A DNA stretch of 64,000 bases from an uncultured Spirochaetota bacterium. GTDB taxonomy: Bacteria > Spirochaetota > Spirochaetia > SZUA-6 > Fen-1364. Where the stretch lies: NCBI GenBank assembly GCA_963781885.1, contig CAWAHW010000001.1, forward strand, positions 224,001 to 288,000. Direction: 5' to 3'. The notes beneath the pieces were generated by a model. That model saw nothing but the letters and a program-made list of their open reading frames with translations. It was not told the origin of the DNA and did not search any database. Shown here in pieces: positions 1 through 64,000 of the stretch. Position 1 is the first letter of the stretch. Each line of letters opens with the position of its first letter. Made by a program: the position numbers and the translations under genes.

Positions 1-1201
1 TGTCCAGGATGGAGCAGCGGTAGCGCAGGAGCGCATGCGCGATCCCGGGATGCGTATAGGTGAAAAAAGGCAGGACGTATATCTCCGCGTCCCAGAAGTA
101 GTGTCCCTCGTAGCCTTCACCCGTAAGCCCCTTGGCGGCGATGCTCGTGCGGCCGTCCCGACCCGCTGATTGGAAAAGGCTGTAGAGATTATAGCGCAGG
201 CCCTGTTGGAGCAGATCGTCCCCGTCGATCTCCACGTCCGCCGCGTGCCAGAAATCATCCAGGACCGCGCGCTGCTCCGCCAGGAGCGTCTCGAAGCCCG
301 CCCTTTCCGCGTCCTGCGCCTCGGAGGCCGCGCGCACGGCGCATCCGGCCTGCGCGGTGTCCCGCGAGGAGCAGTAGCCGATGAGCTTGGTCATATGGAT
401 GCTCGGTGCGCCCGGAGCCGCGGCTGCGTCGGACAGCTCGATGACCGTCTCGATCTCGTCCTGCCCCTCGCGGGAAGTGACTGTCGGGTCGCGCGCCCAT
501 GTCCGGGCGTCGAGTGCATGGACGACGGCGCAGGCAACGGTGAAGCCCGTGTTCCGCGTCTGCTGCACCACGTGGCCTCGCAGCCCATCGACGCCCCGGT
601 CCGTCGTCGTGAGCGGCCTTTCGCGAAAATGCGACCCCTTGCGCGGGTCGTCGCCCATTGGCTGATTGTGCACGTCGCCGTCGATGCCGGAGCGGATGAC
701 CATCTTGCCGTGGCCGTCGAGCAGCGTCATGGACCAGTCGATGGCCGCCACGCGGGGCCTGCGGAAGCTTACCAGACGCCGGGTCGAAAGCTCGATGCGG
801 CGGCCCCCGGGCGACCTCCACTGGACGACGCGCTGGAGCGTGCCTGCCCGCATGTCCAGCGTTCGCTCGAAAGAAAGGATCGTGCCGGTGGAAAGATCGA
901 AGGGCTCGCCGTCCACGGTGAAGCGGATCGGCGTGCCGTCCAGGACATTGAGCATCACCTGCCGATTCTTCGCGTACCCGTAGGCCACCTCGCCGTAGAC
1001 GATGGGCGTCTCGTCGAAGAAGCCGTTCAGGTACGTGCCCCTCACGCTGGAGGGAAAGCCCTCCTCGAAGCTTCCGCGGATTCCAAGCCCTCCATTGGCG
1101 AGCGCGAATATCGTCTCATTGCGCACGGCGAGCGCGGGATCGAAGGAAGTCTCGCGGATGCACCACGGCTCGGGAGCATAGAGGGTGCGTGCGCTGCCCA
1201 T
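1..1201 (-). CDS. Glycoside hydrolase family 65 (maltose/trehalose/kojibiose phosphorylase-like), 3' end runs off the window
   Basis: Manual translation from ATG at 1201: ETIFALANGGLGIRGSFEEG...GTYLNGFF and AKGLTGEGYEGHYFWDAEIY, both GH65 motifs. Absent from the ORF track because there is no stop in the window. Confidence 0.93.
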   Translation of the reverse strand, partial: MGSARTLYAPEPWCIRETSFDPALAVRNETIFALANGGLGIRGSFEEGFPSSVRGTYLNGFFDETPIVYGEVAYGYAKNRQVMLNVLDGTPIRFTVDGEPFDLSTGTILSFERTLDMRAGTLQRVVQWRSPGGRRIELSTRRLVSFRRPRVAAIDWSMTLLDGHGKMVIRSGIDGDVHNQPMGDDPRKGSHFRERPLTTTDRGVDGLRGHVVQQTRNTGFTVACAVVHALDARTWARDPTVTSREGQDEIETVIELSDAAAAPGAPSIHMTKLIGYCSSRDTAQAGCAVRAASEAQDAERAGFETLLAEQRAVLDDFWHAADVEIDGDDLLQQGLRYNLYSLFQSAGRDGRTSIAAKGLTGEGYEGHYFWDAEIYVLPFFTYTHPGIAHALLRYRCSILD

Positions 1202-1214
1202 GCGAACGTCGGCC

Positions 1215-2234
1215 TCAGACCGGACCGCAGCTATCCCGCAGGGCGAGCGCGGTATGCAGGAGCTTTCGCGGGCAGGGGGCGGGCCTACCCCGGAGCTTGC
1301 CGATGAGGAGGCGGGCCGCCTCCGCCCCGAGCCCCGGTGCGGGGTTTGTCACCGTGGTGAGGGGCGGATTCACGTAACGGGAGAGCAGGTCGTCGTCGAA
1401 ACCGATGACCGACACGTCCCCGGGTATGGAAAGACCCGCGTCCTTGATCGCCTGGATGGCGCCATACGCCACGACGTCGTTGCCCGCAAACAGCGCCGTC
1501 GGCCGCGGCTTGCGCGCGAGGATCTCCCGCATGGCGCGGTACCCGCTTGCCTCGGAGAGATCCCCTTCCCGGACCCACGCGGACCGCACGGGAAGCCCCG
1601 CGTCGCGCAGCGTCTCGCGAAAACCCTCCAGCCTCTCGCGCGCGGCGTAGAAGGAGAGCGGCGCATGGCCGATCATGCCGATGGCGCGGTGCCCGAGGGA
1701 GATGAGGTGGCGCACCGCGGATGCCGCCGCGGCCTTGTTGTCGATGTCGATCTGGCAGACGTCGGGCCGGGACACCGTGCCGATCACGACAAGGGGGAAT
1801 CCGGAATCGATCACCTCGGTGAGGCCCTTGTCGTCGTCGTGCGTGTTCATGAGGATGATGCCGTCCACGTTGTCCTGCCGCGCCAGGTGCAGGTAGTCCA
1901 TCTGCTTCAGCTTCAGGGGCTGGAGCACGAGCTGGAAGCGCGCCTTGTTGAGCACGGGGGTCATGCCCTCCAGGATGCGGATGACGTACGCATCGGAGGA
2001 GACGTAGCCGGAATGCGGGATGAAGAAGCCGATGGAATTGTGCTTCACCATCGCCACGCTGCGCGCCTTCTCGTTGGGCGTGTAGGAAAGGGCGCGCGCC
2101 GCCTCCAGCACCTTCTGGCGCGTCTCCTCGGGGATGGCCTTCCCCGGCGTGCTGTTCAGCACGAAGGAAACCGTGGTGCGGGAGACGCCGGCCTTGAGCG
2201 CGACGTCGGAAGAGGATGCCCTTTTCCCTTTCAT
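1215..2234 (-). CDS. LacI family transcriptional regulator
   Basis: N-terminal DVALKAGVSRTTVSFVLN HTH; C-terminal IPGDVSVIGFDD...PPLTTV. Confidence 0.96.
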   Translation of the reverse strand: MKGKRASSSDVALKAGVSRTTVSFVLNSTPGKAIPEETRQKVLEAARALSYTPNEKARSVAMVKHNSIGFFIPHSGYVSSDAYVIRILEGMTPVLNKARFQLVLQPLKLKQMDYLHLARQDNVDGIILMNTHDDDKGLTEVIDSGFPLVVIGTVSRPDVCQIDIDNKAAAASAVRHLISLGHRAIGMIGHAPLSFYAARERLEGFRETLRDAGLPVRSAWVREGDLSEASGYRAMREILARKPRPTALFAGNDVVAYGAIQAIKDAGLSIPGDVSVIGFDDDLLSRYVNPPLTTVTNPAPGLGAEAARLLIGKLRGRPAPCPRKLLHTALALRDSCGPV

Positions 2235-2235
2235 C

Positions 2236-3123
2236 TCATCCCTTGACCGAGCCGGCGAGGATGCCCTTCACGAAATACTGCTGGAGCGCGAAGAACACGA
2301 CCAGCGGCAGGAGCATGGAGAGGAAGGCCGCCGCGGTGAGGAACTCCCATCCGCCGCCGTAGGAGTTCACCATGTTGCTGATCGTCACGGTCATGGGTGC
2401 GACCCGGGGCGTTCCCCCCAGGTAGATGAGGGCCACCAGCAGGTCGTTCCACACCCACATGAACTGGAAGATTGCAAGGGAGGCCAGGGCAGGGACGGAG
2501 GTGGGGATCACGAGCTGGAAGAATATCTGCGCGTGGGTCGCCCCATCCAGTCCCGCGGACTCCATCATTTCCCCGGGGAGCTCGCCGATGAAATTGCGCA
2601 GGAGGTAAATGGCAAAGGGCAGGCCGTAGGCGGTATGCGCGATCCAGACGGCGGGGAACGTTCCCGTGATGCCCATGCCGTTGAAGAGCCTGAGCACCGG
2701 GATGAGCGTGACCTGCAGAGGCACGACCAGGAGCCCGACGACGATAAGGAAGAGCACGGTCCTGCCCCTGAACTTCATCCAGGCGAACGCGTAGGCGGCA
2801 AACGCGGCGATGAGGATCGGCATCACCGTGGCGGGGATGGCGATGAGGAGGCTGTTGAGAAAGCTCTGCCCCATGTTCGCCTGGCCGATCACGTGACCGT
2901 AATTCTCCAGCGTGAAGCGGAAGGGCGTCGTGAATGCCCGCCACCAGCCGGTGGTGGAGATGAGGGAGGCGGGCCGCAGCGACGAGACGAAGAGCCCGAC
3001 AGTGGGAAGGAGCCAGAAGAGGCTGATGACGATGAGCACGAGATGGAGGACGCCTCGCCCGGCGAGCTGGGCGGCGAATGTCGAGAGCCTGTTCCTTCGC
3101 GGTGCGATCTGCATGGCGTCCAC
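2236..3123 (-). CDS. Carbohydrate ABC transporter permease (AglG/MalG-like)
   Basis: TM helices, ESAGLDGA EAA loop, C-terminal FVKGILAGSVKG. Confidence 0.95.
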   Translation of the reverse strand: MDAMQIAPRRNRLSTFAAQLAGRGVLHLVLIVISLFWLLPTVGLFVSSLRPASLISTTGWWRAFTTPFRFTLENYGHVIGQANMGQSFLNSLLIAIPATVMPILIAAFAAYAFAWMKFRGRTVLFLIVVGLLVVPLQVTLIPVLRLFNGMGITGTFPAVWIAHTAYGLPFAIYLLRNFIGELPGEMMESAGLDGATHAQIFFQLVIPTSVPALASLAIFQFMWVWNDLLVALIYLGGTPRVAPMTVTISNMVNSYGGGWEFLTAAAFLSMLLPLVVFFALQQYFVKGILAGSVKG

Positions 3124-3124
3124 T

Positions 3125-4093
3125 CTAGCCCCCTGTCCGGCCGAAGCGGCGGATATTGAGCACCATCACCGGGATGATGGCCAGCAGCAGGATCACCGCG
3201 AATGCGCTGGCGCGGCCGAAATTCTGGTAGTTGAACATTTCCTTGTACATCCTGTTGGCAATCACGTCCGTATCGAGGCTGCCATTCGTCATCACGTAGA
3301 CGACATCGAAGATCTTCAGCACCGTGATCACGAGCGTGGTCGTCACCACCGTGAGGGTGGACCGCATGAGGGGGAGGATGATGCTGAAGAAGATGCGCCC
3401 TTCCCGAGCGCCGTCGATGCGCGCCGCCTCGATGAGGGACACCGAGATGCCCTTCAACCCGGCGGAGAGGATCACCATCGCGAAGCCCACCCACATCCAG
3501 ATGCCGACGATGATGAGGGCCCAGTTGTTCTCTGACTTGTTGAAGAGCCACGCCTGGGGCTTGAAGTTGTGGGACAGCGCGCTCAGGATTGCATTCACCG
3601 TTCCCACCTGCGCCGCACCGGCGGGCTGGTACTGGTACATGAATTTCCAGATTACACCCGCCGCCACGAATGATATCGCCATGGGCAGGAAGATGAGCGC
3701 CTTCACCGCCTTTTCATAGCGCACGCGGTCGGTGAGAACGGCGATCAGGAGCCCGACCGTCACGGTCACGAGCGTGAAGACGACGAGCCACACGAGATTG
3801 TTCCGCAGCACCACCAGCATGTTCGGGTCGGTGAAGATGTAGCGGAAATTGGCAAAGCCGGCGGGCTTCGTCGAATTGGCATTGAAGAAGCTCAGGACGG
3901 CCGTGTTCACGGTGGGATAGACCAGGAAGGCGGCCAGGAGCACGAGGGAGGGCGCCAGCCACAGCCATGGCCGCGCGCCGCCGTGCGCGCGGGAGGCCCT
4001 GCTTTTCAGCGCCGCCTCGACGGCGAAGATGTAGCCGCCGAGCACGAGCGGCACGCCCGCGATGGCGACAATGGCCCACAAGACATTCGTCAT
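3125..4093 (-). CDS. Carbohydrate ABC transporter permease (AglF/MalF-like)
   Basis: EAARIDGA motif, LPMAISFVAAGVIWKFMY, TM helices. Confidence 0.95.
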   Translation of the reverse strand: MTNVLWAIVAIAGVPLVLGGYIFAVEAALKSRASRAHGGARPWLWLAPSLVLLAAFLVYPTVNTAVLSFFNANSTKPAGFANFRYIFTDPNMLVVLRNNLVWLVVFTLVTVTVGLLIAVLTDRVRYEKAVKALIFLPMAISFVAAGVIWKFMYQYQPAGAAQVGTVNAILSALSHNFKPQAWLFNKSENNWALIIVGIWMWVGFAMVILSAGLKGISVSLIEAARIDGAREGRIFFSIILPLMRSTLTVVTTTLVITVLKIFDVVYVMTNGSLDTDVIANRMYKEMFNYQNFGRASAFAVILLLAIIPVMVLNIRRFGRTGG

Positions 4094-4110
4094 GGTGTCC
4101 TCACAGGAAT

Positions 4111-4133
4111 CGGGGGGCCGTCATGGCCCCCCG
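4111..4133 (-). other. Intercistronic GC stem-loop after the substrate-binding gene (likely mRNA stabiliser)
   Basis: CGGGGGGCC-gtcat-GGCCCCCCG perfect 9-bp stem; no U-tract on the coding strand. Confidence 0.6.
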
Positions 4134-4146
4134 AAAAACGATCAGG

Positions 4147-5451
4147 TCACGATCCACTGTAGGCGTCCTGCCGGACCTTGTCGAGGTCGGCGAGGATGCT
4201 GTCCAGCTGGTCCGGGTTCGCGAGATAGCTCATGATGGCCGACCAGAACGCGGTGTTCATCTTGCTGGGCATCATGTCGGATGCGTCGAACACGGCGATG
4301 TCGGCGGAGGTGAGGATCTGCGCGGCGCCCTTGCTGAGCGGGTCCGGGTAGTCCGTGAGCGGGACGGCACGGTTGGGCGAGATGCCGTTCGCCGGCTTCA
4401 CCCAGAAGTCCTGCGCGTCGGCGCTCGTCACATAAGTGATCAGGGCGGTGGACTGCGGGGTCTTCTTGAACATGCCGAACAGGTCACCGGCGATCTCCAC
4501 CGCCTTCGCGTATTTCGGGTCGATGGAGGGGAAGCCGAAGAAGTTGAAATCGTCCACCGGCTTCAAGTCGGGATACTGCTTCTGGATGAAGCTCTGGATG
4601 AACGTGGCCTGGAAATGGAAATAGGCGGCGGGCGGCGTCTGGAAGACCGGCGTGAAGGCGCTGCCGAAGTTGGTGGAAAGCTCGTACTGGCTTCCGCCGT
4701 AGGTCATCTTCGGATCGGCGACGATCTTGCCCCACGCCTGCCAGACGGACTTCATCTCAGGAGAGCTCCAGGCGAGCTTCCCGTCGTACCATGCCTTGTA
4801 CTTGTCGGGCCCGTACATATGCAGGAATATGTTCTCCAGCCAGTCGGTGCCCGTCCAGCCGCTGGCCGCGCCGCTTTCCACGCCAACGGCCCAGGGCGTC
4901 GCGCCCTTTGCCGCGATGGCCTGCGACGTGCTCAGGAGCTGGTCCCAGGTGGTCGGGAGCTTCACACCCGCCGCCTGGATGTTCTTCGGGTCATACCAGA
5001 TCAGGCCCTTGAGCGATGCCTTGGTGAAGATGCCCACCAGCTTGCCATCGACGCTTCCCAGGTCCAGCCAGCTCTGCGCGTAGGCCTTCTTCATGGCCGC
5101 CAGGTCCAGCACGCCGGAGAGGTCCACCATCTTGCCCTGGCGCGCGAACTCCGCCATCTTGCCCGGCCCGGGCAGGGCGGCGAGGTCCGGTGGGTTTCCC
5201 GCCGCGACGCGCGTCGTGAGCACGGCGTCCAGGTCCCGGGTCCCTTCGAATTCGACCTTGATGCCCGTCTTGTCCTGGAAGGGGGCGATCATGGAGTTGA
5301 AGATGTCCAGCTCCTGGCCTCCCCAGACTCCCAGCACGGAAACGGAGCCTCCTACTTTTCCACCTGTCTGCGTGCTTTCGCTCGAACCGGCGGCATAGAG
5401 CAGCGCACCGGAGGCGAAAAGCACCATGAGAGTCAGCACAACCCGTCTCAT
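4147..5451 (-). CDS. Sugar ABC substrate-binding protein (alpha-glucoside AglE-like)
   Basis: Signal peptide; AAGNPPDLAALPGPG, ESGAASGWTGTDWLE, FDASDMMP motifs. Confidence 0.93.
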   Translation of the reverse strand: MRRVVLTLMVLFASGALLYAAGSSESTQTGGKVGGSVSVLGVWGGQELDIFNSMIAPFQDKTGIKVEFEGTRDLDAVLTTRVAAGNPPDLAALPGPGKMAEFARQGKMVDLSGVLDLAAMKKAYAQSWLDLGSVDGKLVGIFTKASLKGLIWYDPKNIQAAGVKLPTTWDQLLSTSQAIAAKGATPWAVGVESGAASGWTGTDWLENIFLHMYGPDKYKAWYDGKLAWSSPEMKSVWQAWGKIVADPKMTYGGSQYELSTNFGSAFTPVFQTPPAAYFHFQATFIQSFIQKQYPDLKPVDDFNFFGFPSIDPKYAKAVEIAGDLFGMFKKTPQSTALITYVTSADAQDFWVKPANGISPNRAVPLTDYPDPLSKGAAQILTSADIAVFDASDMMPSKMNTAFWSAIMSYLANPDQLDSILADLDKVRQDAYSGS

Positions 5452-5478
5452 GTATTTCTCCTTTCCTTGTCGTTCTGT

Positions 5479-5497
5479 GTAACTAACAAGAGTTACT
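5479..5497. promoter_or_regulatory. Candidate LacI operator
   Basis: AT-rich palindrome GTAACT-N6-AGTTAC / ACTAAC-N4-GTTACT about 30 bp upstream of an operon that encodes a LacI regulator. Confidence 0.5.
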
Positions 5498-5668
5498 AAC
5501 GCAGAGTAGCACGGGTCGTTTCACAACGCAAGAAGAATTTTCATTGTCCCAGACGGCGCTCTTCATCATCTGACGGACGGAAAATCGCCGCCGACCTGAG
5601 TCACTGACGGAACACCCCGGCAGACAAATGTTTCCCGGTTCGCCGCATGCGGGACGACCCGGCGCTCC

Positions 5669-6703
5669 TCAGGGGGAGACCGCTGGGTCCCGCTCCCTCG
5701 GGTAGCGATGCTCGCGGCCGTCGGGGCCGCGCAGGATGTAGGCATCTTCCTCGATACGCAGGAGGGAGGATTCTATCGGCACCTTCCCGGCGCCATGCGG
5801 CAGATCGACCGCGTAGGTGGGCAGGGCGAGGCCCGAGACGCGGGCGCGCAGCTCCCGCATCAGCTCGATGCCCCGCTCGATGGAGACGCGGAAATGCGAG
5901 GTGCCCGCGGCGAGATCGCCCTGGAAAAGGTAGTAGGGCTTCACGCCGGCCCGCGCCAGGCCGCGGAAAAGCTCCTCCAGCGTGTCGGCGTCGTCGTTGA
6001 TGCCGCGCAGGAGCACGGTCTGGTCGAGCACGGGGATGCCCGCGGCGAGCAACCTCCGCACGGCGGCGCGGAAATCGTCGGAGAGCTCGCGCGGGTGGTC
6101 GGCATGAATCACGGCCCAGATCGAATCGAACGAGCCCAGCATGCGCGCAAGCGCTTCCGTCACGCGTAAGGGAAGAAAGACCGGCATGCGCGTGCAGATC
6201 CTCACGATGTAGCGGGCATCGACCTTTTTCAGCCGGCCGATGATGGCCTCCAGCTCCTGGTCGGAGAGCATGAGCGGGTCCCCGCCCGACAGCAGGATCT
6301 CCTTGATGCCCGGGGCGGCCGAAAGATACGCGCAGGCGTCCTCGAGCTGGCTTTCGGTGATGCGTCCCCCGCCGTGCCCGGTGAAATGGCGACGGAAGCA
6401 GAATCGACAGTAGGTGGCGCAGCGGTCGCTCACGAGCAGGAGGGCGCGGTCGGGGTAGTGGTGGACGAGCCTTTCGGTTGCAAGGTAGCGCGTGTCGCCG
6501 ATGGGATCGTCGGTTTCGTAGGGAAGCGTCACGCGCTCGGCATCGGTGGGCACGTACTGCGCAGCGATCGGATCGCGCCGAGGATCCTCGCTTCGTGCGA
6601 GTCGCGCGAAGGCAGGAGTCACCCCGTAGGGCAGGCGCGTGACCGGCTCGATTTTTTGCTTCGTCTGGCCGGCAGGATGAGGACCGGCAACCTCCTCGTG
6701 CAT
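5669..6703 (-). CDS. KamA family radical SAM protein (lysine 2,3-aminomutase-like)
   Basis: CATYCRFCFRR CxxxCxxC, LLSGGDPL, PYYLFQGD, GAGKVP; start placed at ATG 6703. Confidence 0.92.
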   Translation of the reverse strand: MHEEVAGPHPAGQTKQKIEPVTRLPYGVTPAFARLARSEDPRRDPIAAQYVPTDAERVTLPYETDDPIGDTRYLATERLVHHYPDRALLLVSDRCATYCRFCFRRHFTGHGGGRITESQLEDACAYLSAAPGIKEILLSGGDPLMLSDQELEAIIGRLKKVDARYIVRICTRMPVFLPLRVTEALARMLGSFDSIWAVIHADHPRELSDDFRAAVRRLLAAGIPVLDQTVLLRGINDDADTLEELFRGLARAGVKPYYLFQGDLAAGTSHFRVSIERGIELMRELRARVSGLALPTYAVDLPHGAGKVPIESSLLRIEEDAYILRGPDGREHRYPRERDPAVSP

Positions 6704-6779
6704 GCAGATCAAGATAGAGGAGATCGACAGGCAGGGCAATGCGCGCTCCACAACCGTGGCGGCCGGCCTGAAACAGACC

Positions 6780-7886
6780 TCATGCCGGGCGTCCGTAGCG
6801 CGCGTTGTGCCGGAAGAGCTCCCGCATGATGCCGCTGAGGGCGTCGCGCGGCATGCTCTCCTTCTCCACGAAGTAGCGGCCGATCAGCCGGTGCCGCGCG
6901 CGCTGGAGACGGAGAATGCGCTCCACGTCCTTGGCCGAAAGGAGACGAAGCCGCTGCGCCGTCTGGCCCGTTTGCTCGTGACGCAGACGGGAGCCGAGTA
7001 TCTTCGCCAGGTCCTGGCCCGAGATGCTTTTCATCTCCCGCGCGAGCTCGCCGAATTTCGGCTGCGTGGCGCGCTGCCAGACGATGGCGCTGATCAGGCT
7101 CTGCCAGGAGATCCGGCCCGTATAATAGAGAAACTCCGCCAGACGCAGCTTGCGGCGGGGAACCGGGCCGTGATAGAAGAGAGCCGCGCCGCGGGAGCTG
7201 CCGGATGCATTTGCCTGGCCGCCGCTGCGGGGCTGGCCCGGACCGCGTGCTTGTCCGCCGGCTCCCTGACCCGTGCCGCGCGCTTGTCCGCCGCCGCTTG
7301 CCTGACCCGTCCCACGCGCCTGCCCGCTGCGGGGCTGGCCCGTGCCGCGCGCCTGAGCGCTGCCTTCTGCCCGCCCTGCCCCGCGTGCCTGGCCCGGCTC
7401 CGCGGCCCGGCCCTTTTCTTCGGTCTTACGCTTTTCCCCCGCGCGCTTCTGCTCCGTGTGCCGCTTTTCGCCGGCGGTGCGTTTGTCGCCCGGCTTCTGC
7501 CCCTCCCCCGGTCCCTGCCGCTCATTCGTCTTCGATTTTTCGCCGGCCTTCGGCTTTTCCCCTGCGCCGCGGCGGTCCGGCCCGGGGCGTCGCGTGCCCT
7601 GGCCGCGCGGCGCGTCGGTGCGGGAGCCTGCCCCGCGGCCCGCCGGCGAAGGATGCCCGAGGAGATAGCCCATGAGAAGCTCGTAAGCGCGGGAGGCCTC
7701 GATGAACAGGCGGCCGTCGGGGCGCCCGCCGCCGCGCCGCGCGGCGTCCGGGTGCGTGGAAACCGCAAGCACGCGGTAGGCGCGGCGGACGACTGCCACG
7801 TCGAGCTGTTGGAGGATCGCTGCCCCCTTGGCGCGCGCCGTGGGCCCGAGCAGGAGGGCGATGGCGTCGAGCAGTTTTGCATTCAT
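6780..7886 (-). CDS. J-domain-like protein with long repetitive linker and C-terminal helical domain
   Basis: VRRAYRVLAVSTHPD...FIEASRAYELL (J domain with HPD); Gly/Gln/Arg repeat linker; C-terminal LRLAEFLYYTGRISW...KFGELA. Confidence 0.75.
   Translation of the reverse strand: MNAKLLDAIALLLGPTARAKGAAILQQLDVAVVRRAYRVLAVSTHPDAARRGGGRPDGRLFIEASRAYELLMGYLLGHPSPAGRGAGSRTDAPRGQGTRRPGPDRRGAGEKPKAGEKSKTNERQGPGEGQKPGDKRTAGEKRHTEQKRAGEKRKTEEKGRAAEPGQARGAGRAEGSAQARGTGQPRSGQARGTGQASGGGQARGTGQGAGGQARGPGQPRSGGQANASGSSRGAALFYHGPVPRRKLRLAEFLYYTGRISWQSLISAIVWQRATQPKFGELAREMKSISGQDLAKILGSRLRHEQTGQTAQRLRLLSAKDVERILRLQRARHRLIGRYFVEKESMPRDALSGIMRELFRHNARYGRPA
7200..7400 (-). repeat. Coding tandem repeats (~11-12 aa units, QARG(T/P/A)GQxxxG)
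   Basis: About six QARGxGQ-type units in the J-domain protein linker; boundaries approximate. Confidence 0.75.
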
Positions 7887-8111
7887 GCGCGTCGCCGCCG
7901 CGGCGGCTCAGGAACGATACAAGCGCCGGCAGCGCTTTGCAAGGCCCGCGCCGACGCAGGGACTTATCGACAACCGTTCGACGGTATATGCTACGCACAT
8001 CAATCCGCACCAGGGGCTCTCTCATCACGAGATCCAGGAGCGTTTGGAGGAGCGTCGCCCGGGGACAATTGCGGCATACGATGGCCTGAGAGGCGTGGTA
8101 GAAGGAAAAGA

Positions 8112-10424
8112 GTGACAGACAGCATCGACCTGTGCGGAGGCTGGGAGCTCCTCTTCGGACCGGAAGAGGCGCAGAATCCCGCCACATTCGCGGAAGCCGC
8201 AAAAAAGGGATGGCGGACGATCGAGGCAGAGGTGCCCGGCAACGTGGAGCTGGATCTCGTCCGCGCCGGCCTGGAAAAGGATCCCTTCTTCGGCACGAAC
8301 CTGTATCGTTTCCGAACCTACGAGTTCCACCAGTGGTGGCTGCGCAAAGTCTTCACCGCACCCGCCCGGCCCGCTCCCTCGTCGGATTACCTGCTGCGGC
8401 TGGAGGGCCTCAATACATACGGCACCATCTGGCTGAACGGCGTCGAGGTGGGGAAAACCGCCAACATGCTCGTCGAGCACGATTTCGACGTTTCGTCGAT
8501 TCTCGCGTGGGGGAAGCGCAACGAGCTCACAATCCGCATCGAGTCCCCGATGAACAAGGCGCGGGCGCGGCACTACCCCGTCCACGTCGTGGGAAACGAA
8601 TGGCGCGATGAGATGGTGGCGTTGCGGATGCCCGCGCACTCCTTCGGCTGGGACATCATGCCGCGTCTGCTCTCCGCGGGGCTCTGGAGGCCCATCCATA
8701 TCGATGCCCTGCCGCGGGACCGGCTCACCGATGTCTATTACGCCACTGCACGGCTCTCCGCCAAAGGGGCAGAGCTCGCCGTCCGCTACCGGTTTCAGGC
8801 AACGGATCCGCAAATCGCCGGCTACACGATCCGTCTCCGCGGCAACTGTGGAACGAGCGGCTTCGAGAAGACGGCCGTCGCGAGCTTCGTGTCCGGCGGT
8901 TTCGTCGTGAAGATCGCCGCGCCCGCGCTCTGGTGGCCGCGCGGCTACGGTGAGGCGAAGCTGTACGACGTCGAGCTTGCCCTGCTCAAGGACGGGAACG
9001 TCGTCGACGCGCGGCGCGAGCGCATCGGGATACGCAGGACGGCCATCGAGAGGCGCTACGAAGAAGGCGACGCGGGGGAGTTCAAGATCCTGATCAACGA
9101 CACGCCCATCATGGCGATGGGTTCCAACTGGGTTCCCCTGGATGCGCTGCACAGCAGGGACGCCGGGCGGCTGGCGCGCGTCTTCGAGCTGGTGAACGAC
9201 ACGGGGTGCAACATCCTGCGCTGCTGGGGCGGCAATGTCTACGAGGACCACGCCTTCTTCGACCTGTGCGATGAGAACGGGGTGATGGTCTGGCAGGATT
9301 TCAGCTTCGCCTGCGGGTCCTATCCCCAGGACGAAGGGTTCCTGCGGGAGGTTGCCGTTGAAGCGCGGGAGATCGTGCGCAAGCTGCGCAATCACCCCTC
9401 CCTTCTTCTGTGGGCCGGCGACAACGAGATCGACCAGACATTCCGCAATGTCGGCTACGACGAGCCGCACGCGCGCACGAACCGCATCTCGCGTGACGTC
9501 CTTCCCCAGGCGACGCGCGATCACGACCCCTACCGGCCGTACGTCGAGTCCTCGCCGTGCATTCCCTACGACGTGCAAAGCGAGTTTTCCGTCCCCGAGC
9601 AGCACAACTGGGGACCCCGCGACTATTTCAAGGGCGAGTTCTACCGGCATACCACGGCGCACTTCATCAGCGAGATCGGCTACCACGGGTGTCCCGCCGT
9701 CTCGTCGCTGGGGAAATTCATCCCGAAGGATCGTCTGTGGCCTATGCCTAACGACGAGTGGGACACGCACAATACCGCGTACGTTCCCTGGGAGCAAAGG
9801 GATTACAACAGGAACGTGCTGATGCGAAACCAGGTGCAGGCGCTCTTTGGCGAGGTGCCGGACAGCCTGGAAGACTTTGTGCTTGCATCGCAGATCTCGC
9901 AGGCGGAGGCGAAGAAGTTCTTCATCGAGATGGTCCGCGGCCGGAAATGGCGGCGCACGGGCATCATCTGGTGGAACCTCATGGACGGGTGGCCGCAGAT
10001 CTCCGATGCCGTGGTGGACTATTACCTCAACAGGAAGATTGCCTATCACTACATCACGCGGTGCCAGGCTCCGGTCCTCCTCATCATGCAGGAGCCCGAG
10101 AACTGGAAATACGAATGCATCGTCGACAACAACACCCTCGCGGACCACGTGGTCGAATGGACCATCGAAAACGGCGACACGGGGTCGCCGGTGGCCCGTG
10201 GAAGGACGCTCGCGCGTGCGAATGCCAACACCCCGGTCATGGCACTTCCCATGATCCCGAGCAGCCAGGAGTTTTTCATCATGCGCTGGACGGTGAACGG
10301 CGAGCCGCACGCGAATCACTACGTGGCGGGCGCCGCCCCCCTGGATTTCTCCCTGTATCGCAAGCGACTGGCGAGTATCGAGGCGCTGCCGGCAGCCTTC
10401 CACGTCAGCGACTGCATCCGGTAA
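8112..10424 (+). CDS. Glycoside hydrolase family 2, beta-mannosidase-like
   Basis: GTG start after GAAGGA; FGWDIMPRL, GSNWVP, LRCWGG, VWQDF, LRNHPSLLLWAGDNE, FISEIG. Confidence 0.93.
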   Translation: MTDSIDLCGGWELLFGPEEAQNPATFAEAAKKGWRTIEAEVPGNVELDLVRAGLEKDPFFGTNLYRFRTYEFHQWWLRKVFTAPARPAPSSDYLLRLEGLNTYGTIWLNGVEVGKTANMLVEHDFDVSSILAWGKRNELTIRIESPMNKARARHYPVHVVGNEWRDEMVALRMPAHSFGWDIMPRLLSAGLWRPIHIDALPRDRLTDVYYATARLSAKGAELAVRYRFQATDPQIAGYTIRLRGNCGTSGFEKTAVASFVSGGFVVKIAAPALWWPRGYGEAKLYDVELALLKDGNVVDARRERIGIRRTAIERRYEEGDAGEFKILINDTPIMAMGSNWVPLDALHSRDAGRLARVFELVNDTGCNILRCWGGNVYEDHAFFDLCDENGVMVWQDFSFACGSYPQDEGFLREVAVEAREIVRKLRNHPSLLLWAGDNEIDQTFRNVGYDEPHARTNRISRDVLPQATRDHDPYRPYVESSPCIPYDVQSEFSVPEQHNWGPRDYFKGEFYRHTTAHFISEIGYHGCPAVSSLGKFIPKDRLWPMPNDEWDTHNTAYVPWEQRDYNRNVLMRNQVQALFGEVPDSLEDFVLASQISQAEAKKFFIEMVRGRKWRRTGIIWWNLMDGWPQISDAVVDYYLNRKIAYHYITRCQAPVLLIMQEPENWKYECIVDNNTLADHVVEWTIENGDTGSPVARGRTLARANANTPVMALPMIPSSQEFFIMRWTVNGEPHANHYVAGAAPLDFSLYRKRLASIEALPAAFHVSDCIR

Positions 10425-10455
10425 TGATCCCGGCATCGACAAGAGGAGCTCATCA

Positions 10456-12597
10456 ATGATGACGGTGCACATGATCGGCAACGCGCATCTCGACCCGGTG
10501 TGGCTCTGGCGTTGGCCCTCCGGTGTCGCGGAAGCCCTCGCCACCTGCAGGACCGCCTGTGATCTGCTGGACGCCTATCCGCAGTTCATCTTCACACGGT
10601 CCGACGTCTGGGTGTACGAGCGCATCGAAGAGCTCGACCCGGGCCTTTTCGCGCGCGTCAGGCGTCACATGGAATCGGGCCGGTGGGCGGTCGTCGGCGG
10701 GTGGTACATACAGCCCGACTGCAACTTCCCCCGCGAGGAATCGTTTCGACGGCACATGGAGACGGGGAGGCGTTTCGGGGAGAAGCTCGGGCTTCCGCCG
10801 GTCACCGTGGGCTACAATGTCGACAGCTTCGGGCACGCCGGCTCGCTGCCCCGGCTCCTCGCGGAGCACGGCTACGACAGCTACGTCATGATGCGTCCCA
10901 AGCAGGAGGAGAAACAGCTTCCGACCACCCTCTTTCGCTGGCGCTCGGACGAGGAGGCGGGGGGGGTACGGGAGGTGCTCACGTGGCGCATCCCTGCCAG
11001 CTATTGCTCCTCCGACGACGGCATGACGCCGGACGTGGAGGCCGTCCTGGCGGCGGCGACCCCCGGCGTGGACCACGTGATGTGTTTCTACGGCGTGGGC
11101 GATCACGGCGGGGGACCCACTCGCGCGCACATCGAATGGATACTCGCCAACCAGGACGCGTTTCCCGGCGCCCGGCTCGTCTTTTCCCATCCCCGCGCAT
11201 TCTTCGATGCGGTTGCCTCCAGCCGGGAGAAGCTGCCGGTCGTGACCGGGGAGCTGCAACATCACGCCATCGGCTGCTACAGCGTCGAGCACCGGCTGAA
11301 AAAGGCAGTCCGCGCCGCGGAGCATGGCCTCCACATGGCACAGGCGGCCGTGGAAGCATTTCCCGCGGACTCTCCCGCGGGCGCCCGGGAGATGATCGAC
11401 CGTGCGTGGAACAAGACACTCTTCAACCAGTTCCACGACATCCATGGCGGCGCGAGCATTCCCGCCGCGGGCGATGACGCGCTGGCCCAGCTCGGCGGCG
11501 CGCGCGACAGCGCGGATTCGATCGCCTATTCCACGCTCTTCCGCCACGCGGCGGACCTTCCGCCCTCCCGCGACCAGATCATGTGGGTCTTCAATGCATC
11601 GGACCAGCCATTCGAAGGCTACATCCATTGGGAGCCCTGGGTGGGCTGGAAAGACTTCAGCGGACAGGTGAGGGATGGCGACGGCCGGCAGGTCCCGTTC
11701 CAGGTCCTGCCCGCCGCTTCGATCACCTGGCTCTGGGGCTCGCTCCTGTGGCCGGCATCGCTTCAACCGCGCCAGCTCAAGCCCTTCCTGATCGCGAAAG
11801 ACCCGGTGAGAGAGGCTTTTGCCACGGATCTTTCAACGGGGTCCGCAGCGGTCTCCAACAGCTTCTGGGAAATACGCGGGGGAAAAGACGCGCAGCTCGC
11901 TTCTTTCAGGTCTCTGACGGGCAAACGCGGCGCAACGGGGCCCGAAGGGCTCGCCGTCCTTGTGCGCGACGATCAGAGCGATACCTGGTCCCACGGAATC
12001 GACCGCTATGCCGGCGCGCTCATCGGACGCTTTACAGTGCGGGCCGTCGTGATCGAAGAAAAAGGCCCCCTGCGTGCGAGCATGCGGGTGGACGCGCTGC
12101 TCGGATCGAGCGCCCTCTCCCTGTGGATGCGCCTGTACAGAAACGATCCGCGCATCGAGATGGAGCTTCGGCTGGACTGGCGGGAGAAGGCGCGCGTTGC
12201 GAAGCTCCTTCTCCCGCTGGATGCACCGGTCATCAAGCGGGTGGACGGCATTCCGGGCGGCGGCGCGCGGCGGCCGCAGGATGGCAGGGAATGTCCGCTT
12301 GTCGATTGGACCCTGGCCCAATTTTCCGATGCATCAAGCGTGGGGATCGCCTCCCCTGACTGCTCGGCTCTCGACGGGGCAGGAAATACAATCGGGTTCA
12401 CGCTCGTGCGGTCCCCGGCATTCGCATGGCATTTCCCCACGCCGCTTCCCGTCGATCGTATCTACCGATTCACCGACCAGGGCGAGCACGTCTTCCGATT
12501 CACGCTGCTGCCCGGCGCGGACACGCAAACGCTCGACAGGATCGCTTTGGCCGCGCATCGGCCGCCGCTTTGCATCGATTCGACAAGGGGAATGTGA
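10456..12597 (+). CDS. Glycoside hydrolase family 38 alpha-mannosidase
   Basis: NAHLDPVWLWRW, DSFGH, GVGDHGGGPT, NQFHDI. Confidence 0.95.
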   Translation: MMTVHMIGNAHLDPVWLWRWPSGVAEALATCRTACDLLDAYPQFIFTRSDVWVYERIEELDPGLFARVRRHMESGRWAVVGGWYIQPDCNFPREESFRRHMETGRRFGEKLGLPPVTVGYNVDSFGHAGSLPRLLAEHGYDSYVMMRPKQEEKQLPTTLFRWRSDEEAGGVREVLTWRIPASYCSSDDGMTPDVEAVLAAATPGVDHVMCFYGVGDHGGGPTRAHIEWILANQDAFPGARLVFSHPRAFFDAVASSREKLPVVTGELQHHAIGCYSVEHRLKKAVRAAEHGLHMAQAAVEAFPADSPAGAREMIDRAWNKTLFNQFHDIHGGASIPAAGDDALAQLGGARDSADSIAYSTLFRHAADLPPSRDQIMWVFNASDQPFEGYIHWEPWVGWKDFSGQVRDGDGRQVPFQVLPAASITWLWGSLLWPASLQPRQLKPFLIAKDPVREAFATDLSTGSAAVSNSFWEIRGGKDAQLASFRSLTGKRGATGPEGLAVLVRDDQSDTWSHGIDRYAGALIGRFTVRAVVIEEKGPLRASMRVDALLGSSALSLWMRLYRNDPRIEMELRLDWREKARVAKLLLPLDAPVIKRVDGIPGGGARRPQDGRECPLVDWTLAQFSDASSVGIASPDCSALDGAGNTIGFTLVRSPAFAWHFPTPLPVDRIYRFTDQGEHVFRFTLLPGADTQTLDRIALAAHRPPLCIDSTRGM

Positions 12598-12638
12598 GAA
12601 GCGGGGACCGGGAAAGTGCGGACCCTTCCGCCGGCATT

Positions 12639-12917
12639 TCAGGCAGGCAGCCGCGAGGCCTCGTATTCCAACTTCAGCACCAGATGATCGAGCTTGTCGA
12701 GCTTCTGAGTGCGGGATTTTTCCTGAATGCTTTGCAGGGAAGGCAAAACGGTCTGGGTGTAGCGATGGACGGCCGCGCGCGCTTTTTCCATGGAACTGGC
12801 TCCCGAGGCCTCGTTGACGTAGGCGATGATGAGTTTTTTGCTTGTTGTAGGCAATTCTGACTTGTTCAGATGCTCGACCACCGCAAAAATCGCCAGGAGA
12901 TAGCTCATTTCACCCAC
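12639..12917 (-). CDS. Hypothetical protein
   Basis: 92-aa ORF with protein-like helical composition in an otherwise empty gap. Confidence 0.6.
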   Translation of the reverse strand: MGEMSYLLAIFAVVEHLNKSELPTTSKKLIIAYVNEASGASSMEKARAAVHRYTQTVLPSLQSIQEKSRTQKLDKLDHLVLKLEYEASRLPA

Positions 12918-13005
12918 GTTATCGCCTGCCCAGCATGCTACGCGGGGGCCATCCCGCTGTCAAGAAAGCACGTCGGAAGCCTCCGCGGTGCCCGGATTCT
13001 TTCTC

Positions 13006-13034
13006 TTGACGGCACCCCTTCTTTCATATATGAT
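13006..13034 (+). promoter_or_regulatory. Sigma70-type promoter upstream of the RRM gene
   Basis: TTGACG (13006-13011), 17-bp spacer, TATGAT (13029-13034). Confidence 0.7.
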
Positions 13035-13394
13035 TCACAACGTATTCGGGCGCTCTTGGGATGGTTTCGTTGAAACAGGACTGACTGGCGCAGGAATACC
13101 GCGTTCTTGAGGACTGGCGCGCGGAGAGATGATCTGGCACACGCGGGATTGCATCTGATTCGATGAATGCCGCCCAGGGGTGAATCTGGAAGAATCTCGA
13201 GTGGTCGAATTACTGGCCCATAAAGTAATCCCTTCCCTTCGAATCAATTCATTTCCCCCCGTTTCGACAAGCCGCAGATATTGCCCGACCGTGCCGCATG
13301 CCGAGTCGACAGGGGCGTCGTGAGTCTGTCGTCGACAGGCTCTGCTTACATCTAGGGAAGCGGGGGAAAGCCCCGCTCGAAAAGGGGGATCGAC

Positions 13395-13694
13395 ATGGCA
13401 AAGAAAATCTATGTCGGCAACATGAACTATAACACGAGCGAGGACACGCTCCGGCAGCTCTTCGCCCAGTACGGCGAGGTGGTGTCCGTCAACGTGATCA
13501 CCGACCGTTACACCGGCCGCGCAAAGGGCTTCGGCTTCGTCGAGATGGCGTCGGAAGACGCCGCCCGCGCCGCCATGACCGCCCTGAACGGCAGGGAGCT
13601 CGACGGCCGGCAGCTGAAGGTCAACGAAGCGAACGACAAGCCTCGCGACAGCAACCGCAGCAGCGGCGGCGGCGGAAAGAGCCGCTACTACTAG
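13395..13694 (+). CDS. RRM RNA-binding protein (RbpA-like)
   Basis: RNP2 IYVGNM, RNP1 KGFGFVEM, Gly-rich tail. Confidence 0.97.
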   Translation: MAKKIYVGNMNYNTSEDTLRQLFAQYGEVVSVNVITDRYTGRAKGFGFVEMASEDAARAAMTALNGRELDGRQLKVNEANDKPRDSNRSSGGGGKSRYY

Positions 13695-13710
13695 GCCCTT
13701 GTCCGAAACA

Positions 13711-13760
13711 GGGAGGCGTGGGTCCGGATGCACGTCCGGGCCGCGCCTCCCTTTTCTCTT
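13711..13760 (+). terminator. Rho-independent terminator
   Basis: GGGAGGCG...CGCCTCCC stem followed by TTTTCTCTT. Confidence 0.7.
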
Positions 13761-13818
13761 CCGCCTTCTCCCGTTGATTCATGCCCGCGCACGGGGAGTA
13801 CGCAGAGAGGAGGACCTC

Positions 13819-14067
13819 ATGGGCAGATCGCCGTATCAGAGCGAAAAGCGCCGCAAGGAGCTCGCCCGTCTGAAGAAACAGGAAGAAAAAAGGCAGCGCC
13901 GGTTCAACAAGAAACACGAGGGCGAGCCGGGAAGCACGGCGGACGACGGGACCCCGGGGGAAACCCTGGAGCCCGGCGAACAGCCTGCTGACGCCGCTTC
14001 ACCCGATGCAGCACCGACGGGCCCCGCTCCCGCAGAGGGAGAAACCGGGACCGAAAGACCTTCCTGA
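13819..14067 (+). CDS. Small charged hypothetical protein
   Basis: GGAGGA RBS; SEKRRKELARLKKQEEKRQRR basic N-terminus and acidic disordered tail. Confidence 0.75.
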   Translation: MGRSPYQSEKRRKELARLKKQEEKRQRRFNKKHEGEPGSTADDGTPGETLEPGEQPADAASPDAAPTGPAPAEGETGTERPS

Positions 14068-14182
14068 AAAAGTGATGACCTGAAAGCGGCAGCGCGCTCT
14101 GCCCGGTTTGGCAGCGTGCGCGGGCCGCGCGTCCGACATCCGCCTCCCCCATCGCTCTATTCTTCCTGATGCCACGATTCTT

Positions 14183-15919
14183 TCAGGCACCTTTTTTTTC
14201 GATGCGTGCCCAGGTGTCCTTCAGCGACACGGTGCGGTTGAGAACGAGCGCGCCGGGACGGGCGTCCGGGTCGACGGAGAAATAGCCCAGCCGCTCGAAT
14301 TGAAACCTTTGCCCCGGGGTGGCCCCTTGGAGCCCGGGCTCCAGGCGCGCGGCGTCCAGGACCTCCAGGGATGCCGGGTTGATCGTGTCCTTCCAGTCCA
14401 CCCCTGGTGCGACCTCCTGGGGAAAGTCCGACAGGAAAAGATGGTCATAGAGACGCACTTCTGCCGACAGGGCATGAGCAGCGGAGACCCAGTGTATCGT
14501 CGCCTTCACCTTGCGATTGTCCGCCGCGTTTCCCCCCCGGGTCGCCGGGTCGTAGGTGCAGAGGACCTCGACCACCTGGCCGGTGGAGGGGTCCTTGCGT
14601 ACGCCCGTGCACGTGACGATGTAGCCGTAGCGCAGCCGCACCTGGTTGCCCGGGAAAAGCCGGTAATACTTCGGCGGCGGCGCCTCGCGGAAATCGTCCT
14701 GCTCGATGAAAAGCTCGCCCGAGAAGGGGATCCGGCGCGTGCCCGCCGCGGGATCTTCGGGGTTGTTCACCGCCTCGAGCTCCTCCACGCGGCCGGCGGG
14801 CCAGTTCTGGATCACGAGCTTCAGCGGCCGGAGCACCGCCATGGCACGCAGGCAGCGGCGGTTGAGATCCTCGCGCAAACAGTGTTCCAGGAGCGCGATG
14901 TCGACCGTGCTCACGGTCTTCGACATGCCCACGCGCGAGATGAAGTCCCGGATGGCTTCGGGCGTGTAGCCGCGCCGGCGAAGCCCGACCAGCGTCGGCA
15001 TCCGCGGGTCGTCCCAGCCGCGGACCCTGCCGTCCTTCACCAGCTCCAGCAACCACCGTTTGCTCATCACCATGTGGGTGACATTCAGCCGCGCGAACTC
15101 GATCTGCCGGCTGTGGAAGATGCCGAGGTTCTCCAGGAACCAGTCGTACAGCGGACGATGGATCTCGTACTCCATGCTGCACAGGGAATGCGTGACCCCC
15201 TCGATGGAGTCGGAGAGCGGATGCTGGTAGTCGTACATCGGGTAGATGCACCACGCATCGCCCGTGCGGTGGTGCGCGGCGTGGCGGATGCGGTACATCA
15301 CCGGATCACGCATGTGGAGGTTGGGATGGGCCATGTCGATCTTTGCGCGTAGCGTCCGGGCGCCGTCGGGAAACTCGCCGGCGCGCATCCGGCGGAAAAG
15401 GTCCAGGTTCTCCGCCACGCTGCGGTCCCGCCACGGGCTGTTGCGCCCGGGGGGCGTCATGGTAATGGGGCCCTTGTCGGCCACGTCCGTCCCCCGATAC
15501 TCGCGGATCTCCTGCTCGCTCAGGTCGCAGACGTACGCCTTGCCTGCCGTGATGAGCTGTTCCGCCCAGGAGTAGAGCTGCTCGAAGTAGTCGGAGGCAA
15601 AGAGCTCCTTGCCCCCCCAGGTGAAGCCCAGCCAGCGCACGTCCGCGGTGATCGCATCGACGTACTCCTGCTCCTCTTTCTCGGGGTTCGTGTCGTCGAA
15701 ACGGAAGTTGCAGTTCCCGCCGAACTCCGCGGCGATGCCGAAGTCGAGGCAGAATGCCTTTGCATGCCCGATATGCAGGTACCCATTAGGCTCGGGGGGC
15801 CAGCGCGTCCGCACGTAGGTGAAGCGGCCTTCTGCGAGATCCTGTTCGACGGCGTCGCGAATGAAGTCCGAGGGCGCGGCCCTCTCAGGCCCGGACGCGG
15901 GATTTGCGGGATCGGTCAC
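14183..15919 (-). CDS. glnS: Glutamine--tRNA ligase
   Basis: [17 protein letters not shown] (HIGH), [20 protein letters not shown]; GTG start with AAGGAG RBS. Confidence 0.97.
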
Positions 15920-16111
15920 GTGATTCTCCTTCCGCCGCGCTTCAGAGGCGCGGTTGCGCCACTGTGGGCCGGGTGGCGGGCAGGTGTCAAGTTGCGCGGC
16001 ACGGTCCGCGTGCAATTGATTCATTGCTTTCCGGCCGGGCGCACACGCATATTATGGATACATCCCGGACGGACAATCGATTCGGCACGCATTGCAGCGC
16101 AGGAGGAATGA

Positions 16112-16423
16112 ATGGCGAAAAGTATCGATCAGGCGAAAATCGACGAGGCACTGGAGCTCCTCAACGAGGTGGCCAAGGGCAAAGAGGCCGAGCTGAAGAG
16201 GATGATCTCCGAAAAATACGGCAACCTGAAGTCAGCCTTCGGCGGGATTGCCGAAAAGATCGAGCACCGGGCGCATGACACCTATGAGCAGGGCAAGGAA
16301 AAGGCCGAGGAAATGGCATCCCGCGTGGACGGCAGCGTGCGGAAAAATCCCTGGCCCTTTCTCGGCGGCACGGCGATCGGGTTCCTGATCCTCGGATACC
16401 TCTTCGGCAGGTCAAGGAAATAG
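16112..16423 (+). CDS. DUF883/ElaB-YqjD-like tail-anchored membrane protein
   Basis: Helical charged body; VRKNPW followed by a C-terminal TM helix GFLILGYLFGRSRK. Confidence 0.85.
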   Translation: MAKSIDQAKIDEALELLNEVAKGKEAELKRMISEKYGNLKSAFGGIAEKIEHRAHDTYEQGKEKAEEMASRVDGSVRKNPWPFLGGTAIGFLILGYLFGRSRK

Positions 16424-16435
16424 CGGCGCCCCGCC

Positions 16436-16798
16436 ATGAGCTTCTGGAAAGATCTGCTGGACACGGTGCTGGGCCTGACGCTGGGAAAGGTTTTCGCGGT
16501 CCTCAAGATACGGGGTGCCCTTCTTTACGTCGACGTCATCAAGAAGGCCCGTCTGGTGACGTTGCTGGCCTGCCTCCTGATTCTCTGCGTCGTCGTTCTT
16601 GCCTGCGGTTTCCTCCTGGTCCCCATCGCGCTCTGCCTCTTCATGCCCTGGGCTCCTGAGACGAAAGCGATCGTTGCCCTCTCCTTTGGCGTGGCGTACG
16701 TCATTGTCCCGCTCATCGCGGTGCTCATTCTGCTTTCGAAAAAACGCTGGATGAAGATGTCACGCGCCTCGCAGTTGCTGAAAGCAGCCCTGAAGTAG
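16436..16798 (+). CDS. Two-TM membrane protein (partner of ElaB-like gene)
   Basis: Two hydrophobic segments; directly follows the DUF883-like gene. Confidence 0.7.
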   Translation: MSFWKDLLDTVLGLTLGKVFAVLKIRGALLYVDVIKKARLVTLLACLLILCVVVLACGFLLVPIALCLFMPWAPETKAIVALSFGVAYVIVPLIAVLILLSKKRWMKMSRASQLLKAALK

Positions 16799-16837
16799 AG
16801 GGCATCGGCCCACGTCAGCCCGCGCGAGCGTCTGCTG

Positions 16838-17620
16838 CTACTCTTCCGCCCGCATCGGCAGCCATTCCAGGACGCGTTGGATCGAGGCATCCCAATAGCC
16901 CCATTCATGCCTGCCCGGGGATTCTTCATACGTAAGAGGGACCCCGAGCGCCCGGGCATGATTCCGGAAATGGAGGTTCCCCGCGTGGAGGAAATCCTCC
17001 GTGCCGCAGCACTGGTACAGGGCCGGCAATTCGACACCGGCGGATACTGCAGCGGCCAGTCTTGCGCAAAGATCATTCGGCCCGGCTTTGAAGGTCTTCG
17101 GGCTGCCGAATATACGCTCCATTTCGCGTCCGAGCTCCGTGCCGGGTGCAAAGTCCGGGTCCTCTCGGAATCGCTCCTCCATATCCAGCGCTCCGGAGAG
17201 GCTTGCGGCGGCCGCATAGAGACCCGGGTTCCCAAGGGCGAGCGAGAGAGCACCGTAGCCGCCCATGGAAAGGCCGGCAACGAATGTGTCTTCACGTCGC
17301 GGCGAGAGCCGGAAAAAGCCTCGTGCCAGGGCAGGCAGCTCGTGCGCGAAGAACTCCCCATAGCGCGGCCCGTTGCGCGCGTCGACGTAGAAACCGCGGC
17401 CCGTCGTCGCCATGACCACGGCGATCTTCCTCCTGTCCGCGTATCGCTCGATGGATGTCCAACGGGTCCAGGCGGTGTGGTCATCCGAGAGACCGTGCAG
17501 AAGATAGAGCGTCGGCCAGAGACGGTCCGGCGGAGAGGCGGGATCCTGGGGGATGATGACATCCATGACGGTCTGGATGCGGAGAACCTCGGACCAGAAG
17601 TGGACATTGAAAAGCGCCAC
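16838..17620 (-). CDS. Alpha/beta-hydrolase esterase (tributyrin esterase/FrmB-like)
   Basis: LYLLHGLSDD, GLSMGG nucleophile elbow, CGTEDFL, GRHEWGYW. Confidence 0.93.
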   Translation of the reverse strand: MALFNVHFWSEVLRIQTVMDVIIPQDPASPPDRLWPTLYLLHGLSDDHTAWTRWTSIERYADRRKIAVVMATTGRGFYVDARNGPRYGEFFAHELPALARGFFRLSPRREDTFVAGLSMGGYGALSLALGNPGLYAAAASLSGALDMEERFREDPDFAPGTELGREMERIFGSPKTFKAGPNDLCARLAAAVSAGVELPALYQCCGTEDFLHAGNLHFRNHARALGVPLTYEESPGRHEWGYWDASIQRVLEWLPMRAEE

Positions 17621-17773
17621 GTGACCCCTCCCGATTTCGAATGGATGCGCGGATCATACCGATGCAGCCGCTTCGATTCTATGGCCCTTCACGGATTTTT
17701 TACCTGCGCGTGACAGTTCCGTGACACCTGCGCACCACCTTGTATGCGTGAACGATGAAGGAGGATACCGACG

Positions 17774-18862
17774 ATGAATACCCGACCGATCGTACGCGAG
17801 CTCGACGCGCTGATGGCGAAAAACGCCGATGCCTACTACCCCGGCAAGACGCTGGCAGACTGGTTCTCGGCCGCGGGAGACCTCGAGCTCTGGCGGATCA
17901 ATACGCATGCCCTGGCGGCGACGCTCAGCGTGGACCGCACCCGGCTCCTGACGACGTTCGTCCGGCTCGTGAAGGACGGGGTGCTGGACCTCAACTGGGA
18001 CTACCATTGCACTGAATGCAATGCGGTGGCAGGCTCCCATCGGCATTTGAGCGAAGCAACCGCGGGCAATCACTGCCCCCTGTGCAACGTGGATTTCCGC
18101 AACACGCTGGACCGGAACGTCGAGGTGACGTTCACCCCTGCTGTGCGGCTGTGGTCGGTCTCCAAGGGATTCCTCGCGGAGCAGACCCGGCAGACCGTCG
18201 AGCTTCATGCAAAGAAGGCCATCAGGCTCCCCGCGACATTCGTGTCCGGCATGGATTGCCTCCACGTCCCTCTCTTCCGCGAGATATTCGAGACGGAGAC
18301 CCTCTCCTTCCGGGAAAGCCTGCAGGTGGGCCAGGTCTGCATCATGTTCACCGACATCAAGGGCTCCACGGCCCTGTACGAGAAGCGCGGCGATTCCGCG
18401 GCCTACGGGCTGATCCGGGACCATTTCGACATCCTCTTCCGTATGGTCGAGCAGAACGACGGCGTCATCGTCAAGACGATCGGCGACTCCGTGATGGCCT
18501 CCTTCAAGAGGCCGGTCGACGGCGTGGCGGCGGCTCTTGCGATCCAGAAGGCATTCGCCGCGTTCAACCGGCGCGAGAATCTCCGCGACCAGATACTCGT
18601 GAAGATCGGCCTGCACGCGGGCGCCACCATCATGGTGAATCTCAACAATCGGCTGGACTATTTCGGACAGGTCGTCAATATCGCCGCGCGGATCCAGGGC
18701 ACCGCGGAAGGCGGCGACATCGTGATCTCCTCCGAGATCCGCAAGGACCCCGCGTCCGTCCAGCGCATGCGGGGCGCGGTCAGGGGTCTCGCGAAGCGCT
18801 TTGAAAACCTCAAGGGAATCACCGAAGCGAAGGAGGTCTACAGCCTCACGTTCGCTTCCTGA
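17774..18862 (+). CDS. Class III adenylate/guanylate cyclase with N-terminal DUF5939-like Cys domain
   Basis: MFTDIKGST, VKTIGDSVMA, DYFGQVVNIAARIQ; N-terminal CxxC pairs (HCTEC, HCPLC). Confidence 0.92.
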   Translation: MNTRPIVRELDALMAKNADAYYPGKTLADWFSAAGDLELWRINTHALAATLSVDRTRLLTTFVRLVKDGVLDLNWDYHCTECNAVAGSHRHLSEATAGNHCPLCNVDFRNTLDRNVEVTFTPAVRLWSVSKGFLAEQTRQTVELHAKKAIRLPATFVSGMDCLHVPLFREIFETETLSFRESLQVGQVCIMFTDIKGSTALYEKRGDSAAYGLIRDHFDILFRMVEQNDGVIVKTIGDSVMASFKRPVDGVAAALAIQKAFAAFNRRENLRDQILVKIGLHAGATIMVNLNNRLDYFGQVVNIAARIQGTAEGGDIVISSEIRKDPASVQRMRGAVRGLAKRFENLKGITEAKEVYSLTFAS

Positions 18863-18934
18863 TCGGGGAAGGCTGCTTTCCGGCTGCGGACGAGGCGCGG
18901 CCGTGCTATACTTCTCCGCGGAATCAGGGGCTCT

Positions 18935-19144
18935 ATGAAGCAGAATGATGGCGCACCGAGGCGGTGCGCCGCGTGCTCATCCTATCTCCCACAGCATGAG
19001 ACGGGCGTGCGCGTGCCGCTCATCTTGCAGCAGGTGCTTTTTCCCGCCGAGCGCAGGCTCGTGAGCGATACCTGCATCATCACCAACCGGGAAACGCACG
19101 CGAATCGCACGTGCCGTCTCTGGTCGGGCGGCGGCGCGGGCTGA
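18935..19144 (+). CDS. Small Cys-containing hypothetical protein
   Basis: 69 aa, CxxC...C...C pattern, fills the intergenic gap. Confidence 0.45.
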   Translation: MKQNDGAPRRCAACSSYLPQHETGVRVPLILQQVLFPAERRLVSDTCIITNRETHANRTCRLWSGGGAG

Positions 19145-19165
19145 ATCGCGGCTCGGGCGCGCCCG

Positions 19166-19585
19166 CTATGCGCCGGCGAACGCCGCGAGGGCGGGCGCGA
19201 TCATCGTGAGGATCTTGGGCCAGCCGCCGCCCATGCCTTCGAAGGCCGCCTTTCCCAGCGGCGAGTCGAGGTCGAAACCCTTGTGCTCCAATGACAAGCG
19301 CGTCCCGTTGCCTTCGGGCTGCAATCGCCAGGTGATCGTCGTGTCGAGGGTCCCGGGCGCAAAGGAATAGGACAGGAGCCGCTCGGGTTCCACCGCGATG
19401 ACCTCGCACTGCTGCTTTCCGAATCGACCGCCCATGTCGAGTGAGAAGCGATGCCCGACGACGGGGCGCACGTCACCGGCAGCCCACCATTTGGCGTGAA
19501 GGACGGGGTCCGTGAGTGCCTTCCACACCTTCGCAGGCGGATAGGCGATAAACTCTTCCAGTTGGATGACACCGGGTCGTATCAT
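19166..19585 (-). CDS. SRPBCC/AHSA1 domain protein
   Basis: KVWKALTDP...KWW, EVIAVEPERLLSYSF, GTRLSLEHKGF, GW; follows ArsR. Confidence 0.92.
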   Translation of the reverse strand: MIRPGVIQLEEFIAYPPAKVWKALTDPVLHAKWWAAGDVRPVVGHRFSLDMGGRFGKQQCEVIAVEPERLLSYSFAPGTLDTTITWRLQPEGNGTRLSLEHKGFDLDSPLGKAAFEGMGGGWPKILTMIAPALAAFAGA

Positions 19586-19899
19586 TTCTCCTCTTCCTCT
19601 CTGAGAGCCTTCTTCAAAGCCCGCATGCGCTGCGCCCAGTAGTGTTCAAACGGGCGCAGCCAGTCGCTCACCTCCGCCAGTGGGGCCGCTTCCAGGTGGT
19701 AGAAGTTCTGCCTTCCCCGCGCTTCTTCCGACACGAGGCCGAGTGAGCGCAGCACCTGCACGTGCTCGGATATTGTCGGCCTGTTCAGCGGGAACGCGGA
19801 GGCGATCTCCCCTGCGGAGCGCGGACCGTCGAGAAGCAGCTCGAGAATGCGCCTACGGGCGGGATTCGCCAGGGCCCTGAAAACCGTTGCGGCCGGCAT
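19582..19899 (-). CDS. ArsR/SmtB family regulator
   Basis: VFRALANPARRRILELL...ISEHVQVLRSLGLV; start at ATG 19899. Confidence 0.93.
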   Translation of the reverse strand: MPAATVFRALANPARRRILELLLDGPRSAGEIASAFPLNRPTISEHVQVLRSLGLVSEEARGRQNFYHLEAAPLAEVSDWLRPFEHYWAQRMRALKKALREEEEK

Positions 19900-19910
19900 G
19901 GAAAAATAAT

Positions 19911-19930
19911 ATGTCGGAAATTCCCGACAT
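19911..19930. promoter_or_regulatory. Probable ArsR operator
   Basis: ATGTCGG-AAATTC-CCGACAT inverted repeat 11 bp upstream of the arsR start. Confidence 0.75.
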
Positions 19931-19978
19931 GTCAAGCCGGCCGCGAGCGTGTGCTCTCGCGCGGCCGCGCGCCGCCGG

Positions 19979-20737
19979 TCAGACGATGAGAAGCTCGATG
20001 CCGGCGGCCCTTATTTTGTCACGGGCGTCTTCGGGAAGCCCGTCGTCGGTGAGCACCATGCTCACGTCGGTGAGCTCCATCATCTTGATGAGACTGCATT
20101 TGTTCCACTTCGACGAGTCGGCGACGAGGACGCATTTCTCCGACCTCTGCACCATCTTGCGGGGCACTTCCGATTCGTCGTACATGTGCGCCGTGATGCC
20201 GCTTTCGATGCTGAACCCGGCCGTGCCGATGAACGCATACTTCACGAAGTAGTTGTCAAGCTCCTTGATCGCCATCGATCCGACAATGGCCTCGGTATGG
20301 GGGTGGAGCAGCCCGCCGAGAAGGATGATATTCAGCGAGGGGTTTGTCTTGGCATAGGGCACCACCAGGGTCGAGTTGGTGATGATATTCACATTCTCCT
20401 TGTCCTGGAGGTACTTCAGGATGAGCGCGCCGGTCGTGGTGGCATTGATCATGATCGAGTCGTTGCTCTTCACGAGCCCCGCGGCCTTCTCCGCGATACG
20501 GTTCTTCTCATCAATGCGTATTCTCTGTCGCAGCGTGATTTCAGGGTGGAAGGCGAGCGTTGCGCCGCCGTGCTTCCGGATGATCAGCCCCTTGGCCTCC
20601 AGGATGCTGAAGATGCGACGCGTCGTGACGGAGGAGACGCCGAGCAGCTCGCTCGCCTTCGACACCGAGATGGCATTCTGCTCGGCGAGCAATTGCAGGA
20701 TATGTTGTTCACTGTCCGTTAGCTCCATCGACGACAC
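19979..20737 (-). CDS. DeoR/GlpR family regulator
   Basis: HTH, IRKHGGA, EKNRIAEKAA, ITNS, LVADSSKW. Confidence 0.95.
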   Translation of the reverse strand: MSSMELTDSEQHILQLLAEQNAISVSKASELLGVSSVTTRRIFSILEAKGLIIRKHGGATLAFHPEITLRQRIRIDEKNRIAEKAAGLVKSNDSIMINATTTGALILKYLQDKENVNIITNSTLVVPYAKTNPSLNIILLGGLLHPHTEAIVGSMAIKELDNYFVKYAFIGTAGFSIESGITAHMYDESEVPRKMVQRSEKCVLVADSSKWNKCSLIKMMELTDVSMVLTDDGLPEDARDKIRAAGIELLIV

Positions 20738-20867
20738 AGCCTGCTCCTTTGATTCGTGCGGACCCCGGGAAGAACACGAGCCTAATTTCTATTCATACCG
20801 CTGTCAATGCGTGATCGTTCCACCTGGAAAGGAAATCACTTCCGCCTCCACGCGTCGCATTGCCCTC

Positions 20868-22037
20868 CTATGGCACGCCCGCGGCCGGGCGGGAAAGCGT
20901 CACGACCTGCGCGCAATCATTGGACTGCAGGGCGGCGGTAAAGAGCTGGTGGCTCAAGGCTGCTTCGCGCGGTGTCGCGCAGCCGGAAAAGCGCGTCCGC
21001 GGCGCACCCTCGGAAAGCTCATGGATGAAGGCCGCCCACATCTGGAGGATTGCATCGGAAAACCCGAACTGGAAAATGGTTCCCGTGATTGTTCTGAATG
21101 TGGAGGAATAACCAATCTCGACTTTCTGCCAGCTTTGCTCGGGCCCCGGGCTGTAGCGCATGACCTCGAGGTACCCCGGGTCCTTCGTGCTGAATCGGGC
21201 GCTTGCACGGGTGCCCAGCACCGTCATGAACCACGTGTTGAGCTCCCCCGGGGCGATACGCTGCATTTTCAGCGTCATGGGAAAGCGCTCCTGCCCGACG
21301 CCCGCCGTCTCGCACAGGAGGGTCGCATTGTCCCAGGTTTCGCACGGCGCGCTTCCCCCTTTGCCGTCAGGTCGCTCGGTGACGATCTTGCTGAGGATGG
21401 CCCTTACATTCAGAGGAAACCAGCCCGCCCGAAAGGGCACGTGGCAGACGTGGAGTCCCAGGTCACCCATGCACCCGTAGCGGCCATTGGTGGCGATGCG
21501 CCGCTTCCAGTTGATGGGCTTCAACGGGTCAAGGTCACTGGAGTGCAGAAAGCCTGCGTCCACCTGGATGATGGAGCCAAAGGCATTCGTCTCGATCATG
21601 CCGCACAGCGCCTGCACCGCCGGCACGAAGGGAAACTCGGAAGAGCAGCGCACGAAGACATCGGGGCGCTCGGCGATCGCTTCCATGATGAGCGCGTTGG
21701 CTTCCTGGTCGATGCCGAACGGCTTCTCACCCATGAGGTGCTTGCCCGCGCGGATGATGTCGCAGTAGACCCCGGCGTGCAGGTTGTGCGGCAGCGCGCA
21801 GTAGACGGCGTCGACGTCACCAGAGGCGATCAGCTCCCGGTAGTCGCTCGTGGCCAGCGTGACCGAGGAAAAATTGTCCGCGAACCATTTCACGGCGGCG
21901 GCGTTTGAGTCGCAGACGGCAGTGAGCACGGGCTTCGGCAGGTCGTCCGTGAGGTGACACCACCGCGCGATCGCGCTGCCGAACTCCCGCCCCATGAGCC
22001 CGCACCCGATGATGCCGAACCTCACTTGTTTTTTCAT
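20868..22037 (-). CDS. Gfo/Idh/MocA family oxidoreductase
   Basis: GIIGCGLMG Rossmann motif, EKP, DLGLH. Confidence 0.93.
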   Translation of the reverse strand: MKKQVRFGIIGCGLMGREFGSAIARWCHLTDDLPKPVLTAVCDSNAAAVKWFADNFSSVTLATSDYRELIASGDVDAVYCALPHNLHAGVYCDIIRAGKHLMGEKPFGIDQEANALIMEAIAERPDVFVRCSSEFPFVPAVQALCGMIETNAFGSIIQVDAGFLHSSDLDPLKPINWKRRIATNGRYGCMGDLGLHVCHVPFRAGWFPLNVRAILSKIVTERPDGKGGSAPCETWDNATLLCETAGVGQERFPMTLKMQRIAPGELNTWFMTVLGTRASARFSTKDPGYLEVMRYSPGPEQSWQKVEIGYSSTFRTITGTIFQFGFSDAILQMWAAFIHELSEGAPRTRFSGCATPREAALSHQLFTAALQSNDCAQVVTLSRPAAGVP

Positions 22038-23164
22038 GCGCGGCTCCCGGCTGCGGATCTGCTCTTCTTCATGGCGTCGAACATGCTCATGATATTCTCG
22101 ACTGGCGTGTCCTCCTGGATGTTGTGACCGGGCGCAAGCACGTACCCGCCTCCGGGAGAAAGTGCGGCTGTCACGTTCTCCACCGCGGCGAAGATGTCCT
22201 CACGGCTGCCGCGCGGAAGGACCTGCTGCTCGTCGATTCCTCCCCAGAACACGATCCTGTCGCCGAATGCCTCTTTCAGCCTTATAGGATCCATGTCCTT
22301 TGCCCGGGTCTGGACAGGGTTCAGGATATCGACGCCCGCATCGATCAGATCTTCGATGAGCGGGAATATCGCGCCGCACGAGTGGAGAAGAATCTTGACA
22401 TCCGCCTGCTCGTGGATGAAACGGAATATGCTCTTGTGGTAGGGCTTCAAGATCTTCCGATAGAGCTCGGGTGACATCTGCGGCCTGTCCTGCATGCCAA
22501 GGTCATCCGCGTAGCCGATCACCTGGACATAAGCACCGAGCTCCCCAAGATATCGTTTGAAATACCGCTTCTGCAGCTCCAACAGCCGATCGTAGAGAGC
22601 CTTCACGAACTCTTCATCGACAAGAAGGTCACAGGCGAGATTCTCATAGCCGCGCAGCTTTTGCGATGTCTCATAGAAGCCGGGCACGCCGAAATCGGCG
22701 ACAAGCGCGTAGGGGCTGTTTTCAAAGAGGTCCCGCGCCCGGTCCTTGATGCCGTGGTAAAGCGCGGGATCGTCGGGATCCGGCAGGCGCATGTTGGCCA
22801 GGTCCGCGATGCCGGCGTCCGCCAGGGGACTGTAGATGGTGTCGAAGTACAGGTGTGGGTCCGCTCTGCGCAGCTTGTTGCCGAATCCATTCTCATAAAC
22901 GCCGTCGACGATTGCGGGCACGCCGACATTCATGCCGACCCTGCGGACGTCGGACTCTGCCAGAAGCATGATGCGCTCGCAGGGCTCGACGGTTCCCATG
23001 GAGTAGTCAATGATGGCGGTGTCTTCGTGGATGCCCAGGAAGCCTTTCAGCTTTTCATGGGCGTGGTAGTCCATGCAGGTGACCACCGTGCCGCCGAAAT
23101 CCACCGGCACCCTGTCGGTCTCCTCGTGACGCAGAGCCCGCGCGACCCGCTCGCGGGACGTCAC
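22034..23164 (-). CDS. Uroporphyrinogen decarboxylase family (MtaA/CmuA-like methyltransferase) protein
   Basis: TSRERVARAL..DRVPVDFG, ADDLG, LHSCG, FWGGID, PGHNIQ; GTG start overlaps the upstream stop (GTGA). Confidence 0.9.
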   Translation of the reverse strand: MTSRERVARALRHEETDRVPVDFGGTVVTCMDYHAHEKLKGFLGIHEDTAIIDYSMGTVEPCERIMLLAESDVRRVGMNVGVPAIVDGVYENGFGNKLRRADPHLYFDTIYSPLADAGIADLANMRLPDPDDPALYHGIKDRARDLFENSPYALVADFGVPGFYETSQKLRGYENLACDLLVDEEFVKALYDRLLELQKRYFKRYLGELGAYVQVIGYADDLGMQDRPQMSPELYRKILKPYHKSIFRFIHEQADVKILLHSCGAIFPLIEDLIDAGVDILNPVQTRAKDMDPIRLKEAFGDRIVFWGGIDEQQVLPRGSREDIFAAVENVTAALSPGGGYVLAPGHNIQEDTPVENIMSMFDAMKKSRSAAGSRA

Positions 23165-24366
23165 GCGGCGCCCCCAAGGAACGCGCGGGCCGCTTCCCGC
23201 ACGCCGCGGACGACCGCGTTTGCGTGAGCGAAGCGGTCCCATGTCACGGGAATCGATGCCCCCTGCTCCGACATGCCCAGGCCGTCCTCCACGAACGTGG
23301 CGACCATGACGCCGTCCAGGCTGCCCATGCAACCGAAAAGCTTTTTGTAGTAGCCGGGATCTATCGGTGCTGCGTCCTGCAGCTCGATGGTGAGCTTTCC
23401 ACCAAGCGCGGCGCAGAGCGACGTGAAGCTCTCAAAGCCGTACATCGGGGAGTTGTTCACCGCTGTCAGGCCGTCGATCTTCCTGATATTGGCGGCCTGG
23501 TGCGCGCCGTTGCCGCAGAAATGCAAATGGCCGCCGCCAAATGTCGTGAAAATTCTGGAGTAGCGGGGAACGACAAACTTTTCATAGAGATCGGGCCCGA
23601 TCACCACCAGGTCATCGTCGGAGAGCCATACTCCTCCGCGCGGCGTCCACACGCCCTGCAGCCCATTGCTGTACCCCTTGGGCTCCCCGATGTGCTGCTT
23701 CTGAAGCGCCACCCATTTGATCAATGCATCCGTGACGATGTCCATCAGGTCGTGCACGGCCTGCGGCTCGGTGTACATCCAGGTGTAGAGGTTCGTTGCT
23801 CCGCACATCTGGCCCAGCGTGCTGAGAGGGCTGTTGATGTCGGTGAGCCCGACGGGGAGGTCGCTGTGCGCAACCGCGAAGTCGATACAGGAGAGCACCT
23901 TTAGCAATATCGAGCTCGTCTCCGGATCCGGCGGCGCAAGACGCGCGATGTCGCCGACTTCCGCAATGCAGCCGCCCAGGACCGCGGGGTCCTGGCCCGG
24001 GGCGCAGTCCAACCGATACGGGCAGCCGAAAGATGCCGCGGTCACCCCCGTACCGTACCATGGCATGAAGTAGGGCACGTAGTCGTCGTCTATCGCGCGC
24101 AGATGCTCCTCCGCGCTTTTTTCCTGGTAGGCGACCATCACGGCCGGGTCGTCGAAGTAGCCGGCAGGCTTGTCCTGGGACCCGAATGCAAAATAGGTCG
24201 GTGTTCCAACGATGACCGGCACGTCTTGCGCGCGTCTCAACGGCTCGCGTCGAAACGCGCGCGCGATCTTGTCCTTGCGCGGGCCAAGGTCATGGCCTCT
24301 CCACGCCCGCACGTCACCGGCCCGCTTTTCCACTCCGGTTCTTTGCTGTCCGTTCCCGCCTGTCAT
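23161..24366 (-). CDS. Divergent URO-D/cobalamin-dependent methyltransferase family protein
   Basis: YGTGVTAASFG, TDINSPL, SDD, LHFCG. Confidence 0.8.
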   Translation of the reverse strand: MTGGNGQQRTGVEKRAGDVRAWRGHDLGPRKDKIARAFRREPLRRAQDVPVIVGTPTYFAFGSQDKPAGYFDDPAVMVAYQEKSAEEHLRAIDDDYVPYFMPWYGTGVTAASFGCPYRLDCAPGQDPAVLGGCIAEVGDIARLAPPDPETSSILLKVLSCIDFAVAHSDLPVGLTDINSPLSTLGQMCGATNLYTWMYTEPQAVHDLMDIVTDALIKWVALQKQHIGEPKGYSNGLQGVWTPRGGVWLSDDDLVVIGPDLYEKFVVPRYSRIFTTFGGGHLHFCGNGAHQAANIRKIDGLTAVNNSPMYGFESFTSLCAALGGKLTIELQDAAPIDPGYYKKLFGCMGSLDGVMVATFVEDGLGMSEQGASIPVTWDRFAHANAVVRGVREAARAFLGGAA

Positions 24367-24372
24367 GCCATC

Positions 24373-25212
24373 CTATCCCTTCACCGCGCCGCTGGTGAGG
24401 CCCTGGACGAACTTCTTCTGCAGCGCCACGAAAAGAATGATGAGGGGGATGATCACCAGCGCCACTGCCGCGGTATACGGACCCCAGGCGATGCGCTGGT
24501 ACGCGGAGAACTTCTGCAGGCCCAGCGGCAGGGTGCGCGGACCGCCGCCCTGCATGGTCACGGCTGCCCACAAGTACTCTCCCCAGAGGATGCAGAACAT
24601 GATGATGGTGACGCAGGCAATGGGTGGCGCGGAAAGCGGCAGGATGATCCTGTTGAGGATGCCCAGCTCGCGCCGCCCGTCGATCCTCGCCGCCTCGATC
24701 AGGTCGGTGGGGAGGATCATGATGTAGTTGTAACAGATGTAGGTGGACAGCGGCAGCTGCCACGCGACGTACGGCAGGATCAGCGTGATGTAGCGCCGCA
24801 TGAGATTCGCCTTGGAGAACATGATGGACATCGGCAGGATGTTCATCTCGCCCGGGAGGAACATCGTGAAGAGGAGCACGGCGATGATGAGATTCGCCCG
24901 CCGCACCCGCAGCCGGGCAAGGGCGTACGCCGCAAGGATCGCCACGTAGATGATGGCGACGGTGGAGGTGACGACCACGATCGAAGAGTTCATGAAGTAG
25001 GTGCCGATGCTCGCCTTCACCCAGGCGTCGCTGTAGTTCTGCAGCGTGGGCGCCTTCGGGAACCACCAGAAATTGGCCAGGATCTCCGCATCCGTCTTGA
25101 AGGAGGTCTGGATGACGAAGAAGATGGGATAGATCACGATGAGGATGAGCACGACGATCAGGACGCGCGGGAGGACCTTTCCCGGTGCGGCACGCAGATC
25201 ACGCCATTTCAT
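24373..25212 (-). CDS. Carbohydrate ABC transporter permease
   Basis: EAARIDG motif, FVQGLTSGAVKG. Confidence 0.95.
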   Translation of the reverse strand: MKWRDLRAAPGKVLPRVLIVVLILIVIYPIFFVIQTSFKTDAEILANFWWFPKAPTLQNYSDAWVKASIGTYFMNSSIVVVTSTVAIIYVAILAAYALARLRVRRANLIIAVLLFTMFLPGEMNILPMSIMFSKANLMRRYITLILPYVAWQLPLSTYICYNYIMILPTDLIEAARIDGRRELGILNRIILPLSAPPIACVTIIMFCILWGEYLWAAVTMQGGGPRTLPLGLQKFSAYQRIAWGPYTAAVALVIIPLIILFVALQKKFVQGLTSGAVKG

Positions 25213-26089
25213 GGCTTTCCCCCCGCAGCACGAATGCGCTCACCCCGACGATGGCAAGCACGACGATGGCAAGCGACACACCCATGGAGGCCGCGTAGCC
25301 GAAATTGTTGAAGTTGTAGGCCGTTTCGACCATCCAGATGGGCACCGTCGTCGTGAGCCGGCCCGGCCCGCCCTTAGTCATGATGTAGATGAGGTCATAG
25401 GTCCTGAACCCCAGGATGAAAAGGTAGATCAGGCTCATCTTTATCACGGGCTTCGTGAGCGGAAGGGAGATGCGGCGGATCATCTGCAGACGGCTTGCCC
25501 CGTCGATATGCGCCGCCTCGTAGATGGACGGCGGAATGGTGATGAGAGAGGCGTAGATCATGAGCATCGGCAGGCCCGTGTTCTTCCAGATCTCCACGAA
25601 TGTGATCGACCAGATGGCCACCTTTGGCTCGCTGAGCCAGGCCTTCGCGATGAAGCCCAGCCCCACGACGCGCAGGAGCTGGTTGAGGATGCCCGTTTCC
25701 AGGTTGAAGACGAACTCGAAAAGAAGCCCGACGATCGTGAGCGGGAGGATCACCGGGATGAAAAGGAGCGTGCGGTAGAGGACGCTTTCGGTGCTGCTCA
25801 CCGACTGGAGGCCAAGGGCGATGACCAGCCCGAGGATAAGGGCAATGACCGCCGACACGCCGCCGACGCGCACCGTGTTCACGACGGCCTGCAGGAATAT
25901 CCTGTCGTGGATGAGCAGGTTGAAATTCTTCAGTCCCGCGCCCTTCAGCGCGCCGATGCCTTTCCACGTGGAAAAGGAAAGCACGATGGTCCCAATCTCC
26001 GGGACGAAGACGAAGACCACCATCAAAAGGACCAGAGGGAGCAGGAAGAAATAGCCCGCCCGCCGCTGGGTTGTATCGACACCTCGCAT
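25199..26089 (-). CDS. Carbohydrate ABC transporter permease
   Basis: EAAHIDGA motif, MTKGGP, FGYAASM. Confidence 0.95.
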   Translation of the reverse strand: MRGVDTTQRRAGYFFLLPLVLLMVVFVFVPEIGTIVLSFSTWKGIGALKGAGLKNFNLLIHDRIFLQAVVNTVRVGGVSAVIALILGLVIALGLQSVSSTESVLYRTLLFIPVILPLTIVGLLFEFVFNLETGILNQLLRVVGLGFIAKAWLSEPKVAIWSITFVEIWKNTGLPMLMIYASLITIPPSIYEAAHIDGASRLQMIRRISLPLTKPVIKMSLIYLFILGFRTYDLIYIMTKGGPGRLTTTVPIWMVETAYNFNNFGYAASMGVSLAIVVLAIVGVSAFVLRGESHEMA

Positions 26090-26127
26090 TGATCTTTTCC
26101 CCCGTCTGGTCCGGCGCCACACAAAGA

Positions 26128-26157
26128 GGCCGCCGGCGGCGCAAAGCCCCGGCGGCC
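26128..26157 (-). other. Intercistronic stem-loop after the substrate-binding gene
   Basis: GGCCGCCGG...CCGGCGGCC inverted repeat. Confidence 0.55.
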
Positions 26158-26178
26158 GGTCTTCATAGTAGCACGAAG

Positions 26179-27405
26179 CTATTTGGCGATCGCCTGCTGT
26201 CTGAGCTGCTCGAGATAGGCCAGCTCCGAGTCCACCGTGTTGCTTCCCAGCACGATGTTCATGATCGACTTGTCGATCTCCGAGCCCAGCTCGGGGGAAA
26301 GCGTGGCGACGTCGCGAGGATCGATGTACTGGATCACGTTCGCCGCCTCTTTCGTCACGGGAAGGGTCTTCAGAGCGCCCACGATGCCGAGCTCTTTCCA
26401 GCAGCGCATCTGGAAATCCTGGCCGCCGAACTCCTTGATCAGGGAGACCGCTTCGGCCGGGTGCTTGGTGTTGTAGGGGATGAAGAACCCGTTTGCCCCG
26501 CCATCGATGGAGATGTTGGTCTTCGTGAGCGTGGGCATGTAGGTGATGCCGAGGTCGTTGTCCTTCGTATCCGCGGCATAGAATCCCGCGAGCACGATGT
26601 TGTCGAGGAACATGGCCACCTTGCCCTTGAGATAGGCCGAGGTGAGCTCATCCGCGGTCAGGTTGAAGCAGCCGGGGACCCCGCCGTACCACGCCTCGGG
26701 GTCCTGGAAGAGCTGGGCGACCTTCGTGTAGAAGGTTTTCACAAACGGGGACGTGAAGCTGACCTTGCCCTGGATCCAGTTGTCGAAGACGCCCGCGTCC
26801 TTGGCGGCCTGGCTCAGGTCGCTCCTGGTGATGTGGAAGTAAACGCCGTTCTTCGCGCCCATCAGGGCGATGCCGGTTCCCTTGAGCTTCTTGGCGGCGG
26901 CGATGTATTCATCGATGGTGACGGGCGGCGTGATGTTGTATTTCTTCAATATGGCCTTGTTGTAATACATGATGCTGCCGGAGATGTGGATCGGGATGCT
27001 GTAGTAGTGGCCGTTGACCTTGCCGAGATCCAGGAGCTTCTGGCTGAACGTGTTCTTCCACGCGCCATTGTTGGCTTCCAGGTACGGTGTCAAGTCCATG
27101 GCCATGTTGTCCCGCGTGAACTCCACCATTCTCTCGGGCCAGAAGAACGCCATGTCGTACGGGTTGCCGTTGACGATGCCAGTCTTCACGAGCATCTCGT
27201 GGTTGTTCCAGTCGACGCTCTCTTCCTTCACGGTGTTGCCCGTCTTCTTCTCCCATGCCCGCATCGTTTCGCTCCAGACCTTGTCCCACGACGCGAAGCC
27301 GAACTGCGTCACCGCGCTGAGGGTCACGCCCTGCGCGGCGAGCGTGCCGGTGAACGCCAGCGCGATCACGAGCACGATCAGCCCTTTGACGAATTGCCGT
27401 TTCAT
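26179..27405 (-). CDS. Sugar ABC substrate-binding protein
   Basis: Signal peptide MKRQFVKGLIVLVIALAF; YYNKAILKKY and PxTxDE family-1 SBP motifs. Confidence 0.9.
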   Translation of the reverse strand: MKRQFVKGLIVLVIALAFTGTLAAQGVTLSAVTQFGFASWDKVWSETMRAWEKKTGNTVKEESVDWNNHEMLVKTGIVNGNPYDMAFFWPERMVEFTRDNMAMDLTPYLEANNGAWKNTFSQKLLDLGKVNGHYYSIPIHISGSIMYYNKAILKKYNITPPVTIDEYIAAAKKLKGTGIALMGAKNGVYFHITRSDLSQAAKDAGVFDNWIQGKVSFTSPFVKTFYTKVAQLFQDPEAWYGGVPGCFNLTADELTSAYLKGKVAMFLDNIVLAGFYAADTKDNDLGITYMPTLTKTNISIDGGANGFFIPYNTKHPAEAVSLIKEFGGQDFQMRCWKELGIVGALKTLPVTKEAANVIQYIDPRDVATLSPELGSEIDKSIMNIVLGSNTVDSELAYLEQLRQQAIAK

Positions 27406-27466
27406 TTCTCTCTCCTTCATCCTTGAATGTGTTGGAAATAACCGTCGAACGCTCAACCTCCTTCTT

Positions 27467-29037
27467 TCACCTCCTTGTTTGCTCGCGCGCCGTGTGCGGC
27501 GCGGCGCCTGGTACCGGGGCGCCCGCGGACGCATCCAGCGATCGATATCTGGCCAGCCCCTCGTAGAGGGCTGCATAAAGCCGCGCCGGGACCTCGTAGC
27601 GCCCCGCCGCGTCGGCACGGGGCTCAAAGACATCCGCGGGAGGCCGTGTTCCCATCACCGCGTCGGCGAAATCGCGGTAGACACCCGCGCCGACGCCCGC
27701 GAGCAATGCCGCGCCGCGGCACGCCATTTCAGGATCCGCCATCGCTCCAGGCGCCTGCCCGCCACGTCGGCGCGGAGCTGCACACCGCAGTCCCAGCGCG
27801 ATCCACCGCCGTGGATGATGCAGCGCGTCACCGGACCTGCCACCTCGTCGAGGACGCGCAGATTCGTGGCCAGCTCAAAGGCGACGCCCTCCGCAAGGGC
27901 CTTGACGAGGTGGTATCTGCCGTGGTGCGGCCGGATGCCGCTGAGGGAAACCGTGGCGCGGATATCCCAGTACGGGTTGCCCGAGCCGAGGATGTGCGGC
28001 GTCATGCAGATGCCCGTCGGTTCCTCGCCCAGCTTTTCCGCCTCGCGCTGCGCGAGCGCCAGGGCATCGCGCCGTTCGGCCTCATCCTCCGGGTCACGCG
28101 TGAAAATGTTCGCGATCAGCCAGTCCAGGACGATTCCGGAAGGGAAGAAGCCGAGCACGACGTACTTTCCGCTCACCACGTGCGGGTAGCTGTTCAGCGA
28201 CGAGCAGAGCGCGGCGGCGCCGTTCTTCGGTCCATCCGCGACAAGCGTGATGCATTCATAGCTGCCCGCGGAGATGACGGCGCACCCCGGCTCCACGGCC
28301 CCTGCGCCGAAAGCGCCGCAGGGCTGGTCGTGGCCGCCAAGCGCTACCGTGACGCCGGCGTCCAGCGACAGCGCGCGTGCATGCGCCGCGTCCAGCTTGC
28401 CGACGACCGTGCCGGAGGGCCGCGGCTCGCTGAAGGAGGACGGCGTGAGGCCGACAAAGCCGAGCAGCTCGTCGCTCCATTGCAGGCGCCCGATGTCGAA
28501 GCCCATGACACGGGAGGCCATCGTGTAGTCGATGACAGGAGGCAGCGCCATCCGCAGGAGCAGGAAGTCCGCCACGCTCACGAATCTTTTTGCGTCCGCA
28601 AAAACACCAGGGCGGTTCTCTTTCAGCCACAGGAGCTTGGGGAGCGAATACATCGCGTGCAGCGGCAGACCCGTGGTGGCGTAGATTCCCTCCCGTCCGA
28701 ATCGCCTCTCCCAGGCGGGGAGCATCGGCCCGGACCGGTTGTCGCGATTGAGGAGAGCCGGGCCGCAGGCCTCCCCCCGAGCGTCGAGGGGGATGATCGT
28801 CTCACCGTGGCAGCTGACGGCCAGCGCCTCCACCCTGTCACGCCCGACGGCCCGCGCCGTTTTTCGCACCGCCTCGACAAAGGAGCCCCAGAACACGGAG
28901 GCGTCCAGCTCGTTGTCGGAGTCGGCCTGTCCCCGGCGCGCATAGGCAGACGAGCTCGATGCAAGGATCGCGCCGGTGCGGCTGAACGCCACCGCCTTGC
29001 ACGCGCTCGTTCCCATGTCGACGCCGAGCAGGCTCAT
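27467..29037 (-). pseudogene. FGGY carbohydrate kinase (xylulokinase-like), frameshifted near 27743
   Basis: LGVDMGTSACKA, GGHDQPCG, GGGSR in one frame; C-terminal ACRGAALLAGVGAG continues in another frame (1 base missing). May be a sequencing error. Confidence 0.85.
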
Positions 29038-30090
29038 GCGTCCTCCGCCGCGACATTGATCATGATCTTGAAGGAGGGCTCCTTGTGCGCATCGATCATC
29101 GGGAAGACCGCGGGGATGTCTTCGAATCCGAAGTGGTGCGTCACGATGCCGTCTGTGCGGATGACGCCGCGCGCCATCATCCCGATCATGTCCCGGTAGT
29201 CGTTCGGCACGTACATGGTCGTGCCGGAAAGTCGGAGCTCGTGCTGGACGAAGTCTGGCAGGAGCGGAACCTCCGTCCCCTTCTGGAGCACGCCGATCAC
29301 GACGACCCGGGTGCCGCGGCGGGCAACCGAGAGGATCTGGTTCAGGACCTGCCCCTTGCCGCCGACGCAGTCGTAGAAGACGTCCACTGCCTTGGAATCG
29401 CCGCAGAGCCCGCGGAGTCCTTCCTCCAGGGGGGTGCGCGCCGTGTTGATGATGCCGTCCGCGCCGCACCGCTGGGCAAGCGCCAGCCGGTCGTCCTGCA
29501 CGTCGGCGATGAATACCTTCCGCGCGCCCAGTGCCTTGCAGCTCTGCATCGTGAAATTGCCGATGGGTCCCGCGCCGATCACGAGCACTGTGTCCTGCCG
29601 CGTCACCTCCCCGCGCTTCGCCCCGTGCAGACGATACGCAGGCAGGCTCGACGAGGGCCGCCTGTTCGAGGCTCATGCCGGCGGGTATGGGCAGCGCCAT
29701 TTCGGCGGGCACGCAGACGTACTCTGCATGTGCGCCGTTGGCCTCGGCACCCATGCAGCGAAGCTTCTCGCAGAAGTTGTAGATCTTGGCCCGGCAGGGA
29801 CCGCAGACCCCGCAGACGAGGTGGGGTATGACGGTGACGCGTGTTCCGGTCTTTGGAGATCGCACGCCGGGACCGCATGCGACGACGCGGCCCGAGAACT
29901 CGTGCCCCATGACCAGCGGGGAGATCGCGTACGGGTGCAGCCCATGATAGATCGTCGGGTCCGAGCCGCAGACCCCGCAGTACATGACCTTGACGAGGAC
30001 CTCGTCCTTCCCGGGGGAGGGCACCGGGACGGTCTCCCGTTCTATTTTTCCCGGCGCGCGGAGGACGAAGCGGACCATATCGCTTTTCAC
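29034..30090 (-). pseudogene. Zn-dependent alcohol/polyol dehydrogenase, frameshifted near 29631
   Basis: CGSD, GHEFSG, CGVCGPC..C in one frame; GAGPIG Rossmann half in another frame. Confidence 0.87.
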
Positions 30091-30091
30091 T

Positions 30092-31503
30092 TCAGGCGCC
30101 CCTCACCGCTTCGATTCCGGTGAACTTGCAGAACATCTCCAGCGCGGCAGCCACCTTCACGTCGTGGATCAGGGTGCCGTGGTGCACGACGCCGCACTCC
30201 ACCATCTTGCGCTCCCAGTCCTTCAGGTCATTCACCTTCACCCATCCATAGGCGCCGCGGACAAAGGGCGGCATGTCAACGACCTCGCCCGTTCCGTAGA
30301 ACAGGCAGAACTTGCCGTCATACTCGACCAGGCGCGCGCAGGTGACCCCGCCCTCCTTGAGCCGGCCCTCCATCGCGCCGTGACAGGTGGGGCACCACTG
30401 GATCATGCGCTCGTTGCGGGTGAGACGCCGCTCGCCGTTCGGTGCATAGGCGCTCGTCGGGGCATTGCCGCAGTGCCAGGCAAGCCACACGTTTTCCTTG
30501 TCGGGGTGCAGATCGGTCCAATCGATGAAGTCGGGCTTTGCGACGCCAAGGGAAGCGGCATGCATGGCAAGCAGGCTGTCGGCGCCGTACAGGTCGGCCT
30601 CGCACGCGGTCGGGATGCCGCGCTCGGTGAGACGGCCCAGCACCGCGCAGACCGACACGCCCAGCTCCTCCTGCACGGCCGTCCAGCAGTTCACCGCAAG
30701 CGCGTCGAGCTGCAGCTCTTCCTTGATCTTCACGAATGCAAGCTCGCAGCGCGCAAGGTTGGCCAAGGTCATTCGCCTGGTTCTCCGAGAACTGTTGCCC
30801 CGCGCGCGATATCCTTTGCCAGCTCCGTGACCTGCTTCGACGTGATGTCGATTGCCTTGATGGATTTGATGACGTGGAAGAGGTCCACGGGCACAACCAT
30901 CTGGCCGAACTGTCTCTGGAGGGCCTGCTCGCTGATATTCTCAGACTCGAAAAGCTCGGGCCGGGTGCCCAGGAGACCCATGCGTGCTCCCTTGAAGCGC
31001 GCGATGGCGTTGACGGCGCGGGAGAATGTCTCGAGCTTCTCCTTGAATGAATCCTCCTCGGGATTGCAGGTGAGGAGATGCTCGAATGTGAAGCCGCGGC
31101 GCTTCAGGGACGCGGTGGTCATGAACTGCCCGCACCACGTGTCGGTCATGCGCGAGCCGTTGGGCAGATACGGGGCGCTGCGCGTGGCGAAGTGGAGGAT
31201 GGGCATGTCCTTCCGGGTGCCGTTCAGCAGCGTGCCGATTGCCACCTCCATGCCGAAATCCATGTTGCCGATGATGAGCCCCTGGATATCTTCCCCGCGG
31301 AACAGTGCAGCCGCCTTGCGCGCGTCGTCGATGCTGCTCACGCAGCCGATCGGTGTCAGCTCCTTCGAGGGAACGACGAGGTCGATGCCGGGTATCTTCT
31401 GTAAAACTGCGACGCAGCGGTCACGGATGGCCTCGGCGTAGTTGCCGCCATTCCATGAATCCCAGTTCGAAGGGGCAAAACCGATCTTCACCTTCAGCAT
31501 CAC
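30092..31503 (-). pseudogene. L-fucose/L-arabinose isomerase family protein, split near 30772
   Basis: DTWCG, LGTRPELFE, NCWT, ACEAD, WHCG, HH motifs across two ORFs joined at GAATGACC (one extra A would fuse them). Confidence 0.83.
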
Positions 31504-33464
31504 ACCTCTCCTTTGACCGAATGTGCAACCGCGGGGGCTTCAAGCTCCTCCATCACGTCGCTCTCCGCCATGTGTTGAGCCGCGTACTGGTATTCTGGAT
31601 CCGCGGAAAGCCCGTACTGACGGATGCCGAATCTTCTGAACCTGCAGGAGATGCCGTTCTCCGCGAGCAGAGCGCCGACGATGCTGCCCATGCCGGTGAG
31701 GACGTTGTGATCCTCCCAGGTGACGATGTGACCGGTGGCCGCGGCCGCGCGAAGGTCATCCAATGATATCTCCTTCGGACAGGAGACGTTCAGAACGCCG
31801 ATCCGAAGGCCGCGCGCCGCAAGCGTGTCGGCGATCTCCAGCGCCCGGCAGACCGTCGATCCGTAGGTCATGATGCAGCCATCGGCCCCATTCCGCAGCC
31901 AGTCCGCGTTCCCATACACGAAGTCGTTCGACGCGGCGTAGCAGGGGCTCTTGCGCCCCGCGTCCCAGAGTATCGGCTTCGGGGACCGGCCGAGCGCAAC
32001 GATGAAGCTCCCCGGGTGGGTGGCGACGTAGCGGATGACGCGGTCGATCTGGTTCGCATCCGCGGGCACGATGAGCCTGTAGCCGTAGAGATTGCCCGCG
32101 AGCGACAGGTAGTCGATGCACTGGTGCGTCTTGCCATCCTGGCCGACCTCGAGGCCGGTGTGCGTGATGATGAGCTTCAGCGCGCATTTGTTGAAATCCG
32201 TCATCCGGTGCTGGCCGTAGGTCTCGTCAAGGCCGAAGACCGCGAAGTCGGCGAAGAACGACACGCAGCCGTCGCGCGACAGGGCAGCCGCAATGGTCGC
32301 CGCGTTGTGTTCCGCAATGCCGCACTCGACGAAGGAATCCGGATATTCATCGCGTATCGCGAAAAGGCGGGTGGATTCCGCCAGGTCGCAATCCAGCGCG
32401 ACAAGCGGCGCCTTGTCCCCGCCGTCCCTGTTCTGCCGGAAAAGATCGCCGAGCGCCTTGCCGAAAGCATCGCGCGGGTCCACGCTCGCGCCCAGCGCAT
32501 ACTGCCGCGGCACGCCCGGATCGACGCAGGATTCCGCGCTGACGGGCTGTTCCACGCACCGCGACGCGAGCGGGGGTTGCGCGTCGACGGAAGGCTCCCA
32601 CGACCCGGCGCTGTCCTCCCGATGGCGCAGGAACCTGGCCGCCTCCTCCTGGGAAAGCTGTTTTCCGTGAAAGTGGTAGTCGTTCTCGATCATCGGGAAG
32701 CCTTTTCCCATGACCGTGTGCGCGAGGATCAGGGTCGGCCGCTCTTTCTCCGCGCGGCAGGAGCGCAGCGCACCATAGATGGCGCTGAAATCATGGCCGT
32801 CGATCTCCGTTACCGCGAAGCCACCCTGCCGGTACATCGCAGCAATATCCTGGGGCATGATCTCGTCGATCGGGCCCGAAGACTGGAGCCCGTTGAAGTC
32901 GACGATTGCCGTCAGACCCGCCAGCCGATACTTCGCGGCGAAGCTCACGGCCTCATGGATCTGGCCCTTCTGCTGCTCGCCGTCACCCATGAGCACGAAG
33001 ACGTGGTTGGTGCGTTTCTGAAGACGCGCGGCAAGGGCAAAGCCGCAGCCGACCGACAGCCCCTGCCCGAGACTCCCGCTTGCCCATTCCACGCCGGGGA
33101 TCTCCTTGTTGGGATGCCCCTCGAATAGGCTGCCGCCCCGGCGATAGCCTTCGTTCACCTGGCGCAGGTCGACGTATCCCAGGAGCCCCAGCACCGTGTA
33201 CAGGGCCGAGGATACGTGACCGTGGCTCACGACGATCCTGTCCCTGCGGGCGTCGAGCTCCCGCCCGGGAGCGACATTCGCGCAGAGGTAGAGCATCAGG
33301 AGCATGTCCAGGGAGGAAAGGGCCCCGCCGAGATGGCCGGAGCCTGCACCCTGCAGCATGCGCACGATATTGGCCACTGCCTGGCTGCGCAGGTCGGCAA
33401 GCAAACTGCCGTGTGACGGGGACAGGGTATCGGCGGAAAAGTTTTTAAGCTCCTCAAGACTCAT
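31500..33464 (-). CDS. tkt: Transketolase (fused N- and C-terminal domains)
   Basis: SGHLGG, SHGH, GSLGQG, GDGE...N TPP motif, GIAEHN, DGKTHQ. Confidence 0.92.
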   Translation of the reverse strand: MSLEELKNFSADTLSPSHGSLLADLRSQAVANIVRMLQGAGSGHLGGALSSLDMLLMLYLCANVAPGRELDARRDRIVVSHGHVSSALYTVLGLLGYVDLRQVNEGYRRGGSLFEGHPNKEIPGVEWASGSLGQGLSVGCGFALAARLQKRTNHVFVLMGDGEQQKGQIHEAVSFAAKYRLAGLTAIVDFNGLQSSGPIDEIMPQDIAAMYRQGGFAVTEIDGHDFSAIYGALRSCRAEKERPTLILAHTVMGKGFPMIENDYHFHGKQLSQEEAARFLRHREDSAGSWEPSVDAQPPLASRCVEQPVSAESCVDPGVPRQYALGASVDPRDAFGKALGDLFRQNRDGGDKAPLVALDCDLAESTRLFAIRDEYPDSFVECGIAEHNAATIAAALSRDGCVSFFADFAVFGLDETYGQHRMTDFNKCALKLIITHTGLEVGQDGKTHQCIDYLSLAGNLYGYRLIVPADANQIDRVIRYVATHPGSFIVALGRSPKPILWDAGRKSPCYAASNDFVYGNADWLRNGADGCIMTYGSTVCRALEIADTLAARGLRIGVLNVSCPKEISLDDLRAAAATGHIVTWEDHNVLTGMGSIVGALLAENGISCRFRRFGIRQYGLSADPEYQYAAQHMAESDVMEELEAPAVAHSVKGEV

Positions 33465-33560
33465 CGGCGGTCGCCATTTGCTGAGTATCGACAGAGGCCT
33501 GTTTCGGTTTTGTTTCTAACAAGTAACGTAATCATTTGTTTGTCTTAAGGTTACGAATGC

Positions 33561-33589
33561 AGTATCAATCGGAATCTTTGATTTGTCAA
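33561..33589 (-). promoter_or_regulatory. Sigma70 promoter of the sugar operon within an AT-rich control region
   Basis: Minus strand TTGACA (33589-33584), 17-bp spacer, GATACT (33566-33561). Confidence 0.7.
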
Positions 33590-33622
33590 CAAAAATCGAA
33601 TCAAAAAAGCTGTATGCGAACC

Positions 33623-34327
33623 TTATGTCGTCTCCATCAGGGCAGGAAGCTGCTCCCAGGCCGTGATGACCGCATGCTCGCCGACGTCTGTCGGTATCGG
33701 GCTTCGGGGATTGAACGCAACGGGGAAAATGCCGGCACCACTTGCCCCCTCGATGTCGTAGCTGATGTTGTCCCCGGCGAACCACACCTTGTCCGCCGGC
33801 AGGCCCAGGCGGCGCAGCGCGACCTCGAAGATGATGGGATCCGGCTTCCGCACGCCGTAGTCGGCGCTGGAGACGACGAACGCGAAGTACGAAAGAACGC
33901 CCTGGCGTTCCAGCTCGCGCGCCAGGGTCACCGCAAGGAATGAGGAATTGCTCACCACGCCCATCGGCATGGACCGGGAGGCAAGGAGCGCGAGCAGGTC
34001 CCGCACCCCCTCGATGAGCTCGATCTGCATGGCGGCGCGCCAGAAGACCCACTCCGCCTCCTCCAGCCCGCGCGGGTAGCTCATGCCCAGCGAATCGCCG
34101 ACGATGCGCAGGAGCGCCGCCTGGCTGAACTCCAGCGCGGCCAGGTCCTCCCGCGATTCAAGGGCCGTGACGACCCGGCGGCCCACCTCCATCACGTCAC
34201 TCAAGGTTGCGCGGCGCGGGTTGTGCGCCGTCTCGAGCACGGCCGCGTGCCCGCGGGTGGGATCGAAACCGCGCGAGTCGATAAGGGTGCCCCAGAGGTC
34301 GAAAAGCATGGCCTGCGGTCTGTGCAT
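33623..34327 (-). CDS. HAD family hydrolase
   Basis: FDLWGTL, VVSN, KPDP, GDNISYD. Confidence 0.92.
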
Positions 34328-34418
34328 GATGCGACTATACCCCGCGGGCCCGCGAGGGTCACCACGCGGAGGCGCCGCGCTTGCCGCGTCGCGGTGCGAC
34401 GGCTATCATGGCCGCGGC

Positions 34419-35186
34419 ATGGCGGAGCAGCGGAAAAACTACCTCATCGACATGGATGGCGTCCTGGTCCTGGGCAGGACGATCGTGCCGGGCGCGGCGG
34501 AGTTCATCGCGCGCCTCGTGCACGCCTCCCGGGAGTTTCTCGTTCTCACGAACAACCCGCAGTTCACCCAGAACGATCTCTCCTACCGTCTGGGCAGCAT
34601 CGGCCTGGCGATCGATCCACGGAGGATCTTCACCTCGGCGATGGCAACGGTGCGTTTCCTCAAGTCGCAGCCCAGCACGGGCAAGGTCTTCGTGATCGGG
34701 GAAAGCGGCCTGACGGGTCCTCTCCACGATGCAGGTTTCATCATCACCGACATCGAGCCGTACTACGTCGTGCTGGGCGAGACGAACGCCTACAACATCC
34801 AGCACATCACGACCGCCATCCGGCTCATCGCGGGCGGCGCGCGCTTCATCGCCACAAACCCCGACCCCTCGGGGCCGGGCGACGGCGGGATCGTGCCCGC
34901 CTGCGGCGCCATGGCCGCGCTCATCGAGAAGGCCACCGGTGTCGCGCCCTTCTTCGTGGGAAAGCCGAATCCCCTCATGATGCGCACGGCCTTGAATTAC
35001 CTCGGCGTGCACTCGGAGAACACCGTCATGATCGGCGACCGCATGGACACCGACATGGTGGCGGGAGTGGAAAGCGGAATGGAGACCATCCTCGTCCTGA
35101 GCGGCGTCACCCGCGCGGAGGAGGTGGCCCGCTTCCCCTACCAGCCGGGCCGCATCGTCGGCTCCGTTGCCGACATCGATCCCTGA
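34419..35186 (+). CDS. nagD: HAD-IIA hydrolase (NagD-like)
   Basis: [26 protein letters not shown]. Confidence 0.9.
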
Positions 35187-35198
35187 GGGAGGCGGCGA

Positions 35199-36824
35199 GT
35201 GAAGATCGAGTGCTTGCTGGATCCGGTCTTCGCTGTCACGACGTTCCGCAGGCTTGCCCTTCCCGACGCCGCTGTCACGACAGAGACGGCGGGGGACCGC
35301 GCGATTCTCCGCATCGATGCAGCGGCGCTCCGGCAGCTCGCCTTCGAGGCATTCCGCGACATCAATTTCCTCTTCCGCACGTCCCACCTGGAAGCCTGGG
35401 CCCGGATCCTGGAAGACCCCGGGGCATCGGACAACGACCGCTTCGTCGTGGCGGCCCTCCTGAAGAACGCGGCTATCTCGGCGGAAGGCATCCTCCCTTC
35501 CTGCCAGGACACAGGCACGGCCACGATTATCGGGCTCAAGGGCGAGCGCGTGCGCACGGACACCGACGACGAGGACGCTCTGTCCGAAGGAACGGCACGG
35601 GCCTACGCGTCGAGCAACCTGCGCTTTTCCCAGGTCGCGCCTGTCTCCATGCTGGACGATGCCGACACTCGAACGAATCTTCCCGCGCAGGTGGATCTGC
35701 ACGCGGTTGCCTCCGGCGGACCCGGCGGAGGGGAATATCGCCTGCTCTTCATCGCCAAGGGAGGGGGGTCGGCAAACAAGACCTCTTTCTTTCAAGAGAC
35801 GCGCGCGCTCCTCAAGGAGGAGGCGCTGGATGCATTCCTGCGCGACCGCGTGCGCGCCTTGGGTACCGCGGGGTGCCCGCCGTATCACCTCTGCGTCGTC
35901 ATCGGGGGAAGCAGCCCCGAGCAGAACCTCAGCATGTTGAAGCTCGCCACGGCCGGCGCGCTGGACCTGCTTCCTGCGGGGCCGCCGGCTCCCTTCCGCG
36001 ACGCCGCCTGGGAGGAGCGGCTCCTGCGGCACGCGCGGGAATCCCGGCTGGGCGCGCAATTCGGCGGCATGCACCTGGCGCTGGACGCACGGGTGATCCG
36101 GCTCGCGCGGCATGCCGCAAGCGTCCCGGTATCCGTCGGCGTCTCCTGCAGCGCGCACCGCAACGCATTGGCGCGCATCTCCGCCGACGGGGTGTGGCTG
36201 GAAGACTTCGACCGTGCGCCGGGCCGTTTCCTGCCGCGCGCCGCGGAGGTGCTCACCCGCGCGTCGGCCGCGGCGCGCCGTATCGATCTTGCGCAGCCGC
36301 TGGCCGGCGTGTGCGCCCAACTGGCCGCCTGTGCGCTGGGCACCCTCGTGCTCCTCAACGGGCCTCTCGTCGTGGCGCGCGACGCGGCGCATGCGCGCCT
36401 TGCCGCGCTTCTTGCGCAGGGCTCCCCGCTTCCCGACTGGTTCTGCCTGCATCCCATCTACTACGCGGGCCCCGCCGCGACGCCACCGGGCAGGGTGATC
36501 GGAAGCTTCGGCCCGACCACCGCTCAGCGCATGGATCCCTACGTGCGGTCGTTCATGGCGGCGGGGGCATCCCGAGTGATGCTTGCCAAGGGAAACAGGT
36601 CGGCGGCCGTCGTCGAGGCATGTCGGGATTTCGGCGGCTTCTCCCTGGGCACCATCGGCGGGGCTGCCGCGTTGATCGCGCAGGAAAATATCGTGGCCGA
36701 GGAGCTCCTTGCCTGGCCCGAGCTGGGCATGGAGGCGGTGCGCAGGATCGTGGTGCGGGAACTGCCCGCCTTTATCGTCATTGACGACAAGGGGGGCAAT
36801 TTGTACGGCTCTGCGCCGCGGTGA
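35199..36824 (+). CDS. fumA: Class I fumarate hydratase (Fe-S)
   Basis: CQDTGT, KGGGSANK, GTAGCPPYH, SCSAHR, GPTTAQRMD. Confidence 0.93.
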   Translation: MKIECLLDPVFAVTTFRRLALPDAAVTTETAGDRAILRIDAAALRQLAFEAFRDINFLFRTSHLEAWARILEDPGASDNDRFVVAALLKNAAISAEGILPSCQDTGTATIIGLKGERVRTDTDDEDALSEGTARAYASSNLRFSQVAPVSMLDDADTRTNLPAQVDLHAVASGGPGGGEYRLLFIAKGGGSANKTSFFQETRALLKEEALDAFLRDRVRALGTAGCPPYHLCVVIGGSSPEQNLSMLKLATAGALDLLPAGPPAPFRDAAWEERLLRHARESRLGAQFGGMHLALDARVIRLARHAASVPVSVGVSCSAHRNALARISADGVWLEDFDRAPGRFLPRAAEVLTRASAAARRIDLAQPLAGVCAQLAACALGTLVLLNGPLVVARDAAHARLAALLAQGSPLPDWFCLHPIYYAGPAATPPGRVIGSFGPTTAQRMDPYVRSFMAAGASRVMLAKGNRSAAVVEACRDFGGFSLGTIGGAAALIAQENIVAEELLAWPELGMEAVRRIVVRELPAFIVIDDKGGNLYGSAPR

Positions 36825-36829
36825 TGGGC

Positions 36830-37456
36830 TTAGCGGTGGCCACCGCGGCGGTCATGACGACCGTCCCTGAAGATCCATATGGGCATGGGGAAGAAGGGAG
36901 CGACGGCGACGACCGTCGGGCTGGGCGCGGCGCTGAGCGCGAAATCCGTGTAGGTGCTCAGCTTTGAGATGGCGTCCCGCATCGCCTGCAAGGCATCCAG
37001 CCACCGAGGATACGGCTGTATGTCGATGACGGAGATCCCCCCTTGCAGGTCGGCCAGAACGTCGCGGCCGCCGCTCGCGACCGTCATGCCGTTCTGGGCG
37101 CTGGCCGCGCTGTCGTCCACGAGTCCGCCCCCGCTCGGTTGCAGGGTCGCGATCTTCAGGACTTCACCCGTCTCCTTGTCGGCTTCGATCGCGACGGCAA
37201 TCTCCACGGTCGTGCCGCTCGGTTTCAGCGCGCCGAACAAGTCACGGTGGTAGAGATCGACATCGCCTATCGCCATGTAGAAGTCGTTGCCCTTGAGTGT
37301 CGCGCTCACGCTGCCATTTTGCAGGTAGTTCGTCGCTCCCTTCGTGATTTGCGGCACGGTCGCACAACCGAGGAGCGCCAGAACGAATGCCACCGCCGCG
37401 AGCCCCTTCCAGACAAATCGGCTCGCGCGCTTCCCGTGCACGTGTACGTCCGTCAT
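36830..37456 (-). CDS. Hypothetical lipoprotein
   Basis: GGAGG RBS; hydrophobic stretch ending in the lipobox LLGC. Confidence 0.7.
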   Translation of the reverse strand: MTDVHVHGKRASRFVWKGLAAVAFVLALLGCATVPQITKGATNYLQNGSVSATLKGNDFYMAIGDVDLYHRDLFGALKPSGTTVEIAVAIEADKETGEVLKIATLQPSGGGLVDDSAASAQNGMTVASGGRDVLADLQGGISVIDIQPYPRWLDALQAMRDAISKLSTYTDFALSAAPSPTVVAVAPFFPMPIWIFRDGRHDRRGGHR

Positions 37457-37622
37457 AGATACGCCTCCACTCTTCGCTTTCAATGATACGAGAAGATTCA
37501 TTCGGGGGAACGCGAATAATGGAATGTTCTGCATCTGTAATCGGGGGTTCATCGCCTCTTTCGGCGTGCATATGCCGCCGGGACTATGAAATCGGGGAGA
37601 TTTTAGGCATATTCGAGACACG

Positions 37623-38681
37623 ATGCCTGAAGAAAAATCGGTCCGTTCCCTGAGAGCCTTGCCGTGGATCGCGGCGCTTGTCTGCGCCGCGATCACGCTT
37701 CTTCCCGCAGCCGCGTTCGGCCAGGACGCGCCGCCGATTACGCTGTCGGCAACGACGAGCGCGGGCATCATCTATGGGGAGGCATTCGAGTACGTCTACA
37801 ATCAGGCTGTCTCGGCCAACTACAAGAACAGCGAGCTCGACTGGACCCTCCAGCCTTTGTTCTACACGGAAGAATCGCTTTCCCTTGCGACGGCCATAGG
37901 CATCGAAGCCCACGTGGACGTGAAACAGGGCATTCCGGGCAATGCGGGCACGATGACCGATTCGGACTTCCTGAACGGTAACGGCGTGCGCACACACTAT
38001 TCCCAGAGTGAAAGCTACGCGGAGCGCGCCCTTCTCCTGGACGCCACCGTCGGCTATGATCTGCCGATCGGGGAGACCGTCGTCGTCGTGCCGTACCTGG
38101 GCTTCTCCTACATGGACTTCAAGTGGTCCGCGCGCGACGGCTACTACCAATATCCCACAAGCGGCTATGAATACTCTTTCAGCACCACCGGCGCGCTTGT
38201 GTATGGCACCTTAAATCCCTGGAGCGCCTCTGAGACGGAGACGCCACTCTATGGCGCCGGCATCCTCTACGAGCAGACCTATCTCATCGGCTCCGCGGGG
38301 GTCCGGGCCTCCCTGCGACTGGACCGACTCACGGTGGGGGCCTCCTTCGCCTTCTCTCCTTTGACGTATTGCTACGACATGGACAACCACCTGCTGCGTC
38401 AGATCACCTTCACGTCGACCCTGACCGGCGGGATGACGATCGAGCCCGCCCTCAGCCTCCAGTATGCCTTCACGCAGCGGGCGTCGCTCACGCTCTCCGT
38501 CGACTATCGGCAGATTTTCAATCTCCTGGGGGACGCCACGGAGGTGAACCAGGGCACGACGGCGACAGGCTCGGACGGCAACTATTATGCCGGTCCTGAT
38601 TCCGCCAGCACGTTCACGAAGGGCTCGGGTGCGGCCGTGTGGATGCTCGACGCGAGCCTCCTGTTCAGGCTCGAGCTGTAG
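37623..38681 (+). CDS. Omptin-family outer-membrane protease-like beta-barrel
   Basis: Signal peptide; SELDW, GTMTDSDF (DxD), DNHLLR (DxH); alternating beta-strand pattern. Confidence 0.8.
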   Translation: MPEEKSVRSLRALPWIAALVCAAITLLPAAAFGQDAPPITLSATTSAGIIYGEAFEYVYNQAVSANYKNSELDWTLQPLFYTEESLSLATAIGIEAHVDVKQGIPGNAGTMTDSDFLNGNGVRTHYSQSESYAERALLLDATVGYDLPIGETVVVVPYLGFSYMDFKWSARDGYYQYPTSGYEYSFSTTGALVYGTLNPWSASETETPLYGAGILYEQTYLIGSAGVRASLRLDRLTVGASFAFSPLTYCYDMDNHLLRQITFTSTLTGGMTIEPALSLQYAFTQRASLTLSVDYRQIFNLLGDATEVNQGTTATGSDGNYYAGPDSASTFTKGSGAAVWMLDASLLFRLEL

Positions 38682-38695
38682 GCCGAGGAGTGAAT

Positions 38696-39667
38696 ATGCG
38701 ATTCATTCGCGGAGGAATCTTCCCGGCAGCGGTTGTAGTTATCGCGCTGGCGCTTTCCGGATGCCCGACCCCTGCCACCTATGGACCGACGATCACGCCG
38801 ATCTATGCGGCCACAAGCGCAGGCCTGCAAATCTACAACGGGACGAGCTGGACGAACGTGACGACCGCCAATGGGCTTCAAAGCAACAGCGTCAGCTCCG
38901 TGGTCGTTTCCGGCTCCGGTTCGGGTGCCACGATCTTTGCCGGCACGGCAAATGGTCTTTCTTATTCCAGTACCAACGGATCGACCTGGACGACCTGGAC
39001 AACCGCAAATGGTCTTGGAAGCAACACGATCAAAGGCCTTTTCCTCGGCTCGACGGGCCTCTACGCGGCCACGACGGGCGGTCTTTCCGCCTACAACGCC
39101 GATGGATATCCAACCGCAACCTGGACGAACAGCGGCTCACCAATCAACAGCGTCTTCGTCTTCGGCAGCTACATCTACGCCGGGGGCGCATCGGGCTTGG
39201 CCGTTGTGAACGGCACGGGTGTCGAGAAGACATTCACGCCCGCGTTGATAGTGCCGGGAAGCACGATAGCGAGCACGACGGTGAACGCGGTGTTCGTCGA
39301 CCCGTACCAGGACGTTTTCGCGGCGACAGACCAGGGACTCAACGTTCTGTACGGGGGCTCGAATCCCTTTGCCTTCCAGACGCCGCCGATCTTAATCAAT
39401 GTTGCCGTCAACGGCATCTATCTCGACACCAACGGCAACTTTTACGCGGCGACAGACTCGGGCCTCTACAACTTGAGCGGGACCGGCACGCAGCCGATTC
39501 TTGCGGGAAAGACCCACTGCGTGTATGTCGACGGCGCGGGCACGATCTATGCTGGCACAGACACAGGTTTGGAGACTTCCACGAACGGCGGTTCAACGTG
39601 GTCGAAAAGCGCATGGAGCGCCATCGTCTACGCGGTGGTGACGACGGCGCCCCTCTACTCATTCTGA
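38696..39667 (+). CDS. Thr/Gly-rich beta-propeller lipoprotein
   Basis: Lipobox LSGC; repeated (Y/F)A(A/G)TxxGL blades and NGLxSN motifs. Confidence 0.8.
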   Translation: MRFIRGGIFPAAVVVIALALSGCPTPATYGPTITPIYAATSAGLQIYNGTSWTNVTTANGLQSNSVSSVVVSGSGSGATIFAGTANGLSYSSTNGSTWTTWTTANGLGSNTIKGLFLGSTGLYAATTGGLSAYNADGYPTATWTNSGSPINSVFVFGSYIYAGGASGLAVVNGTGVEKTFTPALIVPGSTIASTTVNAVFVDPYQDVFAATDQGLNVLYGGSNPFAFQTPPILINVAVNGIYLDTNGNFYAATDSGLYNLSGTGTQPILAGKTHCVYVDGAGTIYAGTDTGLETSTNGGSTWSKSAWSAIVYAVVTTAPLYSF

Positions 39668-39694
39668 AGCGGTCCCGGGCGGGGCCTCAGCAGA

Positions 39695-41852
39695 TCATTT
39701 CACCGTCAGGTTGAAAACGCCGTCCCAGTCCTTCCCGGCGAATCCTTGCGGAACAGCGCGATACGCTTCAGGAACACGTTGCTCGTCTCGTCGTTGTAGT
39801 CCTTGGAAAGGGAATGGCAAATCCCTTCTCCGCCGAGTCCCACTTCTGCTTGCGGTAGAGCCCGAGGGAGGTCTCGAAGAGCTTCTTGAACCGCTCGTCC
39901 CGCTCCGTCGCGCCCTTCTTCTCCCGGATGATCTCGTAGATGCGCACGGGAAGGCTCTTGCCCTTCACGGTCATCAGGTCGACCTCGCGGCAGAGGTACT
40001 CCCCCTCCACCTTGTCGTATACGGCCTCGGTGATCAGGGAGCCGGTGCCGTACTGCTTGTTGGCGCCTTCCAGCCGCGCGGCAAGGTTCACCGTGTCGCC
40101 GATGCTCGTGAAGTCCATGCGGTCCTTCGCGCCCACGCTCCCGTGAACGACGGGTCCCGTATTGATGCCGATGCCGATGTCGATGACCGTCCCCGCCGAC
40201 TCCGAGGCCTTGCGGGCCTCCTCCGCCATCGCGCGGCGTATCTCCAGCCCCGCCTTGCAGGCGTTTATCTCTTTGCGCACGCCATCGAACTGCGCCATCA
40301 TCTCGTCACCGACGTACTTGTCCACGTCGCCGTCGTTGGCGGAGATGATGGAGGTCTGCAGGTCGAGGTAGTGATTGAGGAGCTCCACCACCTGTTCGGG
40401 CTCCATGCCCTCACAGAGGGTCGTGAAACCGCGGATGTCGGTGAACAGGAACGTGAGATCCTTGCTCTCCGTGGTCGGCTTTCCCTGCTCGGCGTGCTGA
40501 AGGGTGGACTGGGAGATATAGGGGATGACGCCGCGGATGACGTTCGCCATGTGGTTCACCTCCCCCGAGAGGAGCTTGATCTCGTCGTGGGTGTGCACCC
40601 GGTCCTTGTACACCAGGAGATCGGAGGAGAACCGCAGCTGGCCCCGGACCATGTTGGACAGCACGTTGGCGATTGAGTTCACGCTCATGCGCAGATAGAG
40701 GATGGGGAACACGATCCCGCGGCCGAAGAGATAGATCAGGAAAATCGATGCATACATGAAGATGGCGGCGATGACGAACACCTTCACCTGCGTGCGGAAG
40801 TAAGGCTCGTAGATCACGTCACGGGCATAGTCCACCTTCACGTAGCCGATGAATGTCGTGCTGAGGGACACGGGCGCGAGGTACTCGTACGTCTTTGCGC
40901 TCGCGTTGTAGCGGCTCGTCGTCGCCGTGAACGCGTCGAGGGCCGGCGCGGTCTGGCCGATGATCGACCGATCGGTGCTGCCCCAGACGACGAATCCGCC
41001 CGCCTTCGCATCCTTGCGATAGAAGGAAAGGGTGTTGAACTTCGTGAAGGCGGCGCCCCCCGCGCTCGGCAGATTCTTCTTCGCCTCGGCGGCGAAATAG
41101 TCGTCCAGGGAGATGCGGTCCTTGTCCGAGGGATTGGCCTTCGCGACGCTCGCCGTCCTGTCGGCCAGCCCTTCGCCGTTGGCGTTCACGGAGGCGAGCA
41201 GGGTCTGGCTGAAATCGCGCAGCAGGAGGAAGGCGAGCACGATGATGATCACGAGGATGAGGGGCACGAAGGTGAGGATCAGCTTCCTCTGGATGCCCTG
41301 CCTCTGCGCCGCGGCCGCGGGGGTGTTGGACTGCTGATCGCCCGCGCGGCGGAACTCCAGGTATTCCTGGAACGCGATGTCGCGCTTGCTGATGCTGAGG
41401 ATGAGCGTGACGATGAAATAGCCGTTAAAAGCCAGCGAGATCACGGCGACGACGAACGTGAAGGGGGGGAAGCCGGCAAAGTAGCTCGCGCTCGCCGCCC
41501 TGCTCACCAGGTCCAGGACCACCAGCGCGACGACGAGGCCCGAGGACAGGATGTTGAGGGCAGCCGGGATGGTGAGCTCGGGATAGACGGCCACGTGCAG
41601 CCGGGCGGGCATGAAGACCGCCGCGACCTTCCACAGGCAGATGAGCGGGATCAGGTAGCCGATCACCGTCACGACCACCCGTGCCCCTGCCCGCGCGGGA
41701 TCGGACCCGTAGAGCACCTCACCGAGGGTGCGCGGGTTGAAGCCCCCGAGGGCGGTGCTCACGAACGGCAGCACGTACCAGACGATGATGAGGGCGGAGT
41801 ATGCCACCTCCACCGCGTGCAATCCGATCCTCGGCCGCGGAATTTGTTTCAT
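39695..41852 (-). CDS. Membrane-bound class III adenylate/guanylate cyclase; C-terminus disrupted by two indels
   Basis: Multiple TM helices; LFTDIRGFT, DKYVGDE, IGDTVNLAARLEG; tail SKDYNDETSNVFLKRI and DWDGVFNLTVK* lies in shifted frames (~39812, ~39738). Confidence 0.88.
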
Positions 41853-41855
41853 GCT

Positions 41856-43115
41856 CTATCCTCCCACCTGGTCAATCACCTTCTGTTTTTCACGCGCCTT
41901 GTCAAGATAGTCGCCGGCCTGTTCGTAGTCGACCTGCACGCCGACGACGGTCTGCAGGAGAGTGATCGCGTCCTTGTAGTTCTCATTGCGGTACGCGTCG
42001 ACGCCCTGCGCGTAGATGTCCTTGATCTTGTCGAGGATGGCCTGCGCCCGTGTATCGAGCGCCGCCTGTTTCGTCTGGTCGGTCGTCGTGCGCGCCAGGG
42101 CGTCGATCTTGCGCTGCGCCGAGACCAGCTGGCCATCCGTGATGAGCTTGTCGACGTCCGCCACGGTGGCCTCGAACGTTGCCGCGGTGTCCGCCCTGCC
42201 GCGGATGTCGGAGATCTGGCGCTTCAGCGCCGTGGCGTCAGCGGTGCGTGACGCGGCGAGCGCCGCATCGGTGCGTGCATCCGCGTTGGGGTAGTCCTTC
42301 TGCGCGAAGTAGGCCTTCGCCCAGGCGTAGTTCAGGTTGTAGGTGGCGCTGCGCACGTCCGCGTCGTAGTTGTTGCCCGTCTTGCGGTTCAGGTCGGCAA
42401 GCCCCGTGAGCTGGGTCCGCGCATCGGCGTATTTCGCCTCGGTGAGGAGGCTCTGGAACGTCGCCACGCGCGCGGCGACGAGCTTGCCGACTGCCGTCTT
42501 CACCGTGCTCATCTGGGAGAGGGCGGGGCCATTCTTCGGGTCGATGTCGAGCGCCCGGGAGATGCTCGGGTAGGCGTCGGTGTACTGCTTCTCCTGCGTG
42601 GCCGCGGGCGTCTTGTCGTTCAGGCCGGCGAGCGAGGTCTTGGCCTTTGCAAGGTAGGAATCGGCGAGCTTGGCCCGGTCCGACGCGGTATCGACGAGCA
42701 TCTTCTGCACGTCGGGGTTTTTCGCGTCGATGCGCGACGCTGCCTGGAGAGAGACGAACAGGGCGTAGTTGTCGTCGTCCGTGCGCTTGGCCTTTGCGAG
42801 TGTCTTCGTCGCGGTGCCGATGTTCGCCTTCAGCTTCTGGTCCTTGAAGTTGTCGACGAGGGTGAGGTACTGCTGCGCCTGGGTGTTCGACGGGTCGAGC
42901 TGGAGGGCGATGCTGAAGTATTCCCGCACGCGCGGGATCTGGTCGAATGCCTGCCGGCGGACAAGGGTGAGCTGGTACTCTTCGATGCCCGCTGCCGTGA
43001 GAGCCTGCGCCTTGCTCTGGTCGTCGAGCTTCTGAATGAGGAACGTATCGCTCGTCGAGGTACAACCCATCACGACAAGCGTGACCAGCGCCACCAAAAG
43101 AAGAGCCTTCTTCAT
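41856..43115 (-). CDS. TPR-like helical lipoprotein
   Basis: MKKALLLVALVTLVVMGC lipobox; ALQLDPSN and ALDIDPKN TPR-like turns; 3 bp upstream of the cyclase gene. Confidence 0.8.
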   Translation of the reverse strand: MKKALLLVALVTLVVMGCTSTSDTFLIQKLDDQSKAQALTAAGIEEYQLTLVRRQAFDQIPRVREYFSIALQLDPSNTQAQQYLTLVDNFKDQKLKANIGTATKTLAKAKRTDDDNYALFVSLQAASRIDAKNPDVQKMLVDTASDRAKLADSYLAKAKTSLAGLNDKTPAATQEKQYTDAYPSISRALDIDPKNGPALSQMSTVKTAVGKLVAARVATFQSLLTEAKYADARTQLTGLADLNRKTGNNYDADVRSATYNLNYAWAKAYFAQKDYPNADARTDAALAASRTADATALKRQISDIRGRADTAATFEATVADVDKLITDGQLVSAQRKIDALARTTTDQTKQAALDTRAQAILDKIKDIYAQGVDAYRNENYKDAITLLQTVVGVQVDYEQAGDYLDKAREKQKVIDQVGG

Positions 43116-43213
43116 ATCCGCAGCTCCTGTGGTGTGAGTATAGCCCTGTTTCAGCCGCCGGGACAAGTGCGGCCCCGTCACTCCTTCCGCCTGACGTGCA
43201 CCGAAAGCCCCGC

Positions 43214-44017
43214 TCAGGCCATGCCCTCCAGTCTGCCCTCGCGCTCGGCGGTGATGTAGTTCATGCAGAACTGGTCGCGTCCCGCAAGGGCTTCGGCTGC
43301 GGCAATGTGCGCCATCATGCGCGGGTCCAGCGGGTCGACGATCGCCGAATCGAGGCCCTTGGCAATGGCCATGGCGACGAAAACCTGGTTCACCAGCTTC
43401 CGCTTCGGCAGCCCGTAAGAGACATTGGACAGCCCGCAGGTCTTATGCACGAGCGGGTGTTCGCCGCTGATCTTCTCCACGACCCAGAGGGCCGCCATCG
43501 CGGAGTCGCCGTTGGTGCTCACCGGTCGGATGAGCGGATCGACGAAGATGTGATCCGGCGGGACCCCGTCGTCTTCCAGCCTCTTGATGAGGCCATCGGC
43601 GACGGTCCAGACCTTTGTCATGTCGTCAGTCATGCCGTTGTCGTCCAGGCTCAGGGCGACGACGCGCGCGCCGTACTTCTTGAGGAAGGGAATGAGGGTC
43701 TTGTAGCGGTCGGCTTCCGCGGAGATGGAGTTCAGGAAGGGTTCCCGTCCCGCCAGGGCGAGCCCCGCTTCCACGGCCGCGGGACGGGGAGAATCGATCG
43801 ACAGCGGCGCGTCGGTCACCTGCCGGATCGTCCCGATGAGCCACTGCATCTTTTCCACTTCGTCGGTCGGGAAGGCCCCGGCGTTCACGTCGATCCAGCC
43901 CGCGCCCGCCTCGACCTGATTCTTCGCGAGCGTCTGGATGGCGGCGGCGTCCTTCTCCTCGATGGCCTTGCGGATCTGCTTGCGCGTGGAATTGATGAGC
44001 TCGCCGATGATGAGCAT
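43214..44017 (-). CDS. acsE: Methyltetrahydrofolate:corrinoid methyltransferase (AcsE-like, pterin-binding)
   Basis: MLIIGELINSTRK, DVNAG, LSIDS, NSIS, VDP, GLSNVSYGLP. Confidence 0.88.
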   Translation of the reverse strand: MLIIGELINSTRKQIRKAIEEKDAAAIQTLAKNQVEAGAGWIDVNAGAFPTDEVEKMQWLIGTIRQVTDAPLSIDSPRPAAVEAGLALAGREPFLNSISAEADRYKTLIPFLKKYGARVVALSLDDNGMTDDMTKVWTVADGLIKRLEDDGVPPDHIFVDPLIRPVSTNGDSAMAALWVVEKISGEHPLVHKTCGLSNVSYGLPKRKLVNQVFVAMAIAKGLDSAIVDPLDPRMMAHIAAAEALAGRDQFCMNYITAEREGRLEGMA

Positions 44018-44130
44018 GCAGCACCTCTTTGTTCAAGAGCGATGGGGGATACGTGGCATCATAGGTGGCGGCCCGCCGAAGGTCAAGCTTGGCGCGGCGT
44101 CAGATGGAAGAATCGCCCGCGGCGAAACGG

Positions 44131-45378
44131 CTACCGGCCGGCGTCGAAGGAGTAGCCGACCTCCTGAAACTGCGCGCGGAACTCCTTCACCTCGTCGCCC
44201 ACGAACTTCTTGTCGATCAGGCAGCGCTTGAAAAGCTCCGCGATGCGGTCCATCTCCGGTTCCTTCATGCCGACCCTCGTCATCTCCTGGACCCCGAGCC
44301 GGATGCCGGCCGGGCTCGTCGCATGGTCCAGCGGCTCGAAGGGCAGGAGATTCATGTTCACGATTATCCTGTTGTCCTTCAGGTCGCGGGCGGCGGCGTC
44401 TCCGCCCCCGTGCGCACTCATGTCGATGGCCACCTGGTGGCTCTCCGTGAAACCGAACTTCTCCGCCTGCACGGCGAATCCGCAGTCGTAGAGCTTGCGC
44501 GCGAACTGTTTCGCATTGGCGATCACCTGGCGCGCGTAGTCGACGCCGAACTCCAGCACCTCGTACGTTGCGGAGGTGAGGGCGACAAGTGTCTCCAGGT
44601 GGTGATTGGACGAGGAACCGGGAAACGCGCCTTTGTCGATCCTTCGCCATTCCTCGTCGTCAAGATTGGACAGGATCACGCCGCGCTGGGAGCCGAAGAA
44701 CGTCTTGTGCGTGCTGCCCGTCACGATGGCCGCGCCGTCTCCCAGCGGATCCTGGAACTGCCCGCCGGCCACGAGGCCCAGCACGTGGGCCGCGTCATAG
44801 ATGAGGTGGATGCCTTTCTTCCGGCAGTAGGGCGCCAGCTCTTTCACCGGCTCGGGAAACAGGAAGAGGCTCTTGCCCATGATGAGGACCTTGGGGTCGA
44901 AGGACTTCAGGATGTCCAGCGTATGATCCACGTCGATGTGCCAGCCGTCGGCGGTGAGCGGGAAATTCACGATGTTCTTCGTGTACTTTCCCACCGAGCC
45001 CGCCTTGTGGTGGCTGATGTGCCCGCCGGCCGGGGTGGAGTTCACCATGACGATGTCACCCCAGCGGATGTAGCGGCTGAACACGGCGTCGTTGGCGATG
45101 GTCCCGCTGATGGGCCGTACGTCGGCGTGCTTGCAGTGGAAGAGCGACTTCATCTGCTGCTTCAGGAGGCTCTCGATCTCGTCGATGATCTCCGTTCCCT
45201 GGTAGTAGCGCTCCCCCGGGTGTCCCTCGGCGTAGCGGTGGGCGAAGTCCGATCCCATGAGGCCGCGCACGCGGCGGCTTGTGACGTTCTCACTGGCGAT
45301 CAGGTTGATGCACGACCCGCGCCAGTCATTCTGCTCCTTCACCAGCGCTTCGATGTGGGCCGCGTTTCGCTCGTACAT
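44131..45378 (-). CDS. glyA: Serine hydroxymethyltransferase (archaeal-like)
   Basis: LIASEN, RYAEG..RYYQG, GGHISH, YDAAH, GSTHKT (PLP lysine). Confidence 0.93.
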   Translation of the reverse strand: MYERNAAHIEALVKEQNDWRGSCINLIASENVTSRRVRGLMGSDFAHRYAEGHPGERYYQGTEIIDEIESLLKQQMKSLFHCKHADVRPISGTIANDAVFSRYIRWGDIVMVNSTPAGGHISHHKAGSVGKYTKNIVNFPLTADGWHIDVDHTLDILKSFDPKVLIMGKSLFLFPEPVKELAPYCRKKGIHLIYDAAHVLGLVAGGQFQDPLGDGAAIVTGSTHKTFFGSQRGVILSNLDDEEWRRIDKGAFPGSSSNHHLETLVALTSATYEVLEFGVDYARQVIANAKQFARKLYDCGFAVQAEKFGFTESHQVAIDMSAHGGGDAAARDLKDNRIIVNMNLLPFEPLDHATSPAGIRLGVQEMTRVGMKEPEMDRIAELFKRCLIDKKFVGDEVKEFRAQFQEVGYSFDAGR

Positions 45379-45390
45379 GAATCTTCCTTT

Positions 45391-46350
45391 CTACAGGGCC
45401 GCGAGGAACTCGTAGGCGCGGTCATCGACGCCGGGAATCCCCTCGTGCCCGAAATCGGGGTAGACGAGCATGCTCTTCTTGCACGTCAGGCGGTTGTAGG
45501 CGGCAAACTGGGTCGATGCCGGGCAGATCGCGTCCATGAGCCCGGTGGCGAAGCACGTCTCCGCGCGGATGCGCGGCGCGAGGTACTGCACGTCGATGTA
45601 TCCCAGCCTCGTGAAAACGTCCTGCTCGCGCTCGTGGAGGGGGTCGTAGGTGCGGAAGTACCAGGCAAGCTCCTCGTAGGCCTGCTCGGCGAGATCCATC
45701 TCCCAGACGCGCTTGTAGTCGCAGAGAAAGGGATAGATCGAGAATGCCCGCCGGATGCGCGGCTCCAGCGCGGCGCAGACGAGCGTCAGGCCCCCGCCCT
45801 GCGATGCGCCGGTGGCGCCCACCCGGTCGGGATCGACGTCCGCCATGCCCATCACGATGCCGGCAAGCTGCGCCGTGTCCAGGAAAACCTGGCGGAAGAG
45901 AAGCTTATCCGGCTCGTCGTCGAGCCCGCGGATGAAATGCCCCTTCCACGTCGAGCCCTTCACGCCGCCCTTGTCCTCGGAAAGGCCGCCCTGGCCGCGG
46001 CAATCCAGCGCCGCTGCCGTGAAGCCCAGGGCTGCCCATCGCAGCTTGTCCGCCCAATCCCCGCTGTTCACCGTGTATCCATGGAAAAGGAGAACCGCGG
46101 GGTGACGGCCCTTCGGTTTCGCGGGCCGCACGAGCTTGGCATGGATGCGCGCGCCGCCCACGCCGGTGAAATAGAGATGGAAACATTCGGCATAGGGAGC
46201 GCTCATGGCGACGGGAACCAGCTCGATCTTCGGATCCACGGCCTGCATCTCCGCGAGCGCGCGCGCCCAGTAGGCGTCATGATCGCCCGGCCGGGGGCTC
46301 CTGCCGTGGTAACTGCGAAGCTCTTCCAAAGGCATGTCGATGAGCGGCAT
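45391..46350 (-). CDS. Acetylxylan esterase / cephalosporin-C deacetylase (CE7)
   Basis: FHGY, DCRGQ, GASQGG, D...C.ASTQFAAYN, GHE. Confidence 0.93.
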   Translation of the reverse strand: MPLIDMPLEELRSYHGRSPRPGDHDAYWARALAEMQAVDPKIELVPVAMSAPYAECFHLYFTGVGGARIHAKLVRPAKPKGRHPAVLLFHGYTVNSGDWADKLRWAALGFTAAALDCRGQGGLSEDKGGVKGSTWKGHFIRGLDDEPDKLLFRQVFLDTAQLAGIVMGMADVDPDRVGATGASQGGGLTLVCAALEPRIRRAFSIYPFLCDYKRVWEMDLAEQAYEELAWYFRTYDPLHEREQDVFTRLGYIDVQYLAPRIRAETCFATGLMDAICPASTQFAAYNRLTCKKSMLVYPDFGHEGIPGVDDRAYEFLAAL

Positions 46351-46428
46351 AGCCCAAGAATATAGGCGGTTGCGCCGATCTACGCAAGAACGCCGCCTCC
46401 AGCTATGCCGCGGAAGGCGGCACGCGGG

Positions 46429-47685
46429 CTAATGCTTGAAGCACCTCTGGCCGGTATACACCATGGCAACGCCTGCCTCATTGCAGGCCTCGATGGATTC
46501 GAAATCCCGGTCAGACCCCCCAGGCTGCGCAATAGCCGTGACGCCTTCCCGGATGCCGACATCCACGCCGTCGCGGAAGGGAAAAAAGCCATCGGATATC
46601 ATGCAGGCGCCGCTGATGCCGCCCTTCTGCCGCGCGACCTCGCGGTCGATCTCGGCGCGCGCCTCGGGCTTTTCAAGCGATGCATACGGCGTCTGGAAGC
46701 TCTCCCAGGCAAGACGATCCGCCAGCTTGCGGAAGGCCTTGTCGCGCGCGATCTCCGCCACGCCCACCCTGTCCTGCTCCCCGGTCCCGATCCCGACCGT
46801 TGCCCCGTCCTTCACGTAGATCACGGAATTGCTCGTGATGCCGGTCTCCAGGAGCCAGCCGAAGAGAAGATCGTCGAGCTCCTTTTCGGTGGGCCGTCGT
46901 GCAATCTCATAGTGCTTTCCCTTGAAGGTGGCGGCCGCGGGAAGGAAGTCGCCGACGGCGAGGGTGGTCGGCACAAAAGCGGTCTGCGCGATGATACCGC
47001 CGTCGATGAGGCTCTTGAAGTCCACGTACTGTGTGCCGACGAACGACTCCAGACGGGACATGGCCCCGATCTTCATGACGCGCAGGTTTTTCCACCGGGC
47101 AAAAATGTCCAGCACGCCCGGGCCAAAGTCCGGAGCGACCACGACCTCGGCGTACGACGAGGCGATCAGCTCCGCCGTCTCCCGATCCACCTCGCGGTTC
47201 AGCGCGACGGCCCCGCCGAATGCTGCCAGCCGATCCGCGCTGTATGCCTTGTGGTAGGCATCGGCGAGCGTCGCGCCTTTTGCCGCACCGCAGGGATTGT
47301 TGTGCTTCACGATGATGGCGCACGGCGCCTGCGCGAAGTAGCGCAGCACGTTCAACGCATTGTCCACATCGGTGATATTGATCTTGCCCGGGTGCTTGCC
47401 GGACTGGAGGAGCTCAATGTCCGATGCAAGGGAGCGCCCCGGCGCGATCGTCGTGACGCTGCCGATCGTGAGATTGCCGTTGAGAAGGCGATAGAGCGCC
47501 GCTTCCTGCCCGGGGTTCTCCCCGTAGCGCAGGCCCTTCTCCTCCCCTCCAATGACCCACGTTGCCTTTTCATAGACAAGTGTCTGCCGCCCCGTCTCGC
47601 CAATGAAGCTGATCTCCATCCGGTCGGGGAAATGATCGTCCATGATACGCCTGTAGGCGCTCTTGAAGTCGGGCGTGCCGGGCAT
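46429..47685 (-). CDS. purH: PurH C-terminal domain (AICAR transformylase) as a separate gene
   Basis: LRYGENPGQ, KHNNPCG, AFGG, SDGFFPFRD, QPGGS..D, RCFKH. Confidence 0.92.
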   Translation of the reverse strand: MPGTPDFKSAYRRIMDDHFPDRMEISFIGETGRQTLVYEKATWVIGGEEKGLRYGENPGQEAALYRLLNGNLTIGSVTTIAPGRSLASDIELLQSGKHPGKINITDVDNALNVLRYFAQAPCAIIVKHNNPCGAAKGATLADAYHKAYSADRLAAFGGAVALNREVDRETAELIASSYAEVVVAPDFGPGVLDIFARWKNLRVMKIGAMSRLESFVGTQYVDFKSLIDGGIIAQTAFVPTTLAVGDFLPAAATFKGKHYEIARRPTEKELDDLLFGWLLETGITSNSVIYVKDGATVGIGTGEQDRVGVAEIARDKAFRKLADRLAWESFQTPYASLEKPEARAEIDREVARQKGGISGACMISDGFFPFRDGVDVGIREGVTAIAQPGGSDRDFESIEACNEAGVAMVYTGQRCFKH

Positions 47686-48368
47686 CAGCTCCCCCTATTG
47701 ACGGTGTAGGCGGCAAGGCCGGCGCCGGGGTCGGCCGCATCCAGGTAAGTGGTTATTGCCGCGTCGTAGCGGGCGATGCGCCGGAAGGCCGCCCGCGCCA
47801 GGCGGAACCGCGTCTCCAGGCCGAGCGTGCCATTTGCGGCTGCCAGCTCCTGGAGCACGCCGGCGTATTCACCCGGGTCCGTGACGGCAGCCACGCGGTG
47901 GAAGTTCTTCGCCGCGGCGCGGACCATGCACGGCCCGCCGATGTCGATGTTGGCGCGCGCGTCTTCCAGCGTCGCACCTGCCGCGGCGGACGCCTGCTCG
48001 AAGGGGTAGAGATTCACGACGACCATGTCGATGGCCGCGGCGCCGGTCCGGGCGAGGTCCTGGGTGTGATCGGGGTTGTAGGTTTCCGAAAGAAGACCGA
48101 GGTAGATCTTGAAGTCGAGCGTCTTCACGAGGCCGCCCTGCATTTCCGGCTGGCCGGTGTAGGCGGACACCTGTTTGAGGGACGACGCCGCGTCGCTGCC
48201 GAGTGCTTTTTCCAGGGCCTGAAATGTCCCGCCCGTGGAGAGGATGAGCGCGTCCGGGACGGCGGCCAGAAGCCCTGCCGCGAATGACGCAAGCCCCGTC
48301 TTGTCGAAGACGCTCACCAGGACGGTCTTCACCCTGACACGATCGTCTATCCTCTGGACCTTATTGAT
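47685..48368 (-). CDS. purH: PurH N-terminal domain (IMP cyclohydrolase, MGS-like) as a separate gene
   Basis: LVSVFDKTG, STGGT, VKTL, VVNLYPF, NIDIGGP; start uncertain (ATC 5 nt after AGGAGG). Confidence 0.88.
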   Translation of the reverse strand: MNKVQRIDDRVRVKTVLVSVFDKTGLASFAAGLLAAVPDALILSTGGTFQALEKALGSDAASSLKQVSAYTGQPEMQGGLVKTLDFKIYLGLLSETYNPDHTQDLARTGAAAIDMVVVNLYPFEQASAAAGATLEDARANIDIGGPCMVRAAAKNFHRVAAVTDPGEYAGVLQELAAANGTLGLETRFRLARAAFRRIARYDAAITTYLDAADPGAGLAAYTVNRGS

Positions 48369-48435
48369 GGCGGCCTCCTGGTGCCGGCATGCTAAGAGTT
48401 TTGGCAGGGATGCGCAAGGTCGTGGTCCGCGCGCG

Positions 48436-49861
48436 TCAGTTGCCGGAGGCTCCCGCGGCGCGGCCCTGTTCGGCGATCTGCAGCTCCGTCTCGACGGCAT
48501 CGGGCGCCCCCCGGCCTTCGATCTGGGCGAAGTAGGTCGCGGCGACCCGCTCCGGGCCGTTCTGCCCGGTAGACGACGGCGACGTAAAAGAGCATGCGCG
48601 CCTTCAGCGCCTGGTTGTGTTCCCGATCGATGCGCGCCAGGAGAGGGGCCTCGCCGCTTTTGTCCTCGAGGCAGCGCGCCACATCGTGGTACCAGGAATC
48701 CGCGGGCGCGCGGTCGAGCACCGGCGCCACCAGACCGGGCACATCGTCGGGCTTTCCCTGGCGCAGCGCGCAGAGTGCCGCGCAGAGCGGATAGGCGTGC
48801 TCTGTCTCGACGAAATCGTAGGCGCGGAGAAAAGCGGCCCGCGCCTGCGCCCAGTCGCCCGCCTTCCAGTTGAGAACGGCAAGAGGCTCGTAGGCGGCGC
48901 CGTATGACGGCTTCAGGCTCACGACGCGCTGCCAGTCGTTGATGGCGTCTGCCGTGTCCCCCCGCGTGCCGCGCGCTTCCGCACGCAGCGCGTAAGACTC
49001 GAACTGGTCGGGATCGAGCCGGATCGCCATGGAAAAATCCGCAACGGCCTCCGTGAGCAGGGACTGCGCGCGGTAGAGCTTGCCGCGATCGATGTACGAC
49101 CAGGAATAGGACGGGTCGAGCGCGATGGCCTTGGTGAGATCGTCGATCGCGCCCTTATTGTCGCCTGCGGCTTCGCGCACCCGGGACCGGTCGATGAAGG
49201 CAAAAGAATAGTCGGGCGCGGCGGCGATTGCGCGGCCGTACAGGTCGTCGGCCGCCTGCCATTCGTGCGCCTGGGACTTCAGGTCGCCCTGGCCGAGCAG
49301 CGCCGGCACGTTCGCGGGATCGCGGCTCAGGGCCTGGCTGAAATACCCTTCGGCTGTCGCGGAATCACCGCGGGCAAGGACGATGTTTCCCAGGGCCGCC
49401 AGCGCGTCAGGGTGCCCGGCGTCCACGGCGATCACCTGTCGGAGAAGGGCCTCCTGCTCGTCCTCGTGGCCGTCCATGCCGGCGACCAGCGAAAGACTGT
49501 ACAGGGCGTCGGTATTCTTCGGGTCATCGGCGAGGATCAGGTTGAACTCTTCGCGCGCCTCGGCGAGCTTGCCGGCCACCATGAGAAGACGGGCATGGAG
49601 GAGGCGGGTGTCGACGCCTTGCGGCTTTGCGGCGAGTGACTTTTCGTATGTCTCCAGCGCCTGCTCGGGTTTGCCAACCTCGATCGCCGCTGCCATGCTG
49701 TCATAGGGGACCCCCGATTCCGCGGGGGCAGTCTTCACGGGCGCGCGGGCGGGCGATATGCACGCGAAGAGGCCAACGAGGAGGGCGATGCATGTCGCAA
49801 CGAGGGCCGCGACGCTGTACTGCGCGGCAAAGGACGGGCGCAGACCTTTCACGGGAGCCAT
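48436..49861 (-). CDS. TPR-repeat lipoprotein; frameshift near 48566
   Basis: Many TPR units (AIALDPSY, AIRLDPD); removing one G gives the C-terminus YRQNGPERVAATYFAQIEG...* ending at 48436. Confidence 0.85.
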
Positions 49862-49926
49862 GGAACCCGCATGTGATAACGCGCAACGTTGAATCTTTCA
49901 AGCCCCCCTGATAGAATCCGCGCGCA

Positions 49927-51759
49927 ATGCAGAAATCCTCCGCACGGTCCGCGCTCCGTTTCGCCGTCTACGGCGGGGTCGTGCTCCTCCTCCTCGCCCT
50001 GGCTCTCTTCTTCCGGCCCGTCAATGCCGCCGTGGGCGACGCGCGGGTGACGGGGCGCTACGAGTTTCTGCCCCTCTTCCAGTCGCGCGACCTTCGCGAT
50101 CTCACCCTTTCCTGGAACGGCATGTCGCTGCGATTCTCCGATGCCACGAGTCCCGCCTTGAAGGGCTTCGAGACCACGGACAATGGCACCGACATCGTCT
50201 TCGACGCGGACATGCGTCTGCGCCTGTCGCCGGCAAGCGATGTCGGGGGATCTCTTGCCATCACGCGGATCGGCGCCGCAGCGGCCGGCTCCCTCACCGT
50301 CCCCTTCAGCGTGAGCGGGGTGGAGGAATCGCCGGCAGCCGGCACGCTGGGCTGGCGACGCGCGGGGCGCAGCTACCTGCTGGAGCTGCCCGCCGGCGCG
50401 CAGGTCGATGAGGCGGCACGCACGCTCCTCCTGCCCACGGGCGCCGCCGGCTGGACGGCGCGCCTGCGCACCGAGGGCACCCCCGCGGTGGCCGCCGCGA
50501 TTTCCACCGCGGTGAATACCGCTCCGGTCCGCGTCACCGCGGCGCCCACGCGTCTTCCCGATGAGAAGGCCATGCCCACCGACGAGCAGCTCCGCGCCGG
50601 CATGGCGCACTTCGTCGACGCCGCGTTCGCCGGCTGGTCTGCGACGCGTCTTTCCGCCGCGGATGCAGAGTGGAAGATGCCGGATGGCACGCTCGCGTTC
50701 TCTGAGGACATCGGTGTCGGCCTTCTTGCAGAGGCGATCGCGCGCGGCTCGTGGCAGCAGTTCCTCCCGCTATGGTCCGACGCCCTGGCGCGCGCGCAGA
50801 AGCGCGCACCTGAAACGTCCCTTTCCTTTGTCACGAGTCCATACCTCGGCGGGGTGAGGGATTACGCCCGCAGCCTGCAGGCGCAAAGCGCCACGCTTGT
50901 CGACAAGGCAGGCGCCCTGCTTGCGAAGTCCGACGACGCCGTGCTTTCCATCCCCGGCCTCGTGCCCCTCTTGCTCGATCACGGCAGCGCAGAGCTCCTG
51001 AAGAGCGCCGGATCATTCCTCACGTCGCACGGCAGCGCGCGGCTGGATGCCGGTCCGGCGGTGGGTCTGCTGGAAGCGCTGCTTGACTACGACAGGCTCG
51101 TCGACGCCGGGGACGGGGTGAGCCGCGGCCTGAAGGACGCGGTGGAGAAAGGCATCCTGCCGCGCGTGCGCACCGCGGACGCCGGCGTGTACGTGGACAA
51201 GGGCGATGGCACGTCAGACGTGGAAACCGACATACGCGGCGGGGCCCTTCTCATCCGCGCGGGCGGCATCCTCTCCTCATCCATGGCTTCGGCCGTCGGC
51301 AGAGGCCTTCTCTCGTCGGCGCTTGCCCTGGCCGGGAATGACGGGATGCTTCCTGCAAGCGTTGCGATCGGCGGGGGCCATGTCGGCCAGCGCAAAGGCA
51401 CCCTGGCGCCGGAGGGCGTGTACGCCCTTCTTCCGATCGACAGGTACCTGCCGCAGGAAATACCCTTGCCGCAGCTCGGACAGGGAGCCTGGATCTGGAC
51501 CGCGGCGCACGTGATAAGCGCGCAGAAGACCGATGCCCAGATCACGCTCGTGCTCGGCTATCCGCAGGGAGTGGCGCACAACTTCATCATCCAGGGCGCA
51601 AAGCCATTCACCCAGGTGCGGCTGCACGGCATCCCCTGGCACACCGATCCGACGTACTTCAAGTACTCCGACGGCTGGGCCTATGACACGACAAGCCAGA
51701 CTTTCTTCGTGAAGCTCACGGGCAAATCGGACCGGGAGGAGATGGATATCCTGTATTAG
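49927..51759 (+). CDS. Hypothetical exported/membrane-anchored protein
   Basis: 610-aa ORF, N-terminal TM helix, typical codon usage, divergent from the TPR gene. Confidence 0.8.
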   Translation: MQKSSARSALRFAVYGGVVLLLLALALFFRPVNAAVGDARVTGRYEFLPLFQSRDLRDLTLSWNGMSLRFSDATSPALKGFETTDNGTDIVFDADMRLRLSPASDVGGSLAITRIGAAAAGSLTVPFSVSGVEESPAAGTLGWRRAGRSYLLELPAGAQVDEAARTLLLPTGAAGWTARLRTEGTPAVAAAISTAVNTAPVRVTAAPTRLPDEKAMPTDEQLRAGMAHFVDAAFAGWSATRLSAADAEWKMPDGTLAFSEDIGVGLLAEAIARGSWQQFLPLWSDALARAQKRAPETSLSFVTSPYLGGVRDYARSLQAQSATLVDKAGALLAKSDDAVLSIPGLVPLLLDHGSAELLKSAGSFLTSHGSARLDAGPAVGLLEALLDYDRLVDAGDGVSRGLKDAVEKGILPRVRTADAGVYVDKGDGTSDVETDIRGGALLIRAGGILSSSMASAVGRGLLSSALALAGNDGMLPASVAIGGGHVGQRKGTLAPEGVYALLPIDRYLPQEIPLPQLGQGAWIWTAAHVISAQKTDAQITLVLGYPQGVAHNFIIQGAKPFTQVRLHGIPWHTDPTYFKYSDGWAYDTTSQTFFVKLTGKSDREEMDILY

Positions 51760-52460
51760 GCGGAGCGCTTCCGGGGGTGCTCGTGTGTGCTTTCAAGCGT
51801 CCGGTAGAGACGGAGGACGGAGCTTTCCAGCTCGTTCTTCAGGCGCTGCTTCTCCTGCGGAAAGGGTCGGGTCACGTCGAAGCGTATGGGTGTGCCGACG
51901 AGGATGCCGTGCATCTTGCGGTTCACGGCCACGGGCAGAAACTGTATGGCCTTGCGCGTCTTCTCATAATAGAGCTTGCCGATGTGGATGAATCCCGTGC
52001 AGAACTCGCACAGGACGTCGTTGATCTTTTTCGTGGAATCTTCCGCGAACACGAGGATGTTCTTCCCCTGCTCGAGCAGCGACAGGCTGCGCATCACGGT
52101 GGCCTTGATCTGCTTGCTCTGCTGGTAGACGGGGATTGCGCCGATGTCCTTCATGATGGCAACGCAGATGCGGCCGATGATTCTCGAGAGATAGGCGCTG
52201 AGCGGCGGCTTCAAATGCAGCTCCTGCTCGAGGAACTCCATCTGAATGCGCTGGGAGACCGTCTTGAGGTCCGTGACCTCGTGCGAGACCCAGGGGTACA
52301 TTTCCACCGGCATGGATGTGATCACCGAGACGGGGCCGAAGGAGCCCGCGTGATTCGCGACCATGATGACGGGCTCGGTCGAATCGATATTCTTTGCGCC
52401 GTGCAAGTGCGCGTTGAAGAAGAGGCGACGAAGCAACTTGTAGAAATGCTGTGCCACCAT
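51756..52460 (-). CDS. Lysophospholipid acyltransferase family protein (PlsC-like)
   Basis: VIMVANH, GAIPVY, ILVFAE, LPVAV. Confidence 0.82.
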   Translation of the reverse strand: MVAQHFYKLLRRLFFNAHLHGAKNIDSTEPVIMVANHAGSFGPVSVITSMPVEMYPWVSHEVTDLKTVSQRIQMEFLEQELHLKPPLSAYLSRIIGRICVAIMKDIGAIPVYQQSKQIKATVMRSLSLLEQGKNILVFAEDSTKKINDVLCEFCTGFIHIGKLYYEKTRKAIQFLPVAVNRKMHGILVGTPIRFDVTRPFPQEKQRLKNELESSVLRLYRTLESTHEHPRKRSA

Positions 52461-52552
52461 TGCTGCCCACCCTGAGACCGTCTTTGCATAGACAGCCTAT
52501 GCTAAGGGTAATGCTCTCACCCACATTAGTCAAGCAAAACAGCGGAGGCCGA

Positions 52553-53530
52553 TCAGGACGGGAGCGCTTCCTTGGAATGATCCTGTCCGACCATGGCCCT
52601 GAGAAGAAGCGGGATGGTGAGGAAGAGGAAAAGGCAGATCGAGATCGCCACCAGGCGGAAAAAGCCCAGGCCTCCCCAGAGGGAGCGAAGGGCGAACGCG
52701 CTTCCCACGATGCCGACCGCGATCACGGCAATCACCTTCCAGGCCCGCTGACGGATGCGGACAAAGAGGGCAGTGGTCACGCCCAGGGCCGCAAAGAAAT
52801 AGGCCATGGCGGAGTCCCATCGGCTGAACCGGCTTTCCAGGCTTCGCAGGGCGTTCACGAGGAAACCAGCGCTCTGTGTCACGGTGAGGACCCATATGGC
52901 AATGACCGGCAAAGGCAGAAGCATGAGGGAGAGCAGGATCCAGTCACGCCGGGCGACGCGCACGGCTGTGGACGCGATCAGCCAGACGGTGAATGCATAG
53001 AGCAGGCCAAGCGCCGCAAGGTGCCAGAACGGCGCAGGGGTGCCGTGCCCGCTCAGAAGGAATCCCACGGTCTGCGCCAGGGGATCCATCGACACGTAGC
53101 TCAGGATGAGAAGCGGCAGGAGCGCGTATCCCACCCAGGAATAGAGCCACGCGTGAGAGCCTTTGCGCCAGCCCATCATGGCGATGATGGCGATGGCGGC
53201 GAACGCGCCGCCCAGGAGCACGGGGTAGCGCCAGATGTGCGTGGCAAAAAGTGCGGCAAGGATGAAATGGGGCTGGCAGCTGATGAGCGCATCCGTCCAG
53301 CTTCCGCGGCTGTGCGCCTCATACATCAGCCGGGCGATGAACCGGGCATCGCCGAAGGACGCAAGCGCCGCGCCGGTGGCCTCCTGTTCACCAAGGCCCT
53401 GGTAGAGCAGGTCATCGACCTTTTCCTGGAAGTGGCTGGAGAGCTCATTGATGACCCGGCGCTCCGTGCGCGGGTCGAGATGAAGATGGGCGCGAACCTC
53501 CTCGAGGTATCTGCCGACCTCGGGCCGCAT
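52553..53530 (-). CDS. PadR-associated membrane protein with HAAS/permease-prefix domain
   Basis: YLEEVRAHL...ELSSHFQE...ALASFGD followed by many TM helices. Confidence 0.85.
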   Translation of the reverse strand: MRPEVGRYLEEVRAHLHLDPRTERRVINELSSHFQEKVDDLLYQGLGEQEATGAALASFGDARFIARLMYEAHSRGSWTDALISCQPHFILAALFATHIWRYPVLLGGAFAAIAIIAMMGWRKGSHAWLYSWVGYALLPLLILSYVSMDPLAQTVGFLLSGHGTPAPFWHLAALGLLYAFTVWLIASTAVRVARRDWILLSLMLLPLPVIAIWVLTVTQSAGFLVNALRSLESRFSRWDSAMAYFFAALGVTTALFVRIRQRAWKVIAVIAVGIVGSAFALRSLWGGLGFFRLVAISICLFLFLTIPLLLRAMVGQDHSKEALPS

Positions 53531-53538
53531 GGACCGCC

Positions 53539-53892
53539 TCAGCCCCCGGAGGGTTTCATGACGAGTGCCATGGCACTCGCGAAGCTCTGCCACATGTCGA
53601 GCTTCTTCTGCAAGAGCTCCCGGCCCTGGTCGGTAATCGCATAGTACCGGCGCTCCTGGCCATTGGGGAGCTTCTTCCATTCGCCGCTGACGAGCCCGTC
53701 ATTTTCGAGCTTCCGCAGGGCCGGATAGACCGTGCCTTCCTTGAACCGGAAATAGCCGCCGCTGCGCTCCTCGATCTCCTTGATGAGGCGATAACCGTAC
53801 GTCTCACCCTGCTGGTTGATGAGGAAGAGGAGGAGGGAATCCGTGTTCCCCCGCAGCAGGTCGGAATCATAGGCACGCGAAGATTCTGCCAT
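53539..53892 (-). CDS. PadR family regulator
   Basis: YGYRLIKEI, GTVYPALRKLE, RRYYAITDQG. Confidence 0.95.
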   Translation of the reverse strand: MAESSRAYDSDLLRGNTDSLLLFLINQQGETYGYRLIKEIEERSGGYFRFKEGTVYPALRKLENDGLVSGEWKKLPNGQERRYYAITDQGRELLQKKLDMWQSFASAMALVMKPSGG

Positions 53893-54051
53893 TCAGCACC
53901 CCTTGTGCATGCGCCGCGGCCCGCCGCGGATGCCATGCTTCCATAATTGTAGTAAGGGCCCGCGGAAACTGTCAAGCGCGGTGGACCAGGGCATGGGCGG
54001 GCACAAGCGTAGGCGCGGCGCGTCCAGTTGTCAACAACGGGCGCTTCTCGG

Positions 54052-55704
54052 CAGCAATTCGCATTATGGCCAAAGACGTTTGGTTGGCATGAGGGAATCT
54101 ATGGCGTATATGCGCCCAGGTGGGAATCCGGGATTAGGACTTTGGTGGAGGAGAAAGTTTGAATGGAGGTCCGCCGGAGTTGTGAGGCGCGGAAGGGGAC
54201 TTACAGCAAGCACCCGTCCAAGGTTGGCCACGCAGGAGGGAGGGTGGTTCTGTAGGGGTGTTATGAAGGCAGGCAGGATCGGTGAACTATCCGTCTGGGT
54301 CAGGCAGGTGCAGCCCATTCACCATGAACTGCATCAGAGCCACCCAACTGTCAAAGCACAGATACTGGGTCAGTGTGGCAACGTGTTGAAAAAAGGTATC
54401 CCGACGCGGCAGTGTCGAGCGAAGCAGGGCACAGCGGCTATCCATGAGCTGTAAAAGGGTGTGAAAAAGAAAGGCAATCACATTCAGCGATAGCAGTGTC
54501 TGCGACAGATACTGCTGGCCATGGCCGAAATTGTGCTCGAAGTGGTATCCCTTCGTCTTCAGTGTGTTGAAGTTCTCGTTCTCAACCTTCCAGCGGCATC
54601 GACCCGCGTTCACCACCTCCACCACCGTCTGTTCGCTGATGGGGTGGCTGGTGACCCAGCAGTTGCGATAAGTGACCTTGCCCTTGTCGTCGAGAATCTG
54701 CAATTCCACCCATGAGACCACCGGGCTATCCTTCTCGGCGGTCAGGCTGACATCGTTGATCCAGCGGTAGTGGTAGTGACGGTGATCCTTACCTGTCCAG
54801 GCGCTGCGTTGCAGGGTGTGCACCCCGCCCAGTTTCTCCAAGCCCTCAATCTCCTCAAACAAGTGCTTGTGCATGACCGGCTTGGCAACAAAGATGAAAT
54901 CCAGCTCCTGCTGCACGGCGCGAGTGATGATGGGGGTTCGCGAATACAGGTCATCTCCCAGCAGCGTCACTCCTAAGGGGCTCAATCGCGCAGCGTAGCG
55001 CTCGATCCAGCGCAGGGCCGCTTGAAACTCGCAGTCCTGCCGATCATGGCCATCCTGGGGACTGAGAAACTCCGGCTGCAGCGCCACCACATGGGCCTGT
55101 TGGGGACTGACCACCGCGGGAAGCAGCACGGAGTGTGTGTAGGTGACTCGTCCGTCACGGTGATTGCTTACCATGCAGGAGGGACAGTGGATGGATTCCG
55201 ACAGGAAATACCCTGTGCCGTCCAAGGCCACCAGAAGCGAGTTGGCAAAGGACCTCATCGGTTGCATAAGCCCGCGCTGCTGCATCAGATCAAAACACTT
55301 CTCGTAGACTGCATTCAACAGTGAGGGATCCACGGGGTCCAACAAGGCTCTGATCTGGTTGTCCGAGGGAATCTGCTGGACCCCAAAAAGGCTCCGTGCG
55401 TTGTTCTTACCCTGCTGTTGCTGCATCAACTCTTGGAAGGCCAGAAAGGAGGGACTCTGACAGAAGAACACTCCGAAAGCCCCGCGCGTCACATCTTCAA
55501 GGGAGAACTGCGTATTCTTGCCCGTTCGTCGATCTGGAAACCTCTCGACGCATCCCATGAGAAGGGACATCAGGGCCTCAAACGTCTCCCCTCCTGACAT
55601 TCTGAGGGCAAGTGTACGGCATGCAACTCATAGCGAATACTAGACGGGCGTTCCCGGTAATCTACGGCATTGCGTCCCGTACAGACCCATAGTTAGAATT
55701 GCTG
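54052..55704 (-). mobile_element. Complete ISNCY-type insertion sequence (1653 bp)
   Basis: 18-bp terminal IRs CAGCAATTCgcAtTATGG / CAGCAATTCtaAcTATGG (15/18); 9-bp direct repeats GCTTCTCGG at 54043-54051 and 55705-55713; lower GC than the flanks. Confidence 0.9.
54287..55600 (-). CDS. ISNCY family DDE transposase
   Basis: QSPSFL, IPSDNQIR, ALDGT, GDDLY, GRCRWKVENENFNTLKTKGYHFEHNFGHG. Confidence 0.92.
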   Translation of the reverse strand: MSGGETFEALMSLLMGCVERFPDRRTGKNTQFSLEDVTRGAFGVFFCQSPSFLAFQELMQQQQGKNNARSLFGVQQIPSDNQIRALLDPVDPSLLNAVYEKCFDLMQQRGLMQPMRSFANSLLVALDGTGYFLSESIHCPSCMVSNHRDGRVTYTHSVLLPAVVSPQQAHVVALQPEFLSPQDGHDRQDCEFQAALRWIERYAARLSPLGVTLLGDDLYSRTPIITRAVQQELDFIFVAKPVMHKHLFEEIEGLEKLGGVHTLQRSAWTGKDHRHYHYRWINDVSLTAEKDSPVVSWVELQILDDKGKVTYRNCWVTSHPISEQTVVEVVNAGRCRWKVENENFNTLKTKGYHFEHNFGHGQQYLSQTLLSLNVIAFLFHTLLQLMDSRCALLRSTLPRRDTFFQHVATLTQYLCFDSWVALMQFMVNGLHLPDPDG

Positions 55705-55819
55705 GCTTCTCGGGCAGCAGTTCTGATATGATGTGCCCCCGTCAAGCTCTAAAAGCCTCCTTTTTTCTTTAGAACTCCTTCTGAACATCGAGGCCAACCC
55801 GAAGAGATGGAGAAGGGCA

Positions 55820-55955
55820 TAACCGACGATCGACCAGTCTGATATGCGTGGATTGGTTACCGCAGGCCAATGTGATCGTCAGGAGCTTGCCTCCGTCTCA
55901 TTACCAGGATCAGACCATAGTCTGCCTGCAGAACCGCTCGAGGATTCTCCGTTCG
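55820..55955 (-). ncRNA. Candidate bridge/seek RNA of the IS110/IS1111 element
   Basis: Two stem-enclosed internal loops carrying target-matching (AGCGGUUCU, AAUGAGA) and donor-matching (CACAUUGGCCU partial, CAUAUCAGAC) segments; transcript ends are unknown. Confidence 0.75.
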
Positions 55956-56007
55956 CCACGAACCTTCCCCATCCGTCCCGGTTGCCTCGATTGCATACGC
56001 AGCCTCC

Positions 56008-57102
56008 TCAAGCCACCCGATCAACCATCGCGCCCCACAGGAACCCCGAGAGCTCTCGCGCCACCGCCGTCACCACGGTCTGAGAAGCTTTGCCGCGAAA
56101 AAGCAGACGCAGAAATTTCTTGTTTAGCCGCCTGCACGCACGGTTGGCATAGCTGACCAAGGATGGAGAAAGACCCTCGCGTCGTTTCATCAACCGAGTG
56201 CTACTGGGATGGTAGCTGCGGTATTGCCAGGCGGCCTCCACCAGAAGTTTGCGCAGGTGGGAATTACCCGCCTTTGTGATTCCTCCCAAGCGCCTCTTGT
56301 TTCCGCTGGATCGCTCGGAGGGCACCAACCCCAAAAACGCCATGAATTGATCCGCACCTGCAAAGCGCCGAAAGTCCCCGATCTCCGAAACAAGCGACAA
56401 GGCGATCAGCGTCTCCACGCCCTTGAACGCCTTCAGCTTGGCTACAGGTTCGGCATAGCTTTTACGTGCCGCGATCTCTTCGATGCCCGCCTTGATCCGC
56501 CGACACTTCTCCTCCAGCTCGTCGACTTGGCAGCGGTACTCGGTGAGAGTCAACTGCTCCAGCGGATCCTCCAACTCAAGAGCCTGCAACCATGCTCGAT
56601 GCGGCTGCGTCCATGTGGCTCCTTGTTCATAACGTATCCGCCTCCGCAGAAGAAAACCCAGCACGCGCTGCTTGGCCTTGCGCAGATCGGACTTCATGTC
56701 CTCCAGCATTCGTAGATAGTCGCGAACCGCTTCGTCTTCCCGCGTGGGTACATGAACGGCACTCACATCCCCGCTCCGAAGTGCGCGAGCAAGCATCACA
56801 GCGTCCCTTCTATCGGTCTTTATGCGATCTCCCGGACGATGTGGAATCTGAGACGGAGCCAGCACCGCACACGGCACACCCAGTTCCGTCAATTGTCGAT
56901 ACAGGGAATACCCTAGACATCCCGCCTCGTAGCATGTCACCAGGTCCCCCGCGGACTGGAGCTTCTTGAAATAGGCCTGGATTACGCTCTTTTCATTGCG
57001 AATCACCGTCTCGGCCCTCGGCTTCTGATCGCGCCCGCTCAGGATCGCTATGGCGATCTTTTCTTTGTCGACGTCCATGCCAACGTAATGTACAATACCC
57101 AT
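56008..57102 (-). CDS. IS110 family DEDD recombinase/transposase
   Basis: GMDVDK, CYEAG, KTDRRD (DEDD); FLGLVPSERSSG catalytic Ser; GITKAGN; AVAREL. Confidence 0.96.
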   Translation of the reverse strand: MGIVHYVGMDVDKEKIAIAILSGRDQKPRAETVIRNEKSVIQAYFKKLQSAGDLVTCYEAGCLGYSLYRQLTELGVPCAVLAPSQIPHRPGDRIKTDRRDAVMLARALRSGDVSAVHVPTREDEAVRDYLRMLEDMKSDLRKAKQRVLGFLLRRRIRYEQGATWTQPHRAWLQALELEDPLEQLTLTEYRCQVDELEEKCRRIKAGIEEIAARKSYAEPVAKLKAFKGVETLIALSLVSEIGDFRRFAGADQFMAFLGLVPSERSSGNKRRLGGITKAGNSHLRKLLVEAAWQYRSYHPSSTRLMKRREGLSPSLVSYANRACRRLNKKFLRLLFRGKASQTVVTAVARELSGFLWGAMVDRVA

Positions 57103-57350
57103 GACTGCCCCCTTGTGCGTTGTTTGTGGCGTGCCGCATCGAGACGCCAATCTCATGATACGGCCGATCCACGTTGTAGCAACCACCTGGGGGCACTTCA
57201 TATTGTCTCATTTTGGACCATCCGGAGCTGACGACCGGGCATTTTTGCTCAAAAATGGCTTATTACCATAGGACAAAATGAGAACTGCATCGTTCGGTTG
57301 CCAAACTGAGAATTGCTGGCTTCTCGGGGGCATCGTGTATACTTGGTTCC

Positions 57351-57836
57351 GTGAAACCGAAAAGGATGGACCCGCGGCGCACGAAGCTGGAGAAGGAGCT
57401 GCGCGACGCGGTCAAGGAAGTCGACGAGCAGGGGCTGCTCTTCCTGCTCCGCCAGGCCCAGGTGCTCATCCACAACGCGCGCGTGGAGCAGGTTGCCGCA
57501 CGGACGGAAAAGAACGCACCGGCGGGAAAGGCCGTCCGGACAAAGCCGGACAGGGCACAGAAACCCGTGTCCATCGAAGACGCCAAGGACGGAAAGGCCA
57601 TCTTCCTCAACCTTGGGAAGGCGCGCAGCGTCCTCACCCCTGAGGAGATGAAGAGGATCGTGCGGATCTGCTACGCGGCGGAGACCAAGAGCGAGGCGCT
57701 GCGCCGGCTCTTCACCGTGCTCGCCCGGGAGAGAAAGGACATCCTCGCCGATGCTTTTGTCGGAAACCCCGACAATCCGCTCCTGGAAGAGCTGTTTCGC
57801 GTCGTGCGCGCCACCTATCACCTGAAGGACCGGTAG
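57351..57836 (+). CDS. Hypothetical protein
   Basis: 161-aa ORF with typical GC3-rich codon usage. Confidence 0.75.
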   Translation: MKPKRMDPRRTKLEKELRDAVKEVDEQGLLFLLRQAQVLIHNARVEQVAARTEKNAPAGKAVRTKPDRAQKPVSIEDAKDGKAIFLNLGKARSVLTPEEMKRIVRICYAAETKSEALRRLFTVLARERKDILADAFVGNPDNPLLEELFRVVRATYHLKDR

Positions 57837-57880
57837 GCGCGCTTGCATCGTGCGGGCTTTCCTTTTATCGTACACCCATC

Positions 57881-58426
57881 GTGACCGGCACGGATGGGGC
57901 GGGCAAGTATTTCCTCTCCTACGAGCATATTCACCTGAGCGTGCGGGCGCTCGCCGCGAAAATCACCGCCTCCGGTTTCGATCCCGACCTTATCGTGGCA
58001 ATCGGAACCGGCGGATTCATCCCGGCGCGAATTCTTAAAACCTATATCAAGAAGCCCATTCTCACCGTGGGCATTTCCTATTACGGACCCGACAATCTGC
58101 CGGCAAAAAGCCCCCGCACGATACAGTGGATCGACGAGGTGGAGAAGAAGCTCGCGGGCAAAAACGTGCTCCTTGTCGACGAGGTGGACGATTCCCGCGT
58201 CACGCTGGAATACTGCCTGCGCGAGCTTCTCCTGCACCGGCCCGCGGAGATCGCGGTCGCGGTGCTCCACAACAAGAAAAAGGAAAAGAAGGGCAGGATA
58301 CCCGCCGAGGTCCGCCGCTACTTTGCCGGCGAGGAGCTCGACGACAGGTGGATCTGCTACCCCTGGGACGCGACGGACATCACGGCGCACGAGAAGATAT
58401 CCCGGTCCGGCATCGTGCAGTCGTAG
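57881..58426 (+). CDS. Purine (xanthine/hypoxanthine-guanine) phosphoribosyltransferase family
   Basis: VAIGTGGFIPARIL, LLVDEVDDSRVTL PRPP loop, WICYPWD. Confidence 0.9.
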   Translation: MTGTDGAGKYFLSYEHIHLSVRALAAKITASGFDPDLIVAIGTGGFIPARILKTYIKKPILTVGISYYGPDNLPAKSPRTIQWIDEVEKKLAGKNVLLVDEVDDSRVTLEYCLRELLLHRPAEIAVAVLHNKKKEKKGRIPAEVRRYFAGEELDDRWICYPWDATDITAHEKISRSGIVQS

Positions 58427-58448
58427 CAAAGCGCGAAGGGTGGGCCGC

Positions 58449-60271
58449 ATGGGCATGGAGAGTTTCCGCCACTTCGATGCGCGCGCGCTGGTGGACGTCG
58501 CCATGGGGCGTCGCGCCGCGGACATCGTGCTCCATGACGGCCGCTGGGTCTGCGTGCAATCCGGGGAAATCGTGCCCCATACGGACGTGGCGATCGTGGA
58601 GGGCCGCATCGCGTACGTGGGCAGCGACGCGCGCCATTGCATCGGGCCGGAAACGACGCTGATCGAGGCAGGCGGCCGGCACCTCGTCCGGGGCTCCTGG
58701 ACGGCCACATGCACGTGGAGTCGGGCATGCTCACGGTCAGCGAGTTCGTCCGGGCCGTGCTGCCGCATGGAACGACCGGCATGTTCGTCGACCCCCACGA
58801 GATTGCGAATGTCCTGGGGCTGCGCGGGGTGCGCTACATGGTGGACGAAGCCGGCCGACAGCCCATTCACGTCTTCGTGCAGGTGCCAAGCTGCGTGCCC
58901 TCGGCGCCCGGCCTGGAAACTCCCGGCGCGGTGATCGGTCCCGCGGACGTGGAGGAAGCCCTGACCTGGCCGGGCATCATCGGGCTGGGGGAGATGATGA
59001 ACTTTCCCGGGGTCATCGCGGGAAACGACAAGTTGCACGCGGAGATGGCGGCGACGCGCCGCGCGGAAAAGGTGATCGGCGGTCACTATGCATCGCCCGA
59101 CCTGGGAAATGCCTTCCACGCCTACGCGGCGGCCGGGGCCCAGGACGATCACGAGGGGACCCGGCCGGAAGACGCCCTGGCGCGCATCCGGCAGGGCATG
59201 CACGTCATGCTCCGCTATGGATCGGCGTGGCACGACGTGGCAGCCCAGATCCCCGTCATCCGGCAGCAGGGGCTCTCCGCGCGGCATTTCATCCTCTGTA
59301 CGGATGACTCCCACTCCCAGACCCTCGTGAGCGAGGGCCACATGGACAGGGTCCTGCGGCATGCCATCTCCCAGGGCCTTCCGCCCATGGACGCCGTGCA
59401 AATGGCCACTCTCAATACCGCCGAACATTTCGGTGTGGCGCGCGACATGGGGCAGATCGCACCCGGCCGATTCGCCGACGTGCTCCTGGTGCCCGACCTG
59501 GCTGACTTCCATGCGGAGCTCGTGATCGCGCGCGGGCGGGTCGCCGCCGAAAAGGGGAGCCTGCTGCTGGAGCTTCCCACCGTCGCTGCCCCAAGCTGGG
59601 CGCGGGACTCCGTGCACCTCGGCCGGGTCGTCATGCCGTCCGATTTCCGTCTGGACGGTCGTCGATTCGGCGCAACGGCGTCCGCGCACGTCATCGGCGT
59701 GATCGAGAACCAGGCGCCCACCCGGCATCTGCACGTGGACGTGCCCGTGCAGGATGGCGAGGTGCGGGCCGATCCGTCGCGCGACCTTGCCAAAATCGCG
59801 CTCCTGGACAGGCATCACGCCTCGGGCGCGATGCAGGTCGCCTTCGTGCAGGGATTCGGGTTCACGGCCCGGTGCGCCGTGGCGACGACCGTGGCCCACG
59901 ACTGCCACCAGATGATCGTCGTGGGCACCGACGATGCGGACATGGCGACCGCGGCAAACGAGCTGGCCGCCTGCAAGGGCGGGCAGGTCGTCATCCGGGA
60001 CGGAGAAGTGATCGGCAAGGTGAGCCTCCCGGTCGCCGGCCTCATGTCCGATCAACCGGCGCCCGTCGTGGCGCAGGCCGCGGCTTCCGTTCTGCAAGGA
60101 TTCGCAGCGTGCGGCTGCCGGCTTTCCAACCCCAACATGCAGCTGAGTCTCCTGGGACTCGTCGTGATCCCCGAGCTCCGGCTCTCCGACAAGGGCCTGA
60201 TCGACGTGCGTCGCTTCGAGATCATCCCGCTGCTGGAGCAGGCAGGCGATGCGCGCGCGCAGGCAGACTGA
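58449..60271 (+). pseudogene. ade: Adenine deaminase, frameshift near 58690
   Basis: N-terminus (VAMGRRAADIVL...AGGRHLV) in one frame; PGLLDGHMHVES, DPHEIANV, EMMNFPGV, DHE, CTDD, AHDCH in another; one base missing. Confidence 0.9.
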
Positions 60272-60334
60272 TGTTGCCGCCGCGGAACCGCTCCTTGACC
60301 GCGCGGGAAGGCGTACCTACATTTTCAGGACCCC

Positions 60335-60901
60335 ATGAGACCGTTTTTCAATTCTCTTGCAGAGTCGACCAGCTCCACGTGGCGGCTGCTCTCCGACACG
60401 ACGAACTACCTGAGCAGGGTCAAGCTCCTGGAATCCTACGAGACGGAGCTTCGTCAGTGGCGGGCGCTGCTTTCCCAGAAACGCACCGACCCGCAGGTCT
60501 TTCGCAGCGTGCGCCAGGAAATCGTTGCCCTTCGCCGCCTTCTGCGCGAGCAGGGCTACGATCTGCGGCTGGGATCGAGGGACATCGCGCTGGAGGGATT
60601 TCGCGCCGACGACGCAATGGGGGAAGGATTTCAGCGCATCGTCATCGGCGTGGCAGACGATGACGTCTACTACGTCGCGGGCGCGGCGAACCACATCGAG
60701 CTGGATGGAATGCTGAACGCCCAGTGCCGGCAGAAGCGCGCCTGCAAGCCATACCGGCCCCACTACCTGTGGTATCGCTGGAGAAACAACGTGCTGGTGC
60801 TCTCCGGTGCGGCATCAGAGACCGCTGAAATGTTCGAGGAGCTGAAGGTCTGGTTCGGCCCCAACCGGGAGCTGCTCTTGAAGAAGCTGTCCCGGCTTTG
60901 A
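60335..60901 (+). CDS. Hypothetical protein
   Basis: 188-aa ORF with typical codon usage. Confidence 0.75.
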   Translation: MRPFFNSLAESTSSTWRLLSDTTNYLSRVKLLESYETELRQWRALLSQKRTDPQVFRSVRQEIVALRRLLREQGYDLRLGSRDIALEGFRADDAMGEGFQRIVIGVADDDVYYVAGAANHIELDGMLNAQCRQKRACKPYRPHYLWYRWRNNVLVLSGAASETAEMFEELKVWFGPNRELLLKKLSRL

Positions 60902-60926
60902 AGGCGCGCCCGCAGCCGAAGACCGC

Positions 60927-62285
60927 CTACCGCGAGGCGTCCTGGAGCTGTCGGTAGGCGTCCGTACTGTCCAGCGCGTCGTTGTCCTGGGCGTAGTCAA
61001 AGGCGGTCTTTCCGTCACCGTCCTGCACTTTCACGTCCGCACCGGCCTTCAGGAGGGCGGTGATCACCTCGGGGTTCTCGCTGTTGTCCGCGGCGTATAT
61101 CAGGACTGTTTTGCCGTCCTGGTCCTGCGCCTTCAGATCCGCGCCCGCTTTCAGGAGCGTCCTGATCACCTCGGGATTCCTGTTTCCCTCCGCGGCGTAC
61201 ATCAGCACGGTCTCGCCATTCTCGTCCGCGGCTTTCAGGTCCGCGCCCGCCTTCAACAGCGTCGTAATCACGTCAGGATTCCTGTTGTTCCCCGCCGCAT
61301 ACATCAGGACCGTCTTTCCACTCCCATCCGGAGCCTTGAGGTCCGCGCGTTTCTTGAGGAGAGCGTTGATCACCGCGGGGTCCCGATTGTTCTCCGCGGC
61401 GTACATCAGCACGGTCTCCCCGCTCTTGTCTTTCGCCAGGGGATCCGCGCCCGCCTGAAGCAGGGCCGTCATGACGCCAGGATTCTTGTCGTTGTCGGAA
61501 GCGTACATGAGCACGGTCTTCCCGCTCTTGTCCTGCGCCTTGGGATCCGCGCCCGCCTTCAAAATTGCCGCAATGACTCCCGGATCCTCGTTGCTGCCGA
61601 CCGCATGCATCAGGACGGTCTCTCCATCCTCGTCTTGGGCGTTGACGTCCGCGCCTTTGGTGATGGCGGCCTGCACATCCTCGAGCGTTCCGTTCTCCAC
61701 AAGGTCGAAAAAGTCGTTTGCCTTCGCGGTGTCGTCCGTGGAAGGCGCCGCCTGCTGAAGCTGTCCATAGGCGTCGGTGCCCTTCAAGGCGTCGTTGTCC
61801 TGCGCATATTCAAAGACGGTTTTTCCGTCATTGTCCTTCGCGGCGGCGTCGGCGCCCGCCTTCAGAAGCGCGACGACCGTCCCGGGCTCCTGGTTTCCCT
61901 CCGCGGCGTACATCAGCGCGGTCTCGCCGTTTTCGTCCTGCGCCTCGAGGTCCGCGCCGGCCGTCAGGAGTGTGGCGATCACCTCCGGGTTCGGGTTGCT
62001 CTCCGCGGCATACATAAGCGCGGTCTCGCCGCTCTCGTCCTGGGCTTTCAGGTCTGCGCCGGCCTTCAGAAGCGCCGCGATCACGCCCGGGTCCTTGTTG
62101 CTGGCGGCGGCGTACATCAGCATCGTCTCGCCGTTTTCATCATGGGCATTTACCTTGGCGCCCTTGGCGATGGCTGCCTTCACCTGCTGCGCGGTGCCGC
62201 TGCTTGCAAGGTCAGTGAATGTCTGCTGCGCGCCAATCGCGGTCGCCGCAGAGAAGATGAGCAAGACGACAAAAAGCCGTTTCAT
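60927..62285 (-). CDS. Secreted ankyrin-repeat protein
   Basis: Signal peptide; ~10 G(E/K)T(A/V)LMYAA...LLKAGAD repeats of ~34 aa. Confidence 0.96.
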   Translation of the reverse strand: MKRLFVVLLIFSAATAIGAQQTFTDLASSGTAQQVKAAIAKGAKVNAHDENGETMLMYAAASNKDPGVIAALLKAGADLKAQDESGETALMYAAESNPNPEVIATLLTAGADLEAQDENGETALMYAAEGNQEPGTVVALLKAGADAAAKDNDGKTVFEYAQDNDALKGTDAYGQLQQAAPSTDDTAKANDFFDLVENGTLEDVQAAITKGADVNAQDEDGETVLMHAVGSNEDPGVIAAILKAGADPKAQDKSGKTVLMYASDNDKNPGVMTALLQAGADPLAKDKSGETVLMYAAENNRDPAVINALLKKRADLKAPDGSGKTVLMYAAGNNRNPDVITTLLKAGADLKAADENGETVLMYAAEGNRNPEVIRTLLKAGADLKAQDQDGKTVLIYAADNSENPEVITALLKAGADVKVQDGDGKTAFDYAQDNDALDSTDAYRQLQDASR

Positions 62286-62451
62286 CCGAACCTCTCAATC
62301 CCACACGGTGAGTGTGGTGAACGTTGTGATGTGTCTCCTCGCTGCCTGCTGCGGGACTCATACAAGAACGCTCGACCGGGCGGCAGCATCAAAGTCATCG
62401 GGCTCCACGATAGCACCCCTGTTAGGGGAAAGGAATGAATCAATGCGCCAA

Positions 62452-63714
62452 TCATTGCGTCGGGTGGCCCGGGGCAGCGGAGGGCCCCCTCTGCAGCCGC
62501 TCCAGGTAGCGGAAGGTGATCCGCATGCACGCCTCGATGACCGAAGGCTCGATGTGCTCCACGGTATCGCGCGCGGTGTGGTAGACCAGGTCGGGTCGCA
62601 CGAGCTCCGTGGGCATTGCAATGATGGTGGCGGCTTCGATACCCCGGCGAGCGCTTTCCGCAGCGTCCGTGCCCCCCGCGCCAAAAATCATGCCGAACGG
62701 CCGCATCTGAAGGCCCTCGGCCGCGGCGCTTTGCACGAGCTCGTCCGCCATGCTGCGGGAGAGCGGAACCGTCCCGTTGACGTCGCTCACGAGACATTGC
62801 AGGTCGCGAAGGTTGTAGAGTGAATCGAAGTTGAGGTGGTGGCAGGGAAGCTGAAGCAGCTCGGCCGCATGCACGCGAAACCACGCCGCCGCGCCCCGCA
62901 GCCCCGCTTCCTCGGCGTCGAAGCTCACGATGCGAAGCCTCGTTCCTTTCAGGCGCGACCTGTCGCCGGCAAGGTCGCGGGCAAGACGCGCCACCATCAC
63001 CGAGGAGACGAGATTGTCCCCGGCGCCCGGGCTTCCCCGGCGCGTCGCGACGAGGAGAAAGTAGCCCACGGTCGCCGGCAGGCCCGCGGCAAGCAGCGCG
63101 AAGACCCAGGCGGGCGGCGGCGCGAAAGCGCCGGCCAGCCGGGCAACGACCACGGCAAGCGCAAAAAGGAAGAAGGCGTAAGGCAGAAAGATCGCCAGGA
63201 CATAGAACCGGGCAAAGGGGCCGTCGAATATGCGCGCAACGGGCGCGCTGTCATGGTGGCCCGAGAGTATGAGCTCTCGCTGCGCGGGGCCTTCCGGTTC
63301 GATGACGGCCGACACATTCCATCCGGTGCGGCGCGGAAAGAGAAAATCCGGGACGTGCACGTAGAAGGCGAACTGGCAGAGCATGACGAGCATGCCCGCA
63401 GTCAGTGCAAACGCGGCAATGACGGCGAATACCGGCGGGAAAAAGAGCGACGCGATTGCCAGGAAATAGGAGACGGGCAGGATCTTGGTGTACGAATAGA
63501 AAGAACCGGGATGCACCCTGAAGGGCTCCAGGCGTGCCGCGCCGCAGGAAAGCGCGAGTGAGTCCCTGATCGCCTCGGCCGTTGCGTGAGAGGCTGCGCT
63601 TCCCGGCAGGCGCGGACCGAAGCGGCGGATGAGTTCCCCGGTTTCCGCCAGGCATTCGCGCGCGGCCTCGGAGACCCACGACCGGTCGCGCGGTGGCTGC
63701 GGGGGCTGCATCAA
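62452..63714 (-). CDS. M28 family membrane metallopeptidase
   Basis: SGHHDS, PGAGDN, DAEEAGLRG, GTD, YHTARD. Confidence 0.9.
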   Translation of the reverse strand: MMQPPQPPRDRSWVSEAARECLAETGELIRRFGPRLPGSAASHATAEAIRDSLALSCGAARLEPFRVHPGSFYSYTKILPVSYFLAIASLFFPPVFAVIAAFALTAGMLVMLCQFAFYVHVPDFLFPRRTGWNVSAVIEPEGPAQRELILSGHHDSAPVARIFDGPFARFYVLAIFLPYAFFLFALAVVVARLAGAFAPPPAWVFALLAAGLPATVGYFLLVATRRGSPGAGDNLVSSVMVARLARDLAGDRSRLKGTRLRIVSFDAEEAGLRGAAAWFRVHAAELLQLPCHHLNFDSLYNLRDLQCLVSDVNGTVPLSRSMADELVQSAAAEGLQMRPFGMIFGAGGTDAAESARRGIEAATIIAMPTELVRPDLVYHTARDTVEHIEPSVIEACMRITFRYLERLQRGPSAAPGHPTQ

Positions 63715-64000
63715 TGCCCCAGGACCCGGTGCGGCCTGTAGGGTGCCTCCAGGGAAGCGACCTGGTCGGCGGAGAGCCTGATGGAAAGCGCCTCCACGGC
63801 CTGCTCGAGATGCTCCATACGGCTTGCCCCGACGATGGGGGCCGTGACGTACGGCTTGGAAAGCATCCAGGCAAGCGCGGTCTGCGGCAGGCTCCGCCCC
63901 ACGTCCGCCGCAACGCCCTTCAGCCTCTCCACGACCGCAAAATCATCCTCCTGGTAGTACATGCGCTGGGCGAACTCATCCGACTTGCCGCGGGTCGTGC
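63711..64000 (-). CDS. Aldo/keto reductase, 3' part only
   Basis: QTALAWML, PIVGASRMEHLE, LEAPYRPH. Confidence 0.9.
   Translation of the reverse strand, partial: TTRGKSDEFAQRMYYQEDDFAVVERLKGVAADVGRSLPQTALAWMLSKPYVTAPIVGASRMEHLEQAVEALSIRLSADQVASLEAPYRPHRVLGH

Follow-up and report, generated by a model that had tools for sequence, protein, structure and literature searches.

[quoted passage not shown] Both elements have a DEDD transposase, subterminal repeats of the form ATG...CAT and terminal extensions of 7 nt on the left and 3 nt on the right, a layout that was checked on an IS5075 copy, and both use a fixed position and a single orientation when they insert into another transposon's terminal repeat. 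All of these features recur in a 1484-bp insertion sequence (IS) in the window, by which we mean the whole 64,000-nt stretch of DNA analysed here, from an uncultured spirochaete. The hosts of the two kinds of element differ: IS4321 and IS5075 reside in a Tn3-family transposon on enterobacterial plasmids, whereas for the window element, from an environmental spirochaete, the host is an IS4-like IS with its MITEs. Their transposases are only ∼26% identical over residues 1-292, and the covariance model of the predicted RNA (R1) has no match in the downstream region of IS5075.

Another precedent is IS1111 of Coxiella burnetii, for which 20 of the 21 copies in strain RSA 493 are at one place in QMITE2 (PMC5896051). 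As with the window element, nearly all copies of this IS1111-family member are at one MITE site. In that account the Coxiella site is a REP-like palindrome inside the MITE, whereas the window element uses the terminal inverted repeat, 10 bp from the tip. With such precedents, the target class is not an undescribed one, as an earlier note on this DNA had supposed. ISPpu9 and ISPpu10 of Pseudomonas putida are REP-targeting, multi-copy IS110-family elements in which the transposase gene is followed downstream by a gene for a small RNA (PMC12288879). The window element likewise is multi-copy and combines a repeated genomic target with a downstream small RNA gene, which here is predicted. ISPpu9 is also described as having orphan copies of its RNA gene (PMC12288879), whereas all eight R1 hits in the genome of the window fall inside copies of the IS.

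Two types of guide RNA provide the closest comparisons. ISEc11, ISPa11, ISKpn4 and ISPst6 (Siddiquee et al. 2024) share with the window element a non-coding region downstream of tnp. The seekRNAs reported in that work place the complement of the top strand 5′ of the complement of the bottom strand, with an overlap at the crossover, and show natural reprogramming among relatives; the same holds for the window RNA. Those seekRNAs co-purify with the transposase and are experimentally required, whereas the window RNA is a prediction. They are reported as 82-96 nt long and carry target matches, while the window RNA is ∼173 nt and its donor loop can be read as well. The IS621 bridge RNA (Durrant et al. 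2024; Hiraizumi et al. 2024) resembles the window RNA in its two internal loops, target before donor. In each loop the 5′ guide is longer than the 3′ guide, and the two address opposite strands and share a core dinucleotide. However, the IS621 RNA is described in the left end, upstream of the gene, whereas the window RNA lies in the right end, downstream, and the strand order relative to the transposase gene is reversed. An RNA in the right end downstream of the gene is the IS1111 arrangement, and the window element is therefore not a member of the IS621 group. The protein match to IS621 is also weak (chain 8wt6, E 1e-7), and IS621 and ISCro4 are the only PDB matches of the window transposase.

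A constant insertion site in a MITE end

The window element occupies positions 55725-57208 on the minus strand and is an IS110-superfamily insertion sequence of the IS1111 type. Its boundaries are ambiguous by a shared CT/AG dinucleotide: CAGCAGTT[CT] at 55715-55724 is followed directly by GATATG, and CATATTGT[CT] at 57199-57208 is followed directly by CATTTTGG. The earlier note had named CT as the core, which holds on the plus strand of the window only; in the orientation of the transposase the core is AG. The left flank at 55715-55724 (plus strand), CAGCAGTTCT, is the outer 10 nt of a MITE left inverted repeat and comprises the 'left target' and the CT core. The rest of the interrupted MITE extends over 57209-57318 (plus strand), starting with CATTTTGG and continuing through an internal inverted copy, CAAAATGAGAACTGC, to the right end, GAGAATTGCTG. 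Directly after this right end, gcttctcggg at 57319-57328 matches 55705-55714.

The genome contains nine matches to the 1484-bp element, of which seven are full copies, one is partly readable and one is truncated. The full copies carry 0-2 differences in 1484 nt. All eight readable left flanks end in CAGCAGTTCT, and all eight readable right flanks begin CATTTTG(G/C)ACC with constant orientation, so that every readable flank corresponds to one position and one orientation within the left inverted repeat of a ∼120-bp MITE. An empty MITE (locus L034, G000:C1:386452) has the uninterrupted 18-nt target with a single CT and a 9-bp target-site duplication, and the excision boundaries are confirmed because this empty site carries the target intact. 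As in the IS1111 family, one target sequence is used in one orientation without true target duplication. The earlier note had read the insertion correctly: each string and coordinate it gave was found in the sequence, removal of 55725-57208 does restore an intact MITE left repeat, and the terminal inverted repeat of the MITE is where all genomic copies sit. No copy with unchanged guides in unrelated sequence, the case that the note had named as refuting its reading, occurs within the genome. Very probably, then, 55725-57208 is a recently active IS1111-type insertion sequence of the IS110 superfamily whose own guide RNA directs insertion into the MITE end repeat; its site and orientation specificity, RNA structure, guide-flank covariation and end architecture are observed in the present analysis.

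The target has the properties of a MITE: a length of ∼120 bp, CAGCA(G/A)TTCTCA ends, 9-bp duplications and a parent IS with similar ends. About 13 copies are present in the genome, nine occupied and four empty. A full-length parent IS of ∼1.65 kb (54052-55704, minus strand) has ends CAGCAATTCG.../...GAATTGCTG and is flanked by the 9-bp repeat gcttctcgg; its end repeats are matched at two other places in the genome. The parent encodes an IS4-like DDE transposase of 437 aa (54287-55600, minus strand), for which Pfam returned DDE_Tnp_1 and DDE_Tnp_1_assoc, both below threshold. The NCBIfam search returned only NF033592 (IS4), at 16.9 bits against a cut-off of 115, and no other family at E <= 0.01, hence none labelled ISNCY. 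These matches point to an IS4-like, unclassified target IS in place of the 'ISNCY-type ends' of the earlier note. The parent transposase has more than 7000 homologues, mostly unnamed.

Element ends and recombinase

In the orientation of the IS, the left end (57189-57208, minus strand) consists of the left subterminal inverted repeat ATGAAGTGCCCCC (57189-57201) and the 7-nt terminal extension AGACAAT (57202-57208). The right end (55725-55745, minus strand) consists of the 3-nt terminal extension ATC (55725-55727), the right subterminal inverted repeat GGGGGCACATCAT (55728-55740) and a TTGACG box (55740-55745). The two subterminal repeats are 13 bp long with one mismatch, and they start with ATG and end with CAT. 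Most of the relatives examined have TTGAC immediately 5′ of the right repeat; it is absent in L014 and the Arenicellales elements. The TTGACG box is a candidate −35 element of a circle-junction promoter, which is predicted to combine TTGACG, a 16-nt spacer and GACAAT. A promoter scan found no sigma-70-like site directly before the RNA; the sole one was inside the left end.

The recombinase gene (56008-57102, minus strand) encodes a DEDD transposase of 364 aa when counted from the conserved MGIVHYVGMDVDK start; the longest open reading frame starts at 57201. The protein contains PF01548 (E 3.7e-13) and PF02371 (E 4.8e-22) and scores 237 bits against a cut-off of 140 for NF033542, 'IS110 family RNA-guided transposase', all of which agrees with its first identification as an IS110/IS1111 recombinase. 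A GLVPSERSSG motif at the C terminus is invariant but for one position in four aligned relatives. The transposase is 46.5% identical to that of a Leptospira plasmid element. The gene is accompanied by 283 nt of non-coding DNA downstream (55725-56007), compared with ∼100 nt upstream.

IS1111 elements are reported to have perfect or near-perfect subterminal inverted repeats of 11-13 bp, extensions of 7 bp on the left and 3 bp on the right, a C-terminal motif GL-P----S(t)G, and seekRNAs in which the top-strand complement is 5′ of the bottom-strand complement (Siddiquee et al., PMC11187229). The window element has this combination of repeats, extensions, C-terminal motif and guide order, together with the DEDD and PF02371 domains and a downstream non-coding region. 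Its end architecture, with 13-bp subterminal repeats and 7-nt and 3-nt extensions, marks it as IS1111-type.

A predicted two-loop RNA downstream of the recombinase gene

Covariance model R1, built for the downstream region, scores 180 bits at 55804-55976 (minus strand), where a bridge/seekRNA of ∼173 nt with an 11-bp outer stem is predicted. Like a bridge RNA, the predicted molecule has two internal loops, each flanked by helices and each with a 5′ and a 3′ guide. The target-binding loop contains a hairpin, CAGG-CAGAC/GUCUG-CCUG (55905-55928, minus strand), that relatives keep with differing sequences. The donor-binding loop (55825-55880, minus strand) is bounded by the stem GACGAUC/GAUCGUC (55880-55874 / 55831-55825) and contains a 5′ donor guide region, an internal hairpin and the 3′ donor guide.

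The comparative structure was based on a hand-drawn structure of 11 closer sequences and then on R1. In these 11 relatives, 90.9% of cells pair, compared with 40-47% when the partners are slid, and compensatory changes are found in 13 of 40 pairs. Among 41 hits aligned by the covariance model, an alignment fitted to the model, pairing holds in 89.4% of cells, with compensatory changes in 33 of 40 pairs. RNAalifold, run on a broad MAFFT alignment of 17 sequences, recovered only nine pairs, as this alignment failed to line up the variable hairpins. Folded alone, the sequence has an unremarkable minimum free energy (286 nt, z −1.84; 146 nt, z +0.31), though the hairpins drawn in the earlier note do appear in the fold. 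Rfam gave no match at E <= 1 in 55000-58000. Overall, folding of the region downstream of the transposase into a two-loop bridge/seekRNA is largely supported by these comparisons. Both the downstream non-coding RNA and the order of its loops, target and then donor, had been proposed in the earlier note and are upheld by the covariance model and the comparative structure.

Guides and their covariation with flanking DNA

The 5′ target guide, AGCGGUUCU (55930-55938, minus strand; AGCGGTTCT in DNA form, 55938-55930), is the equivalent of an LTG. It matches AGCAGTTCT, the MITE repeat plus core, at eight of nine positions, and the ninth is a G:T wobble. The 3′ target guide, AAUGAGA (55896-55902, minus strand), is the RTG equivalent and the reverse complement of TCTCATT, which comprises the core and the inner MITE repeat. 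In the orientation of the IS, the complement of the top strand (AGAACTGCT) is AGCGGUUCU, which is located 5′ of the bottom-strand complement AAUGAGA, as reported for IS1111-type seekRNAs (PMC11187229). The segments of the donor loop, read on the minus strand, are CACATTGGCCT at 55874-55864 and CATATCAGAC at 55846-55837. The latter corresponds to the 3′ donor guide, CAUAUCAG(AC) (55837-55846), and is identical to the final nucleotides of the right end joined to the core. Within the region of the 5′ donor guide (55864-55873), CAAT of the left end finds its complement in ATTG, and the guide is otherwise imperfect in the window (ATTGGCC, where ATTGTCT is expected).

Guides covary with flanks across homologues, most strongly for the 5′ target guide. 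This guide matches its own flank at seven or more of nine positions in 37 of 51 non-redundant relatives, compared with 8.3% of 2550 non-cognate pairs. Summed over the 51 loci, own-flank matches reach 369, against 236 ± 8.7 after permutation, and 0 of 20,000 permutations attain the observed value. The guide-target matches are above chance because own-flank matches far exceed those to the flanks of other elements. Earlier subsets of the loci gave a similar outcome for this guide. The 14 relatives below 7/9 include seven from two Arenicellales genomes; L011, L045, L066, L018, L017, L093 and L089 are among the others. Covariation of the 3′ target guide is weaker but significant, with an own-flank mean of 4.78 of 7 versus 3.86 (0 of 20,000 permutations), and the part assigned to this guide is correspondingly less firm than that of the 5′ target guide.

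The donor guides also differ from each other in their fit. In six of six right-end types, which hold five distinct sequences (ATATC, ATAAC, ATCCT, ATAGA and ATATG), the 3′ donor guide is identical to the final 5 nt of the right end joined to AG; at L058, one locus of the ATAAC type, it fits only 6/7. Of ten left-end types, five agree with the 5′ donor guide over its first four nucleotides. The 5′ donor guide is the weakest of the four, with ATTG, which pairs with CAAT, its one clearly supported portion. The earlier note had called the donor-left segment an imperfect match to the left end.

For these counts, the 5′ guide was scored in a 13-nt window with controls treated equally, and the ends of elements in relatives were anchored on the ATG...CAT limits of the subterminal repeat. 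The end table of genome contigs leaves out L019, L024, L025 and L077, which have an implausible element length (1950-2140), and L027, L051, L067, L072 and L075, in which no subterminal repeat was found or the contig end was reached. It also leaves out L013, which has no ATG/CAT anchor and by hand gives a 9/9 guide match. Guide counts require at least 7 nt of right flank, which excludes L041, L047, L086, L087, L091, L114 and the second hit in L105. At L041, the six known flank bases and the core agree with the guide. The Leptospira plasmid element (L079) has an R1 match of 87.5 bits and was not counted, its ends and flank not being convincingly assigned. The left flank of L088 ends in CATATC, which is right-end-like, yet the remainder of a right end is absent.

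Proposed mechanism

We propose that the region downstream of the recombinase gene encodes a bridge/seekRNA whose two internal loops would act on target and donor. The first loop would bind both strands of the MITE left inverted repeat, one through AGCGGUUCU and the other through AAUGAGA, the two pairings overlapping at the CT (AG) core, where strand exchange would take place. The second loop would recognise the circle formed by excision, with CAUAUCAG, and less strongly AUUG, pairing with its abutted ends. The complex of recombinase and RNA would insert this circle 10 bp inside the MITE end and in a single orientation, and the insertion would split the repeat needed by the MITE's own DDE transposase. 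By analogy with published work on IS621, ISEc11 and ISPa11, the RNA is presumably made, bound by the recombinase and required, and a circular intermediate probably forms, with a junction that would create a promoter.

Alternative explanations

The constant site could have arisen in other ways. An ancient IS insertion into one MITE might have been followed by spread of the MITE::IS composite through the DDE transposase of the MITE family, in which case the position of the IS would say nothing about its own targeting. Each interrupted MITE has its own flanking duplication, as DDE-mediated transposition predicts, and a full-length parent IS with an intact transposase adjoins the element. However, the IS copies differ by 0-2 nt in 1484 while the MITE bodies beside them share 67-93% identity (mean 78%) and represent at least two subfamilies; the insertions are therefore separate events rather than one copied composite. 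A left repeat split 10 bp from its tip should also be disabled as a substrate for the DDE transposase, and relatives with other guides sit in other, guide-matching sequences. We consider composite spread extremely improbable. Recognition of the repeat by the recombinase protein, with no guide RNA and with the guide-like segments present by coincidence or as remnants of captured targets, is very improbable: guides change with flanks across 51 non-redundant loci whose proteins are 40-67% identical, 33 of 40 helix pairs have compensatory changes, and RNA dependence has been reported experimentally for other IS1111 and IS110 members (PMC11187229, PMC11208160). The unexceptional single-sequence fold and the poor flank match in 14 of 51 relatives are the observations in favour of such recognition.

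A further question concerns family placement rather than mechanism, which would stay the same. The element could be an IS110-group member, or a separate deep branch with a downstream RNA, and not a true IS1111 element. Its transposase, at 364 aa, is longer than the 330-350 aa given for IS1111-family transposases (PMC11187229), its identity to IS5075/IS4321 is low, R1 misses the IS5075 non-coding region, and Siddiquee et al. mention exceptions in the IS110 family with downstream non-coding regions. Against these points stand the hallmarks of IS1111: the 13-bp ATG...CAT subterminal repeat, the 7/3 extensions, the GL-P----SG motif and the top-before-bottom guide order. Placement outside IS1111 is accordingly unlikely, and we retain the IS1111-type assignment.

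Significance and relatives in other phyla

The window element is a well-supported instance of a mechanism that was already described in 2024. It represents no new kind of system and leaves the understanding of that mechanism unchanged. For genome engineering, it is one among thousands of possible orthologues; the earlier note's 'candidate new programmable recombinase' applies only as it would to any IS110/IS1111 orthologue and not as a distinct novelty. Its value lies in showing bridge/seekRNA targeting cleanly in a natural element of the less-studied IS1111 type, with all four guide segments open to reading and to comparison with many natural variants. Relatives that retarget through a change of the 9-nt guide alone constitute a natural reprogramming series for IS1111-type guide rules, with which one can test how long the guide is, how much wobble it tolerates and what the 5′ donor guide contributes. 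The known targets of such elements are also extended to the end repeat of an IS4-like IS/MITE family in several phyla. The literature searched described no IS110/IS1111 element aimed at the terminal repeat of an IS4-like IS or MITE, and ISfinder, Supplementary Table 5 of Durrant et al. and the supplementary figures and target logos of Siddiquee et al. may list the IS or its target.

In other phyla, relatives of the element are inserted into the end of a homologous DDE transposon, at an identical position. It is quite possible, though we stop a little short of favouring the idea, that a clade of IS1111-type elements from Spirochaetota, Planctomycetota and metagenomes lives as a hyperparasite dedicated to a single IS4-like transposon family, which is widespread and unclassified. 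If this is true, the IS and its host represent a natural RNA-guided conflict between transposons, with co-evolution of guide and target, and each insertion would disable an end of the host transposon. Members of the clade insert 10 bp inside the end repeat, which in a full-length IS host is the repeat adjoining the host transposase gene. Their 9-nt guides AGCGGUUCU, AGCAAUUCU, AGGAAUUCU and GGCAUUUCU track the host repeat variants CAGCAGTTCT, CAGCAATTCT and CAGGAATTCT, and through G:U wobble positions one guide may serve several repeat variants.

Element, transposase and ends

The IS spans 55725-57208 (1484 bp) and holds a minus-strand ORF with the Pfam domains DEDD_Tnp_IS110 and Transposase_20. 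Searched against NCBIfam, the ORF reaches 237 bits for NF033542, 'IS110 family RNA-guided transposase' (cut-off 140), and the only solved structures matching its product are the IS621 and ISCro4 transposases. Alignment with relatives sets the start at MGIVHYVGMDVDK (57102) for a protein of 364 aa; the non-coding parts are 283 nt downstream of the ORF and ∼100 nt upstream. In transposase orientation, the left end reads AGACAAT then ATGAAGTGCCCCC, and the right end GGGGGCACATCAT then ATC. The subterminal inverted repeat is 13 bp with one mismatch, and the terminal extensions are 7 and 3 nt, the geometry given for the IS1111 family by Siddiquee et al. (PMC11187229). The same authors give the family motif GL-P----S(t)G, with which the C-terminal GLVPSERSSG of the window transposase agrees. 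A plasmid copy of IS5075 has ends of this design, down to a subterminal repeat bounded by ATG...CAT.

Every string quoted in the earlier note occurs in the sequence at the coordinates it gave. Its 'CT core' is indeed a dinucleotide common to target and element, but reads CT on the window's plus strand and AG in transposase orientation. The ∼100-nt leader (57105-57190, minus strand), which separates the start codon from the left subterminal repeat, shows nucleotide-level conservation among relatives 60-67% identical in protein, in stretches such as CGTGGATCG and CCACAAACAAC, a hint that it may hold a separate regulatory or RNA element.

Copies and insertion sites in the host genome

The window's genome contains nine matches to the IS. 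Seven span the full element, with 0-2 base differences from the copy in the window; one of the others is interrupted by a block of unreadable bases and one is genuinely truncated. Insertion orientation is constant. The earlier note had asked whether copies sit in MITE-type ends, and they do at all readable flanks in this genome: 8/8 left flanks end in CAGCAGTTCT and 8/8 right flanks start with CATTTTGGACC, including one variant, CATTTTGCACC. These flanks are parts of a ∼120-bp MITE that has ends CAGCA(G/A)TTCTCA and 9-bp target-site duplications and repeats its left end internally in inverted form.

About 13 MITE copies are present, nine occupied by the IS and four empty. One empty copy (L034) carries the exact restored 18-nt target, two of the four differ solely outside the 9-nt guide footprint, and one has a 1-nt deletion within it. 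Around near-identical IS copies, the adjoining MITE bodies share only 67-93% identity (78% on average), and therefore the IS entered diverged MITEs independently and recently. The same divergence rules out the spread of a single MITE::IS composite by the MITE's own transposase. At L009 (G000:C2:775982-776863, in the window's genome), an IS copy keeps the right end, the RNA and ∼210 C-terminal codons with one TGA, and is without the left ∼600 bp. Because the internal repeat of the MITE lies ∼70 bp past the break, the left part was lost by deletion.

Structure and conservation of the predicted RNA

The RNA segments named in the earlier note fall in two internal loops, the first closed by helices CCUC/GAGG and GGAG/CUCC, the second by GACGAUC/GAUCGUC. 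In both, a hairpin lies between the 5′ and 3′ guides, and an 11-bp outer stem surrounds the whole unit. This matches the layout described for IS621, to which the arrangement of target and donor loops had been likened. The strand order of the target guides, top-strand complement first, is that of IS1111-type seekRNAs and the reverse of the IS110-type order, as described in PMC11187229.

Since the single-sequence fold of the region was unexceptional and an Rfam scan of it found no matching family, the case for the RNA rests on comparison. Relatives came from the same order, from one genome per species across prokaryotes, and from metagenomes. When a hand-drawn structure was laid on 11 relatives, 90.9% of cells paired, versus 40-47% with the partners slid, and 13 of the 40 pairs had changed on both sides. 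A covariance model of the alignment of these 11 (R1) matched all eight RNA-bearing IS copies in the window's genome and no other place there. Run on 52 sources (the window plus 51 loci), R1 matched 41 places, and on 38 metagenome loci 35; 33 of 40 pairs were compensatory on the 41 hits, in a model-fitted alignment that leans towards the model. A Leptospira interrogans plasmid element scored 87.5 bits, and an R1 search of IS5075 gave no match. One metagenome contig (L098) has two hits 2.3 kb apart, with guides AACTCAACC and AACTGAACT; they mark two neighbouring, related IS copies, each adjoining its own target variant.

Guides and the DNA they match

Element ends were set independently of the guides, by the subterminal repeat and the 7/3 rule. 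For the 5′ target guide, the 9-mer expected from the right flank was scored against the 13-nt window after the CCUC helix, with non-cognate pairs scored identically; 59 loci had enough flank, 51 of them non-redundant. The covariation of guide and flank that the earlier note proposed to look for is clear. Guides matched their own flank at at least 7/9 in 37 of 51 loci (at least 8/9 in 26, 9/9 in 9), against 8.3% of 2550 non-cognate pairs, and the summed score of 369 over the 51 loci (236 ± 8.7 when permuted) was reached by none of 20,000 permutations. Smaller subsets of loci give a like picture. Fourteen loci fall below 7/9: seven from two Arenicellales genomes, whose copies have only a short A/T-rich site in common, and L011, L045, L066, L018, L017, L093 and L089. 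The 3′ target guide covaries more weakly, averaging 4.78/7 on its own flank versus 3.86 on others, with 0/20,000 permutations reaching the observed sum.

The 3′ donor guide equals the last five right-end bases plus AG in all six right-end types, which hold five distinct sequences (ATATC, ATAAC, ATCCT, ATAGA, ATATG); the fit at L058 is 6/7. The first four bases of the 5′ donor guide complement left-end positions 4-7 in 5/10 left-end types (ATTG/CAAT, CCTG/CAGG, AGGG/CCCT, ATCG/CGAT, GATG/CATC), with misfits at L048, L016, L064, the L018 group and the L058/L062 type. The window copy has ATTGGCC here; a perfect guide would read ATTGTCT. Three of the four proposed guides are therefore well supported, and the 5′ donor guide in part.

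In the two Arenicellales genomes (L052-L057, L059-L063), the 8-9-nt target guide is nearly the sole difference between same-genome copies of one related IS; it reads TCTATTCT or TCAAATCT, and TTGAATCT in a diverged form. Sites of copies with TCTATTCT mismatch the guide (3-6/9), and 2/5 sites of those with TCAAATCT match at 8/9. The pattern could be natural guide turnover, or could reflect a short A/T-rich effective target. At L088, a metagenome contig with a related IS, the left flank has CATATC directly before the AG core, resembling a right-end tip with the rest of the right end missing; the element's 3′ target guide disagrees with this flank, and the site may be off-target or donor-like.

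Proposed mechanism

By analogy with systems already described, the IS should leave its site in circular form, and the circle junction would bring a conserved TTGACG beside the right repeat to 16 nt from a GACAAT spanning the joint. Read by eye, these hexamers are promoter-like (5/6 matches in the first, 4/6 in the second), and we infer that the pair acts as a promoter. A promoter scan of the integrated IS found none in front of the RNA and one internal site, in the left end only, which suggests that the RNA arises by processing of the transposase mRNA. For insertion, it would bridge circle junction and MITE repeat, and strands would be exchanged at the AG/CT core.

The target family and a clade that appears to follow it

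The parent IS of the MITE family (54052-55704, 1.65 kb) has ends common to the MITE and encodes a 437-aa DDE transposase. Because this protein gives only sub-threshold IS4-type matches and its homologues (>7000) are mostly unnamed, the label 'ISNCY' previously attached to the target is unsupported. The 9-bp gcttctcgg lies on both sides of the full-length IS and again after the MITE (54043-54051, 55705-55713, 57319-57327), in the layout repeat-IS-repeat-MITE-repeat; apparently MITE and parent IS made successive use of a single 9-bp target.

Homologues of the 437-aa transposase (47-59% identical) directly adjoin related IS1111-type elements at six other loci: L011 and its metagenome duplicate L085, L040 (a Pirellulales genome), L086, L087 and L113. 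At L011 and L040, where the flanks were read, insertion is at the same repeat position, on the transposase-start side. For the relatives at L012, L088, L090, L110, L116 and L131, the occupied end is of the CAGCAGTTCT, CAGCAATTCT or CAGGAATTCT type and the guide is AGGAAUUCU, AGCAAUUCU or GGCAUUUCU. Intact repeats of the same end type are also present in the genomes of L011 and L012. There are two exceptions, L084 (66% identical), whose target sequence is unrelated, and a second subclade.

IS4321/IS5075 are reported, by Partridge & Hall 2003, to aim at the terminal repeat of another transposon. The earlier note's observation was confirmed and its interpretation right in substance; its novelty was overstated, as the RNA-guided mechanism, transposon-end targeting (IS4321/IS5075) and MITE targeting (Coxiella IS1111) have precedents. 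Mechanism and architecture are as described in 2024 (PMC11208160; PMC11187229), and PMC5896051 describes an IS1111 insertion into a MITE in Coxiella. A literature search found no description of the element, target family or guide-tracking clade, which ISfinder or the papers' supplements might list. What is new is the particular element, the target family, and the evidence, from sequence comparison, that a clade tracks this family in different phyla by altering its guide.

A second subclade

The second subclade comprises L013, L042, L044 and L092-L106 (metagenome and genome contigs, 58-62% identical). Its site is constant, CATAACATAG|AG|TT(C/G/A)AG(T/C).GCC, and the guide (AACTGAACT, AACTCAACT, AGCTCAACT or AGCTTAACT) follows the variants of the target, CATAACATAG|AG|TT(C/G/A)AG..GCC. 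Flanks past the site are similar between phyla, and therefore the target is probably the end of another mobile element.
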